Positions 1-64,000 of a stretch of 64,000 nucleotides of DNA are shown here, in pieces. Position 1 is the stretch's first letter. Each line of letters opens with the position of its first letter. The notes under the pieces are model-generated. The model was not told where the DNA came from and ran no database searches. It saw nothing but the letters and a program-made list of their open reading frames with translations. A program made the translations under genes and the position numbers. This stretch comes from Candidatus Sericytochromatia bacterium (GTDB taxonomy: Bacteria; Cyanobacteriota; Sericytochromatia; UBA7694). The stretch lies in NCBI GenBank assembly GCA_015272195.1, contig JACYMC010000046.1:4139-68138 (forward strand). The letters run 5' to 3'.

Positions 1-1
1 C

Positions 2-115
2 CTCTCTCGCCGGATGGAAGAAAATCTCCACTATACGGGTTTTATGTTACTGATTGGTCTGGGCGTCTTTCTGATCTTTAAAGACGTCTGGGGCCTCACC
101 CTCGGAAAAGGATAA
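2..115 (+). CDS. rseP: 3' end of RIP (M50) zinc metalloprotease RseP, partial (runs in from the window start)
   Basis: Own translation from nt 2: LSRRMEENLHYTGFMLLIGLGVFLIFKDVWGLTLGKG*. This matches the typical RseP C-terminal TM helix pattern (E..H..GF.LL..L...D). Not in the ORF track. Confidence 0.7.
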   Translation, partial: LSRRMEENLHYTGFMLLIGLGVFLIFKDVWGLTLGKG

Positions 116-120
116 ATCAC

Positions 121-1107
121 ATGGCGTTACGCATTATTCGCAAATCGGCTTCCCAAAGTCAGGTTGAACTGATTAGGGGAAAGTCAGAGCAGGCTCCTGC
201 CGCTTCGCTCCTGATCTACATTGACTCGGAGGCCCAGCTTCAGGCGGCCAAAAGTCTGCTGGCCGCCCAGTGGATTCAGGATGATGTGGAGTGCCTGCTG
301 ATGAAGTCCAGTGCTCTGGACGAGCCGCTGCGGCCCCATTTTAATGCCCAGGGGCAAACCATCAAGCTGCTCAATGAGCCCAGAGACGCCAGCTGGTCTC
401 TGCGTTTGCGCACCCTGATCCAGGAGGCCAGCGCCGAGTGCTGCCTGTTTTTACCGCATTTGCCGGCTTCGGTCGATCTGATGGAAGTACTGAAGACCCT
501 GGCCAGTGCTTTGCCCACCGATCCCAATCTGGCCCTGCTGGGTCCGGCGCTGGTACATGACGGGCAGGTGCTGGCCGCCGGGCAGGACCTGGCCGTTAAC
601 TTTGCCCGTCATCAGCTGCTGACAGAAGACAGTGCTTATTCACTTGAGTTTGATCAGCAGCGTCTGTTCTATTTTTATCAGGGTTTGCCGCTGGCATTGT
701 GGCAGCGTCTGGCCGGTGAGCGCTTGCTCTCTGCTGCCGGTGTGCCGCTGAATGTGGCGGCGATTCGCCGCTCGGCCTATCTGAGCCTGGCCTGGCAGGA
801 CCAGGATTTTGAGCTTCCCTGGCTGGCGCAGGAGCTTTCTTTTGCCCTGCGCCAGGCCCAGTATACGCTGGCGATTTCAGGCCTGACGCTGAATCTCTCT
901 GACTCAGAAGCTGAAACCCTGAAATCTTCAGTCGCGCCCCAAAATCTGATGGATACCTGGCAGCCCTTGCGTAAAAACACCCTGTATCCACTCTACTTGC
1001 AGCACGGCTTGATTCCGCAGGGGCAGGATTTTGCCCTGCCGCTGCAACCAAAACCCAAATCAGATCCCGTTGCCGCTTATATCGCAGAAAGGTCTTCTCA
1101 GGCATGA
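121..1107 (+). CDS. GT2-like glycosyltransferase-fold protein, probably degenerate
   Basis: 328-aa ORF. Segment LALLGPALVHDGQVLAAG resembles the GT2 'VG.KL....G.IQHAG' region. No clear DxD motif. Overlaps the next gene by 4 nt (ATGA). Confidence 0.5.
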   Translation: MALRIIRKSASQSQVELIRGKSEQAPAASLLIYIDSEAQLQAAKSLLAAQWIQDDVECLLMKSSALDEPLRPHFNAQGQTIKLLNEPRDASWSLRLRTLIQEASAECCLFLPHLPASVDLMEVLKTLASALPTDPNLALLGPALVHDGQVLAAGQDLAVNFARHQLLTEDSAYSLEFDQQRLFYFYQGLPLALWQRLAGERLLSAAGVPLNVAAIRRSAYLSLAWQDQDFELPWLAQELSFALRQAQYTLAISGLTLNLSDSEAETLKSSVAPQNLMDTWQPLRKNTLYPLYLQHGLIPQGQDFALPLQPKPKSDPVAAYIAERSSQA

Positions 1108-4100
1108 GTCTCAGCGTTATTGTTTATCTGAATTCCCGGAGTACGCTTCACCCACGCTTTCTGATTGAGGCTTTAAAAGCCCAGCAGCAGGCAGCGCCTG
1201 ATGTACATATCTTTTATACCGAAGATCTGACCTTGCCTGAGCTGCCTGAAAACTGGCAGCAGACGGCCGTCAGCCCTGAAAGCAGCTGTGCTGAGATCTG
1301 GCAGCAGGGCTGGTCCCAAAGTCAGAGCGATTATGTGGCGTTTTTCTCTCAGAGTGTCTGCCTGAACCCCTTGCATTTTGCTGCGCTCTTGCAGACCCTG
1401 CAAACACAGCAGCTGCACGCCAGCTGTACGCAGCCTGAATTTGTAGACAACCAGCTGTTGCCGGTGCCCGAAATGGCGCTGCCGGTATTAAAAGCAGCCG
1501 ACTGGCCCGGTTTTGCGCTGGCCTCCCGGATTCTCTGGCCGTTTGAAAGCGCCTGTTTTTTTCGTGAAGCCTTGAATGAAGATTTCTTTGCGAGCCTTTC
1601 AGAGCAGCCCTCTCTGCGTGATGCCCTGGACTGGCTGAATACCCACCCACTCAGCGTGCTGCCCCTTCAAACCCTAACCGTTCCGGCAGAAGCCTATTGG
1701 CAGGATAAAGCCACAACAGCTTCTCAGCAGCCTTATTTTAAGCAATTACTGAAAAAGTATGCACCAGAATCCCTGACGCCGTCTTATGCCCTGGCTACAG
1801 AGCAGAAAACACCTGCAGCCTGTTACTTTTTTGTGTCGCAGGCTTTGCTCAATCAGGGGCTTACGGGTTTGCTGGATGCCTTTCAGAAAAAAAACCAGCA
1901 ACATATTCAGAATCAGAAACAGGTGATGTGGCTGACAGAAACATTGCCCGCAGACTGGAAGAACCTGCTGCAGGGCTTGCAGGCTGAGGGCTTTACCCCC
2001 TTGCTGGTCCAGCTGAGCACCGAGCGCAGCCTGAGCGGTGAGCCCTATTTTACGCAGTACACTCAGCAAGACGGCGTGCCCATGATCAAAATTTCCGGGA
2101 TTCATCCGGTTGAGTTTCAGGTGCAGGGGCTAGAGCAGCCACCGGCAATGGTTTCCTGGATGATTGCCCTGATCAATGCTTATCAGCCCGCGCGTTTGCA
2201 TCTGAGTACCCTGCATTTTTATTCGGCCTTTTTTCTGGATGCCATCCGCGCAGCCAATATCCCCATTTATTATTCCGTCAGCGATACCTCCCTGAATTTC
2301 TGGCGCCATCAGTTGCGCCAGCCTGAAACCCGTTTCCGCGAAAACAAATACGCGCCCGCTGCGCTGTATTATCAGAATCGGCTGGTGCAGCAGTTTTTGC
2401 GGGAAGATGCTGCGGCTTTGCTGGTTCATCAACCTGAAGCAAAGGCGCAGCTGCTGGATCTTGGCTGTGCCCCGGAACGGATTCAGGAAGTCAGTACAGC
2501 CGCCGCGCTGGCTGAGGTGTATCGGCAGCCGGCGCGTGTCTACCGCCAGCAGGTCAATCAGGCGGAGATGGCACCGCTTTACCAGCTGCGCACGGGGGAG
2601 TCTTTGGCTAATGCCCTGTTGCAGGATTTTAAAGACGTGGATCTGCAGGCCCGTGTGCTGGTCTGTGGCCAGGATATTGAAGGGCTGCTGCGCCTGTTAC
2701 TGGAGCAGGAAATCTGGACCCAGGCCACGGTTTTTGACGCTGAACAGGCCCAGGCCTTTAAAAAGAAAGGCCTGAACGCTCATCACGGCAGCCTTACGGC
2801 GCTGTCGGCCTACAGCCATTATTTTGATGTGGTTTATACACCCTTTTTGCTGGAAAGTCTGAAGCCGCACCAGTACCATCAACTGCTCAGCAGTGTGATG
2901 CTGAACCTCAAAAAAGGTGGGGTCTGGCTGCTGCGTACCCGTCACCCGGTGACAGCGCGCCCTGATCAGGGCGGTTTCTGGCTTTCAGCATCCCATCGCC
3001 GCCCCTATTCACCGGATCTGGTACAGCACTGGCTGGAGCAGGCGGGTTTTGAAGTGGAGCGTGTGATTACTGGTTGTCATGACAAGGGTTGGCACGACGT
3101 TTTGTTCAGAGCCCGTATGCGTATTTCCGCCTTGCCCCTGCTCAATGCGCCGGTGGCGACAGCCGCCTGTGAAAAAGTCTGGCACGAAAATCCGCTCAAC
3201 GTCACGCTGAACGAAGAGGCTAACGTGCTGCTGGTCGGTACCCATATTCGCAAAACCTGGATGATTCAGCGCATGAGCTGTGCTGCAATGCTGGGGCTAA
3301 GCCTGAATTTTACTGAGTTGCCGCACTCGCCTCAGCGCCGCCTCAAAAAACACCAGTTTCGTCATGCCCGCCATCTCAACGCCAGTCTGGCCCATCTGCA
3401 GCAGCAATTTGATGCGATTCTGGTCGAAGGTGCTGCCGAAACCCTGATGCCTCAGGAACTGCAGCAGTTTCTACAGCTGTGTCGCCAGCGTCTCAAGCCT
3501 GACGGTGAGCTGCATCTGCGTAGCCTGCAGCTGGAGCCTGACAATGAAGATCCCCTGTTCTGGCAGAGCCTGCTCCATCAGCGTCCCTATGCTGATTTAC
3601 AGTCAGCCCTGGCGGCGCAGGGTTTTGAAGTGCTGGCCGCTGAGCAGACGGGGCTGATTCATCAGTATCGCTGCCGACTGGCTGAGCCTGTACAGGCCAC
3701 GCGCTCTACCCCCAAACTGCCGGCCAATGTCCGCCAACTGATGAAGCAGGGCGCGCGTGTTCAGAAAATTGATCACTGGCAGCAGCTGACGCAGCTGGGT
3801 CGGGAGCAGGACTGTCTTTTGCTGGATGGTTTGCTGGAACAGTTACCGCCTGATCGCCTGGTGCCCGCTCTCAGGCAGCTGATCCAGTCTCTGCGGCAGG
3901 ATGGCCTGCTGGTGCTGCTTTTTGAAGCCGACACCCACTGGCGCTGGGCACAGCATGAAGGTCAGCGGCCTTATCCGTCTCTGGTGGTGGAGCAACTTCT
4001 GCAGCTCTGCGGCCTGCAAAAGCATAGCCTGGTGGCCAGTGAGCAGCGCTGGATTTGGTGTGGGTTCAAACGCCAAGCCTTGCTTCCCCTCGCGCAGCCT

Positions 4101-5576
4101 GCGCTGAGTCTGCGCTGGGAAGGGGATGTTCTGAAATATACCAGTCTGGCTGCCGTGAACCGCGAACTGCTTGTGCAGGCGATGGCGCGTCAAGACTGGG
4201 CGCTTGAAGTCCGCAACCCTTCTGATCCTGACTTTGATGCAGCACCGGGTACAGCTCTGTACCCTTTGAAACAGCATATGTACCTTCCGCTCTCAGACAC
4301 CCCGGATCTGGTGGTACGGCACGCCTGGCCGGTGAACTTTGATTTGCCCGCCAGCGGCGGGCACTGGGTGATGATTCAGCCCTGGGAGTTTGGCTCCCTG
4401 CCGGTGCGTTGGGTTTACCATATCAACCGTTTTGTCGATCAGGTCTGGGTGCCCTCAAACTTTGTACAGCAGTCCTTCCTGGAAAGTGGCGTGTTACCCG
4501 AAAAAGTCGCAGTTGTACCCAACGGGGTGAATGTGGCGCAGTTTCATCCTGAAGCGCCGCCGCTGCTCCTGCCCACTGAGAAGCGCTTCAAGTTTTTGTT
4601 TGTCGGCGGGGGCATTCACCGCAAAGGCATTGATCTGTTGATTGAAGCCTATCTCTCAGTGTTTACGGCACAGGATGACGTCAGTCTGGTGATCAAAGAT
4701 TTTGGCGCCGGCGAGGTTTACAGTGGTTTTGATGTGACTGCTTTGCTGACGCAGGCCCGTGAAAAATACCCTGACGGCGCTGAGATTCTGCATCTGACCG
4801 ATAATCTGGCACCTGAAGAGATGCCCTCATTGTATACAGCTGCTGATTGTCTGGTGCATCCCTATCGCGGCGAGGGTTTTGCCCTGCCAATTGCTGAGGC
4901 CATGGCCTGCGAACGCGCTGTGCTGGTGACGGGTTTTGGTGCCTGTCTGGATTATTGTACGCCTGAAAACGCCTATCTGATTCCTGCCGAAAAAGTCTAT
5001 TTTGAAGACAAGCGGATTGACCAGGCTGTGACGGTGGACCTGCCTTACTGGGCTGAGCCCGATATGGCCGCATTTAAGGCCTTGCTGCGTCAGGTGTATG
5101 AAAACCCTGAAGAAGCCCGGATGAAAGCCCGACAGGCCCGTCAGGATATTCAGGATAACTGGACCTGGTCCCACAGCTTTATGCAGATGAACGCTGCCAT
5201 GCAGCGTTTAAAGCAACGGCCGGTATTCCGGTTTTACCGGACCCATCTGCTGGCAGAAATTCTGGCCAAAGCCTTTGAGGCCATTGATGCCGAGCGCTAT
5301 GCTGAAGCCATTCCGCATTTTAACAAGGCCCTGCAGATTGACCCTCATCAGCCCAGCGTGCAGTATAATCTGGGGGTTGCCTATTTGATGGAGCAACAGT
5401 ATGAGCAGGCGCTTGAAGCCTTGACCATCAGTTTGCGCGAAGGTGAGATTACCGGCGATTTGTGTTATGCCATGGCCACGGCGCTGCGTCATCTGGGCGA
5501 TCATAAAACCAGTCAGCACTTTTTGGCTAAAGCCCGTGAACTGAATCCGGCTTTATTTGAAGTGTCTAATGCTTAA
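1104..5576 (+). CDS. Multidomain glycosyltransferase: GT2-like N-terminus, GT4-like fragment, three degenerate class I methyltransferase-like modules, intact C-terminal GT4 domain and TPR
   Basis: GT4 motifs FLFVGGGIHRKGIDLLIEAY, LYTAADCLVHPYRGEGFALPIAEAMAC and WEFGSLP. TPR at the C-terminus (AIPHFNKALQIDPHQPSVQYNLGVAY). Three H/G-x-RPY-containing MTase-like repeats. Confidence 0.85.
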   Translation: MSLSVIVYLNSRSTLHPRFLIEALKAQQQAAPDVHIFYTEDLTLPELPENWQQTAVSPESSCAEIWQQGWSQSQSDYVAFFSQSVCLNPLHFAALLQTLQTQQLHASCTQPEFVDNQLLPVPEMALPVLKAADWPGFALASRILWPFESACFFREALNEDFFASLSEQPSLRDALDWLNTHPLSVLPLQTLTVPAEAYWQDKATTASQQPYFKQLLKKYAPESLTPSYALATEQKTPAACYFFVSQALLNQGLTGLLDAFQKKNQQHIQNQKQVMWLTETLPADWKNLLQGLQAEGFTPLLVQLSTERSLSGEPYFTQYTQQDGVPMIKISGIHPVEFQVQGLEQPPAMVSWMIALINAYQPARLHLSTLHFYSAFFLDAIRAANIPIYYSVSDTSLNFWRHQLRQPETRFRENKYAPAALYYQNRLVQQFLREDAAALLVHQPEAKAQLLDLGCAPERIQEVSTAAALAEVYRQPARVYRQQVNQAEMAPLYQLRTGESLANALLQDFKDVDLQARVLVCGQDIEGLLRLLLEQEIWTQATVFDAEQAQAFKKKGLNAHHGSLTALSAYSHYFDVVYTPFLLESLKPHQYHQLLSSVMLNLKKGGVWLLRTRHPVTARPDQGGFWLSASHRRPYSPDLVQHWLEQAGFEVERVITGCHDKGWHDVLFRARMRISALPLLNAPVATAACEKVWHENPLNVTLNEEANVLLVGTHIRKTWMIQRMSCAAMLGLSLNFTELPHSPQRRLKKHQFRHARHLNASLAHLQQQFDAILVEGAAETLMPQELQQFLQLCRQRLKPDGELHLRSLQLEPDNEDPLFWQSLLHQRPYADLQSALAAQGFEVLAAEQTGLIHQYRCRLAEPVQATRSTPKLPANVRQLMKQGARVQKIDHWQQLTQLGREQDCLLLDGLLEQLPPDRLVPALRQLIQSLRQDGLLVLLFEADTHWRWAQHEGQRPYPSLVVEQLLQLCGLQKHSLVASEQRWIWCGFKRQALLPLAQPALSLRWEGDVLKYTSLAAVNRELLVQAMARQDWALEVRNPSDPDFDAAPGTALYPLKQHMYLPLSDTPDLVVRHAWPVNFDLPASGGHWVMIQPWEFGSLPVRWVYHINRFVDQVWVPSNFVQQSFLESGVLPEKVAVVPNGVNVAQFHPEAPPLLLPTEKRFKFLFVGGGIHRKGIDLLIEAYLSVFTAQDDVSLVIKDFGAGEVYSGFDVTALLTQAREKYPDGAEILHLTDNLAPEEMPSLYTAADCLVHPYRGEGFALPIAEAMACERAVLVTGFGACLDYCTPENAYLIPAEKVYFEDKRIDQAVTVDLPYWAEPDMAAFKALLRQVYENPEEARMKARQARQDIQDNWTWSHSFMQMNAAMQRLKQRPVFRFYRTHLLAEILAKAFEAIDAERYAEAIPHFNKALQIDPHQPSVQYNLGVAYLMEQQYEQALEALTISLREGEITGDLCYAMATALRHLGDHKTSQHFLAKARELNPALFEVSNA

Positions 5577-5578
5577 AT

Positions 5579-5610
5579 CCGCAGACAGGGTTTATCAGCC
5601 CTGTCTGCGG
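5579..5610. terminator. Hairpin between convergent genes (possible bidirectional terminator)
   Basis: Perfect 12-bp stem CCGCAGACAGGG / CCCTGTCTGCGG with an 8-nt loop. It overlaps the stop codon of the thioredoxin gene. No long U-tract. Confidence 0.55.
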
Positions 5611-6158
5611 GCTTCGCGAAAGGCCTGGAAGTCCATGCTTTTGTAGGATTCGGAGCCGATATACTCCAGGACCTGCTGAAATTCACCGGGTGGCTGGTAG
5701 CCTGGTACTTTGGTGATCACTTCGCCGTCAGATGTCATAAACATAATGGTGGGGTAACCCGTGACCCCGTGCAGGGCGGTTAGCTCTTTTTCGGTGACTT
5801 TTTTGCCCTGGTAGTCAACCGGATTTTCAGAACTTTCGGTGACCCGGATGGGGACAAAGTACTGGTTAAGGGTCTGCTGGACCTGGCTGTCGACAAAGGT
5901 TTCCTCATCCATTTTGCGGCAGTAGCCGCACCAGGTGGCGAAAAACTCCACCATGATCAGCTTTTTTTCGTTCTGAGCACTGATCAGGCCCTGATCAAAT
6001 GCCTGCCAGGCAATGGGGCCGGCATGGGCTTCGCTTGCGGCCAGGGCTTTGCCTGTGGACGCAGACACGGTGCTCTGACCTTTCTGGGCGGTGAGTACAG
6101 CCACCAGTGAGATACAAAGGGCGGTACCTGCCAGGGCATAATACAGGGGGGTTTTCAT
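5595..6158 (-). CDS. Exported thioredoxin-fold protein (SoxW/DsbD-gamma-like)
   Basis: N-terminal hydrophobic signal/anchor, WCGYC active site and cis-Pro motif GVTGYPTIMF. Confidence 0.85.
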   Translation of the reverse strand: MKTPLYYALAGTALCISLVAVLTAQKGQSTVSASTGKALAASEAHAGPIAWQAFDQGLISAQNEKKLIMVEFFATWCGYCRKMDEETFVDSQVQQTLNQYFVPIRVTESSENPVDYQGKKVTEKELTALHGVTGYPTIMFMTSDGEVITKVPGYQPPGEFQQVLEYIGSESYKSMDFQAFREARRQG

Positions 6159-6240
6159 GGTATGTTTCCTTCGGGTTCAAGCATTGAAATTATCATAGCA
6201 TTTGCAGTGCATTTCTGGCTGCAGGATACCAGCGCGCGGC

Positions 6241-7110
6241 TTATTCGGCGGCTTTGACCGCTTCAGACTGCTGAATCAGGGCCTGCGCCAGATGCTCAGG
6301 CTTGATGTACTCCATGCGGATTAAAATTTCGCCCAGCAGCAGTTTTTCGTCGTTTTGCTGCTTCAGTGCTTCTTTGAGCTGATCTTTTTTGAGGTGCCCC
6401 AGCTGAATCAGAATGTCGCCCAGGCGGGTATTGTTGCCGCTGCTGAAAAGTTTCAGCCATTTAAAGCCTGTATTTTTGCCGCTTTGACCAGCTGTGGGCT
6501 GGTAGTGCTTCAGCGCGATTTTATCGGTAGGGTCAAAATGCAGCGCGACTTTAAATTCAGCCTGGGCATAGCCCGTCCAGCCCTTTTTTTGCAGTGCCAG
6601 GGCCAGCTGGCTGTGGTATTTGGCCACGTCGTTATCGATTCGGATCGCTTCTTTGTACTCTTTGATGGCTTCATCCATCAGATTTTTACGCTCGTAGTCC
6701 TTACCAGCGTCGTAGTGTTTGTGGGCCAGCTCCTGTTTGGTTTTTTTTGCTGCGGCACTACTGCCTTGCTGGCCGGCAGGCTGTGCGCGTGGAGGGGCAT
6801 GGTTTGAGCTTGTTGTGGCCGTGGCTGGATCTTGACTGCCGTTGCTGGAGGGTGCGGTTGTGGGCGCATAACGCCGCTCGTAGTCCTTTCGCAACAAGGG
6901 ATCCTGTAGGGTCGAAAAAGCTACGCCAACCCGTTTAAAAGCCTCTTCTGCCAGTTGTTTTTCCTGGCTGTCGATAAAGCGATCCGGGTGCACCTGCTTA
7001 ACGAGCTTTTTATAGGCTGCACGAATTTCTTCACTGCTGGCACCGCTGTGGGTGTTCAGCATTAAAAAGAAATTGTCTTCTTTGAGAATGCGCTGCAGTT
7101 CGCTTGACAA
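6241..7110 (-). CDS. J-domain (DnaJ-like) protein with TPR repeats and C-terminal MshEN c-di-GMP-binding domain
   Basis: HPD motif (VHPDRF) in the N-terminal J-domain. TPR helices follow. Tandem 24-aa motifs RLGDILIQLGHLKKDQLKEALKQQ and LLGEILIRMEYIKPEHLAQALIQQ. TTG start. Confidence 0.85.
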   Translation of the reverse strand: MSSELQRILKEDNFFLMLNTHSGASSEEIRAAYKKLVKQVHPDRFIDSQEKQLAEEAFKRVGVAFSTLQDPLLRKDYERRYAPTTAPSSNGSQDPATATTSSNHAPPRAQPAGQQGSSAAAKKTKQELAHKHYDAGKDYERKNLMDEAIKEYKEAIRIDNDVAKYHSQLALALQKKGWTGYAQAEFKVALHFDPTDKIALKHYQPTAGQSGKNTGFKWLKLFSSGNNTRLGDILIQLGHLKKDQLKEALKQQNDEKLLLGEILIRMEYIKPEHLAQALIQQSEAVKAAE

Positions 7111-7268
7111 AATAAACTATCCTTTGGGGCTCATCGGCGTCGGCTTTTAAAAACGTTCCCTTATCTCCTCCATTTTAAACGATTCTATTGTGAATAAATG
7201 TAAAAAAATCAATACAATCGAGGGCTTTTGTTTTTGGCGCTTCAGGGCTTTTCTGTCCTGAAAACCTG

Positions 7269-7296
7269 TTGATGGTGCAAAATAGTGTGGTAGAAT
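7269..7296 (+). promoter_or_regulatory. sigma70-type promoter of the tRNA pair
   Basis: TTGATG (7269-74), N16, then TAGAAT (7291-96) preceded by TG (extended -10). Lies 9 nt upstream of tRNA-Gln. Confidence 0.6.
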
Positions 7297-7305
7297 GTCT
7301 CTCAT

Positions 7306-7377
7306 TGGGGTATCGCCAAGTGGTAAGGCCCCGGATTTTGATTCCGGTATTCCTAGGTTCGAATCCTAGTACCCCAG
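7306..7377 (+). tRNA. tRNA-Gln (anticodon TTG)
   Basis: Cloverleaf: TGGGGTA/TACCCCA acceptor stem, CCGGA-TTTTGAT-TCCGG anticodon arm and GGTTCGAATCC T-loop. CCA not encoded. Confidence 0.95.
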
Positions 7378-7391
7378 TCTTTTCTTTTTTT

Positions 7392-7464
7392 GCCGATGTA
7401 GCTCAGATGGTAGAGCAATGGTTTCGTAAACCATAGGTCAGGGGTTCGATTCCCCTCGTCGGCA
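7392..7464 (+). tRNA. tRNA-Thr (anticodon CGT)
   Basis: GCCGATG/CGTCGGC acceptor stem, ATGGT-TTCGTAA-ACCAT anticodon arm and GGTTCGATTCC T-loop. CCA not encoded. Confidence 0.95.
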
Positions 7465-7499
7465 TTTTTGCCTGAGTTTTTCTGAAAGGCAAGCAAGCC

Positions 7500-8513
7500 A
7501 TGCTTCATTTTCTCTTTCGCCGCCTGGGCCTGATGGCCATCATTCTGCTCTGTGTTTCGTTTATCGTCTTTGCCTCGGTGCGTATGGTGCCCGGTGATCC
7601 GGCCCAGCTGATGCTCGGTGAGCGGGCCACAGAAGAATCACTGACCCGTCTGCGCGAGCAGCTCGGACTCAACCGCCCCTTTATGGTGCAGTATGTTGCC
7701 TATCTTGGGCGTATCCTGACCGAAGGCAGTCTGGGTGATTCGATTGTGACCAATAATCCGGTCTTAAGCGAAATTGCGCAAAAGTTTCCGGCCACCATTG
7801 AGCTGGCACTGGCCGCCATGCTGATTGCTTTGCTGGTGGGGGTATCGATTGGTATTCTGGCTGCCGTGTATCGCAACTCCTGGCTCGACAACCTGAGTAT
7901 GGTGGGGGCTTTGACGGGCGTGTCGATGCCGATTTTCTGGTTGGGCTTGCTGCTGATGACTGTCTTTTCGGCCTACCTGGGCTGGGTGCCGTTATCCGGA
8001 CGCATGAGCATTATTTCGGAGTTGGAGCCTGTGACCCATTTTTATGTGATTGACAGCCTGCTGGCCCGCGATCCTTATCTGCTGCTGGACGTGCTGCATC
8101 ACCTGATTTTGCCGGCCTGTACGCTGGCCACAGTACCTACGGCCATTGTGGCCCGCATGACCCGTGCCAGTATGCTGGATGTCCTTGATCAGGACTATAT
8201 CAAAACGGCCCATGCCAAAGGCGTTTCTAAAATTGGCGTGGTTCTGCATCACGGCCTGCGCAATGCGGCCATCCCCATTACCACCATTGCCGGTCTGCAG
8301 CTGGGGCTTTTGCTGAGTGGGGCGGTGCTGACCGAGACCATTTTTGCCTGGAACGGTCTGGGGTCTTACGTGGTTAATGCCGTTAATGCCCGCGACTTTC
8401 CGGTGGTGCAGGGCTGCGTGCTGATCTTTGCTTTTACCTTTGTTCTGGTCAATCTGCTGGTGGATCTGAGCTATTTTGTGCTGGATCCGCGCATCCGCGA
8501 TAAAAGTGCTTAA
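7500..8513 (+). CDS. dppB: Peptide/nickel ABC transporter permease (DppB/OppB family)
   Basis: N-terminal PGDPA motif, EAA-loop-like RASMLDVLDQDYIKTAHAKG, and C-terminal NLLVDLSYFVLDPRI. Confidence 0.92.
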   Translation: MLHFLFRRLGLMAIILLCVSFIVFASVRMVPGDPAQLMLGERATEESLTRLREQLGLNRPFMVQYVAYLGRILTEGSLGDSIVTNNPVLSEIAQKFPATIELALAAMLIALLVGVSIGILAAVYRNSWLDNLSMVGALTGVSMPIFWLGLLLMTVFSAYLGWVPLSGRMSIISELEPVTHFYVIDSLLARDPYLLLDVLHHLILPACTLATVPTAIVARMTRASMLDVLDQDYIKTAHAKGVSKIGVVLHHGLRNAAIPITTIAGLQLGLLLSGAVLTETIFAWNGLGSYVVNAVNARDFPVVQGCVLIFAFTFVLVNLLVDLSYFVLDPRIRDKSA

Positions 8514-8557
8514 GGTTCCGCATACAGGATCTCAGGATCCACTTCCAGCAGAAAGGT

Positions 8558-10675
8558 TCATTGCAGGGTTTCGAGGCGGGCAAAGAAGTAGCGCTGCTTA
8601 CCACTGTTCAGATAGCCGCTGCTGCGCTGTTGAACGCCTTTGATCACGTCTGCTTTGCCGAAGTCAGCCAGTGCGAGGGTATCACCATTCAGCTTCAGTG
8701 GCTGAGGGATGGGTTTCTGATCGCGCAGGGTGCTGACCACCTGGCCGGCCTGGTTTAAGAGATAGATGCCTGTGACTGCAGGGTGCTCCATGGGCAGCCA
8801 GTGCTGGGCCATATAGTCCAGCAGCAGATCCAGTGCGCCAACGCCGACAAAGCGCTGCTGCTGATCATAGAGCGGCAGACTGCAGGTCAGCAGCAGGCCC
8901 TGCCCCTGGGCGTCAGGGTAGGGTTTGCCCCACACGGGGCCCCGCTGGTTTCTGGCCACCCGGTACCAGGGACGCAGGCGGGGATCGTATGCCGGCTGAT
9001 AAGCGCTGCCGGGATAGGTCACCATCAGGCCGGCTTCCCAGCCCAGATTGAGCCAGACCAATGGCAGTTCACCCTGCTGAATCATGGCTTTCTGACGGGC
9101 CAGTGTCGGTAGGGGACTTTCGGGCAGCGCACTGCGAATGGCGGCCCGGCGCATGACGGGGGCCAGGTGGCTCAGCTTCTGGTAAAAAGGCTGCAGGGCC
9201 TGCCAATCGGTACCGGGTGCGCGATGAAACACAAGCTGATCCAGGCTGATGGGCGCCTGATACGCAGGTGCTCGCGCCAGATCGGGTGGGTAAGGGCTGG
9301 GCTGCAGCCGAAACCCCGCGCTGTGATAGACGGGCTGGGTCTGCACCTGTGGCGCACCGGCCTCGAGCGCATCCAGCGCCTGGCTGCCAATACCGCGCAA
9401 TAAGCCTTCGAGGTAGATCAGCCGGCTGTCAATGGACTGGGTATGGGCCAGCATCTGATTGAGCAGATCATAGGTCTGTTGTTCGCGCCAGCGTGTGGTT
9501 TCTATGGCCTGCTGGCGTGTCAGTAATGCGCCACCGATGGCCAGAACGCCGCTCACCAAAACCAGCGTCAGCAGGCCCAGGCTGAGCACCGGATGCTGCC
9601 CCATCCAGCGCTGGAGCTTTTGACGCAGATTGTCGGGACGTGCCAGGACGGCTTCGCCGCGCAGGTAGCGGCGCAGATCATCGGCCATCTCAGCCACATG
9701 CCGGTAGCGGGCTTCGGGTTTGCGGGCTGTGGCTTTATGAATAATGGCGGCCAGCTCCGGGGCAATTGGCTGGCGGTAAGGGTGCACCAGGGTCTCTTTT
9801 TCGGCTTTGAGCACTTTTTTGAGCAGGCTCAGCTGGTCGCTGGCCTGAAAGGCTGGTTTTAAACAGACCATTTCAAACAGAATCAGGCCCAGGGCAAAGA
9901 GGTCGGAGCGACCGTCCAGGGCCTCGTTTTTGCCCGCCGCCTGTTGCGGAGACATATAGCGGGGGGTGCCCAGAATTTTGCCCATCTGGGTTTGCTCAAA
10001 GAGGGGCTGGGTCTGATCGGGCTCAATCAGGCGCACCAGATTTTCGTGACTGGCTTCAGGCTCTGAGATCAAACGGGCAATGCCCCAGTCCATCACATAG
10101 ACCTCGCCATAAGGGCCGACCATCAGGTTGGCGGGCTTGAGATCCCGGTGAATCACGCCGCGCACATGGGCATAATGCATGGCGTCGCAGACCTTTAAAA
10201 AGTAGCCCAGCAAGGTCTCAAGACTGTGTTCAGGCCTGGCCTGCCCCGCATGCTCAAAGTCTTCGCGGGCAGCCTGTATCAGTTCTTTAAGTGTTTTTCC
10301 CTGAATCAGCTTCATGGTATAGGCTGTTTTGCCGTCGGCGTGGGTTTCCAGATCATAAATGGGGATAATATTGGGGTGACCCAGTTGGGCGGTGATCTGG
10401 GCTTCTTTGACAAAGCGGCTGAGCACTTCCGGGTGCACGGCCATCTGGGCGTGTATCTGCTTATAGGCCACTTTGCGCCGCAGGTTCTGATCCTGGGCGG
10501 CCAGGACCTCACCCATGGCGCCGGCCCCCAGGGTTTGCAGCAACTGGTAGCGCTCCGCGGCCAGCTGAAAGCTGCTGAGCTCTGTGCCCGGCGCTGCCTG
10601 ACCCTCAATCTGGGTTGACAGGGTCAGCTCAATGGCGTCGTCTGGTTCGTCTGTGGGCTGGCTGTTGTCAGTCAC
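8558..10675 (-). CDS. Hanks-type Ser/Thr kinase - TM - extracellular Cache domain (paralog 2)
   Basis: LGAGAMGEV, VAYK, HRDLKPAN, DWG and GTPRYMSPQQ motifs, a TM helix, and Cache motif YDPRLRPWY...WGKPY.D. The likely start is GTG at 10675, overlapping the upstream stop; the ORF-track start at 10858 runs through the upstream gene. Confidence 0.85.
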   Translation of the reverse strand: MTDNSQPTDEPDDAIELTLSTQIEGQAAPGTELSSFQLAAERYQLLQTLGAGAMGEVLAAQDQNLRRKVAYKQIHAQMAVHPEVLSRFVKEAQITAQLGHPNIIPIYDLETHADGKTAYTMKLIQGKTLKELIQAAREDFEHAGQARPEHSLETLLGYFLKVCDAMHYAHVRGVIHRDLKPANLMVGPYGEVYVMDWGIARLISEPEASHENLVRLIEPDQTQPLFEQTQMGKILGTPRYMSPQQAAGKNEALDGRSDLFALGLILFEMVCLKPAFQASDQLSLLKKVLKAEKETLVHPYRQPIAPELAAIIHKATARKPEARYRHVAEMADDLRRYLRGEAVLARPDNLRQKLQRWMGQHPVLSLGLLTLVLVSGVLAIGGALLTRQQAIETTRWREQQTYDLLNQMLAHTQSIDSRLIYLEGLLRGIGSQALDALEAGAPQVQTQPVYHSAGFRLQPSPYPPDLARAPAYQAPISLDQLVFHRAPGTDWQALQPFYQKLSHLAPVMRRAAIRSALPESPLPTLARQKAMIQQGELPLVWLNLGWEAGLMVTYPGSAYQPAYDPRLRPWYRVARNQRGPVWGKPYPDAQGQGLLLTCSLPLYDQQQRFVGVGALDLLLDYMAQHWLPMEHPAVTGIYLLNQAGQVVSTLRDQKPIPQPLKLNGDTLALADFGKADVIKGVQQRSSGYLNSGKQRYFFARLETLQ

Positions 10676-12737
10676 GGCTGGCCGCCAGAACGCTGGGCAA
10701 ATCGGCTTCGACCACGTAGGCCCAGTCAATGGATGGCAGGTAATAATAGAGCCAGAGGGTATTTTGGTAAATCTGGTAGCCAGAGCTTTGGGCGGCAATA
10801 GCGGCTCGCACGCCCAGATCTTCCAGCAGGGCACCTTCGCGCGTGGGCTGGCTGACAAAACGTTCTCCCTGGCGTTTGGCTGACAGCATCAGTTCGCCTT
10901 CTGGGTTCACCAGTGCCACCGACCTGACCGCTGCTTCGCTGTCCAGGTGCAGGTAGGTGCTGACCATTTGCTCGGGCTGCAGGTCAAAATTGATTGTGCC
11001 CCAGAAGCGGTTGTTTTCACCATACAGGGCGGTGGCCACGGGGATCAGACGGGCATTGGCCGTCATATCAATATAGGATTTGCCCCAGTGCACACCCTGT
11101 TTGTGGGCCGCCAGCAGATAAAAGGGTCGCTCGGTGGGTGAGTAGTTGCGGGCCGTTGCTGCCGGAATGTCTTTACCGGGGTACCAGAAGGCAATATTGG
11201 CGTCAGCCAGAATGGTGTTGGTCCAGGCCAGGGGCAGGGGGCTGTTGCCCAGATAATGCCGGGCCTGCTCAGGGTCTTTCAGTGTGTCATGGCCGCCGCT
11301 GCGCAGCAGCATCTGGCGGTAGGTCTGGCGCAGACTGGCCAGGCTCTCAGCCAGTGGGCGATAAACGGCGGGCTGGGCATTATGGCCCGGCACAACAATT
11401 GGCCAGTCCAGACTCGTGGCCGTGCCGTAACGGGGAATATCCGCCAGATCGGGCGGGTTAAATTCCTGGCTGACATACAAGGGCTCAGGTTGACGCGGCG
11501 GGTGCTCCAGCCGGGCCACGGTAACGGCAGCCAGTTCCAGCAGCCAGCTTTCAACGGTCAGAAACTGTCGGTCCATGGTGCGGCCCCGTGAGGTGACGCT
11601 GGCGAGCAGGCGGCCAATGGCCTGCTCCTGTCTGCGGGCCTGCAGTAGATCCCACTGCTGCCGTGCCAGAATGCCCAGGGTGATCAGGCTGCTGAGCATC
11701 ACAAAGATCAGCGCCAGGCTCAGCACTTTGCGCCGCTGATGACGAAAGCGGCGCAGCAGGGCCTGGGGCAGGCTGTCGGGAGCGGCCAGCACGGCTTCAC
11801 CCCGCTGATAACGGTGAATATCGTCTATCAGGGCCTGCAGGTCGTGATAGCGATCTTCCCGTTTGACCTGCAGGGCTTTGCCAATCACGGCCTGCAGGTC
11901 GCGGGGTAAGGGCTGGCGGGGAAACAGGGGGCTGATTTCCTGATGCTGGCCTGTCAGAATCTGTTCGAGCAGCTCAGGGGCTGTTTTACCCGTAAAAGCG
12001 GGTTTTAAGGTCACCAGCTCAAATAAAATCGCCCCCAGGGCAAAGAGATCAGAGCGGGCGTCCAGTTCGTTATTTTTGCCCCGGATCTGCTCGGGTGACA
12101 TATAGCGGGGCGTACCCAGAATCTGACCGGCCTGGGTCAGTTCCAGATCATGCTGGGCGATCTGGCTGTTCATCTGCAGACCCCCGCCCTGTTCATGCCC
12201 GCCGCCCATCAGACGGGCAATGCCCCAGTCCATTACATAGACCTCGCCATAAGGGCCGATCATCAGGCTGGCGGGCTTCAGGTCGCGGTGAATCACCCCT
12301 TTGCTGTGAGCATAATGCATGGCCTCACAGACCTTTAAAAAGTATTCCAGCAGGTTGTCCAGGCCGTGGTTTTCATCGACGTATCCCTGGTTTTCCCACT
12401 GCTCGCGAGCGGTCTGCAAGACCTGCTTGAGGGTTTGGCCCTCCACCATTTTCATGGTGTAGGCCAGGCTGCCGTCCATCTGCTCCAGATTGTATACGGG
12501 CACAACATTGGGGTGGTCGAGCTGGGCGGTGATCTGAACCTCATTCAGAAAGCGGCCCAGGGCAGTGCGATCCTGCATGACCTTCTGATGCAGGGTCTTG
12601 AGAGCCACTCTGCGCTGCAGGCTGCGCTCGGCCACCAGATGAATCTGCCCCATGGATCCCTCACCCACCACTTTGAGAAAATCATAGCGTGGTGGTGGAC
12701 TGCCTGGGGTTGGTGGCTGCAAAGGCTCTGATGACAT
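10668..12737 (-). CDS. Hanks-type Ser/Thr kinase-like protein - TM - Cache domain (paralog 1)
   Basis: VGEGSMGQI, VALK, HRDLKPAS, DWG and GTPRYMSPEQ motifs, a TM helix, and Cache motif ERPFY...HWGKSYID. Confidence 0.88.
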   Translation of the reverse strand: MSSEPLQPPTPGSPPPRYDFLKVVGEGSMGQIHLVAERSLQRRVALKTLHQKVMQDRTALGRFLNEVQITAQLDHPNVVPVYNLEQMDGSLAYTMKMVEGQTLKQVLQTAREQWENQGYVDENHGLDNLLEYFLKVCEAMHYAHSKGVIHRDLKPASLMIGPYGEVYVMDWGIARLMGGGHEQGGGLQMNSQIAQHDLELTQAGQILGTPRYMSPEQIRGKNNELDARSDLFALGAILFELVTLKPAFTGKTAPELLEQILTGQHQEISPLFPRQPLPRDLQAVIGKALQVKREDRYHDLQALIDDIHRYQRGEAVLAAPDSLPQALLRRFRHQRRKVLSLALIFVMLSSLITLGILARQQWDLLQARRQEQAIGRLLASVTSRGRTMDRQFLTVESWLLELAAVTVARLEHPPRQPEPLYVSQEFNPPDLADIPRYGTATSLDWPIVVPGHNAQPAVYRPLAESLASLRQTYRQMLLRSGGHDTLKDPEQARHYLGNSPLPLAWTNTILADANIAFWYPGKDIPAATARNYSPTERPFYLLAAHKQGVHWGKSYIDMTANARLIPVATALYGENNRFWGTINFDLQPEQMVSTYLHLDSEAAVRSVALVNPEGELMLSAKRQGERFVSQPTREGALLEDLGVRAAIAAQSSGYQIYQNTLWLYYYLPSIDWAYVVEADLPSVLAASRD

Positions 12738-12769
12738 AACACCCCGACACAGACGCTTAAAGATAGTTT

Positions 12770-12778
12770 ACTATACCA
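12770..12778 (-). promoter_or_regulatory. Extended -10 promoter element for the kinase pair
   Basis: Minus strand TGgTATAGT about 33 nt upstream of the ATG at 12737. Confidence 0.4.
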
Positions 12779-12800
12779 CGCAGCCCGGCTCAGACGCCAA

Positions 12801-12831
12801 CCGCGCGCCACTCAGTCCGAATGGTGCGCGG
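12801..12831 (-). terminator. GC-rich hairpin downstream of the EF-hand/glycine-zipper gene
   Basis: 10-bp stem CCGCGCGCCA/TGGTGCGCGG (one G-U) with an 11-nt loop. Weak U-tract. Confidence 0.4.
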
Positions 12832-12852
12832 CAGGGATGCGGATCTGCGGGC

Positions 12853-14322
12853 TTAATATTTGCGGTAAGCGTCCAGAATGGTGCTGCTGCGCTGCAGCGC
12901 CGGCTGCACCTGCTGGTTGATGCCGCTGATGCTGTTGTCGACCACGCGGGCCCGGTCGAGGTCGCGGGCATTGCGGGCTTCAAAGAGCTGATTGTAAAAG
13001 TTCTGGTTGGCCTGGATGACGGTCTGTTTGTCCTGGGCGGGCTGGTAGCTTTCAACCTGACCTGCCAGGGCTCGCAGCGAGCTGGCCTCGCCCTTGTAGC
13101 TGGCGTCGATGCCGCTGCCAATCAGGGCACCAATGCCGGCTGATGCGGCTGAGCCAATGCCGGCCCCGAGGGCGGCTGATTTGAGGTGTTGCCCGCCGGC
13201 AAAATAACCAATGGCACCGCCGGCCACCAGACCCACACCGGCGCCAATCCCTGCAAAGGGCGCGGCCCGGCCGGTGGCTTTGGCTTCTGTGGCATCTGCG
13301 CTGCTGCGGATATTGCGGGCCACTTCGGCTGCGGATTTAGAGCTGCTTTCAATTGCGCTCAGATTGGCAAAAGTGCGGGCAATATTGGCGTCGGTGGCTT
13401 TGACCGTTGCGGGCAGATCGGGCAGATTATTGGTTTGCTCTTTGATGGCTTTGAGGGCGTTGTTCATGACCTCGTAAGAAGACTGCAAATTGCTGAAGAT
13501 CATTTCCTGTTCGCGGATATGGGGCAGCAGGCGATCTTCGTAAGGATCATGGGGAATCACGGGCTGGTTGGGATCACTGGGGCGTCCACCGCCGTTAAAG
13601 GGGTCTTTGCCGTAAGGATCAGAGCTGTTGCCGCCGCCGTTGAAAGGATCTTTGCCATAAGGTTCAGAGCCAATGCTGTTGCCGCCGCCGGCAAAGGGAT
13701 CGCTGCCGTAGGCCTGCTGGCTGCTGATGCCGTTGCTCTGCTGGCTGCGCATGCCGGGCGTATAGTCATTGAACCAGGGCTGGGTGCTGGACAGGCTCTG
13801 CTGCAGGCGGGCGTTCCAGGTGCTCCAGCGGGTGGAGTTGAGGGTGGTGCGGGCCTGAATATTCAGCGCACGGGAGGTGGCGTCTGTTTTGCCGTCGGTT
13901 ATGCTTACAATAGAGCGCAGCGCACTTTCCATTTTGTCGATGGAGCTGCTGTAGGCCCGGTTGCTTTCGGCCAGCTTGTGGTAGCGGTCGCGAGAGGTAT
14001 CGTCGCTGTAAAAGTTAGGGCTCCAGACGTGGGTGCTGGAGATGCCGTTCTGAGAAATGCTGCGCACGTTTTTGAGGGTTTCGAGGCCTTCAACGTGAAT
14101 CTGAAAGCCCCGGCCCTGCAGAATCTGACCCTGGCGGATTTCGACTCTGTCGGCCTGCAGGGCGCTGACCAGCTCCTGGCGTGAAATCTCACCATTGCCG
14201 TCTGCATCGACCTGGCGCTGAAGGTGGGCTTCAGCTTTCAGCTCTTCCATTTTGCCGTTGTTATTGGTATCGAGCGAGGCCACCAGCCACTGATAATTTG
14301 AGAATTGCACGCTGCCAGACAT
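12853..14322 (-). CDS. Hypothetical protein with EF-hand-like loops, GxDPFxGGG repeats and glycine-zipper TM hairpin
   Basis: ATG at 14322 has a GGGAG SD 8 nt upstream. Canonical EF loop DADGNGEISRQE. Glycine zipper GAGVGLVAGGAIG...GAGIGSAASAGIGALIG. Confidence 0.75.
   Translation of the reverse strand: MSGSVQFSNYQWLVASLDTNNNGKMEELKAEAHLQRQVDADGNGEISRQELVSALQADRVEIRQGQILQGRGFQIHVEGLETLKNVRSISQNGISSTHVWSPNFYSDDTSRDRYHKLAESNRAYSSSIDKMESALRSIVSITDGKTDATSRALNIQARTTLNSTRWSTWNARLQQSLSSTQPWFNDYTPGMRSQQSNGISSQQAYGSDPFAGGGNSIGSEPYGKDPFNGGGNSSDPYGKDPFNGGGRPSDPNQPVIPHDPYEDRLLPHIREQEMIFSNLQSSYEVMNNALKAIKEQTNNLPDLPATVKATDANIARTFANLSAIESSSKSAAEVARNIRSSADATEAKATGRAAPFAGIGAGVGLVAGGAIGYFAGGQHLKSAALGAGIGSAASAGIGALIGSGIDASYKGEASSLRALAGQVESYQPAQDKQTVIQANQNFYNQLFEARNARDLDRARVVDNSISGINQQVQPALQRSSTILDAYRKY
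13586..13712 (-). repeat. Three imperfect tandem coding repeats (about 42-48 bp) encoding YG(S/K)DPF(A/N)GGG(N/R)
   Basis: Peptides YGSDPFAGGGNS / PYGKDPFNGGGNS / PYGKDPFNGGGRP are visible in both DNA and protein. Confidence 0.85.
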
Positions 14323-14443
14323 AATAAAGACTCCCGTAACACTTGATACAGGATTTATCGCAAAATCTGCCACAAACATTCTTAAGCGGTGTTAAGCTGA
14401 TGTTTAAAGAATGTTTAATTGCAGTCTAAGCCCGGACCCAATA

Positions 14444-15577
14444 TCAGGGCAGCACTTCAATCCGATCTGGCGCCAGAGAGGCGTCCATCAGGCGATCCAT
14501 GGCATACAGGGCCATGCCATAGGCACTGCTGACTTCGTGCAGGCGGTGGGGCAGTTTATCGGCCAGGTGAATCAGGCGTTCGCGCAGGCCCTGATCCCGT
14601 CGGAATGCGGTTTCCATCAGGTGTTTGCCGCCAATGCCGGAGGTGACCAGCTGCATCTGGCTGCCCATACGGCCCTGGGCTTTGAGCACCTTTAAAAAGG
14701 CTTCACCCACCTGATCACTGAGCTGTTCGTAAATATTCTGGGCAATCTGGTCAATTTCTTTGGGCAGCAGACTTTTGGTGTCCATACCAATGGCCCGCGC
14801 AATCAGAATACGGGCGTCTTTTTCTTCCAGCAGCGGGAAGTCGTGCTCCCGCGCGATTTCAGGATGCACGTATTTTAACAGACTGGCCACGATGGCCATG
14901 CGGCAGACCCGTGGCGTAAACGGGTAGAGACCGTCTTTCATGCTGACACCGGCACTGAGCTGATTGACCGAGGTGTAGAGTGTGCCTTTGTACAGCAGTT
15001 GCTGTTCGGTCAGACGGTGGCGCAAATATTTGGGCAGCTTGCGGCCCTGGGGATCAATGCGTGATTTGACCACGGGGGTAATGTGGGTTGCGCCTGAGCC
15101 CACGTCAACCGTCAGGGCATTTTTATACAGGCGTGAGGCCAGGTAGGCCGCGCCATAAAACTGTGTGCCCACAAAGGCTGATGCGTTCTCGCCCTTGACT
15201 TGCATGACTTCACGCGGTGACATGGGCTTGCCGTCGGCGCGCAGAATGCCCACCCGCTCAGGATCAAACAGAGACTGAATAAACATATTGGCCGTATAGT
15301 GCAGGCCTTCTTCAAAATTGGCAAAGGCCGAGTAGGGCATCCCGCAGACAAAATAAATGCGATTAATCTGCTGGGGCCCCAGCTTTTTGACAAACAGAAA
15401 GTGGGCAATGGTTTCCATCAGGGCGCTGCCGAATTCACAGTAATAATCGGGCCCCAGATTAAAGGGTACCCGGAAGATCAGCCAGTCGACGTAGGGTACC
15501 TTCTGGGGGCCGTCGAGTTGAATCAGACAGAGTTTGACCTGATCAATATCCAGGTCAATGCCAAGGGTATATGCCAT
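14444..15577 (-). CDS. Hydantoinase/oxoprolinase (ASKHA-fold) protein, MfnF / H4MPT-linked C1-transfer Orf9-like, divergent
   Basis: N-terminal LGID, second phosphate motif VDVGSGATHITPV, and RLTEQQLLYKGTLYTSV, which resembles the family motif RL..GELVYTG.LRTP. Confidence 0.55.
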   Translation of the reverse strand: MAYTLGIDLDIDQVKLCLIQLDGPQKVPYVDWLIFRVPFNLGPDYYCEFGSALMETIAHFLFVKKLGPQQINRIYFVCGMPYSAFANFEEGLHYTANMFIQSLFDPERVGILRADGKPMSPREVMQVKGENASAFVGTQFYGAAYLASRLYKNALTVDVGSGATHITPVVKSRIDPQGRKLPKYLRHRLTEQQLLYKGTLYTSVNQLSAGVSMKDGLYPFTPRVCRMAIVASLLKYVHPEIAREHDFPLLEEKDARILIARAIGMDTKSLLPKEIDQIAQNIYEQLSDQVGEAFLKVLKAQGRMGSQMQLVTSGIGGKHLMETAFRRDQGLRERLIHLADKLPHRLHEVSSAYGMALYAMDRLMDASLAPDRIEVLP

Positions 15578-15606
15578 TGCGTGCTACTTTCTATGCGGTG
15601 ATGCAA

Positions 15607-16632
15607 TCAGAATTCGTGGCGGTTAACCAGCCGGCCGGCTTCATCAAAGGTGTAAAAGGAGTAGTCCAGATACCACCAGGTGCGCAGGCGTTTGCCGTCT
15701 GTGCCGGATGAAGTGGTGTAGCCTTCCGGGCCGTGCTGGCGCCGCAGCCAGACGTTACGCTCGTCCTTGCGCAGATGAGCCGGCGGTTTGCTGGGGCCCA
15801 GATAGATCTTTTCGGCTTGTAGCTGTTCCAGCCATTTGTCGCGGTAGGCTGCAGCCTCTTTGGCGTGTGGCCCCTGATCCGGCAGATAGAGCAGCTGGCG
15901 GTAGGCGCCGCGCAGGTTGCCTTCCAGGGCTTTTTTGAGGGCACGGTCAAACATGGTTTTGTGGCGCACGGCCTGAATCAGATCCTGGGCTTCAGCGTAA
16001 TGCTTGTTGCCGGGCTCCACGTTGGCCAGGCGCAGAATGGCCTCATGACCATCCTGGGCTTCAGCCAGCCGCTTGCCATAAGTGAAGTGAATCAGGTTCC
16101 ATTTGCGCCGGGCTTCAGCGTAGGCTTCATGGTAGGGGCGGACCTGCTCAAGATAGCTCAGGGCCCGTTCCAGCCGGGCCCGCTCAACATACAGCTCGTC
16201 GTTGGCAACCGGAATCTGCCAGATCTTGAGGTTCTGCCAGTTCTGGGTCACAAACCAGTCAGCCAGCTGCAGATAAGACGTGGGCGTAAATTCGACCTCT
16301 GCCCGGGCTTTGAGGTAGAGACTGGGATAGTCTTTGAGCACATACTCAGCCTGAAACCCGGTTTTCTGGCCGGACTCCAGATGCTCAAAGGGTTCCAGCA
16401 AAAAGCTGTCGATCGGCTGATTTTGCGGGTCCAGCAGGCGAATGCGAATCTGTACACCCCGCACGGGAAGGCTTTCGCTGTTGTGCAGTTGGCCGCTGAG
16501 CTGTACCTGCGTGATATCCTGCTCGGTCAGTTTGAGCTGGATTTGCTCAACATGGGCCGTGACATCTGCCTGGGCCGGCAGGTTCAGACCCGCTGCCAGC
16601 AGCAGTGCAAAAAAGGACAGGTGCTTCTTCAT
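15607..16632 (-). CDS. Exported hypothetical protein with FxLYD-like domain and TPR-like helices
   Basis: Signal peptide ending AQA. LSGQLHN....V.I.I.LLD..N..ID matches an FxLYD-like fold. Overlaps the rpoD stop (ATGA). Confidence 0.6.
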
Positions 16633-18050
16633 TCGATATACTCCCGCAGTCGACGATTTCGGTTCGGATGGCGCAGTTTGCGCAAGGCTTTGGCTTCAAT
16701 CTGGCGGATGCGTTCCCGCGTGACCTGAAAATGCTGCCCGACTTCTTCGAGGGTGCGTGGGTTGCCGTCGGTCAGGCCAAAGCGCAGACTGAGGACTTCT
16801 CGCTCCCGTTCGCTCAGGGTGTTGAGCACTTCATCCAGGTCGTCGCGCAGCAGTTCCTGCGTGACAGAATGTACGGGTGTATCCATCTCGGAGTCTTCAA
16901 TAAAGTCACTCAGGCGGCTGTCTTCTTCTTTGCCGATCGGGGTTTCCAGCGAGATGGGCTCCTGCGCAACCTTGATGATTTCGCGCAGTTTCTCAACCGT
17001 GACCTCCATGGCTTCAGCGATTTCTTCTTCGTTGGGCTTGCGGCCCCGATCCTGTGACAGCTTGCGGCTGACCTTTTTGAGACGGTTGATGGTTTCGACC
17101 ATATGCACTGGAATGCGGATGGTGCGGGCTTGATCGGCAATCGCGCGGGTAATGGCCTGGCGAATCCACCAGGTGGCATAGGTGCTGAACTTATAGCCTT
17201 TGCGGTAGTCGAATTTTTCGACGGCGCGAATCAGGCCCAGATTGCCCTCCTGGATCAAATCCAGAAAGAGCATGCCCCGCCCAACGTATTTTTTTGCAAT
17301 GCTGACCACCAGACGCAGATTGGCCTTGGTCAGCTTGCGCTTGGCCACATTGGCCTGACTGGCAATGCTGCGCAGGTTCTGAACGCTGACCGGCTTTTTA
17401 CTGGACTTGCTGCGCTGAATGGCCACGACCTCTTCGGCATGCTCCAGAATGCGGCAGATTTCGCTGAACGGGATGCCCTGAATCTGAGAGATCTCTTCAT
17501 CTTCTTCAGGCATGTCTAAAAACAGTCGGCCTTCTTCAATGATCTGTTCTTTGATTTCGTCTTCGAGTTCGGGGCTGCCGGCCGGGTCGGCCATTTTGTG
17601 CTGAATACCCGTGGTGACGTAGGATTTTGCAATGGTTTTGGCCTGCAGTTTGGACACATCGGGGTAATTGGCCTCGATCACATCGGCCAGTTCGTCCTGC
17701 AGAAACTTGCCCTGCTCAATGGCTTTGGCCAGCTCCACTTCTTCGGGGCTTTTGAGCAGCGGAATCGCGCCAATTTCTTTGAGGTACATGCGCACCGGAT
17801 CGTCGCTGCCGGCCAGGGCAGCTGGCGTATCAAGATTGACCGTCTGATCCTCAACGTCTTCATCGCTGTCGTCATCGTCAGCCTGAGCTGAAGGGGATTC
17901 ATCCTCATCATCATCACTGTCGAGCGACAGGTAGGCGGCATTTTTGACGGCCTTGCTGACGGGATCATCAAAGCGATCGCTGACGTCTTCTTCATCCAGC
18001 ATCGAAGGATGTGGCTTACCCAGATTTTTCATGCGCTTATCCTGTGTCAA
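16629..18050 (-). CDS. rpoD: Primary sigma factor RpoD/SigA
   Basis: Region 1.2 [12 protein letters not shown], region 2 [13 protein letters not shown]...[17 protein letters not shown], region 4 [19 protein letters not shown]. Confidence 0.97.
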
Positions 18051-18090
18051 ACTCCCGTTACTCCTTACTTGATGACAACTTCGTGGGTCT

Positions 18091-19986
18091 TCAGAGACTC
18101 ATTTGTTTCAGGCGTTGATAGGCCTGTGTCAGTTCCATATATTGCATCATTTTTGCCTGGTAAGTGGCTTGTTGATCTGCTTCAGCACCCTGCGCCTGCA
18201 GCGCTGTGTCGTGGGACGCATCAGAATCCGCTGGCGCTTCGCCGCTGTGGGACCCCATCTGCTGAATTTCCTGACTCAGTTGCTGCATTTGTGTACCCAG
18301 GCACTTCAGTTTAACATTTCTGCTAAAGTCGGCCAACGATTTTTCAAAGTCCAAGTGCTGAAAAGCCGGATTTTCGCTGATTTCACTCAGACGCTGCTGC
18401 ACTTCAGCGCCGGGGAACACGCTCAGCAGATCCTGCCAGCCCAGCTCCAGCCCGGCTTCAGCCATGGTCACCAGATACTGGCGCAGTTCTTCGTTGTAGC
18501 TGTCGGCAAAGCGCATCTCACTCAGCTCTGCCAGTACGGCGGCTTTGCTCGGCGCACTCAGTACCAGATGCAGCAGGCCCAGTTCAGACATAAAATCCCG
18601 GTCCTGCAGGGGCAGGGGCTGAATGCGCGGTGTCTCTGCTGGCGCTTCGGCTTTCTGAAAGCCTTTTTTGGCCGGCCGGCGCCGGGCCTGCTGGGCCTGA
18701 TCGCGCAGGGCCTGCTCGGTGATTTCCAGCCGTTGGGCCACATAGCGCAGGTACTCATCACGCAGCACCGGATCTTTGAAGCGCTGCAGGGTCTGCAGGC
18801 AGGCTTTGGCCGCCAGGGCCTTGTCGACCGGGTTGCTGAGATCGTGCTGTGAGAGTTGTTTGTCAAGATAGTGCACGGCAAAATCCGGGGCGCTGGCCAG
18901 CAATTGCTCAAAAGCTTCCGGGCCAAATTTTTGCAGAAAGGTGTCCGGGTCTTCTTTGTCGGGAATCTGAATCACCTGAACGCGCAGCAAAGCGCCCTGG
19001 GCCACCTGCTCCAGAATGTCAGCACCCCGGTCGGTCGCTTTTTGCCCCGCGCTGTCGGCGTCATAGGCCATATAGATGCGCTTGCTTTCGCTGAAGCGCA
19101 GCAGCTGGCGCGCCTGATCCGGTGTCAGGGCTGTGCCCAGGGCGGCGACGGTTTCTTCAAAACCGGCCTGATGGGCTGAGATCACGTCCAGGTAGCCTTC
19201 CACCAGAATGGCCCGGTCTTTGCTGCGAATCGCCTTTTTGGCCAGATTCAGGCCGTAAACGTGCTGCCCTTTCTGGTAAATGGCTGTTTCGGGGGAGTTG
19301 ATGTATTTGGCCCCCAGATCCGGGTTGAGGGTGCGGCCGCCAAAGGCCAGAATATCGCCGTTGACGCTCACAATCGGAAACATAATCCGGTGTCTGAAAA
19401 AATCATAGAGCCGGCCTGATTTTTCGGAGGGCTTAAACAGGCCGCTTTCGGCCAGGAGAACTTCATCAAAGCCTTGCCGCTGCAAATGCAGCAGCAGTTG
19501 ATCCCAGCTTTCGGGGGCGTAACCGACCTGAAAGCGCTGCTGAATTTCTGTGCTGATGCCCCGCTGCTGCAGATACTCCCGTGCGATCTGGCCCACGGGC
19601 TGCTGCAACTGCTGCTGAAAAAACATGCTGGCTTCGTGATTCAGGCGGCGCAGCTGGACGCGCTTTTGCTCCTGCTGGCTGTCAGCCTCCTGTACTTTGA
19701 TCACCACGCCATACTGACGGGCCAGTTCGTGCACGACGTCCATAAAGCCCATCTGCTGGCTGTCCATCAAAAAGCGAAAAACGTCGCCGCCGGCGCCGCA
19801 GCCAAAGCACTTAAAAATCTGGCGTTCGGGGTTGACCGTAAACGAAGGGGTTTTTTCGCTGTGAAAAGGACACAGCCCTTTATAGTGATGCCCCGCGCGC
19901 TTGAGCACGACGTATTGACCCACAATATCCACAATGTCCGCGCGAGCGCGGATTTCATCGAGCACACTCTGGTCAAGCTGGGCCAT
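18091..19986 (-). CDS. dnaG: DNA primase
   Basis: Zn finger [11 protein letters not shown]...CFGC, TOPRIM motifs LVEGYLDV and YDADSAG. Directly upstream of rpoD. Confidence 0.97.
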
Positions 19987-19989
19987 GGT

Positions 19990-21087
19990 TCAGGCTAAAC
20001 CTCGCATCAGGCGCTGCAGATGGCCATAATAAGCGTCCAGGTCGGCCAGCAGAATATGTTCATCGACCGTATGCGCCTGGCTGGTCAGCCCCGGCCCAAA
20101 GTTAAAGGCCGCGATGCCGTGCTGGGTCAGCTGGGCCACGTCGGTCCAGGCCTGTTTGGCCACTACCGGCAGATTCAGGGCCTGCATGGCCTGGCGAAAG
20201 AGTGGGGTTTCGATCACGCTGCCGGCGGCCACGGCGTCAATGATGCTGATCTGATCGGCTTGCAGCCCCCAGCCTTGCAGCTGGCTTAGCAGTTCGGCCT
20301 GGGCTGCCTCGAGGCTGCGCACCGGGGCAAAGCGAAAGTTCAGATTGGCCTGCCACCAGCCGGGCAGCGAGGTGCGCCCCGGCTCGGACTGGCTTTCGGT
20401 GATTTGCAGCACGTCAAAAAAGTCCACCCCAAAGACCGTGTGACGCACGGGTTGTGTGGCTGCGGCTGCCTGAATGATGGGCAGGGCTTTATAGAGGGCG
20501 TTTTCGCCGTTCCAGGGCCGGGCCGAGTGGCAGGCTTTGCCTGCGACACGCAGCCGGGCATGAATGCTGCCCACGCAGCCCAGCTGCAGGGTATTGTCAG
20601 TTGGCTCACCAATAATGCCCAGATCCAGGCTTTTAAAATAATCCGGCGTGGCCTGCAGCAGATGGTAGAGGCCGTTTTCGTGCAGGGGCGTTTGCTCCTC
20701 GCGGCTGTAGACCAGCAGCGAGAGGTTTAAGTGCTTAGACAAGGTGGCCCCCTCCTGCTCCAGCCAGACCAGAAAGGCGGCCAGGGCGCCTTTCATATCT
20801 GAAGCGCCGGCACCGTGCAGGCGGCCAGCCTCCAGCCGGGGCTCAAAATGGGCGGGTACAACGTCGGAGTGGCCAATCAGGGCAATATGGGGCTGGCCTT
20901 CGCGCCAGGGGGCCTGCAGAATCAGGCAGTCGCCGTGCTCGATTTGCTGCCAGTCCGGCAAACTGCGGCTGCAGCGTTCACGCAGCCAGGCCATAAAGGC
21001 CTGCTCCTGGTAAGTGGGCGAGGCAATGCCCAGCATGGTCTGCAGGGTCTCGTGCAGGCTTTTCTGAACTGCAGGACTCAGGGTCAT
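19990..21087 (-). CDS. dapE: Succinyl-diaminopimelate desuccinylase (M20 family)
   Basis: GHSDVVP, GASDMKG, EPT, GKACHSARPW, WTDVAQL and GPGLTSQAHTVDE motifs. Coupled to an upstream aminotransferase. Confidence 0.85.
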   Translation of the reverse strand: MTLSPAVQKSLHETLQTMLGIASPTYQEQAFMAWLRERCSRSLPDWQQIEHGDCLILQAPWREGQPHIALIGHSDVVPAHFEPRLEAGRLHGAGASDMKGALAAFLVWLEQEGATLSKHLNLSLLVYSREEQTPLHENGLYHLLQATPDYFKSLDLGIIGEPTDNTLQLGCVGSIHARLRVAGKACHSARPWNGENALYKALPIIQAAAATQPVRHTVFGVDFFDVLQITESQSEPGRTSLPGWWQANLNFRFAPVRSLEAAQAELLSQLQGWGLQADQISIIDAVAAGSVIETPLFRQAMQALNLPVVAKQAWTDVAQLTQHGIAAFNFGPGLTSQAHTVDEHILLADLDAYYGHLQRLMRGLA

Positions 21088-22241
21088 GGCAGCTGCAGCT
21101 GGCCAATGCGTTTGACCACCTCATCGGTGACGGCATCGGTAATGCAGTAGACCATGCGCAGATAGCCCTCGCCGTCTTCGCCAAAGCAGTGACCGGGGGC
21201 CAGCAGCAGGCCGGTGTCAATAAAGGCTTCGTAGAGCGGGTCCGACTGGCTGTAATCCGGGTGCGAAAACCAGAGATAAAAGCCCGCTTCGGCGCCAAAC
21301 ACCCGGAAGCCTTTGGCTTCCAGTGCTGATACGAGACGGTCGCGGCGGGCTTTATAAAGAGCAGCAAAGGCTTTGGGATGGGCGTCGTCGTTCCAGGCGG
21401 CAATGCCGCCGGCCTGAATAAAGTCCGGCGTGCCCACGCCCATGGGTGCGCGCATTTTGGTGATCAGGCGGATCAGTTCACGGTTGCGGCTGATAATGGC
21501 CCCCATGCGGTAGCCGGTCATGTGGCTGCGCTTGGAGAGCGAACGCAGGACAATCAATTGCTGGGAGTCAAATTCCAGCGCCGACACCGGCGGCTCTGGG
21601 CTGTAATAAAGCTCGTTGTAACATTCATCGGAGCAGACCACAAAGCCATAGTGCTCGGCCAGGCCCAGCAGTTTTTCAAAGTAGCCCCGTCCGGCAATGG
21701 CCGTGGTGGGGTTATGGGGTGAATTAAGCCAGAAGAGCTGGCAGCGTTGCCACTGCTCTGGCGTGATGGCGTCGAGATCGGGCAGAAAGCCAGTCGCTTC
21801 GCTCAGGGGAAGCTTGCGCAGCGGAATGCCCTGAATATGGGCCGCCCCTTCATACACCGGGTAGGCCATCGAGGGAATCCAGATTTCCTGGCCCTGTGAC
21901 CAGTCAAACAAAAAAGACAGGTGAAAAATCGCTTCTTTGGAGCCGTTGGCTGAGACAATTTCACTTTTGGGGTCCAGCGTCACACCATAATTGCGTTGCG
22001 CCCAGTCGGCTATCGCCTGGCGGTAGGCCAGACTGCCTTCAGTTTTGGGGTACTGCGACACCGGGGTAGCCTCCAGGGCTTTGAGGGTGGCCTGTTGTAC
22101 ACCGGGGTAGGTGGGCTCAATGGGATCGCCCATTACCAGCGAGATCACGTCGCGGCCTTCGGCCTGCAGGGCATCACGCCGGGCAAAGAGGGCGGCAATA
22201 AAATAGGGCTTGGAGTGGATCAGATAGGGGTTGATTTTCAT
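21084..22241 (-). CDS. dapC: Succinyldiaminopimelate aminotransferase (PLP class I)
   Basis: GSKEAIF, WLNSPHNPT, SDECYNELY and PLP-Lys motif RSLSKRSHMTGYRMG. Likely start ATG 22241 (MKINPYL). Confidence 0.8.
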   Translation of the reverse strand: MKINPYLIHSKPYFIAALFARRDALQAEGRDVISLVMGDPIEPTYPGVQQATLKALEATPVSQYPKTEGSLAYRQAIADWAQRNYGVTLDPKSEIVSANGSKEAIFHLSFLFDWSQGQEIWIPSMAYPVYEGAAHIQGIPLRKLPLSEATGFLPDLDAITPEQWQRCQLFWLNSPHNPTTAIAGRGYFEKLLGLAEHYGFVVCSDECYNELYYSPEPPVSALEFDSQQLIVLRSLSKRSHMTGYRMGAIISRNRELIRLITKMRAPMGVGTPDFIQAGGIAAWNDDAHPKAFAALYKARRDRLVSALEAKGFRVFGAEAGFYLWFSHPDYSQSDPLYEAFIDTGLLLAPGHCFGEDGEGYLRMVYCITDAVTDEVVKRIGQLQLP

Positions 22242-22368
22242 GGAACAGGGTCCTCTGACGTCTCTATTATATATCTGGATCATAACAAGAATTCAGGGCC
22301 GCTGGCATGGGATCGGCTGTCGGGAAGGCAGCATGCTACAATAGCCTCAAAACCCTGGGAGGCTCTTT

Positions 22369-23089
22369 GTGCGTATCTGGAAAACAACCCTTCTGACAGG
22401 TCTGGCTTGCCTGCTGAACGTGTCGTTTACCCTGGTTCTGCCTGCCCCTGGTGCAGTGCAGTCTCAGAATACGGCCCGCCGCTGGCAGGCAAATGACTAC
22501 ACCCGCTACGATGCCGCCGCCTTTTTTGCCCTGCCGCAGGTGCAGGCCCTGATTGATCCTGCCCAGATTGACTATCCGCTTCTTCATGCGGCGGTGTTTT
22601 ATGCCAGCAATGAGGCCCGTGCCGGCGAAGGCCTGCCCCCCTTTCAGCACAGCGCAGCCCTGGAACAGGCAGCCGCTGCCCACAGTCAGGCCATGACGCA
22701 GCACAATTTTTTTTCGCACACCAGCGTCATTCCGGGGCTTGAAAGCATGAAAGCCCGCTGGCATACCGTCCAGTTATATGGCCGAAAACACCGCCCAGTT
22801 CAGTGGGCTGGACTATACATCGGGCAAGCCGGTTTACAGTCCGCAGGTCAATGGCGGCTATTTCAGCTATACCCATAAAGGCCCTCCTTTGCCTTATCGG
22901 ACCTACGCTTCAGCCGCACAACATGTGGTAGAGCAATGGATGAATTCACCGGGCCACCAGCGCAATATTCTGAATCCCAATCTAAAATACCTGGGCGCGG
23001 GCCTGAGTGCCTTCGAAAAAAAGAGCTTCTATAATATGCTCTACTTTAATGCCACCCAGAATTTTTCGGGGGCCGACCGGCCGCGCTGA
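22369..23089 (+). pseudogene. CAP/SCP-domain exported protein split by a frameshift near 22755
   Basis: The 5' ORF (22369..22878) has a signal peptide and the N-half of CAP (NEAR..GLPPF...LEQAAAAHSQAM...FFSH). The +1 frame (to 23089) has the C-half (AENTA...VEQWMNSPGHQRNILNP...LGAG). Confidence 0.75.
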
Positions 23090-23093
23090 GGCT

Positions 23094-23924
23094 TTAATCT
23101 GCTTTGCGGACGGTAATCTCAAAGCCCAGCAGCGCCACGGCCTCCGCCAGATCCAGGGCTTCATCCGGGTTGGCGGCAGTCTGATTCAGACGCAGGCGAA
23201 TACTGCCGCCTTCGGTGATCACCTGGTTGGCATGGCCTGCAGTACTCAGCTTTTCGCTGGCTGTTCGGGCTTGCTCCTGCCCGGCAAAGGGACCCACCCA
23301 GATGCGCAGGCTGCCGGCTGGCGCCGGTTTTTCGCTGGCCGGTTTTGAGGCTGGGCTGGCGGTTTTTGGGGGCACGACAGGCGGCGTAAGCGGCTGTGTG
23401 TTCTGGGTAATCGTGCCGCTGCGCGGGGGCAGGCTGGGTGGCTCCACCAGCTGGCGCTGACTGGCCAGGCTCTGCATGGGCGGCGGATCCGTATTGGCTG
23501 TGCGTGAAGCGAGACGCGACGGCTGGAGCGTGTCTCTGACGGGTGTGTCGCTGGCTGTGTCAGTGCTGTTTGTTTCGTTGCGACTGTCTTCCAGTGCCTC
23601 GGGCGGCGTCTCAGCGCTCATGTCCGGGGAGGCGCTGGCTTGAGTTGTATTTTCGGGGATTTCTTCGGGAACCTCTCCGGCCGCTGGGTTGCCGTACTCC
23701 ACGATCACAAATTCTGTCTCGGCTTCTGAGGCACTGTCCGGGCTGGCCGACGGCTGTGCGCTGCGGCGCAGATTGGGGGGCAGGCGTGTTTCGAGTAATG
23801 CGGGCAGGCCCCAGCTGATCAGCAGGCCCAGCCCCATCAGCGTCAGCACGACAACACCCCAGATGCGGAGCTGGCGGCTGCTCAGGCGATCAGAAAAATC
23901 AGACGACGGAGGCATGCATATCAC
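23094..23924 (-). CDS. Bitopic membrane protein with Pro/Ser/Thr-rich linker and C-terminal SPOR-like domain (FtsN/DedD-like)
   Basis: Single TM helix, low-complexity linker, and LRIWVGPFAGQEQARTASEKL. The start could be ATG 23915. Confidence 0.7.
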   Translation of the reverse strand: MICMPPSSDFSDRLSSRQLRIWGVVVLTLMGLGLLISWGLPALLETRLPPNLRRSAQPSASPDSASEAETEFVIVEYGNPAAGEVPEEIPENTTQASASPDMSAETPPEALEDSRNETNSTDTASDTPVRDTLQPSRLASRTANTDPPPMQSLASQRQLVEPPSLPPRSGTITQNTQPLTPPVVPPKTASPASKPASEKPAPAGSLRIWVGPFAGQEQARTASEKLSTAGHANQVITEGGSIRLRLNQTAANPDEALDLAEAVALLGFEITVRKAD

Positions 23925-24075
23925 CTTGGCAGAAGTTTAACAACAGATTGTCAGAGAATTATTTTAGCACGCTTCATGTCCGGGATCTTTTTGCAAAAAC
24001 CTTTCACTCCCCGCGCACTCCTGTTATGATGCATGCTGTATGTTTTGAAGTAATTTAAAAGGAACGATGCCTCCT

Positions 24076-24318
24076 ATGTCTAAACGGTGTGAAATCTCTA
24101 AAAAACGCTATAATAACGCCAATCTGGTTAGCCACTCCAACCGAAAAACCAAGCATCGTCAGCAACCGAACCTGCAATGGAAGCGCTTCTGGCTGCCTGA
24201 AGAAAAACGCTGGGTGCGTCTGCGCGTGTCAACAAAAGTGATGAAAACCATTACCAAGTACGGCCTGATGGCGACCATCAAGCGCTATGGCGCTGATCCC
24301 GCCCTGATCCGGAAATAA
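24076..24318 (+). CDS. rpmB: 50S ribosomal protein L28
   Basis: [30 protein letters not shown]...[10 protein letters not shown], a cyanobacterial-type sequence. Start taken as ATG 24076. Confidence 0.95.
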
Positions 24319-24341
24319 GCGAGCGAAAGGAAGACAGTCTC

Positions 24342-24503
24342 ATGGCGAAAACAGGACCCCGTAATCAGGTCAAGCTGAAAAGCACTGAAAGCCCTTATTA
24401 CTATTACAGCACCAAAAACAAACGCAACACCCCCGATCGCATGACCCTGCGGAAATACGATCCCGTGGTGCGTCGCCACGTTGAATTTAAAGAAGAAAAA
24501 TAA
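24342..24503 (+). CDS. rpmG: 50S ribosomal protein L33 (Cys-free, zinc-independent type)
   Basis: Own translation: [60 protein letters not shown] upstream. Below the ORF-track size cutoff. Confidence 0.95.
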
Positions 24504-24523
24504 AGCAGGTCCTGACCTGTAAG

Positions 24524-24556
24524 AAAAACCGGTGTCACCGCGACGCCGGTTTTTTT
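24524..24556 (+). terminator. Rho-independent terminator after rpmG
   Basis: A-tract, 9-bp stem ACCGGTGTC/GACGCCGGT (one G-U), 5-nt loop, then a T-tract. Confidence 0.85.
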
Positions 24557-24618
24557 ACGGGTCCAAATATAACTTATAGTATATATAAGTATTTTTAAAA
24601 GAATATTTTATGTTTTTA

Positions 24619-24648
24619 TTGACATATTACGCGTATTTTGCTTATAAT
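24619..24648 (+). promoter_or_regulatory. Consensus sigma70 promoter of the 134-aa exported protein gene
   Basis: TTGACA (24619-24), N18, TATAAT (24643-48), within a very AT-rich intergenic segment. Confidence 0.8.
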
Positions 24649-24691
24649 ATTATCACAAGGTTAAATCAAGCAAAATAATAGGTAAAATATA

Positions 24692-25096
24692 ATGTCCCGT
24701 TTCTTGCTTCTTTCTGCGCTGCTGCTGGCCAGCTTCCAAAGTGCCTGTGCCCAGGCCCCTGTAATGATTACCCTGCCCGCCATGGCGCCCCGCGCTGGCT
24801 TTCAGCAGGTCATGCCGCCGGCCATGCCGATGCCGGCACCGGCTGCAGCCAGCCTGCTGGGATTACAGAATGAAGAAGTTGAACTCAGCGGGATTTATCG
24901 GGTTGAGCAGGGCCAGGCCGTGATGCTGCTGCGCAACGGTGAAAGTGTTGACCTGCTCGATCGCCAGCAGCGGCAGCTGCAGGCTCTGCAGGGCGTTGAG
25001 CCCCGTGCCATGCTGCGCGTACGCGGCCTGCTGCGCACGGCTTATCAGCCCCAGCCCCGCATGGGTCTGGTGGTGGGCCAGGTGCTGCGGGTTTAG
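24692..25096 (+). CDS. Small exported hypothetical protein (OB-fold-like C-terminal pattern)
   Basis: Signal peptide, Pro/Met/Ala-rich linker, then a beta-rich segment (VELSGIYRV...LRVRGLL...LVVGQV). Confidence 0.65.
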   Translation: MSRFLLLSALLLASFQSACAQAPVMITLPAMAPRAGFQQVMPPAMPMPAPAAASLLGLQNEEVELSGIYRVEQGQAVMLLRNGESVDLLDRQQRQLQALQGVEPRAMLRVRGLLRTAYQPQPRMGLVVGQVLRV

Positions 25097-25410
25097 TTTT
25101 TCAGCGGAATATCTGCGCTGACGCTGAAGCGGCCAAACTTTGGCGGCCCCGTAAACGCTTCGCGAAACTGGCCAAGATTGGCATGACTCAGCTTAAAGTG
25201 CTCAGACTGCTTCCAGGCCTCAAAAGCGGCCTCATCGCGCCAGCTGACTTCCACAATACAGGCTGAGCTTTCATCTATCGGCTTTAAAAAGCGAAAACCG
25301 CAAAAGCCTTCACAGCTTTTGAGCAAATCAAGATGTTCCAGAAAGCCGGCCTCCACCTGATCAAGATACGCAGGCTTTACACTCAGTTGATTGATGATGG
25401 TCAGCATCAA
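25093..25410 (-). CDS. ABM-family monooxygenase, IsdG-like
   Basis: Asn at position 7 and the W..E.AF.AW..S..F...H pattern matching the IsdG Asn/Trp/His triad. Confidence 0.75.
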   Translation of the reverse strand: MMLTIINQLSVKPAYLDQVEAGFLEHLDLLKSCEGFCGFRFLKPIDESSACIVEVSWRDEAAFEAWKQSEHFKLSHANLGQFREAFTGPPKFGRFSVSADIPLKN

Positions 25411-25417
25411 TTCAGTC

Positions 25418-25612
25418 CTACCAAAGGGCCGGGCGGCGGTGGCGGTTTTTGCGCTGGATGCTGAAGCCCAGTATAAACAGGGCCAGAGTCAGGCCGGCCA
25501 GCAGCAGGCTCCAGAAGATCCAGGAACGGGCCGGGGTTTCAGCGGGCGTACCAGAGCTGGCGTCTGAAGATAAGGACAGATGACGGGTGAGTGCAGGCAG
25601 GGGATTGGACAT
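25418..25612 (-). CDS. Small single-TM membrane protein
   Basis: 64 aa, AAGGA SD, one TM helix followed by a basic tail, co-oriented between neighbours. Confidence 0.55.
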   Translation of the reverse strand: MSNPLPALTRHLSLSSDASSGTPAETPARSWIFWSLLLAGLTLALFILGFSIQRKNRHRRPALW

Positions 25613-25703
25613 ACAAACCGTTCCTTATAAAATCATACTGAACAGGTTTTAATCATAGCACAAACAGATGCTGAAAAGCTGGGCCTGGATGTGTGTGCGG
25701 GGC

Positions 25704-26090
25704 TTAATCCTCCTGCTGACGGGCGCGAATCAGGGTTTCGAGGGCGTCGCTGAGTTCTGCCAGGCCAGCCTGGGCGACAGCCAGGGGGTCGTTCGCTGCC
25801 AGTTCGGTTTCTGCGACGGGTTCTGTCTCTGCTGTGGCAGCGGCATTGCTGCTGGTTTCAGTGCTTGTTTTGGTCTCGCTGGCTGTCTCAGCCTGATTGG
25901 GGTCTACGTAAGCGTAACCTCTGTGGGTGCCATAAAGCAGACTCATGCGGTTCTGGGTGCGCAGGTCGGGCACGGCTTGACCTTCGGCGTTCAGCATAGG
26001 GGCTGGGAAATGAGACTGGTACAGATTGGTGCCGGCCCGGCCACAGGCCGTCAGAGACAGAAGCAAGAGCAATAACAAAGCCTGACGCAT
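25704..26090 (-). CDS. Hypothetical lipoprotein
   Basis: Lipobox LLLLSLTAC followed by an Ala/Glu/Thr-rich region. Confidence 0.65.
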   Translation of the reverse strand: MRQALLLLLLLSLTACGRAGTNLYQSHFPAPMLNAEGQAVPDLRTQNRMSLLYGTHRGYAYVDPNQAETASETKTSTETSSNAAATAETEPVAETELAANDPLAVAQAGLAELSDALETLIRARQQED

Positions 26091-26191
26091 GCTGGAAACC
26101 TACCCTCAAACAAGTTAATTCATGATTAATATATAGCGTTTAATCGGTTAATTCTTGCGTGTCAGGACCATAATTTTGCCGCCTGGCAGGG

Positions 26192-27397
26192 TTGTGCCTT
26201 AAAATTAAAACAGTTCTGTATATTAAGAAAGTGAAACCATCGTCTGTGAATGACAAGCCTTCTGAAAACGATGCCGAGTCCGCTGCAGAAGCGGAGTTGC
26301 AGGCTCTCAGTGCCCTGGATGAGGCCGAAGCGGCTCTGGCAGCCGAAAGCTCCGGTTCGGCTTCACGGCGCTCGCTGCGCCGCCGGCTGTTGCAGCGTCG
26401 TCAGCGTGAGGTCTGTATTGACGTATACGATGGCTACGGTACCACAGAGACCTTGCGCATCAGTGGGCGGGTTTACTTTAAGCGGCGCGATAAAGTCAGC
26501 GAGGCTGACGATACCCGCTTTCGCAATTTGGTCAATACCTCCAGACAGTTTATGACTTATGATGCCCGGCAGGTCTGGGTTCAGGTCACCCTGGGGGCTG
26601 AGCACCAGGCCGAAGTCTGCACCGATGACCACGGTATTTTTGAGGTTATGCTGAGCGGACTCGGCGATTTGGCGGGCGGGATTTATCCGGTGGCCGTGCA
26701 GCTGGCTGAAGGCAACCAGCGGCGCATCAGTGCAGAGGTCGGTCAGGGGCACTTTATTGTGCATCCGGCAGACTCCGACCGTGTGGGTATTATTTCAGAT
26801 ATCGATGACACCATTTTATTGACCGAAGCCACCCGCAAGGTGCGCATGCTCAAAAATATTTTCCTCAAAAACCCGCTGACCCAGGGCGCCATCCCCGGCA
26901 TGAGTGAAATTTACCGCGCCATTCACTATGGCCCTGAGGGCGATGGCTATGACGCCACCCACTATGTCTCCAGCTCTCCGGCCCACCTCTACCGTCGCAT
27001 CAGCCATTTTTTAGGCCATGAGGCCTTCCCGGCGGGTTCTATTGACCTTAAAACCGTGCGTCTGCGCAACCGGGGGCAAAGCACCGACTCTTTGTTTGAC
27101 CACCAGCACTACAAATATGGCCGGATTCAGCGCATTCTGGAAACCTTTCCCCGTCGCCGCTTTGTGCTCTTTGGCGACAGTGGGGAACACGACTCCGCGA
27201 TTTATCGCCGCATCAGCCAGCGCTACCCCGACCAGATTCTGGCGGTCTATATTCACAATGTGACCGAAGCCGATCCTTTTCATTCGCATTATCAGGGGCA
27301 GATGCTGTTCAGCTCGATCGAAAAGGTGCGCCGTGATCTGCTGCAGCGTGGATTGATTTACCCTGAGACCCTCGAACAGCCTGCAGACGATTTTTGA
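26192..27397 (+). CDS. App1-family phosphatidate phosphatase (DUF2183)
   Basis: GIISDIDDTIL, HYVSSSP..LY and FVLFGDSGEHD motifs. The true start is probably a GTG at about 26231-26246. Confidence 0.85.
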   Translation: MCLKIKTVLYIKKVKPSSVNDKPSENDAESAAEAELQALSALDEAEAALAAESSGSASRRSLRRRLLQRRQREVCIDVYDGYGTTETLRISGRVYFKRRDKVSEADDTRFRNLVNTSRQFMTYDARQVWVQVTLGAEHQAEVCTDDHGIFEVMLSGLGDLAGGIYPVAVQLAEGNQRRISAEVGQGHFIVHPADSDRVGIISDIDDTILLTEATRKVRMLKNIFLKNPLTQGAIPGMSEIYRAIHYGPEGDGYDATHYVSSSPAHLYRRISHFLGHEAFPAGSIDLKTVRLRNRGQSTDSLFDHQHYKYGRIQRILETFPRRRFVLFGDSGEHDSAIYRRISQRYPDQILAVYIHNVTEADPFHSHYQGQMLFSSIEKVRRDLLQRGLIYPETLEQPADDF

Positions 27398-27487
27398 GCC
27401 TGCGCAGGTTTTGCACAAGCCACTGCTCCAAAATTCAGGTATACTTGTTTCAATTTTTGCAATGGGCACTAAAGTGGGCATTAAAGC

Positions 27488-29497
27488 ATGAAACGCAAAC
27501 AGATCTTTTTTTCGGTCCTGGTTCTGCTCGGATTTGTGGGGCTTTGCCTGACGCTTTCAGCAACCCGCGCCGATCAGCCCTATCTCGCATCGCAGCAGTT
27601 CAAGGTGCTGTTTCAGGACATTCTGGGCCAGGCCCAGGCCAAATATCCGGATCGTGTGCTGCAGATAGATATCCAGGAGCTGCCGCCTGATTTGCGCACA
27701 GAAGCCGTACCCTTGCTGAAAAAATGGCATGAGAGCCATCCGGTGCCCGGCCAGCAGTTTCAGAGCCTACAGTTGCGCTGGCAGGAGATGCCGCATCGTG
27801 AACGCTTGCTTGCCAAGGCATCGTCCACAGCAGAGCCTTTACAGGCCAGTCGCCCCCGGATTCACTGGACCAGCGCCCTGCCGCCGTTAGTGGCTGTGAC
27901 CCTGGCCTTACTCACTCGACGTCTTGTGCTCTCGCTCTTTATGGCCATTCTGGTGGGCAGCGTGCTGGCGGCAGACTGGCAGCTCCTGCGCGGCAGTCTG
28001 GAGGTTTTCAGCCGCCATGGCTTTGCCGCTTTAAACGACTTTTTTCATATTCAGATTCTGCTCTTTGCCGGTTTTTTGATGGGCATGGTGGGCATTATGA
28101 ATGTCTCCGGGGGGACGCGCGGTATCGTCGAGGCTCTCAAACGCTTTATTTCCACCCGGCGCTCCACCAAAATGATGACCTGTATTATGGGCCTGCTGGT
28201 GTTTTTTGATGACTATGCCAACTCCTTTGTGATTGGTACCACCATGCGGCCGATCACCGACCGCATGAAAATCTCGCGCGAAAAACTGGCCTACCTGGTC
28301 GATTCTACGGCTGCACCGGTGTCGGGGCTGGCGATTATCTCCACCTGGATCGGTTATGAAGTGGGCCTGTTTCAGCAGGCGCTGGATCAGCTTGACGACG
28401 TCACATTGGGCGGCTATCAGGCTTTTATTATGGCCTTGCCCTTTCGCTTTTACTGTCTGCTGGCTTTGATCATGGTGTTTCTGGTGGTCTGGCTCAAACG
28501 GGATTTTGGGCCCATGTATCATGCGGAGCTGCGGGCCCTCAACGAAGGCCTGGTGCTGCGTGACGGGGCGACCCCCCTGACCTCCAAAACCTTTAACGGT
28601 CTGGAGGCTGACCCGGAGACGCCGCTGCGCTGGTATAACGCTGCTGTACCTGTGGTTTCGGTGATTTTGGCCACCCTGGCCGGCCTGTATATCACGGGTG
28701 GTGGGCTAAAAATCCTGCGCGATGACTGGACCCAGCTTTTTTCGATTCAAACCCTGGGCACGGTCTTTTCAAGCGCTGACAACGGTACGGTCCTGCTCTG
28801 GAGTTCCATGCTGGGTTGTCTGGTGGCCGCAGTGATGGTGCTGGCCCAGCGCCTGTTGAATCTGCGCCAGCTAACAGTAGCCTGGGCCAAGGGGGTCAGC
28901 TCGATTGGGTTGGCTTCAGCGATTCTGGTGCTGGCCTGGACCCTCAACAATGTCTCCACCGAAATTGGCACGGCCCCTTATCTGATTTCCATTTTCAGAG
29001 ATGTGGTGCAGCCCCTCTGGCTGCCCCTGCTGATTTTTGGCCTGGCCGGTGCGATTGCGTTTTCAACCGGCTCTTCCTGGAGCACGATGGCCATTCTGAT
29101 TCCGGTGGCGGTGCCGCTGGCCTATGAGCTGGGTGGCCCGCTGCTGATGCTGATTTCAATGGGCGCTGTCCTTGATGGTGCCATCTTTGGGGATCATTGC
29201 TCTCCCTTATCAGATACCACCATTCTGTCGTCGATTGCCTGCTCGGCAGATCATCTGGATCATGTCAAAACCCAGTTTCCTTATGCCGTGGTGATTATGC
29301 TGGTAGCCGCTGCTGTTTGCTATTTTCCCGCCAGTGCGGGCTGGTCGCCTTATTTGCTGGTGCCGCTGGGTGCGCTGGCGCTGGCTGGATTTTTGCTGCT
29401 GGTGGGCCGCAACCCGGAGGCCGCACAGCGTGTGCCCGACAGCCTGCCCAATCATCTGCGCAAACCCGAGCCCGCCCGTTACTGGAGCGAAAGCTGA
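27488..29497 (+). CDS. Na+/H+ antiporter NhaC-family protein with N-terminal soluble extension
   Basis: FFDDYAN, SREKLAYLVDSTAAP, GSSWSTM and GAIFGDHCSPLSDTTILSS motifs. Confidence 0.9.
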   Translation: MKRKQIFFSVLVLLGFVGLCLTLSATRADQPYLASQQFKVLFQDILGQAQAKYPDRVLQIDIQELPPDLRTEAVPLLKKWHESHPVPGQQFQSLQLRWQEMPHRERLLAKASSTAEPLQASRPRIHWTSALPPLVAVTLALLTRRLVLSLFMAILVGSVLAADWQLLRGSLEVFSRHGFAALNDFFHIQILLFAGFLMGMVGIMNVSGGTRGIVEALKRFISTRRSTKMMTCIMGLLVFFDDYANSFVIGTTMRPITDRMKISREKLAYLVDSTAAPVSGLAIISTWIGYEVGLFQQALDQLDDVTLGGYQAFIMALPFRFYCLLALIMVFLVVWLKRDFGPMYHAELRALNEGLVLRDGATPLTSKTFNGLEADPETPLRWYNAAVPVVSVILATLAGLYITGGGLKILRDDWTQLFSIQTLGTVFSSADNGTVLLWSSMLGCLVAAVMVLAQRLLNLRQLTVAWAKGVSSIGLASAILVLAWTLNNVSTEIGTAPYLISIFRDVVQPLWLPLLIFGLAGAIAFSTGSSWSTMAILIPVAVPLAYELGGPLLMLISMGAVLDGAIFGDHCSPLSDTTILSSIACSADHLDHVKTQFPYAVVIMLVAAAVCYFPASAGWSPYLLVPLGALALAGFLLLVGRNPEAAQRVPDSLPNHLRKPEPARYWSES

Positions 29498-29568
29498 TGT
29501 GATCCTTGCGCTGTCTGTGTTTGCTGGAATCGGTTATAATACCTGAAAGCCCTGTTCGGGAGGAAGCC

Positions 29569-32268
29569 ATGAAATTTCTGGATGAAACAGCCAAGGCGGC
29601 ACTGCGTGCTCCCAAGGGCATTTTTTGTCTGTGCCTGATTGTTTTTTCACTGGTGGTTTCGGGTATTTCCTTTTTTGCCGCTGTGGGCATGATTGGGCAA
29701 AACTTTGCGGGCTTTCGTCATGAGCCCACTCTGACTGTTTCGGCGGTGAACGAAGCCTACTGGTCGGGGCCCAAAGCTGGCATTCAGACCTATGACCGGA
29801 TTATGGCGGTCAACGGCCAGACCATTGAAACCCCCGAGCAATTTGAACACCTGATCCAGAGTACCCCTGTCGGCACCGAGCTGGAGTACCTGCTGGTGGC
29901 CAAAGCCAGTGGCGAAGAGCGCCGCCTGATGATTGCGGTGCAAACCTTCACCCTGTTTGACTTTTTGCGCAGCAGCTTTTTCCTGTTTTTTATTGTGGGC
30001 TTTCTGCATATTTTTGTGGGTGTAATTGCTTACCTGATCCGGCCAGAAAACCCGGCTTCCCGTGCGCATCTGTTTATGACCCTGGCCATTGGGGTGACCA
30101 GTACCCTGGTAAGTGACTATGACCTGACCATGCTGTTTCCACGGGTCTGGATGGCTGCTGTGGCGCTGACCGGCGGGGCCTGTCTGCATCTGGGCCTGTA
30201 CTTTCCGCAGAAAAAAAAGCTGGTGCAAAACAAGCCCTGGGTGATCTGGATTCCCTATGCCGTCAGTTTTGGCCTGCTGGGCGCCTGGCAGTTCTTTTTC
30301 AGGGAGCTGGGCTATGTCGGTTATGAACAGCAGGGTATTGTGCCTTATTTTGATCTGCACTTTATGTTTTACGATCTCTCGCTGGTCTGGTCGCTGCTGG
30401 TCGGCTTTATGGGACTGATCGGCCTGATTCTGCACTCCTGGCTCCGGGCTGAGTCCCGTCTGGTGGCCAACCAGGCCAAGGTGGCCCTGCTGGGGGCCGT
30501 GGTGGCTTATTTGCCCATGACCATTTTCTGGCTGATTATTGAGCAGTTGCTGCATATTCCCATCAGCCAGGCCCTGGCCACCATTTGCTGGCTGCTCTTT
30601 CTGGTCTTTCCGGTGGCGGTGGCCTATGCGATTGTCAAACACAAAATGTTTGATATTGACTTTGTGCTCAAACAGAGCATGACCTATTCGGCCCTGATTG
30701 CGCTGCTGGGCTCTGTATATGTTGCTTTGGCTGCGGGCTTGCAGCAAATGTTTGCACCGATTATGAGCAGTAACTCCGAGCTGACCGCTTATATGATCAC
30801 CACAGCTGTGATTATTCTGCTGTTTGAACCCCTGAAGCTCAATATCCGTCAGGTGATTGATACCCGATTCTTTCGCAATAAATACGATTTTCGCCAGGCC
30901 CTGAGTGAGTTTATTGACGCGGCCCGTGGCACGATCAAAGTCGAGGAGCTGACCCCCAAACTGGTGGAAGTGGTCGAAAAAACCATTCATCCCAAGCATA
31001 TTCTGTTGTTTTTAAAGAATCCGGCCAGTAATACCCTGCAGCAGGCTTACAGCCATGGCCTGAACCTGCAGCTCAAAGATGAAATCCCGCTGGATGATGT
31101 GACCCTGCTGGCCGCCCTCGGCCTGGCCCGCCCCAAAAAGAGCCTCACCACCCGGCTCACGGGTGCGCTGAACCTGGGCGGCCTGGCCCAGCAGGGGCCT
31201 TTGCCCTCGCCCATTCCTTTTTTGCTGGCCAAGCGCATTACCAAAGAATTGCCCAGCCAGGAAGAAATGGAGGCGATTCAGAACAGCCTTACCTTGCCTT
31301 TGACCGTCAGGGTTGAGCAGGCCAATGGCGATTACCGCGACGATATTATTGGTTTACTCACCCTGGGTGAAAAACGCTCTGAGATGGATTACACCATCGA
31401 AGACCGTCAGCTTTTTCAGAGCATTGGCCAGCAGCTGGCCCTGACCCTGCACGCGGCCCAGCTGGCCGAAGAAGTGGCCGAAAAAGAAGTCATCAAACAG
31501 ACCCTGCAAAAGGCCCGCGTGATTCAGCGCTCCATGCTGCCGGATCAGGAGCCTGAGCTGAGCTGTTTTGAGGTGACGGGTTACTCCGAGTCTGCCGATG
31601 AAACCGGGGGCGATTATTATGACTGGTACCAGATTGATGATCAGCGCTTTATTGTGGGCGTGGGGGATGTGACTGGCCACGGGATTGATGCCGCCATGAT
31701 TGTGAGTATGGCCAAGAGCTGTTTGTATAATCAGGCGGCCCTGGAGCCAGGTGTACTGCCCGTCATGGCCGCTTTAAACCGCACCATTAATGAGGTTTCG
31801 CGCCGTACGGATCGCAGCAGCCGCAAGCTGATGTCTTTTGTTTATGCCTATTTTGACGGCGCTGCCATGACCTGTAAGCTGGCGTCTGCCGGGCACTGGT
31901 TTCCGTATCACTACCGGGCCCAGACCAAAGAGATCACCAATTACCCGGAGTTTCAGGGCACCTTCCCCCTGGGCCAGCGTCCGCCTGAAAAGTTTCGCTG
32001 CAGCGAAAACGAGGTCCAGCTGGGTGTCGGGGATGTGCTGTTTTTCTTTACCGACGGCCTGCATGAAGCTGAAAACAGCAACGGTCAGCCCTACGACTTT
32101 GAGCGCATTGAGCAATTGCTGAACTGGTATGGTGATCTCTCTGCTCATGAGATCAAAGAACGCTTTCAGCAGGACTTTGAACAGCATATTGTGGGCCGGG
32201 GCATGGACGACGATATTACCCTGGTGGTGGTCAAAGTCACGGAAACAGAAAAGGTGGAACTGGCCTGA
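29569..32268 (+). CDS. PDZ - multi-TM - GAF-like - PP2C/SpoIIE Ser/Thr phosphatase
   Basis: ATG 29569 with GGAGG SD. PDZ (AGIQTYDRIMAVNG), many TM helices, SpoIIE motifs GGDYYD, GDVTGHG, FFTDGL and DDITLVV. Confidence 0.88.
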   Translation: MKFLDETAKAALRAPKGIFCLCLIVFSLVVSGISFFAAVGMIGQNFAGFRHEPTLTVSAVNEAYWSGPKAGIQTYDRIMAVNGQTIETPEQFEHLIQSTPVGTELEYLLVAKASGEERRLMIAVQTFTLFDFLRSSFFLFFIVGFLHIFVGVIAYLIRPENPASRAHLFMTLAIGVTSTLVSDYDLTMLFPRVWMAAVALTGGACLHLGLYFPQKKKLVQNKPWVIWIPYAVSFGLLGAWQFFFRELGYVGYEQQGIVPYFDLHFMFYDLSLVWSLLVGFMGLIGLILHSWLRAESRLVANQAKVALLGAVVAYLPMTIFWLIIEQLLHIPISQALATICWLLFLVFPVAVAYAIVKHKMFDIDFVLKQSMTYSALIALLGSVYVALAAGLQQMFAPIMSSNSELTAYMITTAVIILLFEPLKLNIRQVIDTRFFRNKYDFRQALSEFIDAARGTIKVEELTPKLVEVVEKTIHPKHILLFLKNPASNTLQQAYSHGLNLQLKDEIPLDDVTLLAALGLARPKKSLTTRLTGALNLGGLAQQGPLPSPIPFLLAKRITKELPSQEEMEAIQNSLTLPLTVRVEQANGDYRDDIIGLLTLGEKRSEMDYTIEDRQLFQSIGQQLALTLHAAQLAEEVAEKEVIKQTLQKARVIQRSMLPDQEPELSCFEVTGYSESADETGGDYYDWYQIDDQRFIVGVGDVTGHGIDAAMIVSMAKSCLYNQAALEPGVLPVMAALNRTINEVSRRTDRSSRKLMSFVYAYFDGAAMTCKLASAGHWFPYHYRAQTKEITNYPEFQGTFPLGQRPPEKFRCSENEVQLGVGDVLFFFTDGLHEAENSNGQPYDFERIEQLLNWYGDLSAHEIKERFQQDFEQHIVGRGMDDDITLVVVKVTETEKVELA

Positions 32269-32373
32269 GCTGTATTATTCTTTTATTAAGAATCAGTAAA
32301 TCGACACATGATGGGCTGATTGCCCGCCGATATACCCATTAAGCAAAAATCAAGTGTTCAAAGGAGATTCCCT

Positions 32374-32889
32374 ATGAGTCTGGTTAATAACTTCAAAAAT
32401 ATGTCCCATGCTGCCCTGCATGCTCTGAAACCCAACAAAACCAATGAGCCCGCCGCAGCGCCTCCTAAAAACGAAACCACCAAACCCGCTGCCAGCTCTC
32501 TGCAGCAGACGGAGTCTCTCTCAACCAAGCCCACCCGTCAGGGTACCGCGCAGATCAGTCTGCCCCAGGATAACGACAAAATGATTGAAGCCTGGGGTAA
32601 AGCAGGCAAAGGCAAAAAGCTGGAGCTGGGTAAAGGTGAAGGCCTGGCGCCCTTGCAGGACGTGATGAAGTATGCCAGCAGCAAGTACTCAGCTGCTGAA
32701 ATGGATACCATCCGCGACTTTATGAGCAGCATTGGCAAAGAGTACGGCAGCAAAGATATCAACTTCATTCTGGCTGACGGTATCCGCAAAACCGGTATTA
32801 CGGCTGAACAGGTTGATATGATTGCCAAAGGGGACTTCACCTCCTCTGCTTATGTCGACATGGTCAAAGACGGTCAGGCCATCGGATAA
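32374..32889 (+). CDS. Hypothetical protein with low-complexity N-terminus
   Basis: ATG 32374 with AAGGAG SD and highly-expressed-style codon usage. Followed by a terminator. Confidence 0.7.
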   Translation: MSLVNNFKNMSHAALHALKPNKTNEPAAAPPKNETTKPAASSLQQTESLSTKPTRQGTAQISLPQDNDKMIEAWGKAGKGKKLELGKGEGLAPLQDVMKYASSKYSAAEMDTIRDFMSSIGKEYGSKDINFILADGIRKTGITAEQVDMIAKGDFTSSAYVDMVKDGQAIG

Positions 32890-32909
32890 GCGCTGAACGT
32901 TTAGCTTAC

Positions 32910-32947
32910 TCAGGTTGATCATCTGATCAACCTGAAGTCTTTTTTTG
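32910..32947 (+). terminator. Rho-independent terminator
   Basis: Inverted repeat TCAGGTTGATCA/TGATCAACCTGA followed by a T-tract. Confidence 0.85.
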
Positions 32948-32963
32948 CGTAAGGGAGAAGAAC

Positions 32964-34010
32964 ATGCTTGGCCAAAGCACAGCTTCAGGGTATAAAGAGG
33001 GTATGGAAACCAGACGATTTCAGCGCATTCAGGGAGCCACTTCCTGGATGTCACTTGAACATACCAATGTTGGCCTTTATGTCCACAAAAAAAAAGCGGT
33101 GCTGATCGACAGCGGTTATAATGAAGCTGAAGCCCAGTGGATTGGTGATCTTCTCGAAAGTGAAGTCCTGAAGCTTGAAGCCATTCTCAATACCCATGCA
33201 CACCCTGACAATTCAGGCGGCTCCTATTATTTAAAAAAGCGCTTTGGCTGCAAAGTTTATATCAGTCAGGCCCAACGCAATTTTTTGGAAAACCCCGGGC
33301 GCTCCAATTATATTTCGATGGTTCAGGCCGCGGTGGCCAAAGAAAAAGAGCAGCTTGAAGCACAGACCGCCCCGGAAGAAACCGCTGCCAACGATGAAAC
33401 GCCCGTGTTGCCACCTGAGCTCAGTGACGCACCTTTTTTGAAGCGGGCCGTGATCCAGCCAAAACCCTGTCTGGTGGATGGCGTGCTGAATCCTAACCGT
33501 CCTTTTGTGATGTCGACGGGCAAAAGCTTTCAGATTGTGGATCTTTCTGGCCATGTGCTCGGGCAGTATGGCATTGTCACGCCCGATCAGGTCTTTTTTA
33601 TTGCGGATTCGCTCTACACTTTTGATGAGCTGAGCGCCCAGCCCATTCCCTACCTTGAGAGCGTGGAACAGTTCAGAAAAACCCTCGATCTCCTGCTCAA
33701 AACACCCTACTCTGACTTTGTCCCTACCCACGGCAAGCCGCTGGCTTTCAGTATCAATGACGAGGTGCTGTTTCATCAGCGCCAGATTGAAATGATTGAG
33801 CAGGCTATTATTCTGCATTTGCAGATGCCCCACACCAAAGAGGAGCTGACGGCTTTGCTGTTTGCCACTTTCGAGATTGAGCAGACCATTCCCAATTTTT
33901 ATATGATGACCGCGACCATTGTCTCTTTTCTGAACTTTTTAAAGCGCCAGGGACGCATCACCATTATTCACGAAGACGGCAAAACGCGCTGGTTTGTCAA
34001 GCAAAAATAA
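32964..34010 (+). CDS. Metallo-beta-lactamase-fold hydrolase
   Basis: VLIDSG, THAHPDN (HxHxD), SGH and PTHG motifs. Confidence 0.85.
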   Translation: MLGQSTASGYKEGMETRRFQRIQGATSWMSLEHTNVGLYVHKKKAVLIDSGYNEAEAQWIGDLLESEVLKLEAILNTHAHPDNSGGSYYLKKRFGCKVYISQAQRNFLENPGRSNYISMVQAAVAKEKEQLEAQTAPEETAANDETPVLPPELSDAPFLKRAVIQPKPCLVDGVLNPNRPFVMSTGKSFQIVDLSGHVLGQYGIVTPDQVFFIADSLYTFDELSAQPIPYLESVEQFRKTLDLLLKTPYSDFVPTHGKPLAFSINDEVLFHQRQIEMIEQAIILHLQMPHTKEELTALLFATFEIEQTIPNFYMMTATIVSFLNFLKRQGRITIIHEDGKTRWFVKQK

Positions 34011-34116
34011 AAGCCGCCAAATGTAACGCTTAACCTATAGATCCATTTTGGGTTTATGTTATGATAAGGGCTATGAATAAGGCACAGTTCGGCCCTTAAA
34101 CACTTAAACATCAGTT

Positions 34117-34968
34117 ATGTCACCGCTACAGCGCGAATTACAACTGGTCAAAAACATTGCCGTCGAGGCGGGAAAGATTATCCTTTCTCACTATGATACG
34201 GATTATCAGGTGCAAATGAAAAGCGGTGAAGAACCCGTCACCATTGCCGACAAAACCTCCAGCCGCTATATTGTCAACGCCCTGCAACAAGCCTACCCCA
34301 ACGACGCCATTGTGTCTGAGGAAAACGATCTGCCGACCAATCTCAAAACAGCCGAGCGCATCTGGGTGATCGATCCGATGGATGGCACCAAAGAGTTTAT
34401 TAAGCATAACGGTGAGTTTGCCGTGATGATTGGTCTGGTTCAGGCCGGTGATCCGGTGCTGGGGGTGGTGTATCAGCCGGTAAACGAAAAAATGTACTGG
34501 GGCATTCATGGGCAGGGAGCCTTTATGGCGCAAACCCACATACAGACCCCCCTTCAGCTGAAAGTTTCTGGCGAAGATAAGCTTAAAGCCCTGCGCATTG
34601 CCGCCAGTCGCTCCCACTACACCCCTGAAATCAAAAATATCTACCGTGCCCTGGGGCTGAATAATGTGGTTCAGTCCGGCAGTCTGGGCCTCAAATTTGC
34701 CATGATTGCGCGCCAGATCTGCGATATCTACTTCAACCTTTCGAACGTCACCTCCTGTTGGGACACCTGTGCGCCCGAAGTGATTCTGAAAGAAGCGGGC
34801 GGTCGCATCAGCAATCTGTCGGGTACCCGCCTGACCTATACTTTCAGCCATGTTAAAAACCGCAATGGGGTGATTGCAACCAACGGTCCCATTCACGATT
34901 ATCTGGTTGAAAAAATTCAGGATCTGCTGATTCAGCGGGCTAAATCCCAGCTGGCAACCTTTCAGTAG
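34117..34968 (+). CDS. cysQ: 3'(2'),5'-bisphosphate nucleotidase CysQ (inositol monophosphatase family)
   Basis: PVTIAD, SEE, WVIDPMDGTKEF, ASRSH, GSLGLK and WDTCAP motifs. Confidence 0.9.
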   Translation: MSPLQRELQLVKNIAVEAGKIILSHYDTDYQVQMKSGEEPVTIADKTSSRYIVNALQQAYPNDAIVSEENDLPTNLKTAERIWVIDPMDGTKEFIKHNGEFAVMIGLVQAGDPVLGVVYQPVNEKMYWGIHGQGAFMAQTHIQTPLQLKVSGEDKLKALRIAASRSHYTPEIKNIYRALGLNNVVQSGSLGLKFAMIARQICDIYFNLSNVTSCWDTCAPEVILKEAGGRISNLSGTRLTYTFSHVKNRNGVIATNGPIHDYLVEKIQDLLIQRAKSQLATFQ

Positions 34969-34969
34969 T

Positions 34970-35725
34970 TCAGGCTTTTTTCTCTAAAAAACCCTGCATA
35001 ATGCGGCGGCTTTCGGGATGCGCCAGGCAGTCGGCCAGGGCGTTTTCCTGATGGGCATAACCCACGGCGTGACCGGACTCCAGGGTGCGCTGAATGACTT
35101 CTTTGGCCCAGACCAGGGCGTGGCGGGGCGCTTGCATCAGTTCGCTGGCAAGCTGCTGTGCCCCTTCCAGGGCGTTTGTTTCAACCAGACGATCGGCCAG
35201 ATGATAGTTAAAGGCATTCTGGGCTGTGAGGGTACGTCCGGTCAGGATCAGCTCCCGGCCCCGGGCCGGGCCGCAAACCTGTAAAAGGCGCTGAATATTG
35301 CCAAAGGGCGGAACCAGACCGTTGTGGACCGCCAGCTGCCCCAGCCGTGCGCTGGCAGAAATCACCCGAAAGTCGCAGGCCAGCGCGAGGGAAAACCCTG
35401 CACCCAGGGCATAGCCTTCGATGGCTGCAATCACGGGAATGGGATAGTTTTCGATGGTCTGGGTCAGTTCCTGCCCCAGCTCGATATAAGCAGGGATATC
35501 TGCCAGCTGCAGCAGTTCGTTCATATCAGCCCCGGCACAAAAAGCGCGCTGTGAACCTGACAGAATCACAACATGGAGATCGGGAACGTCACGCTGGCTT
35601 TGCAGCAGTTTGAGCAGCCCCTGCAGCGTGGCTACACTCAGCAGATTCAGGCCCTTGTGACCGTCCAGCTGAAACACAGTGACCGGACCCGGGCTGATCC
35701 GGATCTGTGTGGTTTCACTCGGCAT
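34970..35725 (-). CDS. Enoyl-CoA hydratase/isomerase family protein
   Basis: AFCAGADM and PVIAAIEGYALGAG..LALACDFR motifs. Confidence 0.88.
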   Translation of the reverse strand: MPSETTQIRISPGPVTVFQLDGHKGLNLLSVATLQGLLKLLQSQRDVPDLHVVILSGSQRAFCAGADMNELLQLADIPAYIELGQELTQTIENYPIPVIAAIEGYALGAGFSLALACDFRVISASARLGQLAVHNGLVPPFGNIQRLLQVCGPARGRELILTGRTLTAQNAFNYHLADRLVETNALEGAQQLASELMQAPRHALVWAKEVIQRTLESGHAVGYAHQENALADCLAHPESRRIMQGFLEKKA

Positions 35726-36437
35726 CGTTATCCGGGCTGGACAGGTGGTAATTCTGGAACATATAACCGGTACCGCGTGCAGTCAGAATCAGCTCAGGCT
35801 CAGACACATCGGCTTCCAGTTTGCTGCGCAGGCGGCTGACGTGCACGTCGACCACCCGTGTATCGGAGTATTGATTCGAACGATAGCCCCAGACCTGCTG
35901 CAGAATCTCATTGCGGGTAAAGGGTTTGCCCGGGTGCAGCACCAGCAGCTCCAGCAGACTGAATTCCATTTCGGTTAGCTTGACCCGCTCACCTTTGAGA
36001 AAAACCTGGCGTTTGATCAGATCGATCAGAATGTTTTCAACTTCAATACTGGCTGGTTTTAAGGGGCTGAGCATGGTCCGGCGCAATACCGCTTTGATGC
36101 GGGCTTCAAGCTCGCGGGGGCTGAAGGGTTTGGTGACATAGTCATCGGCCCCCATTTCAAGGGCATTGATGCGATCGGGGATTTCTCCTTTGGCCGTCAG
36201 CATAATGATCGGCAAAGAGTTTTGCTTGCGAATCTCCCGGCAGACCTGCAGGCCGTCCATGCGGGGCATCATAATATCCAGAACGATCAGGTCCGGGCGT
36301 TCTTTGCCATAAACAGCCAGGGCTTCTTCGCCGTCAGCGGCGGTGACTACTTCAAAACCAGCCATATTCAGACGTGCTTCAACAATCTGGCGGATGCTTG
36401 CTTCATCGTCAACAACCAGTATTTTTCCTTTGTTCAC
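35715..36437 (-). CDS. rpaB: OmpR-family response regulator, RpaB/Ycf27-like
   Basis: KILVVDDEASIR, KPFSPRELEARI, LTEMEFSLLELLV, DTRVVDVHVSRLRSKLE and PELILTARGTGYMFQ, all closely matching the cyanobacterial RpaB sequence as recalled. Confidence 0.8.
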   Translation of the reverse strand: MNKGKILVVDDEASIRQIVEARLNMAGFEVVTAADGEEALAVYGKERPDLIVLDIMMPRMDGLQVCREIRKQNSLPIIMLTAKGEIPDRINALEMGADDYVTKPFSPRELEARIKAVLRRTMLSPLKPASIEVENILIDLIKRQVFLKGERVKLTEMEFSLLELLVLHPGKPFTRNEILQQVWGYRSNQYSDTRVVDVHVSRLRSKLEADVSEPELILTARGTGYMFQNYHLSSPDNDAE

Positions 36438-37000
36438 CTGCTCATCTCCCGCTCTGATTGCTCAGTGTATCTTTGGTAGTCTTTATGTAACAAATAAAAG
36501 CTGGCCTGCCAGAGTTGCTGGCGCAGGCTGTCTGTCTGGGCTGGGCTTAGGCCGTAGGCCGTGAGTGCACCCTGAGGCAGGCGGGCTAACTGGGGCAGCA
36601 GCGGCTGACCGACGCCCCGCATTTCGGGCCCCATCAGGCGCAAAGACCTGGACTGACTGACCACGCGCTGCCAGCGCAGCTGGGCGCCTGACCAGATCTC
36701 CAGTCCGACCTTGACCTTCAGAGACAGCTGCTGTTCGTCCAGACGCGTTTGCATCCAGTAAAAGGGCTGGGGGTTTTCGGCTTCAACGGCGAGTAAGCGC
36801 ACAACCTGCATTTCGTCAGGGGCCAGTGGCAGCTGCCAGAGACCGTGAGACTGAAGGGCCTGGGCAAAAGGTGTCGCCATAGCCATCTCTACACCCGGTG
36901 CCAGATAGATCTGGCGGCGGGCGTCTGCGGCCTGACAGGCCATGCTGTTCAGTATCAGCAGAGCGACCGTCAGAATTACTTGCTTTACATAGAGACACAT
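36434..37000 (-). CDS. Exported hypothetical protein (possible lipoprotein)
   Basis: Hydrophobic N-terminus with MAC. Overlaps rpaB by 4 nt. Confidence 0.6.
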   Translation of the reverse strand: MCLYVKQVILTVALLILNSMACQAADARRQIYLAPGVEMAMATPFAQALQSHGLWQLPLAPDEMQVVRLLAVEAENPQPFYWMQTRLDEQQLSLKVKVGLEIWSGAQLRWQRVVSQSRSLRLMGPEMRGVGQPLLPQLARLPQGALTAYGLSPAQTDSLRQQLWQASFYLLHKDYQRYTEQSEREMSR

Positions 37001-37032
37001 TTCGTTGCAATCATTAATAGTTAATAGAAGCT

Positions 37033-37061
37033 ATTATACCCCGCCCTTTATTGAATCACAA
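37033..37061 (-). promoter_or_regulatory. sigma70 promoter for the hypothetical-rpaB-ECH unit
   Basis: Minus strand TTGTGA, N17, TATAAT. The -35 lies inside the fliL 3' end. Confidence 0.6.
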
Positions 37062-37632
37062 AGTCCGTCAGGTAAATGTTCTGTACAGCCGCCCGGCTGG
37101 GCAGGTGACGGTTCAGACGGGCAATCAGCTCGGCTTTGAGTTCCTCTTTGCCATTGGCCGTGCTGAGGGTCTGGGGCTGTTTGACCGTCAGGGTGGTGAC
37201 CACAACATCTTTGAAGACGGGCTCCAGACGCTCCAGCTCATGTTTTAAAGCACTGCTCCACTGGCGGCGCTGTTCTTCATTGCCTTCAACAAACTGGGCG
37301 TCCTGGGTCTGAAAATCCAGGCTCATGGAAATACGCAGATAGCGGCGTTCACTGACATCTCCCAGGTTCACAATAAAGGGGCCCAGATCCATCAGTGGGC
37401 CCGTGCTGGCGGGCGCCAGTTCTGAGCTGACCGTCACCGGTGTGCGGCCAGGACCAAGGGTAAAATAAATCAGCGCACCCAGCGCGCCAGCTGCTGAAAG
37501 CAGGGAGATCAGCGTGACAGTGACCAGAAAGCGCTGCGCGCCTGACTTGCTGCTGCTGCTGCTGCCTTTGGAGCTGGGCTGATCTTCTTCTGGGGGGCTT
37601 GGGGTGGGGCGTCCACGCAAACGGGCAACCAT
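37048..37632 (-). CDS. fliL: Flagellar basal-body protein FliL
   Basis: Single TM, FIVNL, and L.T..GKEELK.EL..RLN...V..IY.TDFVIQ. Follows motB. Confidence 0.92.
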   Translation of the reverse strand: MVARLRGRPTPSPPEEDQPSSKGSSSSSKSGAQRFLVTVTLISLLSAAGALGALIYFTLGPGRTPVTVSSELAPASTGPLMDLGPFIVNLGDVSERRYLRISMSLDFQTQDAQFVEGNEEQRRQWSSALKHELERLEPVFKDVVVTTLTVKQPQTLSTANGKEELKAELIARLNRHLPSRAAVQNIYLTDFVIQ

Positions 37633-37633
37633 A

Positions 37634-38452
37634 TCAAAAGCTCCTTTGTTGTAATTTTTGGTTCAATTGCTGATTGAGCGAGGAGCCGCTCTCAGGACTG
37701 ACTGGCTCATTTTCGAGGGCCTGGGGATTCAGAATCACAATATCAACCCGCCGGTTACGGGCCCGGCCCTGTGCTGTGGTGTTGGGGGCAATGGGGCGGT
37801 ACTCGCCATAGCCTGCCACCGACAACTGTTCTGGAGAAAGCCGGGACTGATTCAGAAAAAACTGCAGCACGCTGGTGGCGCGGGCGGCGGATAACTCCCA
37901 GTTGGAGGTATAACCGCCACCGCGCACCGGTACGTTATCCGTGTGCCCTTCAATGCGCAGGGGCTGGTTGAGCTGTTCCAGCTCTTTGACCACCTGTTTG
38001 AGTTCGTTTAGCAGCTCCGGGCGCAGGGTGGCACTGCCGCTGTCAAAAATACCGCTGTCTTTGAGCTGAATCACGACCCCCCGGCTTTCGCGGCGCAGCT
38101 GGACGGCTGCAGCCAGTTTCTGTGTCTGGTTCAGCACTTTTTCGAGGCGGCCCACCAGTTCTCTCTGTGCTGTACCGGCGGGGGTGTCGGGAGCCTGCAC
38201 AGGGGGGACAATCGGCGGAATGGGACGCACCACTTCAGGATGGCCATCCAGAATCTGGGGGCCATGAGGGTGCATCACCCCAAAAGCCTGCTCCATGGAT
38301 TCGCTGACTTCCTGCAGCTTTTTTTCGTCTACTGCTGAGATAGCAAAAAGTACCACAAACAGTGCAAACAGCAGGGTCATAAAGTCGGCAAACGATACCA
38401 TCCAGCGCTCATGATTGATGTGCGTCTGCGGACGTCTGGAGCGCAGACTCAT
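37634..38452 (-). CDS. motB: Flagellar stator protein MotB
   Basis: ERWMVSFADFMTLLFALFVVLFA and OmpA-like domain (IEGHTDN, NWELSAARA, RNRRVDI). Confidence 0.96.
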   Translation of the reverse strand: MSLRSRRPQTHINHERWMVSFADFMTLLFALFVVLFAISAVDEKKLQEVSESMEQAFGVMHPHGPQILDGHPEVVRPIPPIVPPVQAPDTPAGTAQRELVGRLEKVLNQTQKLAAAVQLRRESRGVVIQLKDSGIFDSGSATLRPELLNELKQVVKELEQLNQPLRIEGHTDNVPVRGGGYTSNWELSAARATSVLQFFLNQSRLSPEQLSVAGYGEYRPIAPNTTAQGRARNRRVDIVILNPQALENEPVSPESGSSLNQQLNQKLQQRSF

Positions 38453-39246
38453 GTGCCTTTGGTCTGGCCTTTGCTGGCTTCGTAGGCTTTGCGTTCGTCA
38501 CCCGATAAAAAGGCTTTGAGGCGCTCTTCAAGAATGCGGGGGTTGTCACCCGCCTGAATCGAGAGAATGCCTTCCAGAATCAGCTCCCGGATGGCCAGCT
38601 CTTCCTCGCTGCGCAGGCGCAGTTTGGCGGCCATCGGGAACAAGATAAAATTGGCCAGTACCAGGCCGTAAATGGTGGCCACAAAGGCGACCGCAATGCC
38701 CGGACCAATGCGCTCAATGCCTTCACTGAGATGTTCCATAACGGCAATCAGGCCCAGGACCGCACCAATAATGCCGACCGTGGGAGCATAACCGGCGCCG
38801 GCTTCGTACATTTTGGCCACGCGGTCGTGACGCATCATCTGGCGCTCCAGTTGCACGCTCAAAATGGTTTTGACAATATCCGGATCCGTACCGTCCGCCA
38901 CCAGCTGCAGACCTTGCTTTAAAAAAGCATCCTGGGCCTCAGGCACTTCCCGTTCCAGTGAGAGCAGGCCTTCGCGCCGGGCTTTTTCGGCGAAGCGCAC
39001 CAATTGGGGAATCAGATCGGCGGCATTGATCTCAGGCTGGCGCAGCACTTTGCGGAAGTGGGCCGGGAAATTCAGAATATCAACACTGCGGGCGCCAAAG
39101 ACCATGGCGCCCAGCGTGCCGGCAAACACAATGATGAAGGCGGTGTGCTGCAGCAAAAACAGCGGGTTGCCGCCTTCTAAAATGCGCCCACCGACAATGC
39201 CAACAAACAGGCCAATAAATAGTCCGATTGGTACGGTTAAATCCAT
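38449..39246 (-). CDS. motA: Flagellar stator protein MotA
   Basis: ARREGLLSLE, APTVGIIGAVLGLI, AVAFVATIYG and GDNPRIL motifs. Confidence 0.96.
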   Translation of the reverse strand: MDLTVPIGLFIGLFVGIVGGRILEGGNPLFLLQHTAFIIVFAGTLGAMVFGARSVDILNFPAHFRKVLRQPEINAADLIPQLVRFAEKARREGLLSLEREVPEAQDAFLKQGLQLVADGTDPDIVKTILSVQLERQMMRHDRVAKMYEAGAGYAPTVGIIGAVLGLIAVMEHLSEGIERIGPGIAVAFVATIYGLVLANFILFPMAAKLRLRSEEELAIRELILEGILSIQAGDNPRILEERLKAFLSGDERKAYEASKGQTKGT

Positions 39247-39266
39247 ATAAAATCATTACCCAGCCT

Positions 39267-39275
39267 ATTGTAACA
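39267..39275 (-). promoter_or_regulatory. Internal extended -10 element upstream of motA
   Basis: Minus strand TGtTACAAT in the flbD-motA gap. Confidence 0.4.
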
Positions 39276-39280
39276 TACCC

Positions 39281-39493
39281 TTAAGAAAGCGCCTCTGCCT
39301 GTACAATGGGTGCACCGTAGATTTGCCGCTTAAAAGCAATCACGCGGGCAATCACTTCGTCCGGGCTTTCGGTGACATGCAGTTTGTCGCCTGTGGAAAG
39401 GGTCAGCAGCGTATCGGGCGTGGACTCGATCAATTTGATCAAGTCCACGTTGACAATCATTTCTTCACCTTTCAGGCGGGTCAGACGAATCAT
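39281..39493 (-). CDS. flbD: Flagellar FlbD family protein
   Basis: MIRLTRL.G....VN.DLI..IE.TPDT..TL..G....V.ES..EV. Confidence 0.92.
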   Translation of the reverse strand: MIRLTRLKGEEMIVNVDLIKLIESTPDTLLTLSTGDKLHVTESPDEVIARVIAFKRQIYGAPIVQAEALS

Positions 39494-39504
39494 GGCTTAG
39501 CGCC

Positions 39505-41733
39505 TTATCGCCGCAGTGAGAGCACTTCCTGCAGCATTTCGTCTGCAGTGGTGATCGTACGTGAATTGGCCTGGAAGGCCCGCTGGGTGACGATCATATC
39601 GGTGAACTGCTCGGCCAGATCCACATTGGAGCTTTCGAGCACGCCGCCAATAATGGCGCCATTGCCGTTGGCCTGGGCCACGCCAATGCGTGGGTCACCT
39701 GAGTTGGCCGAGGCCTGATAGACGTTGCCGCCGCCGGCTGTGCTGATATTGCCTCTGACCAGTCCGCCTTCATTGGCAAAACTTGCAATGGCCACCTGGG
39801 CCATGGTCAGGGTTTTGCCGTTGGTGAATACGCCGCGCACCTTGCCATCAGGTGTAAAGCCAAATGAGACCATTTCACCGGCAGCATAGCCATCCTGATT
39901 GGCCACCGAAATACTGCGGGTGCCTGCAAACTGCGTCAGGCCATCAGTATCACTGAGTGTGCCAACATCCACGGTCATGGGCTGCGGGTGGTTGATATTC
40001 GGGCTGAGATTGGTGTTAAAGGCAAAGATCGAGGTGGATGTGACGGCGTCTGAGTTCAGAAAGTTGAGGGTAAAGCGGCCGGTGAAGTTTTCCAGTAGGC
40101 CCTGGTCGCTGAAACCCACGCTGCGCAGCGGGATGCCGGTCTGATCACCCGCATTGACCGGTGAACTCAGACCGCTCAGCACGGCCACATCCGGGTTGTC
40201 TGATGTGGCGGCCCAGTTCCAGATGCCGTTGTCACGGGTGCCGCGAATCACGCTGGTTCCCCCCACGGTTTCGACCACCACGTCATAATCTGAGACAAAC
40301 TCCAGCCCGACGGTATGGGTGTCGCCCAGAGAATCAAAAACACTGGATGTGGTGCCTGCTACAACCGTGGCGTTTTTGGCGGCATTCATGCTGGTGGAGA
40401 GACCCGATACATTCAGGGCTGTGACGTCACCTGCCAGAATACCAAAGGTATCTGAGCCTGGTGCACCGTCAGAGACGGTGCGGCCGGTCAGAATAATATC
40501 GCGGGCGGTAGCCTGCAGCGATATGTTGCCGTTGCCATCACTGCTGGCGCGGACACCGCTGAGGTCGGTTTTGGCGTTGATCAGACCAATGATCAGCTGG
40601 GCGTTCTGTTCGGCTGTATTGCTGGCCGGGGTGGCCGCCAGGGGGCCAATATCAATGCCGTTAATCAGGATATCGCCGGAAACCAGGCTGATGCTGCCGG
40701 CGGTCGTCTGTGAAGCCGCCACGCCGGCATTGGGTGAGAACGTTTCAATGCTGGTATCAAGGGTCTGGTTGTTGAGGCCCGGGAAGACCTGCTCACCATT
40801 CAGCAGAATATCCTGAACGGCACTGCCACCAAGGGTAATCTGCTGATCAGACCCTGCCCTTACGCTGGTCAGCGAGAGCTGGGCCACGGGGTTGCCGTTT
40901 AAAGACGTTGACTTAACGGTGGCGATCACACCGGTGGCCTGCTGATGAAAGTTGATCAGATCTGCCAGCTTTTGCATCACGGTTTCGGTGGTTTCGCCGG
41001 TGGTAAGATCCAGGGGCAATTCACCCAGAATACTGATATTGTTAATGACCAGCTCACCGGCATCCAGGCTGTCGTTGTTCAGAGTGCCCAGCTGCAGACC
41101 GCCGGCGGCGTTGCCATAGGCAGTGATGTTCTGGGCGGCGGTGATGCCGTTCTGACGGGCATGAACATGCGCTTCGTCAGCGTTCATGCGCGGTGGGCGG
41201 TAGAGGTTGCCCACCAGATCGACCCGCGAGGAGGCCTGGGGCGGAATGGTTTTGTTGGCGTCAATATACAGGCTTGAAGTGCTGCCATTGGTATTGACAA
41301 CTCCACGGCCATCAGCCTGCCAGCCTTGTACATACAGGCCGGTGTTGGTGGTCAGAATGCCGTTGCCGTCGAGGGCCAGATTGCCGTCGCGGGTAAACAG
41401 CTGTGCGCCATTTTCATCGTTCAGCATCAGGAAGCCGCCACCCTGAATAGCAATATCGGTGTTTTTGCCGGTGGCCGTCAGGTTGCCCTGGGTGTGAATG
41501 GTGTCAATCGAGGAGACTTTGGTGCCCATGCCCACCTGCATCGGGTTGATACCCCCACGGTTGCCAAGCGGTTCCTGGGCCATCTGCAGGGTCTGGGCAA
41601 ACATTTCCTCAAAAGTGGCCCGGCTGGCCTTATAGGCGGTGGTGTTGACGTTGGCAATATTGTTGCCGATTACCTCCATACGCAGCTGGTTGGCCTGCAG
41701 GCCAGAAACGGCCGTATTAAACGCTTGATACAT
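39505..41733 (-). CDS. flgE: Flagellar hook protein FlgE with large central insertion
   Basis: N-terminal SGL.AN...M.VIGNNIANVNT.AYK, TRDG, and C-terminal LESSNVDLAEQFTDMIVTQRAFQANSR. 742 aa. Confidence 0.95.
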   Translation of the reverse strand: MYQAFNTAVSGLQANQLRMEVIGNNIANVNTTAYKASRATFEEMFAQTLQMAQEPLGNRGGINPMQVGMGTKVSSIDTIHTQGNLTATGKNTDIAIQGGGFLMLNDENGAQLFTRDGNLALDGNGILTTNTGLYVQGWQADGRGVVNTNGSTSSLYIDANKTIPPQASSRVDLVGNLYRPPRMNADEAHVHARQNGITAAQNITAYGNAAGGLQLGTLNNDSLDAGELVINNISILGELPLDLTTGETTETVMQKLADLINFHQQATGVIATVKSTSLNGNPVAQLSLTSVRAGSDQQITLGGSAVQDILLNGEQVFPGLNNQTLDTSIETFSPNAGVAASQTTAGSISLVSGDILINGIDIGPLAATPASNTAEQNAQLIIGLINAKTDLSGVRASSDGNGNISLQATARDIILTGRTVSDGAPGSDTFGILAGDVTALNVSGLSTSMNAAKNATVVAGTTSSVFDSLGDTHTVGLEFVSDYDVVVETVGGTSVIRGTRDNGIWNWAATSDNPDVAVLSGLSSPVNAGDQTGIPLRSVGFSDQGLLENFTGRFTLNFLNSDAVTSTSIFAFNTNLSPNINHPQPMTVDVGTLSDTDGLTQFAGTRSISVANQDGYAAGEMVSFGFTPDGKVRGVFTNGKTLTMAQVAIASFANEGGLVRGNISTAGGGNVYQASANSGDPRIGVAQANGNGAIIGGVLESSNVDLAEQFTDMIVTQRAFQANSRTITTADEMLQEVLSLRR

Positions 41734-42170
41734 TATTCTTCTCCTCCTGGTTCTCTGACAGACGTAATATCTTTGAAACTGATTTTTTCACCGTTCACCA
41801 CCAGTTTGATTTCCCCGTCATCCAGGCTGGTTTCTTCGACAATGCCGGTAAACGTGCTGCCTTCTTGATCGCCTTCCCCGGGCAAAATGGCTTCAACCTC
41901 TTTGCCGATCAGGGCCGCCCCCTGGGTTAACTGCTGAAAGCCCAGCAGGTTTTCCATGGCCACGCCCATATTGGTGGTTTGCTCCAGGCTGCTGAACTGA
42001 GCCAGCTGGGCAATAAACTCGCGGTCTTCCTGCACATTGAGGGGATCCTGATTGCGCAGCTGTGTCATCAGCAGGTTTAAAAAGTCCTGTTTGCCCAGCT
42101 CCTGTGAAGGGGCCTGGCTTTTGTCTTGTAAGGGCTGCTGGGTATAGAGCAGCGGATCAATGATTTGCAT
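41733..42170 (-). CDS. flgD: Flagellar hook-capping protein FlgD
   Basis: LGKQDFLNLLMTQLRNQDPL...EFIAQLAQFSSLEQ. Confidence 0.96.
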   Translation of the reverse strand: MQIIDPLLYTQQPLQDKSQAPSQELGKQDFLNLLMTQLRNQDPLNVQEDREFIAQLAQFSSLEQTTNMGVAMENLLGFQQLTQGAALIGKEVEAILPGEGDQEGSTFTGIVEETSLDDGEIKLVVNGEKISFKDITSVREPGGEE

Positions 42171-42178
42171 ATCAACCT

Positions 42179-43678
42179 CTAAACAATAAAGTGAATCAGA
42201 GAAATATCAGGCAGGCTTTTGCCCACCTCAGCCAGCAGCCCTGGCAGGCCGCCCGCATCCAGCTCAAAAACCGGCTGCCCGCGGCTGTGTGGCAGGCCCT
42301 GGTGCCAGTGGGTTTCGGGGTCTTTGTCGGCCTCGTTGTCTTGGTCCTCAAAAGTGGTGCTGCCCTGCCCGATACGCAAAGAAGCAATGACCAGTCCCAG
42401 CTCGCTTAGCTGCTGGCGCAGCAGGCCAGCCTGTGCTTCGAGCAGCTCACGGGTCAGCAGGTAGTCGGCAACAATCTGAATCTGCAGCCCTTCCTGGCCC
42501 CGCTGGACCTGCAGCGTCATTTTTCCGAGCCAGGCTGGCTCCAGCTGAACCCAAAGGCTTTGCTGACTCTGCTGCAGAACGGCTTTCAGACTGTGCAGCC
42601 CCAGCTGGCGCTGCAGGGCGCTGCCCAGCGTGGGCTGGGTCAGGGCCGCAAAAATCGCCTGCTTTCCGGGGCTTTTGCCAGTGCTGCGCTCAGGATGATG
42701 GAACAGATGGGGCTCAAAAGCACGTGGCATCAGGGGCATTTCAAACAGGCTCTGCAGTGTGGCGGGCAGGCTGTCGGTGAACAGAACCGGTTGTGCTTCG
42801 GTCTGGAGGGCAGCAAAAATCACAGGCGCCGTCATGCCGGCTGAATGGGACGTCAGCCAGACTGATTGAGAGGGATCCAGCGGTCCCAGGGATACAGGCC
42901 AGCCGCTGAGCGGCAGGGGCTGGCTGAAGTTCAGATCTGATGTGCTGAAGCTGTGGGCCGGAGCTGCAAACACAAAGGCGGGTGTTTCCACATGCGTCGT
43001 GGCAGTATGCTGGTGCTGCTCGCTGGCGGGTATCTCAGGTGGCTGGTCAGCGGGTGGCGCAGGCTTGGCCACAGGCTCAGGGACAGCGCGCTGAAAAGTC
43101 ACAGTGGGCTGTTGTTTTGTAAGCACTGGTGTTTTTGCCGCCTCCGCGGCCACCATGTCTGTGGCTTCAGCGGTATTGGACTTAGGCTCTGTGTTGCCGG
43201 TTTGCTGAGCCCAGTGCCAGGTTTCCCAGACCCAGATTTTTGGGGTTGGGTTTTGCGCCGGTGCTGTTTGCGCAGGGGCTGTACTTGCTGACGCGGGCTG
43301 AGGCTGTTCAGCTGTTGGGACTGGAATGTGTGGGTGCATGCTCTGTTGCGGCAGGTTCTGTTGCGGAGGCGCTTCAGCAGGTGCGCTTTGAGGCGCTGGG
43401 GCCATCTCCAGCGTGGCTGCAGTCGCCACGGCTGCACTGACTTCAGTGCCGATGTCCTCTGGGCTGACTCCGGCCGTTGAGAGCTTATTTTCTGCTGATA
43501 CGGTCTCTGTCACCGTGAGCGATGGTGTCTGCTCCAGTTTGCTTTCGGACTGGCGGGCACGTATTTCAGCCGGAATCTGCTGCGCAAAAAACAGGGCAAA
43601 ATCAGCTGCCGGGGGTGTTGCCGGATGCGAAAGTGCTGGCGCCGCAGGCGTGGCGCTGATGCCCGAAAATGCAAACAC
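42179..43678 (-). CDS. fliK: Flagellar hook-length control protein FliK
   Basis: Pro/Ala/Gln/Thr-rich N-terminus and C-terminal QLEP..LG......(L)RQQL..LG domain. The start is placed at GTG 43678 (GAGGT SD); the ORF-track TTG at 43801 lies upstream of the sigma28-like promoter. Confidence 0.85.
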   Translation of the reverse strand: MFAFSGISATPAAPALSHPATPPAADFALFFAQQIPAEIRARQSESKLEQTPSLTVTETVSAENKLSTAGVSPEDIGTEVSAAVATAATLEMAPAPQSAPAEAPPQQNLPQQSMHPHIPVPTAEQPQPASASTAPAQTAPAQNPTPKIWVWETWHWAQQTGNTEPKSNTAEATDMVAAEAAKTPVLTKQQPTVTFQRAVPEPVAKPAPPADQPPEIPASEQHQHTATTHVETPAFVFAAPAHSFSTSDLNFSQPLPLSGWPVSLGPLDPSQSVWLTSHSAGMTAPVIFAALQTEAQPVLFTDSLPATLQSLFEMPLMPRAFEPHLFHHPERSTGKSPGKQAIFAALTQPTLGSALQRQLGLHSLKAVLQQSQQSLWVQLEPAWLGKMTLQVQRGQEGLQIQIVADYLLTRELLEAQAGLLRQQLSELGLVIASLRIGQGSTTFEDQDNEADKDPETHWHQGLPHSRGQPVFELDAGGLPGLLAEVGKSLPDISLIHFIV

Positions 43679-43731
43679 GTTCTGTGATACCTCAATCAGC
43701 GCGAGGGCGCTGTCATTCTTACTGACTTTGC

Positions 43732-43758
43732 CTATCGGCAGCCTGGAGGAAGGACTTA
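43732..43758 (-). promoter_or_regulatory. sigma28 (FliA/SigD)-type promoter of the fliK-flgD-flgE block
   Basis: Minus strand TAAG, N15, GCCGATAG versus the consensus TAAA-N15-GCCGATAA. Confidence 0.65.
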
Positions 43759-43805
43759 AATTTTTTATTGCTCGGCTTTCAGTTGGCTTAACAGTGATCA
43801 AAACG

Positions 43806-43814
43806 TGTTAAAAT
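43806..43814 (+). promoter_or_regulatory. Extended -10 element upstream of atpB
   Basis: TGtTAAAAT at 43806-14. AAGGAG SD at 43842-47. Confidence 0.45.
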
Positions 43815-43854
43815 GCCTGAGATAAAGTTCTGAACACTTAAAAGGAGAACGGTT

Positions 43855-44919
43855 GTGCAGCTTGCATACGCCCAAACGCAACACGGCAGTCTTGACACTC
43901 ATTCCAACACTGTCACAACCTCCACTTCAGAGCACGGCCACGAAACAGATCACAGTGCCGATATAAAGCATACCGGCCACAACGATAGCCACAACACGGC
44001 AGTGCAAAATGCAGATACCCATGGTGACGCTCACGGTGATACCCATGGCGACAATCATGGTGATACTCATGGTGAAAACCACGGCAATGTCCAGAGCAAC
44101 ACGGACAGTGATGCACATGGCACGACCCATGGCGATGGTCACGGTGATGCATATGGCAACACCCACGGTGACAGTCACGGCGATGGCCACGGTGACGATC
44201 ACGCGGGTTATCATGCACCGGCACCCTTTGTGGTAGACGTTGGTCCCGGTACGGTTCACCTCAACACCCTGATCATGACCTATCTGGTGATGGCAGTTCT
44301 GGTGCTGGTGACTGTTTCTGCAACCCGCAAACTGAAGCGGAAACCCGGAAAATCTCAGGTTTTCTTTGAAAGTCTGGTTGACCTGGCTCACGCCATTGTT
44401 AAAACCCAGACCCACCACAACAGCTACAAGTATGTGCCCTTGATTGGCACCATTTTTCTGTTTATCCTGGTCAGTAACTGGATGGGTTTGTTCCCCCTGC
44501 GCATTGTGGAGCTTTTTGGCACGCCCAAAGGCTTTGAGCTTGCTGCACCCACCAATGACCTCAATACCAACGGCGCGATCGCGATTATTGCGGTTGCCAG
44601 CTATTGGTTCTTTGGTATTCAGAAAAAAGGCCTGGCCCACTTTAAGCATTATTTTCAGCCCATGCCGTTTATGTTCCCGCTGAACGTGATGGAAGACATT
44701 TCCCGGCCCCTGTCGCTCTCGTTCCGTCTGTTCGGTAACATTCTGGGTGGCGAAATCGTGCTGGGGATTCTGATTTTCCTGACGGCCCCGCTGATCATTA
44801 CCAGCGTGGTGGTCCTGCCTATTATGGTGCTGAAGGTGCTGGTCGGCTTTATTCAGGCCTACATCTTCTCCATGTTGACCATGTCATATATTGGGGCCAT
44901 GGTCGCTGATCATCACTGA
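43855..44919 (+). CDS. atpB: F0F1 ATP synthase subunit a with long His-rich N-terminal extension, outside an atp operon
   Basis: Q..FE.L, PLIGTIFLFILVSNW.G, PTNDLNT, SRPLSLSFRLFGNILGGE (essential Arg) and IQAYIF..L motifs. GTG start with AAGGAG SD. Confidence 0.93.
   Translation: MQLAYAQTQHGSLDTHSNTVTTSTSEHGHETDHSADIKHTGHNDSHNTAVQNADTHGDAHGDTHGDNHGDTHGENHGNVQSNTDSDAHGTTHGDGHGDAYGNTHGDSHGDGHGDDHAGYHAPAPFVVDVGPGTVHLNTLIMTYLVMAVLVLVTVSATRKLKRKPGKSQVFFESLVDLAHAIVKTQTHHNSYKYVPLIGTIFLFILVSNWMGLFPLRIVELFGTPKGFELAAPTNDLNTNGAIAIIAVASYWFFGIQKKGLAHFKHYFQPMPFMFPLNVMEDISRPLSLSFRLFGNILGGEIVLGILIFLTAPLIITSVVVLPIMVLKVLVGFIQAYIFSMLTMSYIGAMVADHH
44017..44202 (+). repeat. Degenerate 12-bp tandem repeats encoding x-H-G-(D/E/N/T)
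   Basis: THGD AHGD THGD NHGD THGE NHGN ... AHGT THGD GHGD AYGN THGD SHGD GHGD. Synonymous variation between units. Confidence 0.9.
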
Positions 44920-44939
44920 TTTCAGCCTCTGAACCCCGG

Positions 44940-44974
44940 AGCCCCTGTACAGTCACGCTGTGCAGGGGCTTTTG
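44940..44974 (+). terminator. Terminator after atpB
   Basis: 13-bp stem AGCCCCTGTACAG/CTGTGCAGGGGCT (one G-U), 5-nt loop, short T-tract. Confidence 0.75.
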
Positions 44975-45067
44975 TATGCCGCCCGGACGCCTGGTCAGTC
45001 ATAAACAGTCCACAGCCGGACTGCCAGCCGGTATAATACCCAACAAAGAAACAAGGGAGCCCACCTG

Positions 45068-47047
45068 ATGACCGCCAACCGCTTCTATGTCACCACCCCC
45101 ATTTATTATGTCAACGATGAAGCCCATATTGGCCACGCTTATACCACCACCCTGGCTGATGTGCTCAATCGCTATCACCGGCTGTTTGGGGCTGACACCT
45201 TTTTTCTGACCGGCACCGATGAGCACGGCCAGAAAGTGCAGCAGGCCGCCGAAAAACGCGGCATCTCCCCCCAGGCTCACTGTGATGAGATGGCACCGCG
45301 CTTTGCCCGGCTCTGGCAGACCATGCATATTCAGCCAGATGATTTTGTGCGCACCACCGAAGCCCGTCATACGGCCATTGTGCGTGACGTGCTGCAGAAG
45401 ATCTGGGACAAAGACCTGATCTATGCGGATGTCTACAAGGGTTTTTATGAGATCTCTGAAGAACGCTTTTTGACCGACAAAGAGATGCAAGCCAAGGGCT
45501 ATACAGCTGAGAGCCCCGAAGTCGTGCAGATCGAAGAAAAAAATTACTTCTTTAAAATGAGCCAGTTTCAGGACTGGCTGATTGGCCATATTGAGAGCTA
45601 CCCCGAATTTATTCAGCCTGAAGGCCGCCGCAAAGAAATTCTGGGTTTTTTAAAGCAGCCTCTGGGGGATTTGTGTATTTCACGGCCCAAGTCCCGACTG
45701 AGCTGGGGCGTGGAGCTGCCCTTTGACACAGATTACGTCACCTACGTCTGGTTTGACGCTTTGCTCAATTATGTCTCGGTGCATCTTGATCGCGGCGGTG
45801 AAGCCGAGCTGCAAAAATGGTGGCCCCACGCGGTGCATCTGGTGGGCAAAGATATTCTGACCACCCACGCGGTCTACTGGCCCACCATGCTCAAAGCAGC
45901 CGGCTATGAGCCTTTTCAATCCCTGATTGCTCACGGCTGGTGGCTGATGGACAACGCCAAAATGAGCAAGTCCAAAGGCAATGTGGTCAAACCGCTCGAT
46001 TTAATGCAGAAATACGGTGTAGACGCGTTTCGCTACTTCCTGATCCGCGATATGAGCCTGGGCCAGGACAGTCAGTTTTCAGAGCAGGCCCTGGTGGAGC
46101 GTATGAACTCAGATCTTGCCAACGATTTTGGCAATCTGCTGAACCGCACCTTAAAACTGCTCGATAAATACTTTCAGGGTGTGATTCCCTCGCCGGGTCC
46201 AGCCGGTGAGCTGGAGCAGGAACTGGTGACGCTGGCCGAGCAGACCCTGACGGACGTGCGCCAGCTGGTGGGCGAGTACAAACTGCACACGGCCCTCGAA
46301 ACCATTCTGCAGCTGGTGCGCCGGGCCAATAAGTACCTGGAGCAGACGGCTCCCTGGAAGCTGGCCAAAGCCGATCTGGCGGCTGCCGGCAGCGTGCTCT
46401 GGCATGTGCTGGAGGTTTTTCGCCTGGCTGCCACCCTGTTGTCGCCGGTGATTCCCGGCAAAATGCAAGCTCTGCTGACGCAGCTGGGTCTGTCTGAAGA
46501 CACCCTGCAGCTGCGCTGGGGTGTTCTGCCTGCCGGCATCCAGACCGGCGCTGCTGAAGCCCTGTTTCCCCGACAGGAACTGATCAAACAAGAGGACGAA
46601 ACCATGAGTGAAACCCTGAACGAAACCACAAATGCAAGCCCCGAAGCCAAAATTGAACCCACTGCGCAGGCCGCTGCAACGACTGCACCTGCAGCGCCTC
46701 CGGCTGAAGACCCCCCCGAAAACGTGCTGATAGATATTCAGGACTTTGCCAAAGTGCAGCTGCGCGTGGCCGAGGTCACCTTTGCCGAGCGCGTGCCCAA
46801 AACCGATAAGCTGCTGCGCCTGGAAGTCTCGCTGGGTGATGAAACCCGCCAGATCGTGGCCGGTATTGCGGCTTATTATGAGCCTGAAGCCCTGGTGGGC
46901 AAGCAGATTGTGATTGTGGCCAATCTGAAGCCTGCCAAACTGCGCGGCATTATGTCACACGGCATGCTGCTGGCCGCCAAATCCGGTGACCAGCTCAGCG
47001 TGCTTGGCCCTATCAACAGCGTGGCCACAGGTGCCAGCATCAGCTGA
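45068..47047 (+). CDS. metG: Methionyl-tRNA synthetase with C-terminal tRNA-binding domain
   Basis: TTPIYYVN..AHIGHAY, KMSKSKGN and C-terminal Trbp111-like domain (ANLKPAKLRG..SHGMLL). Confidence 0.97.
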   Translation: MTANRFYVTTPIYYVNDEAHIGHAYTTTLADVLNRYHRLFGADTFFLTGTDEHGQKVQQAAEKRGISPQAHCDEMAPRFARLWQTMHIQPDDFVRTTEARHTAIVRDVLQKIWDKDLIYADVYKGFYEISEERFLTDKEMQAKGYTAESPEVVQIEEKNYFFKMSQFQDWLIGHIESYPEFIQPEGRRKEILGFLKQPLGDLCISRPKSRLSWGVELPFDTDYVTYVWFDALLNYVSVHLDRGGEAELQKWWPHAVHLVGKDILTTHAVYWPTMLKAAGYEPFQSLIAHGWWLMDNAKMSKSKGNVVKPLDLMQKYGVDAFRYFLIRDMSLGQDSQFSEQALVERMNSDLANDFGNLLNRTLKLLDKYFQGVIPSPGPAGELEQELVTLAEQTLTDVRQLVGEYKLHTALETILQLVRRANKYLEQTAPWKLAKADLAAAGSVLWHVLEVFRLAATLLSPVIPGKMQALLTQLGLSEDTLQLRWGVLPAGIQTGAAEALFPRQELIKQEDETMSETLNETTNASPEAKIEPTAQAAATTAPAAPPAEDPPENVLIDIQDFAKVQLRVAEVTFAERVPKTDKLLRLEVSLGDETRQIVAGIAAYYEPEALVGKQIVIVANLKPAKLRGIMSHGMLLAAKSGDQLSVLGPINSVATGASIS

Positions 47048-47078
47048 ATCTGAATTTACAAGCTATGGGAGGTTTCCG

Positions 47079-47675
47079 ATGACAGAACTTGAAATCCTGT
47101 TTTCCAGCGGCCAGGGTATTCTGGTCCAGATGGAAGATCGTGAGGCGGCCCTGCGCTTTATGCAGCGGGCCATGGAGTACAATCTCGAAAGCGAGCAGGG
47201 GCTTTATCACCTGTCGACCGATTATGAGGAAATTCTGATTGATCTGGGCGATATCAGCTTTGTGCGTCTGCGCAAAGAAAACCATCCCCGCATTGGGGCC
47301 ACCCTCAAAATTCCGGCCCAGACCTCTTTTCACGACAAAGTGCCCGGCGCTGATGCCCGCCAGCAGCAGGCCGAGCCGGCAGCCGAACAGCCCGCTGAGC
47401 CCCGGCATTTTACGGTGGATCCCGAAGGCAATGTGGCCGAAGACCCGGTGGTCAAAAAGTTTGAACAGGCGGAGGCCCGTATTCGCCAGGCCGAGGCCCG
47501 TCTGGACCAGATGGAGGCGCAGAAGCGCAAACTGGAGGCTGAGCTGCGCAAAAGCAGCGAGGAACTCGAAGAGCTGGAAGACGCGGTCAAAGAGGCCGAT
47601 CTGCGCAAAGCCATTGAAGGCATTGAAATCGATGGCGAACTGAAGCAAATGAAACAGCGGCAGTCGGATGGCTGA
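47079..47675 (+). CDS. Hypothetical protein with C-terminal coiled coil resembling the PspA/IM30 C-terminus
   Basis: ATG 47079 with GGAGG SD. C-terminus KFEQAEARI...LEAEL...LEELE...IDGELKQMK. Overlaps glmM by 8 nt. Confidence 0.65.
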   Translation: MTELEILFSSGQGILVQMEDREAALRFMQRAMEYNLESEQGLYHLSTDYEEILIDLGDISFVRLRKENHPRIGATLKIPAQTSFHDKVPGADARQQQAEPAAEQPAEPRHFTVDPEGNVAEDPVVKKFEQAEARIRQAEARLDQMEAQKRKLEAELRKSSEELEELEDAVKEADLRKAIEGIEIDGELKQMKQRQSDG

Positions 47676-49011
47676 TCGTCACTGGTTTGGCACAGACGGG
47701 GTGCGGGGCGTGGCCAATGAGCGCCTCAGCCCGGAACTGGCCTTAAAACTCGCTTCAGGTGCAGCCCAGGTGTTGTCAGCCGGGAGCCCGCAGCGGCCGA
47801 TCGCCCTGATTGGCAAAGACACCCGCCAGTCTGGCGATATGCTGGAGTCCGCCCTGGCCGCTGGTTTTGCCGCCATGGGCTGGGATGTGGCGCTGCTGGG
47901 TGTGGTGCCCACGCCGGCGGTGGCCTGGCTGACCCGTCAGCGCGGCGCCCAGCTGGGGGCCATGATTTCAGCTTCACACAACCCCGCTCCCGATAACGGC
48001 ATCAAGTTTTTTGACCACACTGGCCACAAGCTCTCTGATGCCATTGAGGCAGCCATCGAAGCCACCATGGATCAGATCCCGCCACGCCAGACGGGGGCGG
48101 GGGTCGGGCGGATTCAGACTTTATCACAGGCGGCCTGTACGCCCTACCTGGCGCATTTGCAACAGACGGATCTGATTTCTCTCAGCTCCCTCCGGATTGC
48201 TGTGGATCTGGCCCACGGGGCCATGGTGGATCTCGCACCGGCCCTGTTTGAGGCGCTGGGGGTGCAGGCCCATTATCTGCACCGTGAGCCCGACGGCATG
48301 AACATTAACCAGGCCTGTGGCTCCACCCATCTTGAAGCCTTACAGGCCTATGTGCAGACGCATCAGCTGGATTTGGGCGTGGCCTTTGACGGTGACGGTG
48401 ACCGCTGCCTGGCGGTGGGTCCCCAGGGCCAGCTGATTGATGGCGATCAGATGTTGTATCTGTGCCGGCGCTATTTGCCGGTGCTGCAGCGCGAAGGCAC
48501 GGTGGTGGCCACCGTGATGAGCAATCTGGGGCTGGAGCAGGCCCTCAAAGCCCTCGACTGCCAGCTCTTGCGTACGGCAGTGGGTGATCGCTATGTGCTG
48601 GAAGCCATGCAGGCGGGGCAGCATGCCCTGGGGGGTGAGCAATCGGGCCACCTGATCTTTGCGCCCTATCAGTCTACCGGTGATGGCCTTTTAAGTGCGC
48701 TGCAGCTGATGAACGCCGTGGCCCGCAGCGGCAAAACCCTCACTGAACTGCTGAGCGACATGCCGCAGTATCCGCAACTGCTTAAAAATGTGGTGGTCAG
48801 CGCCCACTGGCAGCAGCACTGGCCTGAGCACATCGGCCTGCAGGCGGCAGCCCAGGCCGCCAACGCCCGTCTGGCCGATCAGGGCCGTCTGCTGTTGCGT
48901 GCTTCGGGGACCGAACCCAAGCTGCGGGTGATGGCCGAAGGCGCTGATGCCCAAATGGTCACGGCGGTTGTGAACGAACTCTGTGCGCTGATTGCCGCTG
49001 AAATGACCTGA
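47668..49011 (+). CDS. glmM: Phosphoglucosamine mutase
   Basis: FGTDGVRG, ISASHNP, DGDGDR, GGEQSGH and RASGTEP motifs. Confidence 0.95.
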   Translation: MADRHWFGTDGVRGVANERLSPELALKLASGAAQVLSAGSPQRPIALIGKDTRQSGDMLESALAAGFAAMGWDVALLGVVPTPAVAWLTRQRGAQLGAMISASHNPAPDNGIKFFDHTGHKLSDAIEAAIEATMDQIPPRQTGAGVGRIQTLSQAACTPYLAHLQQTDLISLSSLRIAVDLAHGAMVDLAPALFEALGVQAHYLHREPDGMNINQACGSTHLEALQAYVQTHQLDLGVAFDGDGDRCLAVGPQGQLIDGDQMLYLCRRYLPVLQREGTVVATVMSNLGLEQALKALDCQLLRTAVGDRYVLEAMQAGQHALGGEQSGHLIFAPYQSTGDGLLSALQLMNAVARSGKTLTELLSDMPQYPQLLKNVVVSAHWQQHWPEHIGLQAAAQAANARLADQGRLLLRASGTEPKLRVMAEGADAQMVTAVVNELCALIAAEMT

Positions 49012-49014
49012 AGC

Positions 49015-51723
49015 CTAGTCCTGGATGCGCTGCAACTCGACCCGTGTCAGCTTGTGCCCGCTCTGACCCGTATACGGGCAGCGCACCCGGTGGCTGGTCA
49101 GCAGGTTCACGGCTTTTTGCTGGCTGATTTCGGCCTGGTGTTTGTAAATGCTCAGATAGACCGTTTCGCCTTTGAGGCGTGAGGTGGGCATCACGCTCAG
49201 AACCATGGTGCTGCGGGTTTCGTTGTTGGTGATCCAGACCCGGTCGCCCTCGCTGAGATTATAGCGCTCGGCCAGCATATACGAGACAAACAGCGGGTGA
49301 GCGGCGGGGATATCCTGGGTGTTGGCCAGCCGCGAAAAGTTAAAATTATTGCTCTGCTCCTGGCGCAGGGGCTCCGGGGCCAGGCGCTCCAGCAGGCCTC
49401 TGCCCGTGCAGAGCACAATGCCGCGTGGCAACTCCAGATCCGCGCTGCTGGGGGTAAAAAAGCGAAAGCGCACGGGTTCACCGTACAGATTTTGCAGGGG
49501 CAGGGCTTGAGGCTGGCTGGCATCCAGGCGCTGACGCGTGCTGCCCACCCCGCCGTGGATCAGGCTGCCGGCCTGCAGCAGCTCTTCCCAGGTGATGATG
49601 CGCCCGTCCGGGTGCCGTGGCTGGCAGTAGAGCGGGCGGCCATTGCCGCTGCTGCCGCTGAAATAGTGCTGAATGCGTTCCCAGAGCACAGCCCGGTTCA
49701 CTTCGCCTTCCTGACGCGGCAGGCCTTCGGCTTCAAAGTGCCGGGTCAGATAGCCAGCCCGGTTGAGCTGGGCCAGATCGGCATGCTGCAGACGCAGGCC
49801 GTCATGCTGGCGCAGCAGGCGGCTGATGGTGGCCATCAGGTCATAAACAATGGTGGTGTCGCTGCGGGCCTGGCTGGGGGCCTTGCGCCGGGGCAAAGAC
49901 AGGCTCAGGCGCCATTCGCCGTTCTGAAACAGCTTGCCGCAGGAGACATGGGGCGGGGTGGGCAAAATCAGGGCGGCATATTTCAGGGCAAAGGCGTCGG
50001 GCGTGGGGTCAATCACCACAAACTGGGTCTGCCGTGCCATCAGCTTGCGCAGCCAGCGGGTGCGGTTCATCATGCTGCTGGCAAACTGGCTACCAAAAAA
50101 GATAAACAGCTCTTTGCGCGGATCCGGCTCCGAAAAATCCAGCGCCAGCCGGGGCGTGATCTGCAGGTTTTTGGCGTAGGCATCTTCGGGCAGGCCCAGC
50201 CGCAGGGCGGCTTCAGCGGCGCCGGCATCGTCCACCGGAATGCGGCCCATAAAGTGCTGGGGCGAGAGGCTTTGCAGGTGGGTTTCGTGGTTGGCCTGGC
50301 CGGGCAGTTGCAAGACCCCGCCCGCCAGCTGGCCGTCAGGCTTCAGGCCAAACTTGCCCAGCATGGCCAGCAGGTTGGCCCAGAGGCAGTGGGGTATCAC
50401 CCCCCGCGTCTGTGAAAAGCCCATGGAGGGAATGTGCACGGGCACGCAGGCCGGATCGGCCAGCCGGGCGGCAATGGCATGAATGGCGTTGACAATGCGT
50501 TTGCGGTATTTAAACTCCGGCGCAATCCGTTCGGCCACGGCTTCGGCTTCAAAGTCCGGATCCAGGGCCAGCTCCCGAAAGCGCGCAAAGCTCTCGGCAT
50601 CGGTAAAATGTGTCAGAAAGTCATTGTTCAGGGCTTCAGGATGTTGCAGCAGGCAGGCCCGGGCAATGGCCAGAGCCAGCTGGCTGTCGCCCCCGGAGCG
50701 GATGATCAGCACCCGCTCAGAGTCCAGCCGGTGGGAAAGGGCCTGGGCTGACTCGGACATCATGACTTCAACCAGCCAGGCGTCCAGATCCGGGCGGTTG
50801 AGCAGGGCCTCAAAAATAGGGGGGTGACTGACGGCCCCATTCCAGCCGTTGAGCAGATAGAGCGCGTTGGGGCTGTGCAGGGCCTGATCAATGCTCACAA
50901 AAGGTGCGGGCTCGCCGCCGTGCAGGGTGGTGTAAAGTCCGCCGGAGAGGTAGCCGTGCTCGGCATTGCTGTTCATGTTGCGCACCCCCAGCAGGCGAAA
51001 GACCTCCTGAATGGCAAAGACGGCAAAGTAGTCCAACTGGCCGCTGGCATAGACCAGGGTGCGGGCGCGGGGCGGGCGGTGCTCCAGTACCAGTCGCGCA
51101 AAGCGCTCCAGGGCTTCTTCATAAAACAGGGGCACGCGCTGGCCCGTAATATCCAGCACGCTGGGACGCAGATGCAGTGGATGAAAGCCGGCACTCTCGC
51201 CCAGAGCCAGGGCAAAGCGGCGGCAGCCGGGGGTGGGCTGGGGATTTTCGGCGGTGGGCAGGCTGTATTTGAGTCCGCGCGGGTGAATCATAAAGCGCTG
51301 GGCCAGGGTCTGGCCGTCGGGCTCCAGCAGCAGATCAAAGGCCCGCAGCTTAAAGTGCTGTTTGCCGTGTTCGTTTTGCAGCCAGCCGCCACAGAGCTGG
51401 CCGGGTTTAAACAGGGCTTCTTTGGTCAGTACCTGCAAATAGCCACCCTGTATCAGGGCCGGGTAGCGTGTACCGGGCTGGTGCTCAAAGCAGAAGTTGC
51501 CGGCCTGGGTTTCCTGGCGTGCTTTTTCGGCCGCCTGCCGGCCCGGCTGGCGCAGTTTGAGCCGGGCGCTGGTGCCCACGCCGCAAAAAGGGCAGGCAAA
51601 CTGGCCCGTATGCTGGGCGCGGGGCTGACCGTCGGCAAAGAGCCAGCCTGGCAGATCGTGTAAAGGCTCCAGATAAGAGGCGTCTTCAATGGTGGGCAGG
51701 CTGTTCTGAAACGACTGATCCAT
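49015..51723 (-). CDS. Molybdopterin oxidoreductase (NapA/NasA-like) homolog lacking key cysteine ligands
   Basis: CPFCGVG, YASGQL, G.RN...N, GQAN, VVIDP and FQNGEWR motifs, plus a C-terminal molybdopterin-dinucleotide-binding-like region. Confidence 0.75.
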   Translation of the reverse strand: MDQSFQNSLPTIEDASYLEPLHDLPGWLFADGQPRAQHTGQFACPFCGVGTSARLKLRQPGRQAAEKARQETQAGNFCFEHQPGTRYPALIQGGYLQVLTKEALFKPGQLCGGWLQNEHGKQHFKLRAFDLLLEPDGQTLAQRFMIHPRGLKYSLPTAENPQPTPGCRRFALALGESAGFHPLHLRPSVLDITGQRVPLFYEEALERFARLVLEHRPPRARTLVYASGQLDYFAVFAIQEVFRLLGVRNMNSNAEHGYLSGGLYTTLHGGEPAPFVSIDQALHSPNALYLLNGWNGAVSHPPIFEALLNRPDLDAWLVEVMMSESAQALSHRLDSERVLIIRSGGDSQLALAIARACLLQHPEALNNDFLTHFTDAESFARFRELALDPDFEAEAVAERIAPEFKYRKRIVNAIHAIAARLADPACVPVHIPSMGFSQTRGVIPHCLWANLLAMLGKFGLKPDGQLAGGVLQLPGQANHETHLQSLSPQHFMGRIPVDDAGAAEAALRLGLPEDAYAKNLQITPRLALDFSEPDPRKELFIFFGSQFASSMMNRTRWLRKLMARQTQFVVIDPTPDAFALKYAALILPTPPHVSCGKLFQNGEWRLSLSLPRRKAPSQARSDTTIVYDLMATISRLLRQHDGLRLQHADLAQLNRAGYLTRHFEAEGLPRQEGEVNRAVLWERIQHYFSGSSGNGRPLYCQPRHPDGRIITWEELLQAGSLIHGGVGSTRQRLDASQPQALPLQNLYGEPVRFRFFTPSSADLELPRGIVLCTGRGLLERLAPEPLRQEQSNNFNFSRLANTQDIPAAHPLFVSYMLAERYNLSEGDRVWITNNETRSTMVLSVMPTSRLKGETVYLSIYKHQAEISQQKAVNLLTSHRVRCPYTGQSGHKLTRVELQRIQD

Positions 51724-51726
51724 TCG

Positions 51727-52200
51727 TCAGGTGGCGTGCTTGATGCGCTGATTGGCCCCGCGCAGACGCCGGCTCAGAATTTCGGCCACGCCCATCATAA
51801 AACGGGCGGCTGTCGCCGGCTGCTGGTCGAGCAGCTCGCTGAACTGTTCGGGAGTGATGCTGAAGACCTCGGCGGCTTCGGTGGCCGTGACTTTGGCCGA
51901 GCGGGGCTGGGCGTCCAGAAAGGCCATTTCGCCGAAGATCAGCCCCTCACCGGCACAAAAAAAGCGCATGGGCTCACCCAGGGTATTCTGGGTGGTGATT
52001 TCAAACTCACCTTTGACAATCACATAGAGCCGGTGGTCGGTGTCGCCTTCAGCAAACACCACCTCACCGGCTGCATAGTGCCGGGTTTCGCAGCGTTTCA
52101 TGACCTCAAACACATCGCGGTCGTTCATATTGTAGAAGATCCGCAGATCCTTCAGGGCATGAATTTTGTTCAGAATGGCCTGTCGTTGCGCTTCATCCAT
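51727..52200 (-). CDS. Stand-alone cyclic-nucleotide-binding domain protein
   Basis: VFAEGD...LYVIVKG, FGEMAFLD..PRSA.V.A and C-terminal helix. No HTH. Confidence 0.9.
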   Translation of the reverse strand: MDEAQRQAILNKIHALKDLRIFYNMNDRDVFEVMKRCETRHYAAGEVVFAEGDTDHRLYVIVKGEFEITTQNTLGEPMRFFCAGEGLIFGEMAFLDAQPRSAKVTATEAAEVFSITPEQFSELLDQQPATAARFMMGVAEILSRRLRGANQRIKHAT

Positions 52201-52234
52201 GGCTTTGCCTCGGTGCTCTCCCAGTCTTACCTTT

Positions 52235-52243
52235 AGTTTAGCA
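52235..52243 (-). promoter_or_regulatory. Extended -10 element upstream of the cNMP-binding gene
   Basis: Minus strand TGcTAAACT about 35 nt upstream of the ATG at 52200. Confidence 0.4.
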
Positions 52244-52281
52244 CTCCTGCCGCGCTGACGGTAGCCTTGTCAGATGATGCC

Positions 52282-52821
52282 TCAGGCACATCCACAGTCC
52301 TGACAGGATTGCACCGAGTGGGTGCCGCAGTGTTGCTGGAGCTGGCGGCGCAGGGCCCTGCGGGCCCGGTGCAGACGCACGCTGGCCAGGTTGGGACTGA
52401 TGCCCAGGCTCCGGGCCGTTTGCTGCACGCTCTGCTGCAGGCTTTGCAGAATCAGGGTCTGGTCCAGGGCCGGCAGGCGTTCGACATAGCCCAGCACGCA
52501 GGGGCAGGGATTGACTTCGTCTGCTGTGTCACTGGCGTTCTGCGCATCGCTGAGGTGCAGCAGGGCGCTGTCGGGCAGGGCCTGCTCGCGGGTCTGCGCG
52601 CGCTGCAGATCGCTCAGGGTGCGGCTCAGAATCCGGTAAAGCCAGCTTTTGAGGGCCGCCGGATGCCTGAGCTGCGCTTTTCGCTCCAGGGCCTTGAGCA
52701 GGGTTTGCTGCACGGCGTCTTCGGCCAGCTCGGGCTTATGGCTGCGCGCCAGGGCCCAGCGCAGCAGCGCCGGGCGCAGGGCCAGCAGGGCGTTTGTCAG
52801 GTCAGGATCCGGGGGCGACAT
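52282..52821 (-). CDS. ECF sigma factor, CorE/ECF44-like (CxC linker plus C-terminal Cys-rich domain)
   Basis: sigma2 (AEDAVQQTLLKA...WLYRI), CPC linker, sigma4 (LGIS....SVRLHRARRAL), and tail HCGTHSVQSCQDCGCA. Start taken as ATG 52821. Confidence 0.85.
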   Translation of the reverse strand: MSPPDPDLTNALLALRPALLRWALARSHKPELAEDAVQQTLLKALERKAQLRHPAALKSWLYRILSRTLSDLQRAQTREQALPDSALLHLSDAQNASDTADEVNPCPCVLGYVERLPALDQTLILQSLQQSVQQTARSLGISPNLASVRLHRARRALRRQLQQHCGTHSVQSCQDCGCA

Positions 52822-52825
52822 CGGG

Positions 52826-52963
52826 CTAGTTGCCGGGACAGCGGCATTCGGGCGGACAGCCACAGCCAGGGCCGCATTGGCAGACCTCGCCACAGCAGCA
52901 GCCGCTTTCGGGCGGCACGCTGCAGGGGCAGTTATCACAACAGTTGGCAAGTGGTTTTAACAT
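52826..52963 (-). CDS. Unannotated metallothionein-like peptide (45 aa, 13 Cys)
   Basis: Own translation: MLKPLANCCDNCPCSVPPESGCCCGEVCQCGPGCGCPPECRCPGN*. GGAG SD 7 nt before the ATG. Stop lies 4 nt before the sigma ATG. Confidence 0.85.
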   Translation of the reverse strand: MLKPLANCCDNCPCSVPPESGCCCGEVCQCGPGCGCPPECRCPGN

Positions 52964-53015
52964 TGGCTTTCTCCAGTGCTTTTATTCATGCAGGTGTTTG
53001 GCCTGCTGATACACA

Positions 53016-53042
53016 GACGCACAGACACCCTTTGATCTTACA
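53016..53042 (-). promoter_or_regulatory. Candidate ECF-type promoter of the metallothionein-sigma operon
   Basis: Minus strand TGTAAG (53042-37), N17, CGTC (53019-16), about 52 nt upstream of the metallothionein ATG. Confidence 0.45.
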
Positions 53043-53080
53043 CTTTTGCGACCTAAAAAAACAACTTGTGGGGGCGGAAC

Positions 53081-54976
53081 TCAGCTCTCAGCGCCCAGGG
53101 CGGCCAGTTCTTCCTCGGCCAGCTTCCAGGCTTTGAGGGCTTCGGTCCAGCGGGCCTCGGCCTCAGGCTCGAGGCTCTGCTCGTACTGCTCTTCCAGCTC
53201 CAGGGCTTTCAGGCCGAGCTCCTCGACCTTGCGTTCCAGCTGCTGGCGTTTGCGTCGCAGGGCCTTCTGGGCTTTGTAGTCCTCTTTGCCCCCGGCGGGC
53301 GCTTCCTTTTTGCCCTCAGCGGCCTGTTTGTTTTTGACCTGCTGATCCATCACGGTGCGCTCTTTGAGCGAGACGTCACGGCTGAGGTGGTCGGTGTCGT
53401 ACTTTTCGAGGTACTCGGGGTAAGTGCCTCTGAAGTCGAGATAGCCGTCGGGCTTCAGCTCCAGAATGCGGGTGGCAATGCGGGAAACAAAATAGCGGTT
53501 GTGGCTGACAAAGATCAGCGTGCCCGTATAGGCGGCCAGGGCCTCGGTCAGTTGATCGATGGCTTCGAGATCCAGGTGGTTGGTGGGCTCGTCCAGCACC
53601 AGCACGGTGCTGGGCTCCAGCATCAGCTTGGCAAAGATCAGCCGGGTGGCCTCGCCCCCGCTGAGGGTCGAGATTTTGCTCATGGCGTCGTCTCCCGAAA
53701 AGAGCATGCGGCCCAGCAGGTTGCGGATCAGGCCAATGGTGGCCGTGGCGTCAAAGCTGTAGAGCCAGTCGTAACAGGTCATATCGCCTTTGAGCAGATC
53801 GTGGTAATCCTGCGGAAAGTAGCCCGGCGTGGCCTCATGGCCCCAGCGCGACTCGCCGCTGTCGGGTGCCAGCAATTGCATGATAATTTTCAGCAGGGTC
53901 GATTTGCCCACGCCGTTGGGGCCAATGATCGCCAGGCGATCGCCGCGCTCGACTTCAATCGAGACCTGTTTGAGTACCTGCTTGTCTTCAAAGGACTTGC
54001 TGATGCCGTCAAGGGTCAAAGGGATGATGCCCGAGGTGGTGGCGGGCTTGAACTGAAAATGGGGCCAGCGCCGCGAGGAGGGAATGATCTCGATGTCTTC
54101 CATCTTTTCGAGCATTTTGACCCGTGACTGGGCCTGGGAGGCCTTGGTGGCTTTGGCCTTAAAGCGGTTGATAAACTGCTGCAGGTCTTCTTTTTTCTTT
54201 TCCTGGTTGGCCAGGGCTCGCTCTTTTTGATCTTTTTCGAGTTCTTTGGCGGCCAGAAAGCCGTCGTAATTGCCCGTGTAGAGCTTGACCGTTCCGTAGT
54301 CGATATCCATAATGTGGCTGCAGACGGCGTTTAAAAAGTCGCGGTCATGGGAGACCACAATCAGCAGGCCTGGAAAGTCGCGCAGGTGTTGCTCCAGCCA
54401 TTTGATCGAGAAGATATCGAGGTGGTTGGTAGGTTCGTCGAGCAGCAGAATGTCGGGCTTGCTGAAGAGCAGCTGGGCCATCAGCACGCGCAGCTTATAA
54501 CCCCCCGAGAGGGTTTTGAGGGGGTTCTGGTGCAGCTCAGCGGGAATGCCCAGGCCGTCGAGCAGACGGGCGGCATTGCTTTCAGCGCTGTAGCCGTCGT
54601 GCTGAATGATCACTTCTTCGGCTTCGGCGTAAAGCTCCGCGTCGCGCAGGTCCATATCGCTCTGACGGGTCAGGCGGTCCTGGGTTTCGCGGGCCTGCCA
54701 GAGGGCCTCATTGCCCTGAATGACCGTGTCCATGATGCTGCAGTTTTCGTAGGCGAAGTGATCCTGTTTGAGGTAGCCCACGCTGGCCTGTTTGGGCCAG
54801 GAGATCTCACCGCTGTACTCCTTGACCTGGCCGGTCAGCATTTTGAGCAGGGTGGATTTGCCGGCACCATTGGCACCGACGAGGCCGTAACAATGGCCGG
54901 GATAGAGTTGGTAGGTGACATCTTTGAACAGCACCCGGTCGGCAAATTCAAGACGGACTTGATTGAGTTCTAACAT
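53081..54976 (-). CDS. ABC-F family ribosome-associated ATPase (YbiT-like)
   Basis: Two ABC domains (GANGAGKST, LSGG, LLDEPTNHLD; GPNGVGKST, LSGGE, LDEPTNHLD). No TM segments. Confidence 0.93.
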   Translation of the reverse strand: MLELNQVRLEFADRVLFKDVTYQLYPGHCYGLVGANGAGKSTLLKMLTGQVKEYSGEISWPKQASVGYLKQDHFAYENCSIMDTVIQGNEALWQARETQDRLTRQSDMDLRDAELYAEAEEVIIQHDGYSAESNAARLLDGLGIPAELHQNPLKTLSGGYKLRVLMAQLLFSKPDILLLDEPTNHLDIFSIKWLEQHLRDFPGLLIVVSHDRDFLNAVCSHIMDIDYGTVKLYTGNYDGFLAAKELEKDQKERALANQEKKKEDLQQFINRFKAKATKASQAQSRVKMLEKMEDIEIIPSSRRWPHFQFKPATTSGIIPLTLDGISKSFEDKQVLKQVSIEVERGDRLAIIGPNGVGKSTLLKIIMQLLAPDSGESRWGHEATPGYFPQDYHDLLKGDMTCYDWLYSFDATATIGLIRNLLGRMLFSGDDAMSKISTLSGGEATRLIFAKLMLEPSTVLVLDEPTNHLDLEAIDQLTEALAAYTGTLIFVSHNRYFVSRIATRILELKPDGYLDFRGTYPEYLEKYDTDHLSRDVSLKERTVMDQQVKNKQAAEGKKEAPAGGKEDYKAQKALRRKRQQLERKVEELGLKALELEEQYEQSLEPEAEARWTEALKAWKLAEEELAALGAES

Positions 54977-55021
54977 GGCTTCACTGTAGCAAAAAATACC
55001 GCTGTTGGCAGGCAGATTGCG

Positions 55022-56113
55022 TTATTCTGGCTGCTCATCCTGCGCAGGTAGGTGTAACAAAGGTTTTTTTGGCGGACCGCCCATCACGCGCACCAGCAGC
55101 TGGGCATCGGGCACCTGTTGCAGCACCACCTTGACCAGCACCAGCAGGGGCACGGCCAGAATCGTGCCCACAATGCCCCAGAGATAGGTCCAGGTCACCA
55201 GTCCCAGCAGCACCACCACCGTGTTGATGGAGAGGCTGTTGCCCATCAGCATGGGGTCCAGAATATTGCCCAGCAGAATCTGAAGGCCAATTAAAATCAG
55301 GGCCAGCATCAGTAGCGTGCCGAGCGTAGGGATCTGAATCCAGCCCATAATCACGGGCGGAATGGTGGCGATAATGGAGCCAAAAGTGGGAATAAAATTG
55401 AGCAGAAAAGCCAGAAAGCCCCAGAAAAGGGCAAAGTCGACGCCAAAGAAATGGCAAACCAGCCAGAAGCTGATGCCGGTGCTGAGGCTGATTAAAAATT
55501 TGACCTTGATATACGTGGTGATGGAGCTTTTGATTTGCTCAAAGGCCTGGGTCAGCTTACCGCCCTCAGTACCGCTGACGTAGTTGAGGTAGCGCTCGTA
55601 GTGCAGAATACCGCCCAGGATCACAATCGAGTACAGGGTGGTCATAAACAGAATCGTGCCCACACTTTTTACAAAGCCGGCAAAGGTGCCCGATGAGAGC
55701 AGGAGCTGATTGAGCGAGAGGTATTGGTTCACCAGCTCCCAGAAGCTGCCGGAATAATCGTCGAGATCAATGCGCAGGCGGGTTTCGGCAAAGCGCAGCC
55801 AGGGTTCAATGCGCAACTGAATCTGGGCCAGCAGGCGATCCTGGTCGTTAATAATCTGGGCAAAGGTCTGAAAGATCAAGTCCCCCACCCGGTTGATGGT
55901 ATAAAATACCACCGATAAAATCAGGCTCAGGCTGATGGGAAAGGGCACCCGCCGCTGCTGGAACCATTTCAGAACCGGGTAAAGCAGCAGGGCGACGAAA
56001 AAAGACAGGGCCAGGGGGATAAACAGATTGGAGAGCTCTTTGAGCAGGTAGGCAAACACAATCCCCAGAAAAACCAGCAGGGTATTCTTGATGGTGTTGA
56101 TGTCTTTTTCCAT
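55022..56113 (-). CDS. AI-2E family transporter
   Basis: Multi-TM protein with FLLNFIPTFGSIIA, GNILDP.LMG..L.I and LAVPL motifs. Confidence 0.9.
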   Translation of the reverse strand: MEKDINTIKNTLLVFLGIVFAYLLKELSNLFIPLALSFFVALLLYPVLKWFQQRRVPFPISLSLILSVVFYTINRVGDLIFQTFAQIINDQDRLLAQIQLRIEPWLRFAETRLRIDLDDYSGSFWELVNQYLSLNQLLLSSGTFAGFVKSVGTILFMTTLYSIVILGGILHYERYLNYVSGTEGGKLTQAFEQIKSSITTYIKVKFLISLSTGISFWLVCHFFGVDFALFWGFLAFLLNFIPTFGSIIATIPPVIMGWIQIPTLGTLLMLALILIGLQILLGNILDPMLMGNSLSINTVVVLLGLVTWTYLWGIVGTILAVPLLVLVKVVLQQVPDAQLLVRVMGGPPKKPLLHLPAQDEQPE

Positions 56114-56169
56114 GGGGGTATTTTAGCAGACCTCGCGGGGTGGCGGCCTGCGTGCCGGTGCGTCCAGGC

Positions 56170-58686
56170 TTAAATCTGTTCCAGGCGCTGCAATTGTTCA
56201 CGCAGCAGGCTACGGTTCAAGAACAGCTGGTGCTGCAGGTTTTGCAGCAATTTCTGCATCTGGGCGCGGACCGCCGGCGAAAGCTGTTTGAGCTCGGCAT
56301 CCGACAGATTGCGCAGGGTTACTGCCGTCAGCTCGGCCGCGGCGGCGTTGTTGCCCAGCTGCGTCAGCGGTCGACTCTGGCGTGGCGACGCTTTTTTAGG
56401 CGCGGGCGTGTACAGGCGCTCCAGTAAAGCCTGGGCCTCGGGTTCGGTTGAGCGGCCGATATGGCTGAGCAGCTGCCCCATTTCGGCATTGGAAATTTTA
56501 TGGCGCAGTTCGAGCAGGTGCTGATCTTCTCTGCGGCTGAGCAGTGCCAGGCTTTGGTTCTTGAGGGCAGGATCTGTCAAAATCTGGACCAGATTCTGGC
56601 GCTCGGTAATACCCGGTAGCCAGCGGTCTTTGAGGGAACGCGAGATCCGTGCCAGCCCTTCAGCACTGAAATGCTCTTTTTGCTGGGCTGGGATGTTGGA
56701 CCAGATGGTCTGTATTTCGTCGTGCCGGTTTTCCTGAGCTATTCGCCCGAGCATGCTCTCAAGCATGCGGGCGCTTTCAGCGAGCGGCTCTGCCTTTGTC
56801 AGGTTTTGCATAATGACCAGCAGCTGCTGTTTATCTTCCAGTTCTTCGGCCAGTCGGGGCACATTGATCTGGCGCATCAGCGGCATAAATTCTTCTGCCG
56901 GGCTTCGGGTGATCAGGGTATGAATCATGGCTTCGGCTTCAGCCGACGTGCCGCCGTCCATCAATTGGTTGATAACCTGAACCTTTTCGCTGACAGGGGC
57001 CTGCAGCAGGCGCTCTTGTTCGGGCAGCCCGGCCCCGAGTTGCCAGAAAGGCCGGCTGGCCGGGTCGCTCTGGTAGGATGCCAGGGTGGCTTTTTCCTGA
57101 TCCAGAATACCCAGCTGGCGCAGATCCTGCCTGACCTGGCCGGTGGCATCGCTTTCGCCATAGGCATGGTTGATGCCCCAGGCGGCCAGCCCCACCACCG
57201 TGGAGCCAATCAGGGTAATGGGGGCTGCGGGGCCACTCATCACGGTCAGGGCCGCCAGACTGGCCAGCCCTGAGCTCACGCCAGCGGCCCGCACGCCCAT
57301 ACCGACAGCATCTTCATTTTTGATTTCGCGGGCCAGAGCCACGGCTTCCAGCGTGGTGTTCACACCCGATACCACTGAAAACAAGAGCGGGACTTTAATC
57401 GCTGAACCCAGCTGTACGGTGTAGTTGATTTTACTGGCCGCTTCGGCCGCCCGGCTCATGCCCGCCATCCGCAGGGCAAAATGAGACATGGAGGCCGTGG
57501 CGAGTGAGCTGGCGGTCAGGCTGGCCCAGGTTTCGGGATCCTGGGGCAAATCCTGTTGCAGCAGCGAGGTGATCGAGCCGGCCAGCAATACCGTACCGAT
57601 CACGTTCTGGGTTTGTATACGCGATAGCAGAGCGGTGGCACTGTGCTGCAGATCAGGGGGCAGCTGATCGACGCGGTTGACCAGGACCTGGGCCAGTTGC
57701 TGGGGTGTGCTGGCCTGCGCGCCCTGGGCCAGATTGGCCACGGCCTGGGTCAGCTGCACAATTTTTTCGTCAGAGAGATTGGCCAGCAGGGCCAGGTTAT
57801 TGGCCTGCATGCCCACACGTGCTGCGGATTGCTGGGCGCGCAGGTAGAGCGCGAGCGCGTCACTGAGGGTGGCGCGGGCCTCATCTCCGCTGGCGTCGCT
57901 GGACTGGATCAGACGCATGGCCTGAAAACGCAGGGTTTTTTCGAGTAAATCCTCGCTGATGCCTTCTGCCAGGCGGGGGCTCATGATCGACAGCGCCGAC
58001 AGCTCCTGCTGTACCTTGCTCTGAATGGCTGCAGGCTCCAGATTCAGCAGCTCTTCCTGAAAACTGTCTGATAGCAGATAAGCCGCCTGTTGGTGGGCGC
58101 GCAGCCGGCGGTCGGTAAACACTTCTTCGAGGGCTTCAACACGGACTTTTTCAAAGGTTTCACGAATTTCCGGACTTTGCACCAGGCTTTCGTAGCTGGC
58201 CTCAATCTGGCCTTTGCGCATTTGCAGCACGTCCCAGGCCTGGCGATCTGTGCGGCGCAGCTCCGGGTCGCGCAGCTGGGCCATCAGCCGCACGCTGGTT
58301 TCAAACTGATCCAGTAAGGAGTTGTCCGCGGCCTGACTCAGTTGTTCGCGCACTTTGCTGTGGTAAACCTCCAACACCTGCTCAATTTCTTCAGACTGTA
58401 CAATCCGGGGTTTAACGTCCAGCAGCTCAAAGGCCGGGTGCAGCTTTTCGGGGATGTTGGCCGGGTTTTGTGCGGCGGGTGCGTCGGTGTTTTCAGCAAA
58501 GGGAATTTCAGTCAGGCTTTGTCCCGTTGTGCTGGCCGTCTCCAGATCCAGACGGTCGGCGGTCAGCAGCGGTACGTCTGAGGGCGTCAGACCCTGGCCT
58601 TCGGGTTTGACACGGGGTGTTTCAGCCGGCGGTTCTGCAGGGGAAGGCGCAGGAGCAGCAGGGTTTACAGCAGCGCGGATATCCAT
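56170..58686 (-). CDS. Large orphan protein with low-complexity N-terminus and central hydrophobic Gly/Ala/Ser helices (effector/pore-former-like)
   Basis: 838-aa ORF with genome-like codon use. Hydrophobic helices such as SSGLASLAALTVMSGPAAPITLIGSTVVGLAAWGI. No signal peptide. Confidence 0.7.
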   Translation of the reverse strand: MDIRAAVNPAAPAPSPAEPPAETPRVKPEGQGLTPSDVPLLTADRLDLETASTTGQSLTEIPFAENTDAPAAQNPANIPEKLHPAFELLDVKPRIVQSEEIEQVLEVYHSKVREQLSQAADNSLLDQFETSVRLMAQLRDPELRRTDRQAWDVLQMRKGQIEASYESLVQSPEIRETFEKVRVEALEEVFTDRRLRAHQQAAYLLSDSFQEELLNLEPAAIQSKVQQELSALSIMSPRLAEGISEDLLEKTLRFQAMRLIQSSDASGDEARATLSDALALYLRAQQSAARVGMQANNLALLANLSDEKIVQLTQAVANLAQGAQASTPQQLAQVLVNRVDQLPPDLQHSATALLSRIQTQNVIGTVLLAGSITSLLQQDLPQDPETWASLTASSLATASMSHFALRMAGMSRAAEAASKINYTVQLGSAIKVPLLFSVVSGVNTTLEAVALAREIKNEDAVGMGVRAAGVSSGLASLAALTVMSGPAAPITLIGSTVVGLAAWGINHAYGESDATGQVRQDLRQLGILDQEKATLASYQSDPASRPFWQLGAGLPEQERLLQAPVSEKVQVINQLMDGGTSAEAEAMIHTLITRSPAEEFMPLMRQINVPRLAEELEDKQQLLVIMQNLTKAEPLAESARMLESMLGRIAQENRHDEIQTIWSNIPAQQKEHFSAEGLARISRSLKDRWLPGITERQNLVQILTDPALKNQSLALLSRREDQHLLELRHKISNAEMGQLLSHIGRSTEPEAQALLERLYTPAPKKASPRQSRPLTQLGNNAAAAELTAVTLRNLSDAELKQLSPAVRAQMQKLLQNLQHQLFLNRSLLREQLQRLEQI

Positions 58687-58790
58687 GGTTTTCCTGTTCG
58701 GTATTTGATCAGATCTTGGGATGCGACAGTCAGTGCTGTATTATCGCCTGTTCAGGGAGGGTTCTGACGCTGCTTAGGCTTAAAAAATGC

Positions 58791-60965
58791 TTAATTTTCA
58801 GGGGCAGGGTGGTCCGCAGTGGTCGACCAGGGCTGCCACCAGTTCCATTTGCCCATCAGCATCATAAAAGCGGGCACCAGCAGCAGGCGCACCAGGGTGG
58901 CATCCAGCAGAATGGTGGCCGTAATGCCCAGGCAAATCTGCTGCACGACAGGTGAACTGGAGGTGGCCCCCACCGAAAAAATGCCCAGCAGAATCAGGGC
59001 CGCGCCGGTAATAATTCCACTGCTGCGGGTCAGGCCGTGGACCACCGCTTCGCGCACATCGCCGTGCTGCTGCCAGGCTTCGTCAATCCGGCTCAGAATC
59101 AGCACTTCATAGTCCATGCTCAGGCCAAAAACAATGCAAAACAGTACCATCGGCACAATATTGACAATGCCGTCATGGGCCTGCAGCCAGCCCCACTGAA
59201 AGGCCCAGACCAGAATGCCAAAAGCACTCATAATCGGCAAAAAGTTCATCAGGCCCGCTTTGAGGGGCAGCACCACCGAGCGCAGCCAGAGGGCCAGCAA
59301 GAGGGTGATGCTGGCCAGAATCAGGCCAAACATCAGGGGCAGGTGGCGGTACATTTCATGGGTAAAGCTCTGGGCGCGGGCCACAATGCCGCCGATTTCG
59401 AACCTGATTTCAGGGTGCTCAGCCTGCCAGCTGCGCAGCCACTCCAGCAGGCGGTAGCTTTGCTGGATATTCAGCGCGTCGCGCTGGTGAATATTGATCA
59501 GGGTGATTTCTCCAGCGGGCGTCTGGCGCAGCAGCGGCAGCTCCGGGCCCAGCAGGCCGCCCAGCAGCTGCAGCTGTTGCAGCAGGCTCTGGTAATGCGC
59601 CAGCGGCTCGCGGCCAGAGACCAGGCCCTGGACCCAGTCGACTTCGGGGTGTTTTTCGAGCTGCGTGATCAGTTCGTACATCGGCTGAAGGGTGTCTGTA
59701 GCGAGCACCGACTGACCTTCAGGGGCATAAACCAGCAGCTGAATCGGCAGAATCTCGCCCCCCCAGCCGTCGGCAGCCAGCACCTCAAAGCCCTGTACCG
59801 AAGGTGAAGAGCGGGGCGCAACCGATTGCAGCGGTTCCCAGAGATAGATGCTTTTGAGGGGCCAGGCCAATAGCACCAGCAGACTTAAAGAGAGCAAAAA
59901 GTAGCGCCAGGGATGGCGGGTCACGTGCAGGGCCAGGCGCCGCCAGCGCAGCTCGTTATGCCAGCCCAGAATCCGCCGCGACAGGCCACGGGGCCAGTTG
60001 AGCAAGCCGTCCAGCGACAACAGAAGCACCGGCAGGCAGATCACGGCGTTAAGCAGGGCAATGACCACCACCAGCATCAGGTTCTGGACCGTGCCCCGCA
60101 AAGCCTCCACTTCAGGAATCAGCAGAATCACCAGGGCGGCCAGCATGACCAGGGCAGAGTAGGTCAGGGTGCGGCCTGTGCGGCGCAGCACCTGCGTCAG
60201 GGCTTCGGTCATGCTGTGGTTTTGACGCTCTTCGCGGTAGCGGCTGACCACAAACAGACTGTAATCAATCGTCAGGCCCAGGCCCAGCATGCTGTTGAGC
60301 ACCAGCGAGGTCTGGTTGCTGCCTATTTGCAGCCATTGCAGCAGCACCTGGGTCCAGAGCAGGGTGCTGGCCCCCACCAGCAGGGGCAGCAGGGCCGCGC
60401 TGAGGCTGCCAAAGCAAAAGACCAGCACCACAAAAGCCAGCAGCAGGCCCCAGCGCTCCGCGCTGGCCGTGTCCTGCCGGCTGGCCTGGGCCATATCGTA
60501 AAAGAAGGGCTGCTGACCTGTCAGCCAGCTTTTGACTCCGCTTTGTGCCTCCCAGTCGCGCATGATCTGCCGGACCACCGGTACCAGGGCTTCGACTTCA
60601 AAGACCGCTTTGCTGACGTCAAACTGCAGATAATAAACCCGGTTGCGGTGAGCGCTTTCACCCGGAATCTCCTGCAGGCGATCAAAGAGCGGCAGGGCTT
60701 CCAGCTGCCCGATCACCTCTGCGGGCAGTTCAGCCCCGGCGTCCAGCACCAGGGCCATACTGTTTTCGATTTTGAGCCCAAAATAATCCCGCAGGGCGTA
60801 TTGCACCCGGGCCGCTTCACTCTGGCTGGCCCCGCCGGCTTGCATAACGGCCAGGGGGCGGGGGCTGCTGAAGGTCCAGAAACCGGCCAGCAGCCAGGCC
60901 ATCAGCACCAGAACCAGACCGGCATGGCGATAGGCAACGAGCAACTGAATCCAGACGCGCAGCAT
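58791..60965 (-). CDS. MMPL/RND family transporter
   Basis: GLGLTIDYSLFVVSRYREE, GRTLTYS, FGLSMDYEVLILSRI.E and DATLVRLLLVPA motifs. Start ATG 60965 with GGAG SD. Confidence 0.92.
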   Translation of the reverse strand: MLRVWIQLLVAYRHAGLVLVLMAWLLAGFWTFSSPRPLAVMQAGGASQSEAARVQYALRDYFGLKIENSMALVLDAGAELPAEVIGQLEALPLFDRLQEIPGESAHRNRVYYLQFDVSKAVFEVEALVPVVRQIMRDWEAQSGVKSWLTGQQPFFYDMAQASRQDTASAERWGLLLAFVVLVFCFGSLSAALLPLLVGASTLLWTQVLLQWLQIGSNQTSLVLNSMLGLGLTIDYSLFVVSRYREERQNHSMTEALTQVLRRTGRTLTYSALVMLAALVILLIPEVEALRGTVQNLMLVVVIALLNAVICLPVLLLSLDGLLNWPRGLSRRILGWHNELRWRRLALHVTRHPWRYFLLSLSLLVLLAWPLKSIYLWEPLQSVAPRSSPSVQGFEVLAADGWGGEILPIQLLVYAPEGQSVLATDTLQPMYELITQLEKHPEVDWVQGLVSGREPLAHYQSLLQQLQLLGGLLGPELPLLRQTPAGEITLINIHQRDALNIQQSYRLLEWLRSWQAEHPEIRFEIGGIVARAQSFTHEMYRHLPLMFGLILASITLLLALWLRSVVLPLKAGLMNFLPIMSAFGILVWAFQWGWLQAHDGIVNIVPMVLFCIVFGLSMDYEVLILSRIDEAWQQHGDVREAVVHGLTRSSGIITGAALILLGIFSVGATSSSPVVQQICLGITATILLDATLVRLLLVPAFMMLMGKWNWWQPWSTTADHPAPEN

Positions 60966-61018
60966 GTGTTTTTCTCCTGGGCCTTGACTGGTCTGTATTG
61001 TACCCGCAAACCGCTTGC

Positions 61019-61047
61019 TTGGCAGCACACCCCATTGCGGCTAGAAT
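61019..61047 (+). promoter_or_regulatory. sigma70 promoter of the DUF2339 gene
   Basis: TTGGCA (61019-24), N17, TAGAAT (61042-47). Confidence 0.65.
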
Positions 61048-61054
61048 GAAGCTC

Positions 61055-62884
61055 ATGACATCCGAACATGATTTAGCCGCTGAAGTCCAGCGCCTGCAGG
61101 CCCGCCAGCTGGCCCTGGAGCATCGGCTTGCGCAGCTGGAAGCAAAGCAGTCTTTGCCGCCGGGGCCTGCGCTGCGTCTGCCCTGGGCACAGCGCCGCGC
61201 CACGCCGGCGTCTGTCGCTGAGACTGAAGCCCTTACGCAGCAGGCTGCGCGACAGGCCCGAACGCTTGAAAACCTGATGGGATTGCAGGGTTTCAGCTGG
61301 CTGGGCATTCTGGCTTTGATCAGCGGCCTGGCCATGTTTGTGCGCTATGCCTACCTTGAAGGCTGGCTGGGTCCCTGGGCCACGCTGCTGGCGGGCCTGC
61401 TGCTTGCCACGGGGCTGATTGTGGCCGGTGAGTACACCAGCCGTCTGGAGCGCTACCGCACCTGGGCCCATTCTCTGATGGGCGGTGGTGTGGCCCTGCT
61501 GTACTTTCTGGCTTATGCCGCCTATCACTTCAGTTATTTTCAGAAGGTCACGCACCTGAACGCTTTGACCGATACGCTGTTGCTGATTGCTGTCGTTGTG
61601 CTGGGCATGGTGCTGGCGCTGCGCCGCCAGTCCCAGAATCTGGCCAGCCGGGCCTTTGTGCTGGGTTTTGCGACCTCTTTTTTCAGTCAGGATTTTGCAC
61701 TGCTGACCCTGAGCTACAACTTCTTGCTGTCGCTGGGCCTGCTGGCTGTGGCGGCCCGCGCCGGCTGGATCCAGCTGGCTTTGATGGGTGTGGCTGGCTC
61801 CTGGGGTTTACACGGCCTCTGGGCTTACCATAACCCGGAGCAGGCCCTGAGTATTCAGGGCCTGGCTCTGGTGTATCTGGTGCTTTACACGCTGCTGTAT
61901 GCCGTGCTGCGCGGTGCAGAAAAACCGGTCAATCCCTGGCTGCAGCTGCTGGCCAGCCTGAATCTGATGGGCTATGGTGTGCTGACCGCCATGAACCATA
62001 CCAGCCTGACGGCGCCGCTTCGTCTGGGGCTGCACGGGACCCTGACTTTGTTGGTGCTGGGCGGCTTTTGCTGGGGCTTAAAGTATTCCCGCTGGCGCCT
62101 GCCCACCTGGTTGCAGGGCTTGCTGCTCAGTCAGGCGGTCTTCTGGTTCTATGGCGCGATTCATGCCCAGGCGGGTCTGCTCTTCTGGCTGCTGAGCCTG
62201 TCTCTGGCGTTGGCGGGTTTGGGCCGCTTGTTACAGCGCCAGGCCCAACCGGCCGGACTGGTGGATGCTCTGGCCCTGACCCTGCTGCTGCGGGCCGCTT
62301 TTGTGGCCTTTGATAAACCCTGGCTGCAGCTGGCCCTGGCCTTACTCCTGCTGGCTTTCTGCCTGCTGACGCGCTGGTTGGCCTATGCCCACCGCCTGGC
62401 GTTGATGGTGCTCAGCGTTGTAACGCCCTGGCTGCTGTTTCAGATTTATGCCGATCAGCTGCGCAACCTGGGTTTTCTTTTCAGTGTGGATACCCTGGTG
62501 CTTGTGCTGCTCTGGCTGGCTATGCTGACGCTGTCGCCTCAGGTGCACCGTTCCTGGGTGCATGTCTTGACATGGCCTGTGACCCTGCTCAGCGCCTGCT
62601 GGCTGTTTGTGATTCTGCCGCTGCCAGCGATTTCACCTGCCTGGGCTGGCTGCGGGGCGCTGCTGAGCGCAAGTGGTTTTGCTCTTTCGCGCCCTGTGTT
62701 ACGCTATCAGGGTCTGGCCCTCTTGTTGGCCGCTGGAAGCAAAATCTACTTCTGGGATTTGCGGGATTTATCTCTCGGTTACAGGATTCTGTCTTTGCTG
62801 GTTCTGGGGGTGCTCCTACTGGCCGTGGCCTGGTTGTATACACGCTTTCAATCCCCACCGGGGAAACAGAAAACACAGACTTGA
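61055..62884 (+). CDS. DUF2339-family polytopic membrane protein
   Basis: N-terminal coiled coil, LE..MG...F.WLG, many TM helices, and C-terminal K....DL..L..G.RI.S..V.G.LLL pattern. Start uncertain (61046 or 61055). Confidence 0.85.
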   Translation: MTSEHDLAAEVQRLQARQLALEHRLAQLEAKQSLPPGPALRLPWAQRRATPASVAETEALTQQAARQARTLENLMGLQGFSWLGILALISGLAMFVRYAYLEGWLGPWATLLAGLLLATGLIVAGEYTSRLERYRTWAHSLMGGGVALLYFLAYAAYHFSYFQKVTHLNALTDTLLLIAVVVLGMVLALRRQSQNLASRAFVLGFATSFFSQDFALLTLSYNFLLSLGLLAVAARAGWIQLALMGVAGSWGLHGLWAYHNPEQALSIQGLALVYLVLYTLLYAVLRGAEKPVNPWLQLLASLNLMGYGVLTAMNHTSLTAPLRLGLHGTLTLLVLGGFCWGLKYSRWRLPTWLQGLLLSQAVFWFYGAIHAQAGLLFWLLSLSLALAGLGRLLQRQAQPAGLVDALALTLLLRAAFVAFDKPWLQLALALLLLAFCLLTRWLAYAHRLALMVLSVVTPWLLFQIYADQLRNLGFLFSVDTLVLVLLWLAMLTLSPQVHRSWVHVLTWPVTLLSACWLFVILPLPAISPAWAGCGALLSASGFALSRPVLRYQGLALLLAAGSKIYFWDLRDLSLGYRILSLLVLGVLLLAVAWLYTRFQSPPGKQKTQT

Positions 62885-62893
62885 GGATGGGGT

Positions 62894-64000: not shown

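Follow-up and report, generated by a model that had tools for sequence, protein, structure and literature searches.

CorE-like proteins are the textbook ECF sigma factors that sense their ligand themselves. The hallmarks of this group (ECF44) are a CxC motif before sigma4 and a C-terminal cysteine cluster, and its representatives CorE and CorE2 of Myxococcus xanthus are now placed within ECF238. The tail reads C-X4-C-X2-C-X-C in CorE and CC-X3-C-X2-C-X-C in CorE2, and the CxC motif is essential in CorE2. CorE promoters are defined by AAC; CorE2 is not autoregulated, and CorE is only partly so. To our knowledge, these two proteins are the only CorE-like sigma factors that have been studied, and both have complex regulons. 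We know of only two bacterial metallothionein families established so far, SmtA/BmtA and MymT.

Here we describe a locus in a 64-kb window (the whole stretch of DNA that was analyzed) at which a gene for a metallothionein-like peptide is followed directly by a gene for a CorE-like sigma factor (Table 1). The pair is probably a metal sensor-plus-chelator circuit of a kind not described before. The original prediction knew of no description of this pairing, and the literature searched contains no paper that links a metallothionein to CorE-like sigma factors.

Table 1. Coordinates of the peptide-sigma factor pair and its predicted signals in the window
Feature	Position	Strand	Details
Predicted ECF-type operon promoter	53016..53042	minus	-35 TGTAAG, 53042..53037; 17-nt spacer; -10 CGTC, 53019..53016
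Shine-Dalgarno sequence GGAG	52971..52974	minus	7 nt 5' of the peptide ATG
Metallothionein-like peptide gene, 45 aa	52826..52963	minus	13 Cys; core GCCCGEVCQCGPGCGCPPECRC; missed by gene finders
Spacer between peptide TAG and sigma factor ATG	52822..52825	minus	4 nt (CCCG); no separate Shine-Dalgarno sequence
CorE-like ECF sigma factor gene, 179 aa	52282..52821	minus	sigma2, residues ~6-81; flexible linker, 88-101; sigma4, 107-164; Cys tail, 164-179
CPC (C106-P107-C108), a CxC motif at the N-terminal edge of sigma4	52498..52506	minus	C..C invariant in 28 homologues
C-terminal Cys-rich tail HCGTHSVQSCQDCGCA	52285..52332	minus	H164-A179; C165, H168, C173, C176, C178

Cysteine motifs of the sigma factor

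The sigma factor has the architecture of a group 4 sigma70 protein, with sigma2 and sigma4 only: it matches Pfam Sigma70_r2 (residues 14 to 78; 4.6e-9) and Sigma70_r4_2 (residues 112 to 157; 4.1e-6) and no other domain. Its AF2 model (pLDDT 83) has a normal ECF fold that matches those of SigL, SigH, RpoE, and SigW. The best NCBIfam match was to SigZ (TIGR02959), at 69 bits, below the cutoff of 168.65; together with the placement of B. subtilis SigZ in ECF238, this match is suggestive of ECF238.

The original prediction had described a CPC motif between sigma2 and sigma4 and a tail with four cysteines and two histidines, and both were recovered. Among 28 sigma factor homologues, C106, C108, C165, C176, and C178 are invariant and C173 is nearly so, with a conserved tail pattern, C-x7-C-x2-C-x-C, that ends in Cys-X2-Cys-X1-Cys. 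The CxC motif is present in all 16 peptide-linked sigma factors examined (the L013 sequence is truncated, but downstream of the motif).

The proposed likeness to the CorE/CorE2 group was supported, as were the other parts of the original prediction that sequence analysis can address. Compared by described motifs, the window sigma factor has in common with CorE and CorE2 the sigma2-plus-sigma4 organization, a CxC before sigma4.2, and the Cys-X2-Cys-X1-Cys end, and it retains the equivalents of both cysteines that are essential in CorE2 (C169 and C178). However, its tail, with four cysteines in about 16 residues, falls below the 21 to 50 residues described for ECF44, and equivalents of CorE Cys184 and CorE2 Cys173/Cys174 are missing; peptide-linked sigma factors have His, Thr, Arg, or Asp at this position, and the window protein has His168 at X4. 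Because the tail is short and lacks the cysteines that set metal specificity in CorE2, the identity of the sensed ligand is uncertain.

A cysteine-rich peptide encoded upstream

The first gene of the pair encodes MLKPLANCCDNCPCSVPPESGCCCGEVCQCGPGCGCPPECRCPGN, in which 29% of the residues are cysteine and Phe, Trp, Tyr, and His do not occur. Relative to L001, a 91%-identical relative, eight of nine nucleotide differences are synonymous in the peptide frame, leaving one amino acid change, compared with eight in each of the other frames. By this comparison, the ORF is under purifying selection and hence is a real gene, a conclusion also drawn from its Shine-Dalgarno sequence (GGAG or AAGGAG boxes likewise precede the homologous ORF in L001, L002, L006, L007, and L008) and from homologues in other phyla, in which 12 cysteine columns are invariant (17 homologues aligned). 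A spurious ORF was rejected on the same substitution counts. An N-terminal extension of the sigma factor (a 222-aa ORF starting at TTG, or the 197 aa called in P0001) was likewise rejected, with eight amino acid changes accumulated in the extension frame. Gene callers run the sigma factor ORF through the peptide gene in another frame, and for this reason the peptide family has been hidden from view; since the ORF is so rarely called, homologues were recovered only by profile search and DNA-level scans and not by a protein search with the peptide sequence alone.

The homologues have a common core, [G/E]CCCGxxCxCGxxCxCPxxCxC, and Gly, Pro, and Val positions and the cysteine spacing are conserved across phyla. 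In 17 family members the cysteine content is 22 to 30%, and none contains an aromatic residue. The family is rare, with about 30 clusters among 1.84 billion representatives. In composition the peptide resembles a metallothionein, with a low molecular weight, a high content of cysteine in CxC, CC, and CxxC motifs, and no aromatic residues, and an aromatic-free sequence this rich in cysteine, with CxC and CCC, is typical of metal-thiolate clusters; it is predicted to bind metal. No homology to described metallothionein families (SmtA/BmtA PF02069, eukaryotic metallothioneins, and solved metallothionein structures) was detected in the libraries searched, which do not include MymT. Pfam and NCBIfam gave no match at an E value of ≤1 for the window peptide, Pfam gave none at ≤10 for eight family members, and a PDB profile search gave only chance Cys-rich matches (E ≥ 0.13). 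The AF2 model of the peptide alone, with no metal, has no confident fold (pLDDT 51) and no predicted helices; this result would fit a fold templated by metal but is no proof of one. We regard the peptide as a candidate for a new family of bacterial metallothioneins.

The size and cysteine richness of the peptide also recall SCIFF-type precursors, and its tight coupling to a downstream gene recalls leader peptides. That the ORF encodes a Cys-rich RiPP precursor, or a leader peptide that gates sigma factor translation through the supply of Cys-tRNA, nevertheless seems to us very improbable. The surrounding genes include no conserved radical-SAM enzyme or other maturase, protease, or exporter, and no maturase lies within 2.5 to 4 kb in any locus. 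Moreover, the conserved Gly, Pro, and Val residues and the fixed cysteine spacing exceed what a leader rich in Cys codons would need, and the strong Shine-Dalgarno sequence and the purifying selection on the whole peptide argue in the same direction.

Conservation of the pair and its promoter

A survey of gene neighborhoods for small Cys-rich ORFs bore out the pairing first noticed in the window. At 17 of 18 independent peptide-carrying loci, a sigma factor with the CxC motif and Cys tail is encoded directly downstream on the same strand; the exception, L014, has a peptide homologue but no adjacent sigma factor gene. The pair was found in Polyangiaceae, Archangium, Minicystis, Lujinxingia, Pseudomonadota MAGs, and metagenomes; L009 belongs to a cultured species, Lujinxingia sediminis. 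An all-against-all BLAST comparison of flanking ORFs yielded no third conserved gene, and flanking genes are common only to near-identical relatives. The conservation of the sigma factor cysteines, and the purifying selection on the small ORF and its conservation across phyla, mark the features seen in the window as more than chance.

The sigma factor gene starts 4 nt after the peptide stop codon, as predicted (TAG, 52828-52826; sigma factor ATG at 52821), and the lack of a Shine-Dalgarno sequence in this spacer suggests that translation of the two genes is coupled. At the 14 loci where the sigma factor start is not clearly over-extended, the junction varies from a 4-nt overlap (GTGA in L005) to 35 nt; L011 and L018, with called overlaps of 43 and 119 nt that were taken as over-extended starts, were left out of this range. 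Neither a terminator nor a sigma70 promoter was found between the peptide and sigma factor genes, and no sigma70-like promoter was found in positions 51600-53200. The junction is spanned by metatranscriptome contigs of a ~93%-identical relative (X6, 52769-52934; X7, 52814-52976), although these are assembled contigs that could contain DNA.

The predicted promoter begins 79 nt upstream of the peptide ATG. Its two-block motif, TGTAA(G/T)-N16/17-(C/T/A)GTC, occurs in 17 of 17 pair loci, 38 to 117 nt upstream of the peptide ATG, and nowhere else in the 179 kb scanned (14 loci, comprising 13 pair loci and L014); shuffled sequences carried it in 0.02 of 16 regions on average. The 64-kb window contains two matches, compared with 0.21 expected, of which the second (12237..12212), with 16-nt spacing and inside a 689-aa ORF, was treated as chance. 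The -35 element, TGTAAK, contains TAAG or TAAT, in contrast to the AAC-type promoters of CorE and CorE2. From this conserved motif, we infer that the sigma factor recognizes the operon promoter and that the operon is fully autoregulated, which would set it apart from both M. xanthus proteins. It differs from them also in gene order, since here the sigma factor gene follows that of a Cys-rich peptide in an operon rather than lying next to efflux or oxidase genes.

As the original prediction had it, no anti-sigma domain adjoins the pair in the window, where the neighboring genes encode a stand-alone cNMP-binding protein, a 902-aa Molydop-binding protein, and an ABC-F ATPase; neither a zf-HC2 nor an anti-sigma domain was found beside the pair in the other loci examined. 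The lack of a cognate anti-sigma factor is a further feature in common with CorE and CorE2. It could be envisioned that the peptide, instead of being a bulk chelator, interacts directly with the sigma factor protein, either as a small metal-dependent anti-sigma factor that docks via bridging metals on the surface formed by the CxC motif and Cys tail or as a metallochaperone for loading or unloading of the sigma factor site. Strict co-inheritance and translational coupling favor a fixed stoichiometry, as in sigma/anti-sigma pairs, and the N-terminal form of the peptide (CCxxCxC versus CxCxxCx3-4CxC) covaries with the sigma factor tail (short ...CxxCxC versus long ...CxCxxxGCC). In addition, peptide-linked sigma factors have a common tail signature, C-G-[TV]-x-x-x-x-x-C, without the second cysteine of their non-linked relatives. 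We nevertheless consider a direct partner unlikely. Co-inheritance along the sigma factor tree accounts for the covariation equally well, CorE and CorE2 function without any partner, and the peptide gene lies upstream of the sigma factor gene, whereas the usual position of an anti-sigma gene is downstream. Furthermore, the peptide as modeled lacks the helices or hydrophobic surface used by anti-sigma domains, and it does not resemble a ZAS protein, having no HxxxCxxC motif, no zf-HC2 match, and, in the window peptide, no histidine.

A putative metal circuit and its genomic setting

The interpretation that we favor, and think reasonably probable, is that the pair is a self-contained, autoregulated two-gene operon that joins a metal-activated sigma factor to a sequestering peptide with feedback. 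The promoter TGTAAG-N17-CGTC would drive the peptide and, through translational coupling, the sigma factor, into which the metal sensor would be built in the form of the CxC motif at the start of sigma4 and the C-terminal cysteine cluster. Basal transcription would supply a little inactive apo-sigma factor. A rise in a cytoplasmic thiophilic metal (candidates are Cu, Zn, and Cd) would fill the cysteine sites and render the sigma factor competent, as in CorE and CorE2, and the resulting holoenzyme would fire its own operon promoter, so that the sigma factor would feed back positively on its own synthesis and a burst of peptide would be made. The 13 peptide thiols would then sequester the metal, so that free metal falls, the sigma factor loses its ligand, and the operon is turned off; this shutoff would constitute negative feedback through the product, in line with the role of "metal anti-sigma" that the original prediction had suggested for the peptide.

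A stronger version of this proposal, which we put forward tentatively and with more doubt than conviction, is that the peptide, with its many thiols and its translation coupled to that of the sigma factor, is a dedicated regulatory partner that competes with, or exchanges metal with, the sigma factor cysteine site ("anti-sigma by ligand competition"), possibly in a metal-bridged complex, in which case the operon would be a horizontally mobile, self-limiting pulse generator whose sole output is its own chelator. If true, this would represent a new kind of sigma factor control and a third bacterial metallothionein family, systematically missed by gene finders. The favored autoregulated operon would, for its part, make the subfamily a minimal system, limited to a single promoter, sensor, and output, in which the metal switch, the specificity code, and product feedback are open to testing in a heterologous host. 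The specificity code is of interest in that the tail lacks the cysteine that sets Cu versus Cd/Zn specificity in CorE2. Such a compact, orthogonal promoter-sigma-chelator cassette may also find practical use in metal biosensing and sequestration.

The proposed circuit is reminiscent of SmtB-SmtA in cyanobacteria and RicR-MymT in Mycobacterium tuberculosis, where a bacterial metallothionein is likewise under a dedicated metal-sensing regulator; MymT, too, was once a small, unannotated Cys-rich ORF. However, SmtB and RicR are repressors (of the ArsR/SmtB and CsoR families) that are released by metal and are not cotranscribed with the metallothionein, whereas here an activating sigma factor would be on the same transcript. 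In yeast Ace1/Cup2-CUP1 and in Candida glabrata Amt1-MT, a Cys-rich, metal-activated activator drives a metallothionein, which in turn reduces the free copper and thereby its own expression, and Amt1 also activates its own gene. The likeness is one of circuit logic only, since Ace1/Cup2 and Amt1 are eukaryotic DNA-binding factors with unlinked genes and no homology to the pair. A C-terminal cysteine cluster also serves as metal sensor, with no anti-sigma protein, in the iron starvation ECF sigma factor OrbS of Burkholderia cenocepacia (an "on-board anti-sigma"). Unlike the pair, OrbS has a C-X2-C-X3-C-X5-C motif, no CxC, and no chelator partner, and Fe(II) inhibits its binding to core RNA polymerase.

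The same thiols could alternatively sense thiol-reactive stress (oxidants, electrophiles, or disulfide stress), with oxidation of the sigma factor cysteines as the switch and the peptide as a sacrificial thiol buffer. The CorE literature itself points to a resemblance of the sigma factor motifs to redox-sensing ZAS sites, the activity of CorE depends on the redox state of copper, and no metal transporter is a conserved neighbor of the pair. We think this quite unlikely, however, since the closest characterized sigma factors are activated by metal and the peptide has the metal-thiolate character outlined above. Moreover, distant sigma factors with the CxC motif and Cys tail, but without the peptide, adjoin genes for a copper ATPase and HMA chaperone or for a multicopper oxidase and YHS protein; these copper gene clusters therefore place the sigma factor clade in metal homeostasis, and metal-gene neighborhoods of relatives are a feature held in common with CorE and CorE2. 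The flanks of L019, which encode a His-rich protein and a Fur-family regulator, also speak against a thiol stress module.

Among the remaining pair loci, L020 has genes for an unrelated second ECF sigma factor and a membrane protein upstream of the pair.

The peptide gene and its surroundings

On a Logan contig carrying the same locus (L001), the sigma factor is 91% identical to that of the window, and the two 138-nt peptide ORFs differ at nine nucleotides. Eight of these differences are synonymous in the peptide frame, the sole amino acid change being Q29K, whereas the same nine differences read in either other frame give eight amino acid changes each. A spurious ORF was thereby excluded; judged from this substitution pattern, the small ORF is a genuine gene that annotation has missed. 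Gene callers run the sigma ORF upstream across the peptide gene in a different frame, yielding a 197-aa protein in the Logan relative (P0001) and a 222-aa TTG ORF in the window (52282-52950, minus strand). This over-extended call conceals the peptide gene and adds a false N terminus to the sigma factor, and for this reason a search of the protein database with the peptide alone returned no match. A 144-aa protein called in a representative library (P0050) opens as the Cys-rich peptide, and its end is a tail of sigma type (...HCGVDRLGSCHCGC...); a frameshift or miscall at a peptide-sigma locus, not a natural fusion, probably accounts for it.

The coordinates and motifs of the original prediction (both ORFs, the CPC motif, the Cys tail, and the 4-nt gap) proved exact when rederived on the minus strand. 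The peptide ATG is preceded, at a distance of 7 nt, by a GGAG box. The pair is flanked by an ABC-F ATPase gene upstream and, downstream, by genes for a stand-alone cNMP-binding protein and then a 902-aa Molydop-binding protein; no anti-sigma domain was found in these three neighbors, which bears out the claim that no anti-sigma gene is adjacent.

Features of the peptide-sigma locus in the window
Feature	Position	Strand	Details
Predicted ECF-type promoter	53042..53016	-	Pattern match upstream of the peptide gene
Peptide gene, 45 codons	52963..52826	-	ORF; encodes MLKPLANCCDNCPCSVPPESGCCCGEVCQCGPGCGCPPECRCPGN; stop codon TAG
ECF sigma gene, 179 aa	52821..52282	-	ATG at 52821, end at 52282; starts 4 nt after the peptide TAG
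CxC motif	52506..52498	-	C-P-C, sigma residues 106-108
Sigma C-terminal tail			Last 16 residues, HCGTHSVQSCQDCGCA

The peptide contains 13 Cys residues (29%) and no aromatic residue or His; by composition, it satisfies the operational definition of a metallothionein and is a putative metal binder. No homology to any Pfam, NCBIfam, or PDB family was detectable, and AF2 predicted no structure (pLDDT 51, from a shallow alignment), as would be expected of a metal-templated fold. The small ORF might instead encode a RiPP precursor or a leader peptide, a reading that we regard as very improbable. The family core is [G/E]CCCG-x2-C-x-C-[GP]-x2-C-x-C-x3-C-x-C, and the family is rare: when 1.84 billion cluster representatives were searched exhaustively with an HMM, about 30 peptide clusters were recovered at E<=1e-3. 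According to the review literature, SmtA/BmtA and MymT are the only established bacterial metallothioneins, and MymT was also an unannotated small ORF at first; the present peptide family was previously unrecognized.

Conservation of the pair

The next relative of the sigma factor, at 46% identity (L002 and L003), occupies an unrelated gene neighborhood, and it too is preceded, at 20 nt, by a Cys-rich ORF, MSEDCCKSCNCGAPAVAGGCCCGAVCKCGADCQCPPECGCPGQ. Homologues of the peptide were sought in four ways: a DNA scan of GTDB, a protein profile search, a metagenome scan, and the cluster-representative HMM search. The DNA-level scan, with one genome per GTDB species, found five loci (Polyangiaceae, Archangium and Myxococcota MAGs, and two Pseudomonadota MAGs), and the metagenome scan found three more. 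The profile search of 5.8 billion proteins yielded nine called proteins of 56 to 65 aa, all "hypothetical"; the contexts of seven were examined, among them those of the isolate Lujinxingia sediminis (Bradymonadales) and a Minicystis MAG. Thus run, the survey for small Cys-rich ORFs near CorE-like genes that had been proposed at the outset upheld the pairing: an ECF sigma gene lies directly downstream, on the same strand, in 17 of the 18 independent peptide loci, with junctions ranging from a 4-nt overlap to 35 nt. The sole locus with no adjacent sigma gene, L014, has the weakest peptide match. Its 65-aa product (3001-3198) is the most divergent homologue, has no downstream sigma gene, and is preceded by just a degenerate TGGTAAT...TGTCG; possibly, it is an orphan copy that depends on a sigma factor encoded elsewhere.

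In an all-against-all BLAST of flanking ORFs, neighbors were held in common just among near-identical relatives; therefore, the pair is the sole conserved unit. Furthermore, DNA contigs of metagenomic relatives (read runs X1 and X4; about 93% identity to the window) lose synteny right after the sigma stop (window 52269-52282) and carry other sequence beyond it, so the pair is a discrete unit, and the cNMP-binding and Molydop-like genes downstream are no fixed part of it. The operon is apparently mobile. According to the read-set metadata, close relatives come from bioreactor and sludge metagenomes.

The peptide and the sigma tail covary in two forms (alignments A4 and A5): an N-terminal CCxxCxC accompanies a short sigma tail, ...CxxCxC(A), and an N-terminal CxCxxCx3-4CxC accompanies a long one, ...CxCxxxGCC, with L011 as the exception. 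This covariation could reflect coinheritance or functional matching. That the peptide is a direct partner of the sigma factor, as a metal-bridged anti-sigma or a metallochaperone, is unlikely in our estimation.

Two loci have neighbors of their own. In L019 (740-2621), the pair lies between a 146-aa His-rich protein gene upstream (repeated HxH, HGPxCGH) and a Fur-family regulator gene downstream, and the sigma frame is broken by an apparent frameshift (1492-1983 and 1541-2029). In L020 (750-2989), a second, unrelated ECF sigma factor and a membrane protein are encoded upstream, and a DUF3703 gene has a 4-nt overlap with the sigma stop.

Sigma factor class and promoter

Three features define CorE-like (ECF44) sigma factors: the CxC between sigma2 and sigma4.2 is strictly conserved, the C terminus forms a Cys-rich domain, and there is no anti-sigma. 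CorE is activated directly by Cu, and CorE2 by Cd/Zn. Their tail motifs are C184-X4-C-X2-C-X-C (CorE) and C173-C-X3-C-X2-C-X-C plus the essential C169 (CorE2), in which C174 sets Cd/Zn versus Cu specificity. The window sigma factor matches only Sigma70_r2 and Sigma70_r4_2 in Pfam, and its top NCBIfam model, SigZ (TIGR02959), scores 69 bits, far under the cutoff, which places it outside every curated equivalog. Its AF2 model (pLDDT 83) comprises sigma2, a disordered linker (88-101), and sigma4 (107-164), of which the first turn contains the CxC and the last helix leads into the Cys tail; the fold matches SigL, SigH, RpoE, and SigW.

Among 28 aligned homologues, C106, C108, C165, C176, and C178 are invariant and C173 is nearly so. 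Mapped from the published motif strings, C165 would correspond approximately to CorE2 C169, and C173-X2-C176-X-C178 would be the terminal block common to CorE and CorE2; the position of CorE C184 and CorE2 C173-174 would be held by His168 in the window and by Thr, Arg, Asp, or Val in the other peptide-linked sigma factors. With His168 mapped to the site of the CorE2 specificity Cys, the metal cannot be deduced for the window protein. All peptide-paired sigma factors have the CxC at the sigma4 edge and a C-G-[TV]-x5-C-x2-C-x-C tail, often prolonged by ...GCC. In a maximum-likelihood tree, all of them fall within the CxC/Cys-tail clade, beside peptide-free relatives with CGxC tails, and the linkage label requires 2 changes, versus about 10.5 in shuffles. 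The nonlinked sigma gene of L016 adjoins HMA chaperone and P-type ATPase genes, and other nonlinked relatives adjoin YHS, DUF5676, and multicopper oxidase genes; the wider clade is therefore tied to copper/heavy-metal homeostasis. A response of the module to thiol or redox stress is quite unlikely.

Regions of 200 to 260 nt 5' of the peptide gene were aligned by eye and afterwards by pattern. TGTAA(G/T), a 16- or 17-nt spacer, and (C/T/A)GTC occur in all 17 pair loci, starting 38 to 117 nt ahead of the peptide ATG, with TGTAA and GTC invariant. Over 179 kb scanned on both strands in 14 loci (13 pair loci and L014), the pattern occurred solely at 13 sites upstream of the peptide, and after shuffling, on average 0.02 of 16 upstream regions contained it. 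ECF promoters typically show such a two-block layout, with CGTC at -10. Because the peptide and sigma genes are the only ones that travel with the motif, the simplest reading is that the sigma factor recognizes this TGTAAK/GTC promoter and is autoregulated. No sigma70-type promoter or intrinsic terminator was predicted from the promoter through the end of the sigma gene. Metatranscriptome assemblies of a close relative include contigs that contain the peptide gene and extend past its junction with the sigma gene; they are weak but consistent evidence for a single transcript. A second match in the window, TGTAAK-N16-CGTC at 12237..12212 (minus strand), lies inside a 689-aa ORF (10668..12737) and is best read as chance.

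The proposed circuit and known systems

The evidence best supports a model in which a metal-activated sigma factor regulates its own expression and has the chelating peptide encoded ahead of it as its main, and perhaps only, local output. Active sigma factor would yield more sigma factor, a positive feedback, and the peptide would lower free metal, a negative one. The yeast Ace1-CUP1 and Amt1-MT systems follow the same circuit logic, and SmtB-SmtA and RicR-MymT resemble the proposed circuit in outcome; unlike all four, the present circuit would work through an RNA polymerase subunit, with both genes on one transcript. The original prediction knew of no description of this pairing. None was found in the full-text literature for metallothionein with CorE, ECF44, ECF238, ECF sigma, or myxobacteria, a search whose scope left out most subscription journals and relevant supplementary tables, and the word metallothionein is absent from the CorE, CorE2, ECF-review, and ECF-reclassification papers. 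A known type of sensor and a known functional class of chelator are thus joined in an undescribed, conserved operon, which adds to them an unrecognized peptide family and a defined promoter.

In the window, the genes for the cNMP-binding protein (157 aa) and the 902-aa protein, whose Molydop_binding match is weak, occupy 49015-52200 on the same strand as the sigma gene. The gap between the sigma and cNMP-binding genes is 81 nt and has no predicted terminator; transcription from the sigma promoter may therefore continue into both genes in the window genome and in L001.

Follow-up and report, generated by a model that had tools for sequence, protein, structure and literature searches.

The cysteine-rich reading frame

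The window is a stretch of 64,000 nucleotides from a Candidatus Sericytochromatia bacterium (GCA_015272195.1, JACYMC010000046.1:4139-68138). Its minus strand carries, in this order, a candidate promoter, a gene for a small metallothionein-like peptide and the gene of a CorE-like ECF sigma factor. The peptide gene lies at 52826-52963 (ATG at 52963-52961, TAG at 52828-52826 included) and its product reads MLKPLANCCDNCPCSVPPESGCCCGEVCQCGPGCGCPPECRCPGN. Translation of the minus strand gives 45 residues, 13 of which are cysteines, with no histidine and no phenylalanine, tryptophan or tyrosine, as stated in a preliminary description made from the sequence. The arrangement CC-x2-CxC-x7-CCC-x3-CxC-x3-CxC-x3-CxC reported there was also verified, and it is kept in register in five lineages. 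The Shine-Dalgarno sequence, GGAG at 52974-52971, is indeed located 7 nt 5' of the ATG, in a probable 5' UTR which spans 52964-53005 on the minus strand if transcription starts at the predicted position.

The same description regarded the N-terminus of the annotated sigma factor as the shadow of this gene in another frame. The annotated ORF (52950-52282, 222 residues, TTG start) begins with LPTVVITAPAACRPKAAAAVARS, and its first 43 residues are an Ala-rich, out-of-frame reading of the peptide gene, so the false extension of the window sigma factor corresponds to 52822-52950 on the minus strand. The true start is the ATG at 52821, 4 nt after the stop codon of the peptide, in agreement with the JGI gene call P0002, which opens with MSPPD. 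Such false N-terminal extensions are also found in public calls (P0001, 197 residues; P0007, 287 residues; the ORF at 1638-1763 of locus L096), and seven of nine peptides of the family are missing from a collection of 15 billion proteins, even though their contigs were gene-called. The error is therefore systematic: the peptide is missed and the sigma factor is falsely lengthened at its N-terminus, which a six-frame profile search could mend.

The 13 cysteines are contained in a stretch of 38 residues; the runner-up among all six-frame translations of the window has 10. In 200 block shuffles of the window the highest count is 10 and the mean 7.1, so that the cysteine density of the peptide is beyond chance. 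The cysteine content (29%, 13/45) falls inside the range of metallothioneins, about 15-35%, and the peptide has two other features of these proteins, few or no aromatic residues and the presence of CxC, CC and CxxC motifs. The members of the family have 43-65 residues and 10-16 cysteines. AlphaFold2, run with an alignment of eight members, returns a pLDDT of 56, no secondary structure and no autonomous fold. A cysteine-rich peptide devoid of histidine and aromatic residues and predicted to be unstructured fits an apo-thionein, but the AlphaFold2 output decides nothing.

Four haplotypes, about 93-95% identical, were recovered from public metagenomes (bioreactors, activated sludge, sediment, compost), and their differences were introduced into the window sequence, which was then translated. 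The peptide frame contains about 12 synonymous events (Cys TGT/TGC, Pro, Gly, one Asn, and a TAG to TAA change of the stop) and, at the amino-acid level, the four replacements Q29K, G33N, R41N and N45K. No cysteine is substituted and the stop codon is retained. The identical substitutions, read in the shadow frame, produce non-conservative changes. Since the synonymous pattern is seen in the cysteine frame only, it is this frame which is selected. The changes are unevenly distributed along the gene: codons 1-28 carry 2 of them and codons 29-46 about 16.

Between deep homologues, the pairwise DNA differences in a core of 22 codons (GCCCG...CPPECxC) are mostly at third codon positions (4/3/12, 3/4/11, 4/3/9, 3/3/13, 3/2/10 and 1/1/9 differences at positions 1/2/3). 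This bias between lineages indicates a protein family. A lack of conservation of the cysteine frame in relatives had been chosen beforehand as an observation that could overturn the proposal; the frame proved to be conserved, the 13 cysteines remaining in register at 49-57% identity.

The gene callers, which skip the peptide ORF and lengthen the sigma factor, would be right if the ORF were a chance open frame in GC-rich DNA, part of a 5' UTR or of a genuine N-terminal extension of the sigma factor. However, the substitutions fit the cysteine frame alone, all cysteines are kept in homologues at 49-57% identity, their density exceeds that of every shuffle, the Shine-Dalgarno sequence is conserved and P0002 places the start of the sigma factor after the peptide gene. 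The probability of a chance frame is negligible, and the haplotype substitutions, the conservation of the cysteines and the third-position bias rule it out to the extent that sequences can do so. Judged from these substitution patterns, the 45-residue ORF genuinely codes for a protein, and purifying selection acts on its cysteine frame.

A family of cysteine-rich peptides

The homologues with 49-57% identity come from one Logan contig, one JGI contig and Lujinxingia sediminis, and all 13 cysteines are in register in each of them. On the Logan contig L081, the peptide MSEDCCKSCNCGAPAVAGGCCCGAVCKCGADCQCPPECGCPGQ (950-1078) is encoded directly upstream of P0003, a sigma factor which is 46% identical to that of the window; its 13 cysteines are in register and AGGAG precedes its ATG. 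A search with a peptide profile retrieved P0023, a protein of 57 residues annotated as "hypothetical protein" (WP_164856419.1) in Lujinxingia sediminis (Bradymonadales, locus L095), and P0024, of 65 residues, from a Logan assembly. A pattern scan with the peptide alignment, in which the sigma factor was not used, led to the JGI metagenome locus L096, where the peptide is encoded at 1589-1753. The peptides of L081 and L096, P0023 and P0024 keep all 13 cysteines in register, and the pattern of the family is CC-x2-CxC-x7/8-CCC-x3-CxC-x3-CxC-x3-CxC. A second, more distant subtype, exemplified by MSASVTSCVCNPCETASRAVGAPVSSTCPCGPDCGCGAGCPCGTGCC, is built of CxC blocks; it occurs at loci L086, L092, L089 and L090, upstream of the sigma factors P0011, P0008, P0010 and P0007. 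The sample of the family is small, about nine distinct peptides.

Neither the window peptide nor three homologues (P0023, P0024 and the L086 peptide) match any model of Pfam or NCBIfam, in Pfam at E <= 1. A word-index search with the single peptide in a set of 5.8 billion clusters returned no match, and phmmer against 1.84 billion representatives gave 0 matches at E <= 0.001. Both searches are probably blank because gene callers mostly overlook such peptides and because the query is short, with a biased composition. Among JGI metagenomes, a scan with close-variant patterns retrieved nothing and one with the broader alignment a single locus, L096; the tblastn search of plasmids and the scan of viral contigs had no match.

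Sequence and profile searches of the PDB with the peptide gave no significant match. The sole chain touched by a profile of the family (A2) is a snail Cd-metallothionein, 6qk5, with CQCGSKCQCGEGCTC at E = 4.5; neither the better profile A4 nor the single sequence matches a PDB chain. A scan of genome contigs with the window sigma factor, which did not include the window's own species, returned 80 generic ECF loci (25-57% identity), all of which lack both the CorE-like tail signature and a CxC-rich ORF upstream. The expression C.C.{2,4}C.C.{2,4}C.C, applied to the six-frame translations of 88 loci, occurs nowhere beyond the peptides of the family. The suggestion that the peptide belongs to a new family is thus borne out as far as its sequence part is concerned: the family is conserved, its synteny with the ECF gene extends to distant lineages and no model of a known family matches it. 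The window peptide is probably the founder, or a member, of a hitherto undescribed cysteine-rich peptide family of bacteria.

The peptide had been described as dissimilar to metallothioneins of the SmtA/BmtA type, and this holds: PF02069 (Metallothio_Pro) does not match at E <= 1, there is no histidine and no SmtA chain was retrieved from the PDB. PF02069 includes PmtA of Pseudomonas and the cyanobacterial SmtA and NmtA, the canonical examples being cyanobacterial, and SmtA is controlled by the ArsR/SmtB repressor rather than by an ECF sigma factor. Like these proteins, the window peptide is a small, cysteine-rich bacterial protein which would be cytoplasmic and regulated by metals; unlike them, it has neither histidine ligands nor zinc-finger-like fold elements. 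The dissimilarity to MymT, also put forward, agrees with the phmmer result. MymT is the copper-induced, Cu(I)-binding metallothionein of mycobacteria and belongs to the CsoR/RicR regulon. Both are small cysteine-rich bacterial peptides which annotation overlooked, but their cysteine patterns and their regulation differ.

The likeness to eukaryotic Cu- and Cd-thioneins stands at the level of motifs and does not reach significance, the best PDB match being that of the snail protein quoted above; the Pfam models of eukaryotic metallothioneins do not match at E <= 1. Fungal Cu-metallothioneins, and ciliate metallothioneins with CCC motifs, belong to this eukaryotic group. The resemblance lies in the small size, a cysteine content of about 30%, the lack of histidine and aromatic residues and the repeated CxC-x3-CxC units with Gly or Pro in between. 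The differences are the bacterial host, the operon with a sigma factor, and the fixed CPPEC and GCCCG blocks which are peculiar to the peptide family. The carriers of these peptides, which resemble eukaryotic CxC thioneins at the motif level, are at least one Bradymonadales isolate, several uncultured lineages and the genome of the window. On the sequence evidence, a metallothionein-like bacterial family in a new regulatory arrangement would be new: curated libraries hold no model for it and its one named member is a "hypothetical protein". Reviews name two bacterial metallothionein families, SmtA/BmtA and MymT, and a third would widen the picture of metal buffering.

A small cysteine-rich peptide, of a size typical of precursors such as SCIFF, could also be the precursor of a RiPP, a bacteriocin or a signal, the product being modified, or disulfide-rich and secreted. 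We consider this very improbable. At eight peptide loci no radical-SAM, YcaO, lanthipeptide or peptidase/export gene adjoins the peptide gene, NCBIfam gives no match to a RiPP precursor, the peptide shows no division into leader and core, no signal peptide is found in the window peptide, and the conserved partner is a transcription factor.

The operon with a CorE-like sigma factor

The sigma factor encoded downstream of the peptide (52282-52821, minus strand, 179 residues) has the Pfam domains Sigma70_r2 (PF04542) and Sigma70_r4_2 (PF08281); its best NCBIfam match, SigZ, is below the cutoff. The CorE-like signature consists of a CxC motif within the linker plus a domain rich in cysteines at the C-terminus (PMC8999054, PMC6851896). 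The window protein holds the sigma2 and sigma4 domains only, and the linker between them contains a CxC (NPCPC) whose cysteines, C106 and C108, are invariant in an alignment of 10 sequences. In the same alignment C165, C176 and C178 of the C-terminal tail, CGTHSVQSCQDCGCA, are invariant and C173 is nearly so. No anti-sigma-like gene lies beside the sigma gene.

The domain content, the linker CxC and the cysteine-rich tail are shared with CorE and CorE2 of Myxococcus xanthus (ECF44, now within ECF238), which likewise have no anti-sigma gene; relatives are encoded beside copper genes. The tails differ. That of CorE2 has six cysteines (C169, 173, 174, 178, 181 and 183) and that of the window four (C-x7-C-x2-C-x-C); tails of ECF44 have 21-50 residues (PMC6851896) and that of the window is shorter. 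The regulons of CorE and CorE2 comprise P-type ATPases, a multicopper oxidase and a CDF-type efflux protein, and no metallothionein, in contrast to the pairing of the window sigma factor with a thionein-like peptide. In the papers drawn on for CorE-like and ECF238 sigma factors, no cysteine-rich peptide or metallothionein is named as a partner, and literature searches that combined metallothionein with either ECF sigma factors or the taxa of the carriers gave nothing relevant.

The preliminary description proposed to examine the synteny with the ECF gene. Each member of the family whose context is readable sits directly upstream of a CorE-like sigma factor, in distant lineages, and a cysteine-rich ORF occupies this position in 8 of 11 distinct CorE-like loci for which DNA is available. 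Locus L096, reached by the peptide alone, shows the same layout of promoter, peptide and sigma factor; since it was found via the peptide and not via the sigma factor, the linkage of the two is not an artefact of the search.

In the window, two genes with the same direction follow the sigma gene on the minus strand: that of a cNMP-binding protein of 157 residues (52200-51727), for which an exact-match look-up returned no match, and that of a MopB-like protein of 902 residues (51723-49015), with only a weak molybdopterin-binding C-terminal domain and no NCBIfam match. They may be co-transcribed with the peptide and the sigma factor in the window. The close relative L083 has them in the same order, and they are absent from L081, L086, L092, L095 and L096, outside the conserved core. 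The wider neighbourhood is not conserved, and the conserved unit is therefore the promoter, the peptide and the sigma factor. The other neighbours in the window encode an ABC-F protein, an AI-2E transporter, an MMPL protein, PGM and MetRS; no metal transporter is found near the peptide. In Lujinxingia sediminis (L095, 4804-5770), three small genes (123, 83 and 114 residues, no family match) with the orientation of the sigma gene lie 3' of it.

The candidate ECF-type promoter of the window is made of a -35-like TGTAAG (53037-53042, minus strand) and, 17 nt downstream, a -10-like CGTCT (53015-53019, minus strand). In an alignment of eight upstream regions which are otherwise unalignable, the invariant blocks are TGTAAG, GTC and ATG only. 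The motif TGTAAS-N15-18-CGTC has a single match in the whole window. TGTAAG-N16/17-[CT]GTC is found 5' of the peptide in 7/7 peptide loci with upstream DNA, and three CorE-like loci without the peptide have no TGTAAG motif before the sigma gene. The TGTAAG element is identical in the haplotypes that cover it, and the region 53000-53046 is almost unchanged among haplotypes. A sigma-70 promoter scan of the intergenic region gave no match. The 5' UTR shows several indels between haplotypes (52964-52999 of the window compared to 600-643 of L083); a 5-nt insertion shifts the distance from the Shine-Dalgarno sequence to the ATG from 7 to 12 nt, and GGAG is kept in all haplotypes.

In RNA-labelled runs of four studies, short contigs (151-204 nt) are centred on the peptide ORF. 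They stop at about 52963-53000, just 3' of the CGTC at 53016-53019, and none crosses the promoter. In X29, which is poly(A)-selected RNA-seq, a peptide contig of 204 nt is the only genuine piece of the organism in 8 kb. The coverage of X24 is patchy, with a depth of 9.2 on the peptide compared to 2.6 on the sigma gene, and in X6 and X20, which may contain DNA, it is near-uniform and low over all genes. These signals come from contigs assembled out of metatranscriptome libraries, in which DNA can be present. They support, without proving it, that the predicted promoter drives transcription and that the peptide part is the more abundant.

Since the sigma start lies only 4 nt after the peptide stop and no Shine-Dalgarno sequence is evident for the sigma gene, translation of the sigma factor is probably coupled to that of the peptide. 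The spacing is 4-20 nt in the loci of the CCC type, which suggests coupling there. In the loci of the CxC type, 60-85 nt with a hairpin separate the sigma gene from the peptide gene, and the two are not coupled. Strong hairpins lie between the two genes in L086 (2936-3003, -49.5 kcal/mol, z -6.0), in L092 (2434-2503, z -3.2) and in L090 (2694-2780, followed by UUUU), and they may act as partial terminators or stabilisers which give an excess of peptide over sigma factor. The subtype of the peptide goes with the type of the sigma tail: the CCC type is paired with CGT.S...C..C.C and the CxC type with CG.C....C..C.C.

The short spacing and the lack of an evident sigma Shine-Dalgarno sequence would also suit a leader or coupling ORF rich in cysteine codons, in which synthesis of the sigma factor would hinge on the completion of the 13-Cys ORF by ribosomes and thereby report how much cysteine or Cys-tRNA is available, so that translation would matter and not the product. 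The presence of sulfate assimilation genes, that is, of cysteine supply, 3' of the sigma factor P0010 in L089 (PAPS reductase, sirohaem synthase and sulfite reductase, 1080-3325) is in line with this, and it is a single case. It is nevertheless a highly unlikely explanation: residues other than cysteine (GCCCG, CG, CPPEC, P17) are kept in deep homologues while third positions vary, the spacing of the cysteines is fixed, 43-65 residues exceed the length of classical leader peptides, and the sigma genes of the CxC type are uncoupled. The mRNA of the window, moreover, has no alternative hairpins; its folding is unremarkable (z = -0.64), and Rfam gives no match on the leader and the ORF.

Proposed metal buffering and the candidate metal

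The reading which we favour, with somewhat better than even confidence, is that the peptide is a metallothionein-like metal sequesterer, made first in a metal-stress operon which it shares with the CorE-like sigma factor and which regulates itself. We infer metal binding, the choice of metal, the activation of the sigma factor by metal and a feedback. Excess metal would activate the sigma factor via its linker CxC and its C-terminal cysteine-rich tail. RNA polymerase with this sigma factor would then fire the operon's own promoter, TGTAAG-N17-CGTCT, and the bicistronic mRNA would be translated into abundant peptide and, owing to translational coupling, a certain amount of sigma factor. In the cytoplasm the peptide would hold soft metal ions in thiolate clusters, and this chelation would lower the metal signal, so that positive autoregulation would be combined with negative feedback by buffering.

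Several observations speak against parts of this scheme. A thionein operon is disfavoured by the lack of significant sequence or profile likeness to any known metallothionein and by the absence of a metal transporter nearby. The invariable pairing with the sigma factor could mean that the peptide has a regulatory role rather than one in bulk buffering. As for the autoregulated circuit, CorE2 was reported not to be autoregulated and CorE to be so only partly (PMC6851896), in contrast to the window sigma factor, which lies behind a conserved promoter. The four cysteines of its tail, compared to six in CorE2, also count against the scheme, as do the origin of the RNA contigs in libraries which can contain DNA and the small sample of the family.

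It is also conceivable, although rather unlikely, that the peptide mainly regulates the sigma factor, as a thionein-type antagonist or a metal donor at the CxC and cysteine-rich site, in place of an anti-sigma factor. The position of each readable family member, adjacent to and upstream of the sigma gene, is typical of ECF regulators, the subtypes of the peptide and the sigma tail go together, and CorE-like sigma factors have no known anti-sigma factor (PMC6851896). On the other hand, the peptide lacks an anti-sigma domain, for which it is too small, and its co-variation with the tail can be plain shared ancestry. The higher apparent level of peptide mRNA and the hairpins are more in keeping with a stoichiometric chelator than with a 1:1 regulator. 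This alternative overlaps with a sequestering role, because a buffer also regulates.

Beyond the sequesterer operon of the window, the peptide and the CorE-like sigma factor could form a two-gene sensor-buffer module present across phyla, in which the thionein replaces the anti-sigma factor and, by retaining the activating metal or taking it away from the cysteine site of the sigma factor, sets the threshold and the shut-off. This generalisation is tentative, and we regard it as doubtful. If it were true, it would reveal both a new mode of control of ECF sigma factors and a new bacterial metallothionein family. Through the pairing in itself, CorE-like sigma factors acquire a new output, and the group, which is said to work alone, a candidate partner in regulation. 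Consisting of two genes and one promoter, the unit could serve as a metal biosensor or as a chelator part.

With regard to the metal, CorE responds to Cu and CorE2 to Cd and Zn in M. xanthus; both sense the metal via a CxC motif and a cysteine-rich tail, with no anti-sigma factor (PMC4937300, PMC6851896). The second cysteine of the CC pair in the tail of CorE2 gives the specificity for Cd and Zn, and the tail of the window sigma factor has no CC pair. The CorE-like sigma factors without the peptide adjoin a Cupredoxin/HMA/YHS P-type ATPase, an HMA ATPase with an HMA chaperone-like gene, or a YHS gene with a multicopper oxidase. Thus, considering the sigma tail and the copper context of the relatives, Cu(I) is probably the leading candidate for the putative thionein; Zn and Cd are also possible.

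A sister motif, TGTAAC-N15-17-CGTC, precedes ATPase and HMA genes in two CorE-like loci without the peptide: L084 (2923-2947, minus strand) and L088 (2507, plus strand; 2458, minus strand; 3640, plus strand). The genes behind it are the divergent Cupredoxin/HMA/YHS P-type ATPase, the HMA chaperone-like gene and an unknown gene of 176 residues. The peptide therefore appears to fill the regulatory slot which copper-detoxification genes occupy elsewhere, an indirect link to metals. All sigma factors of this group probably share TGTAA[GC]-N15-17-CGTC as their promoter motif, a conserved element from which the regulons of CorE-like sigma factors can be predicted.
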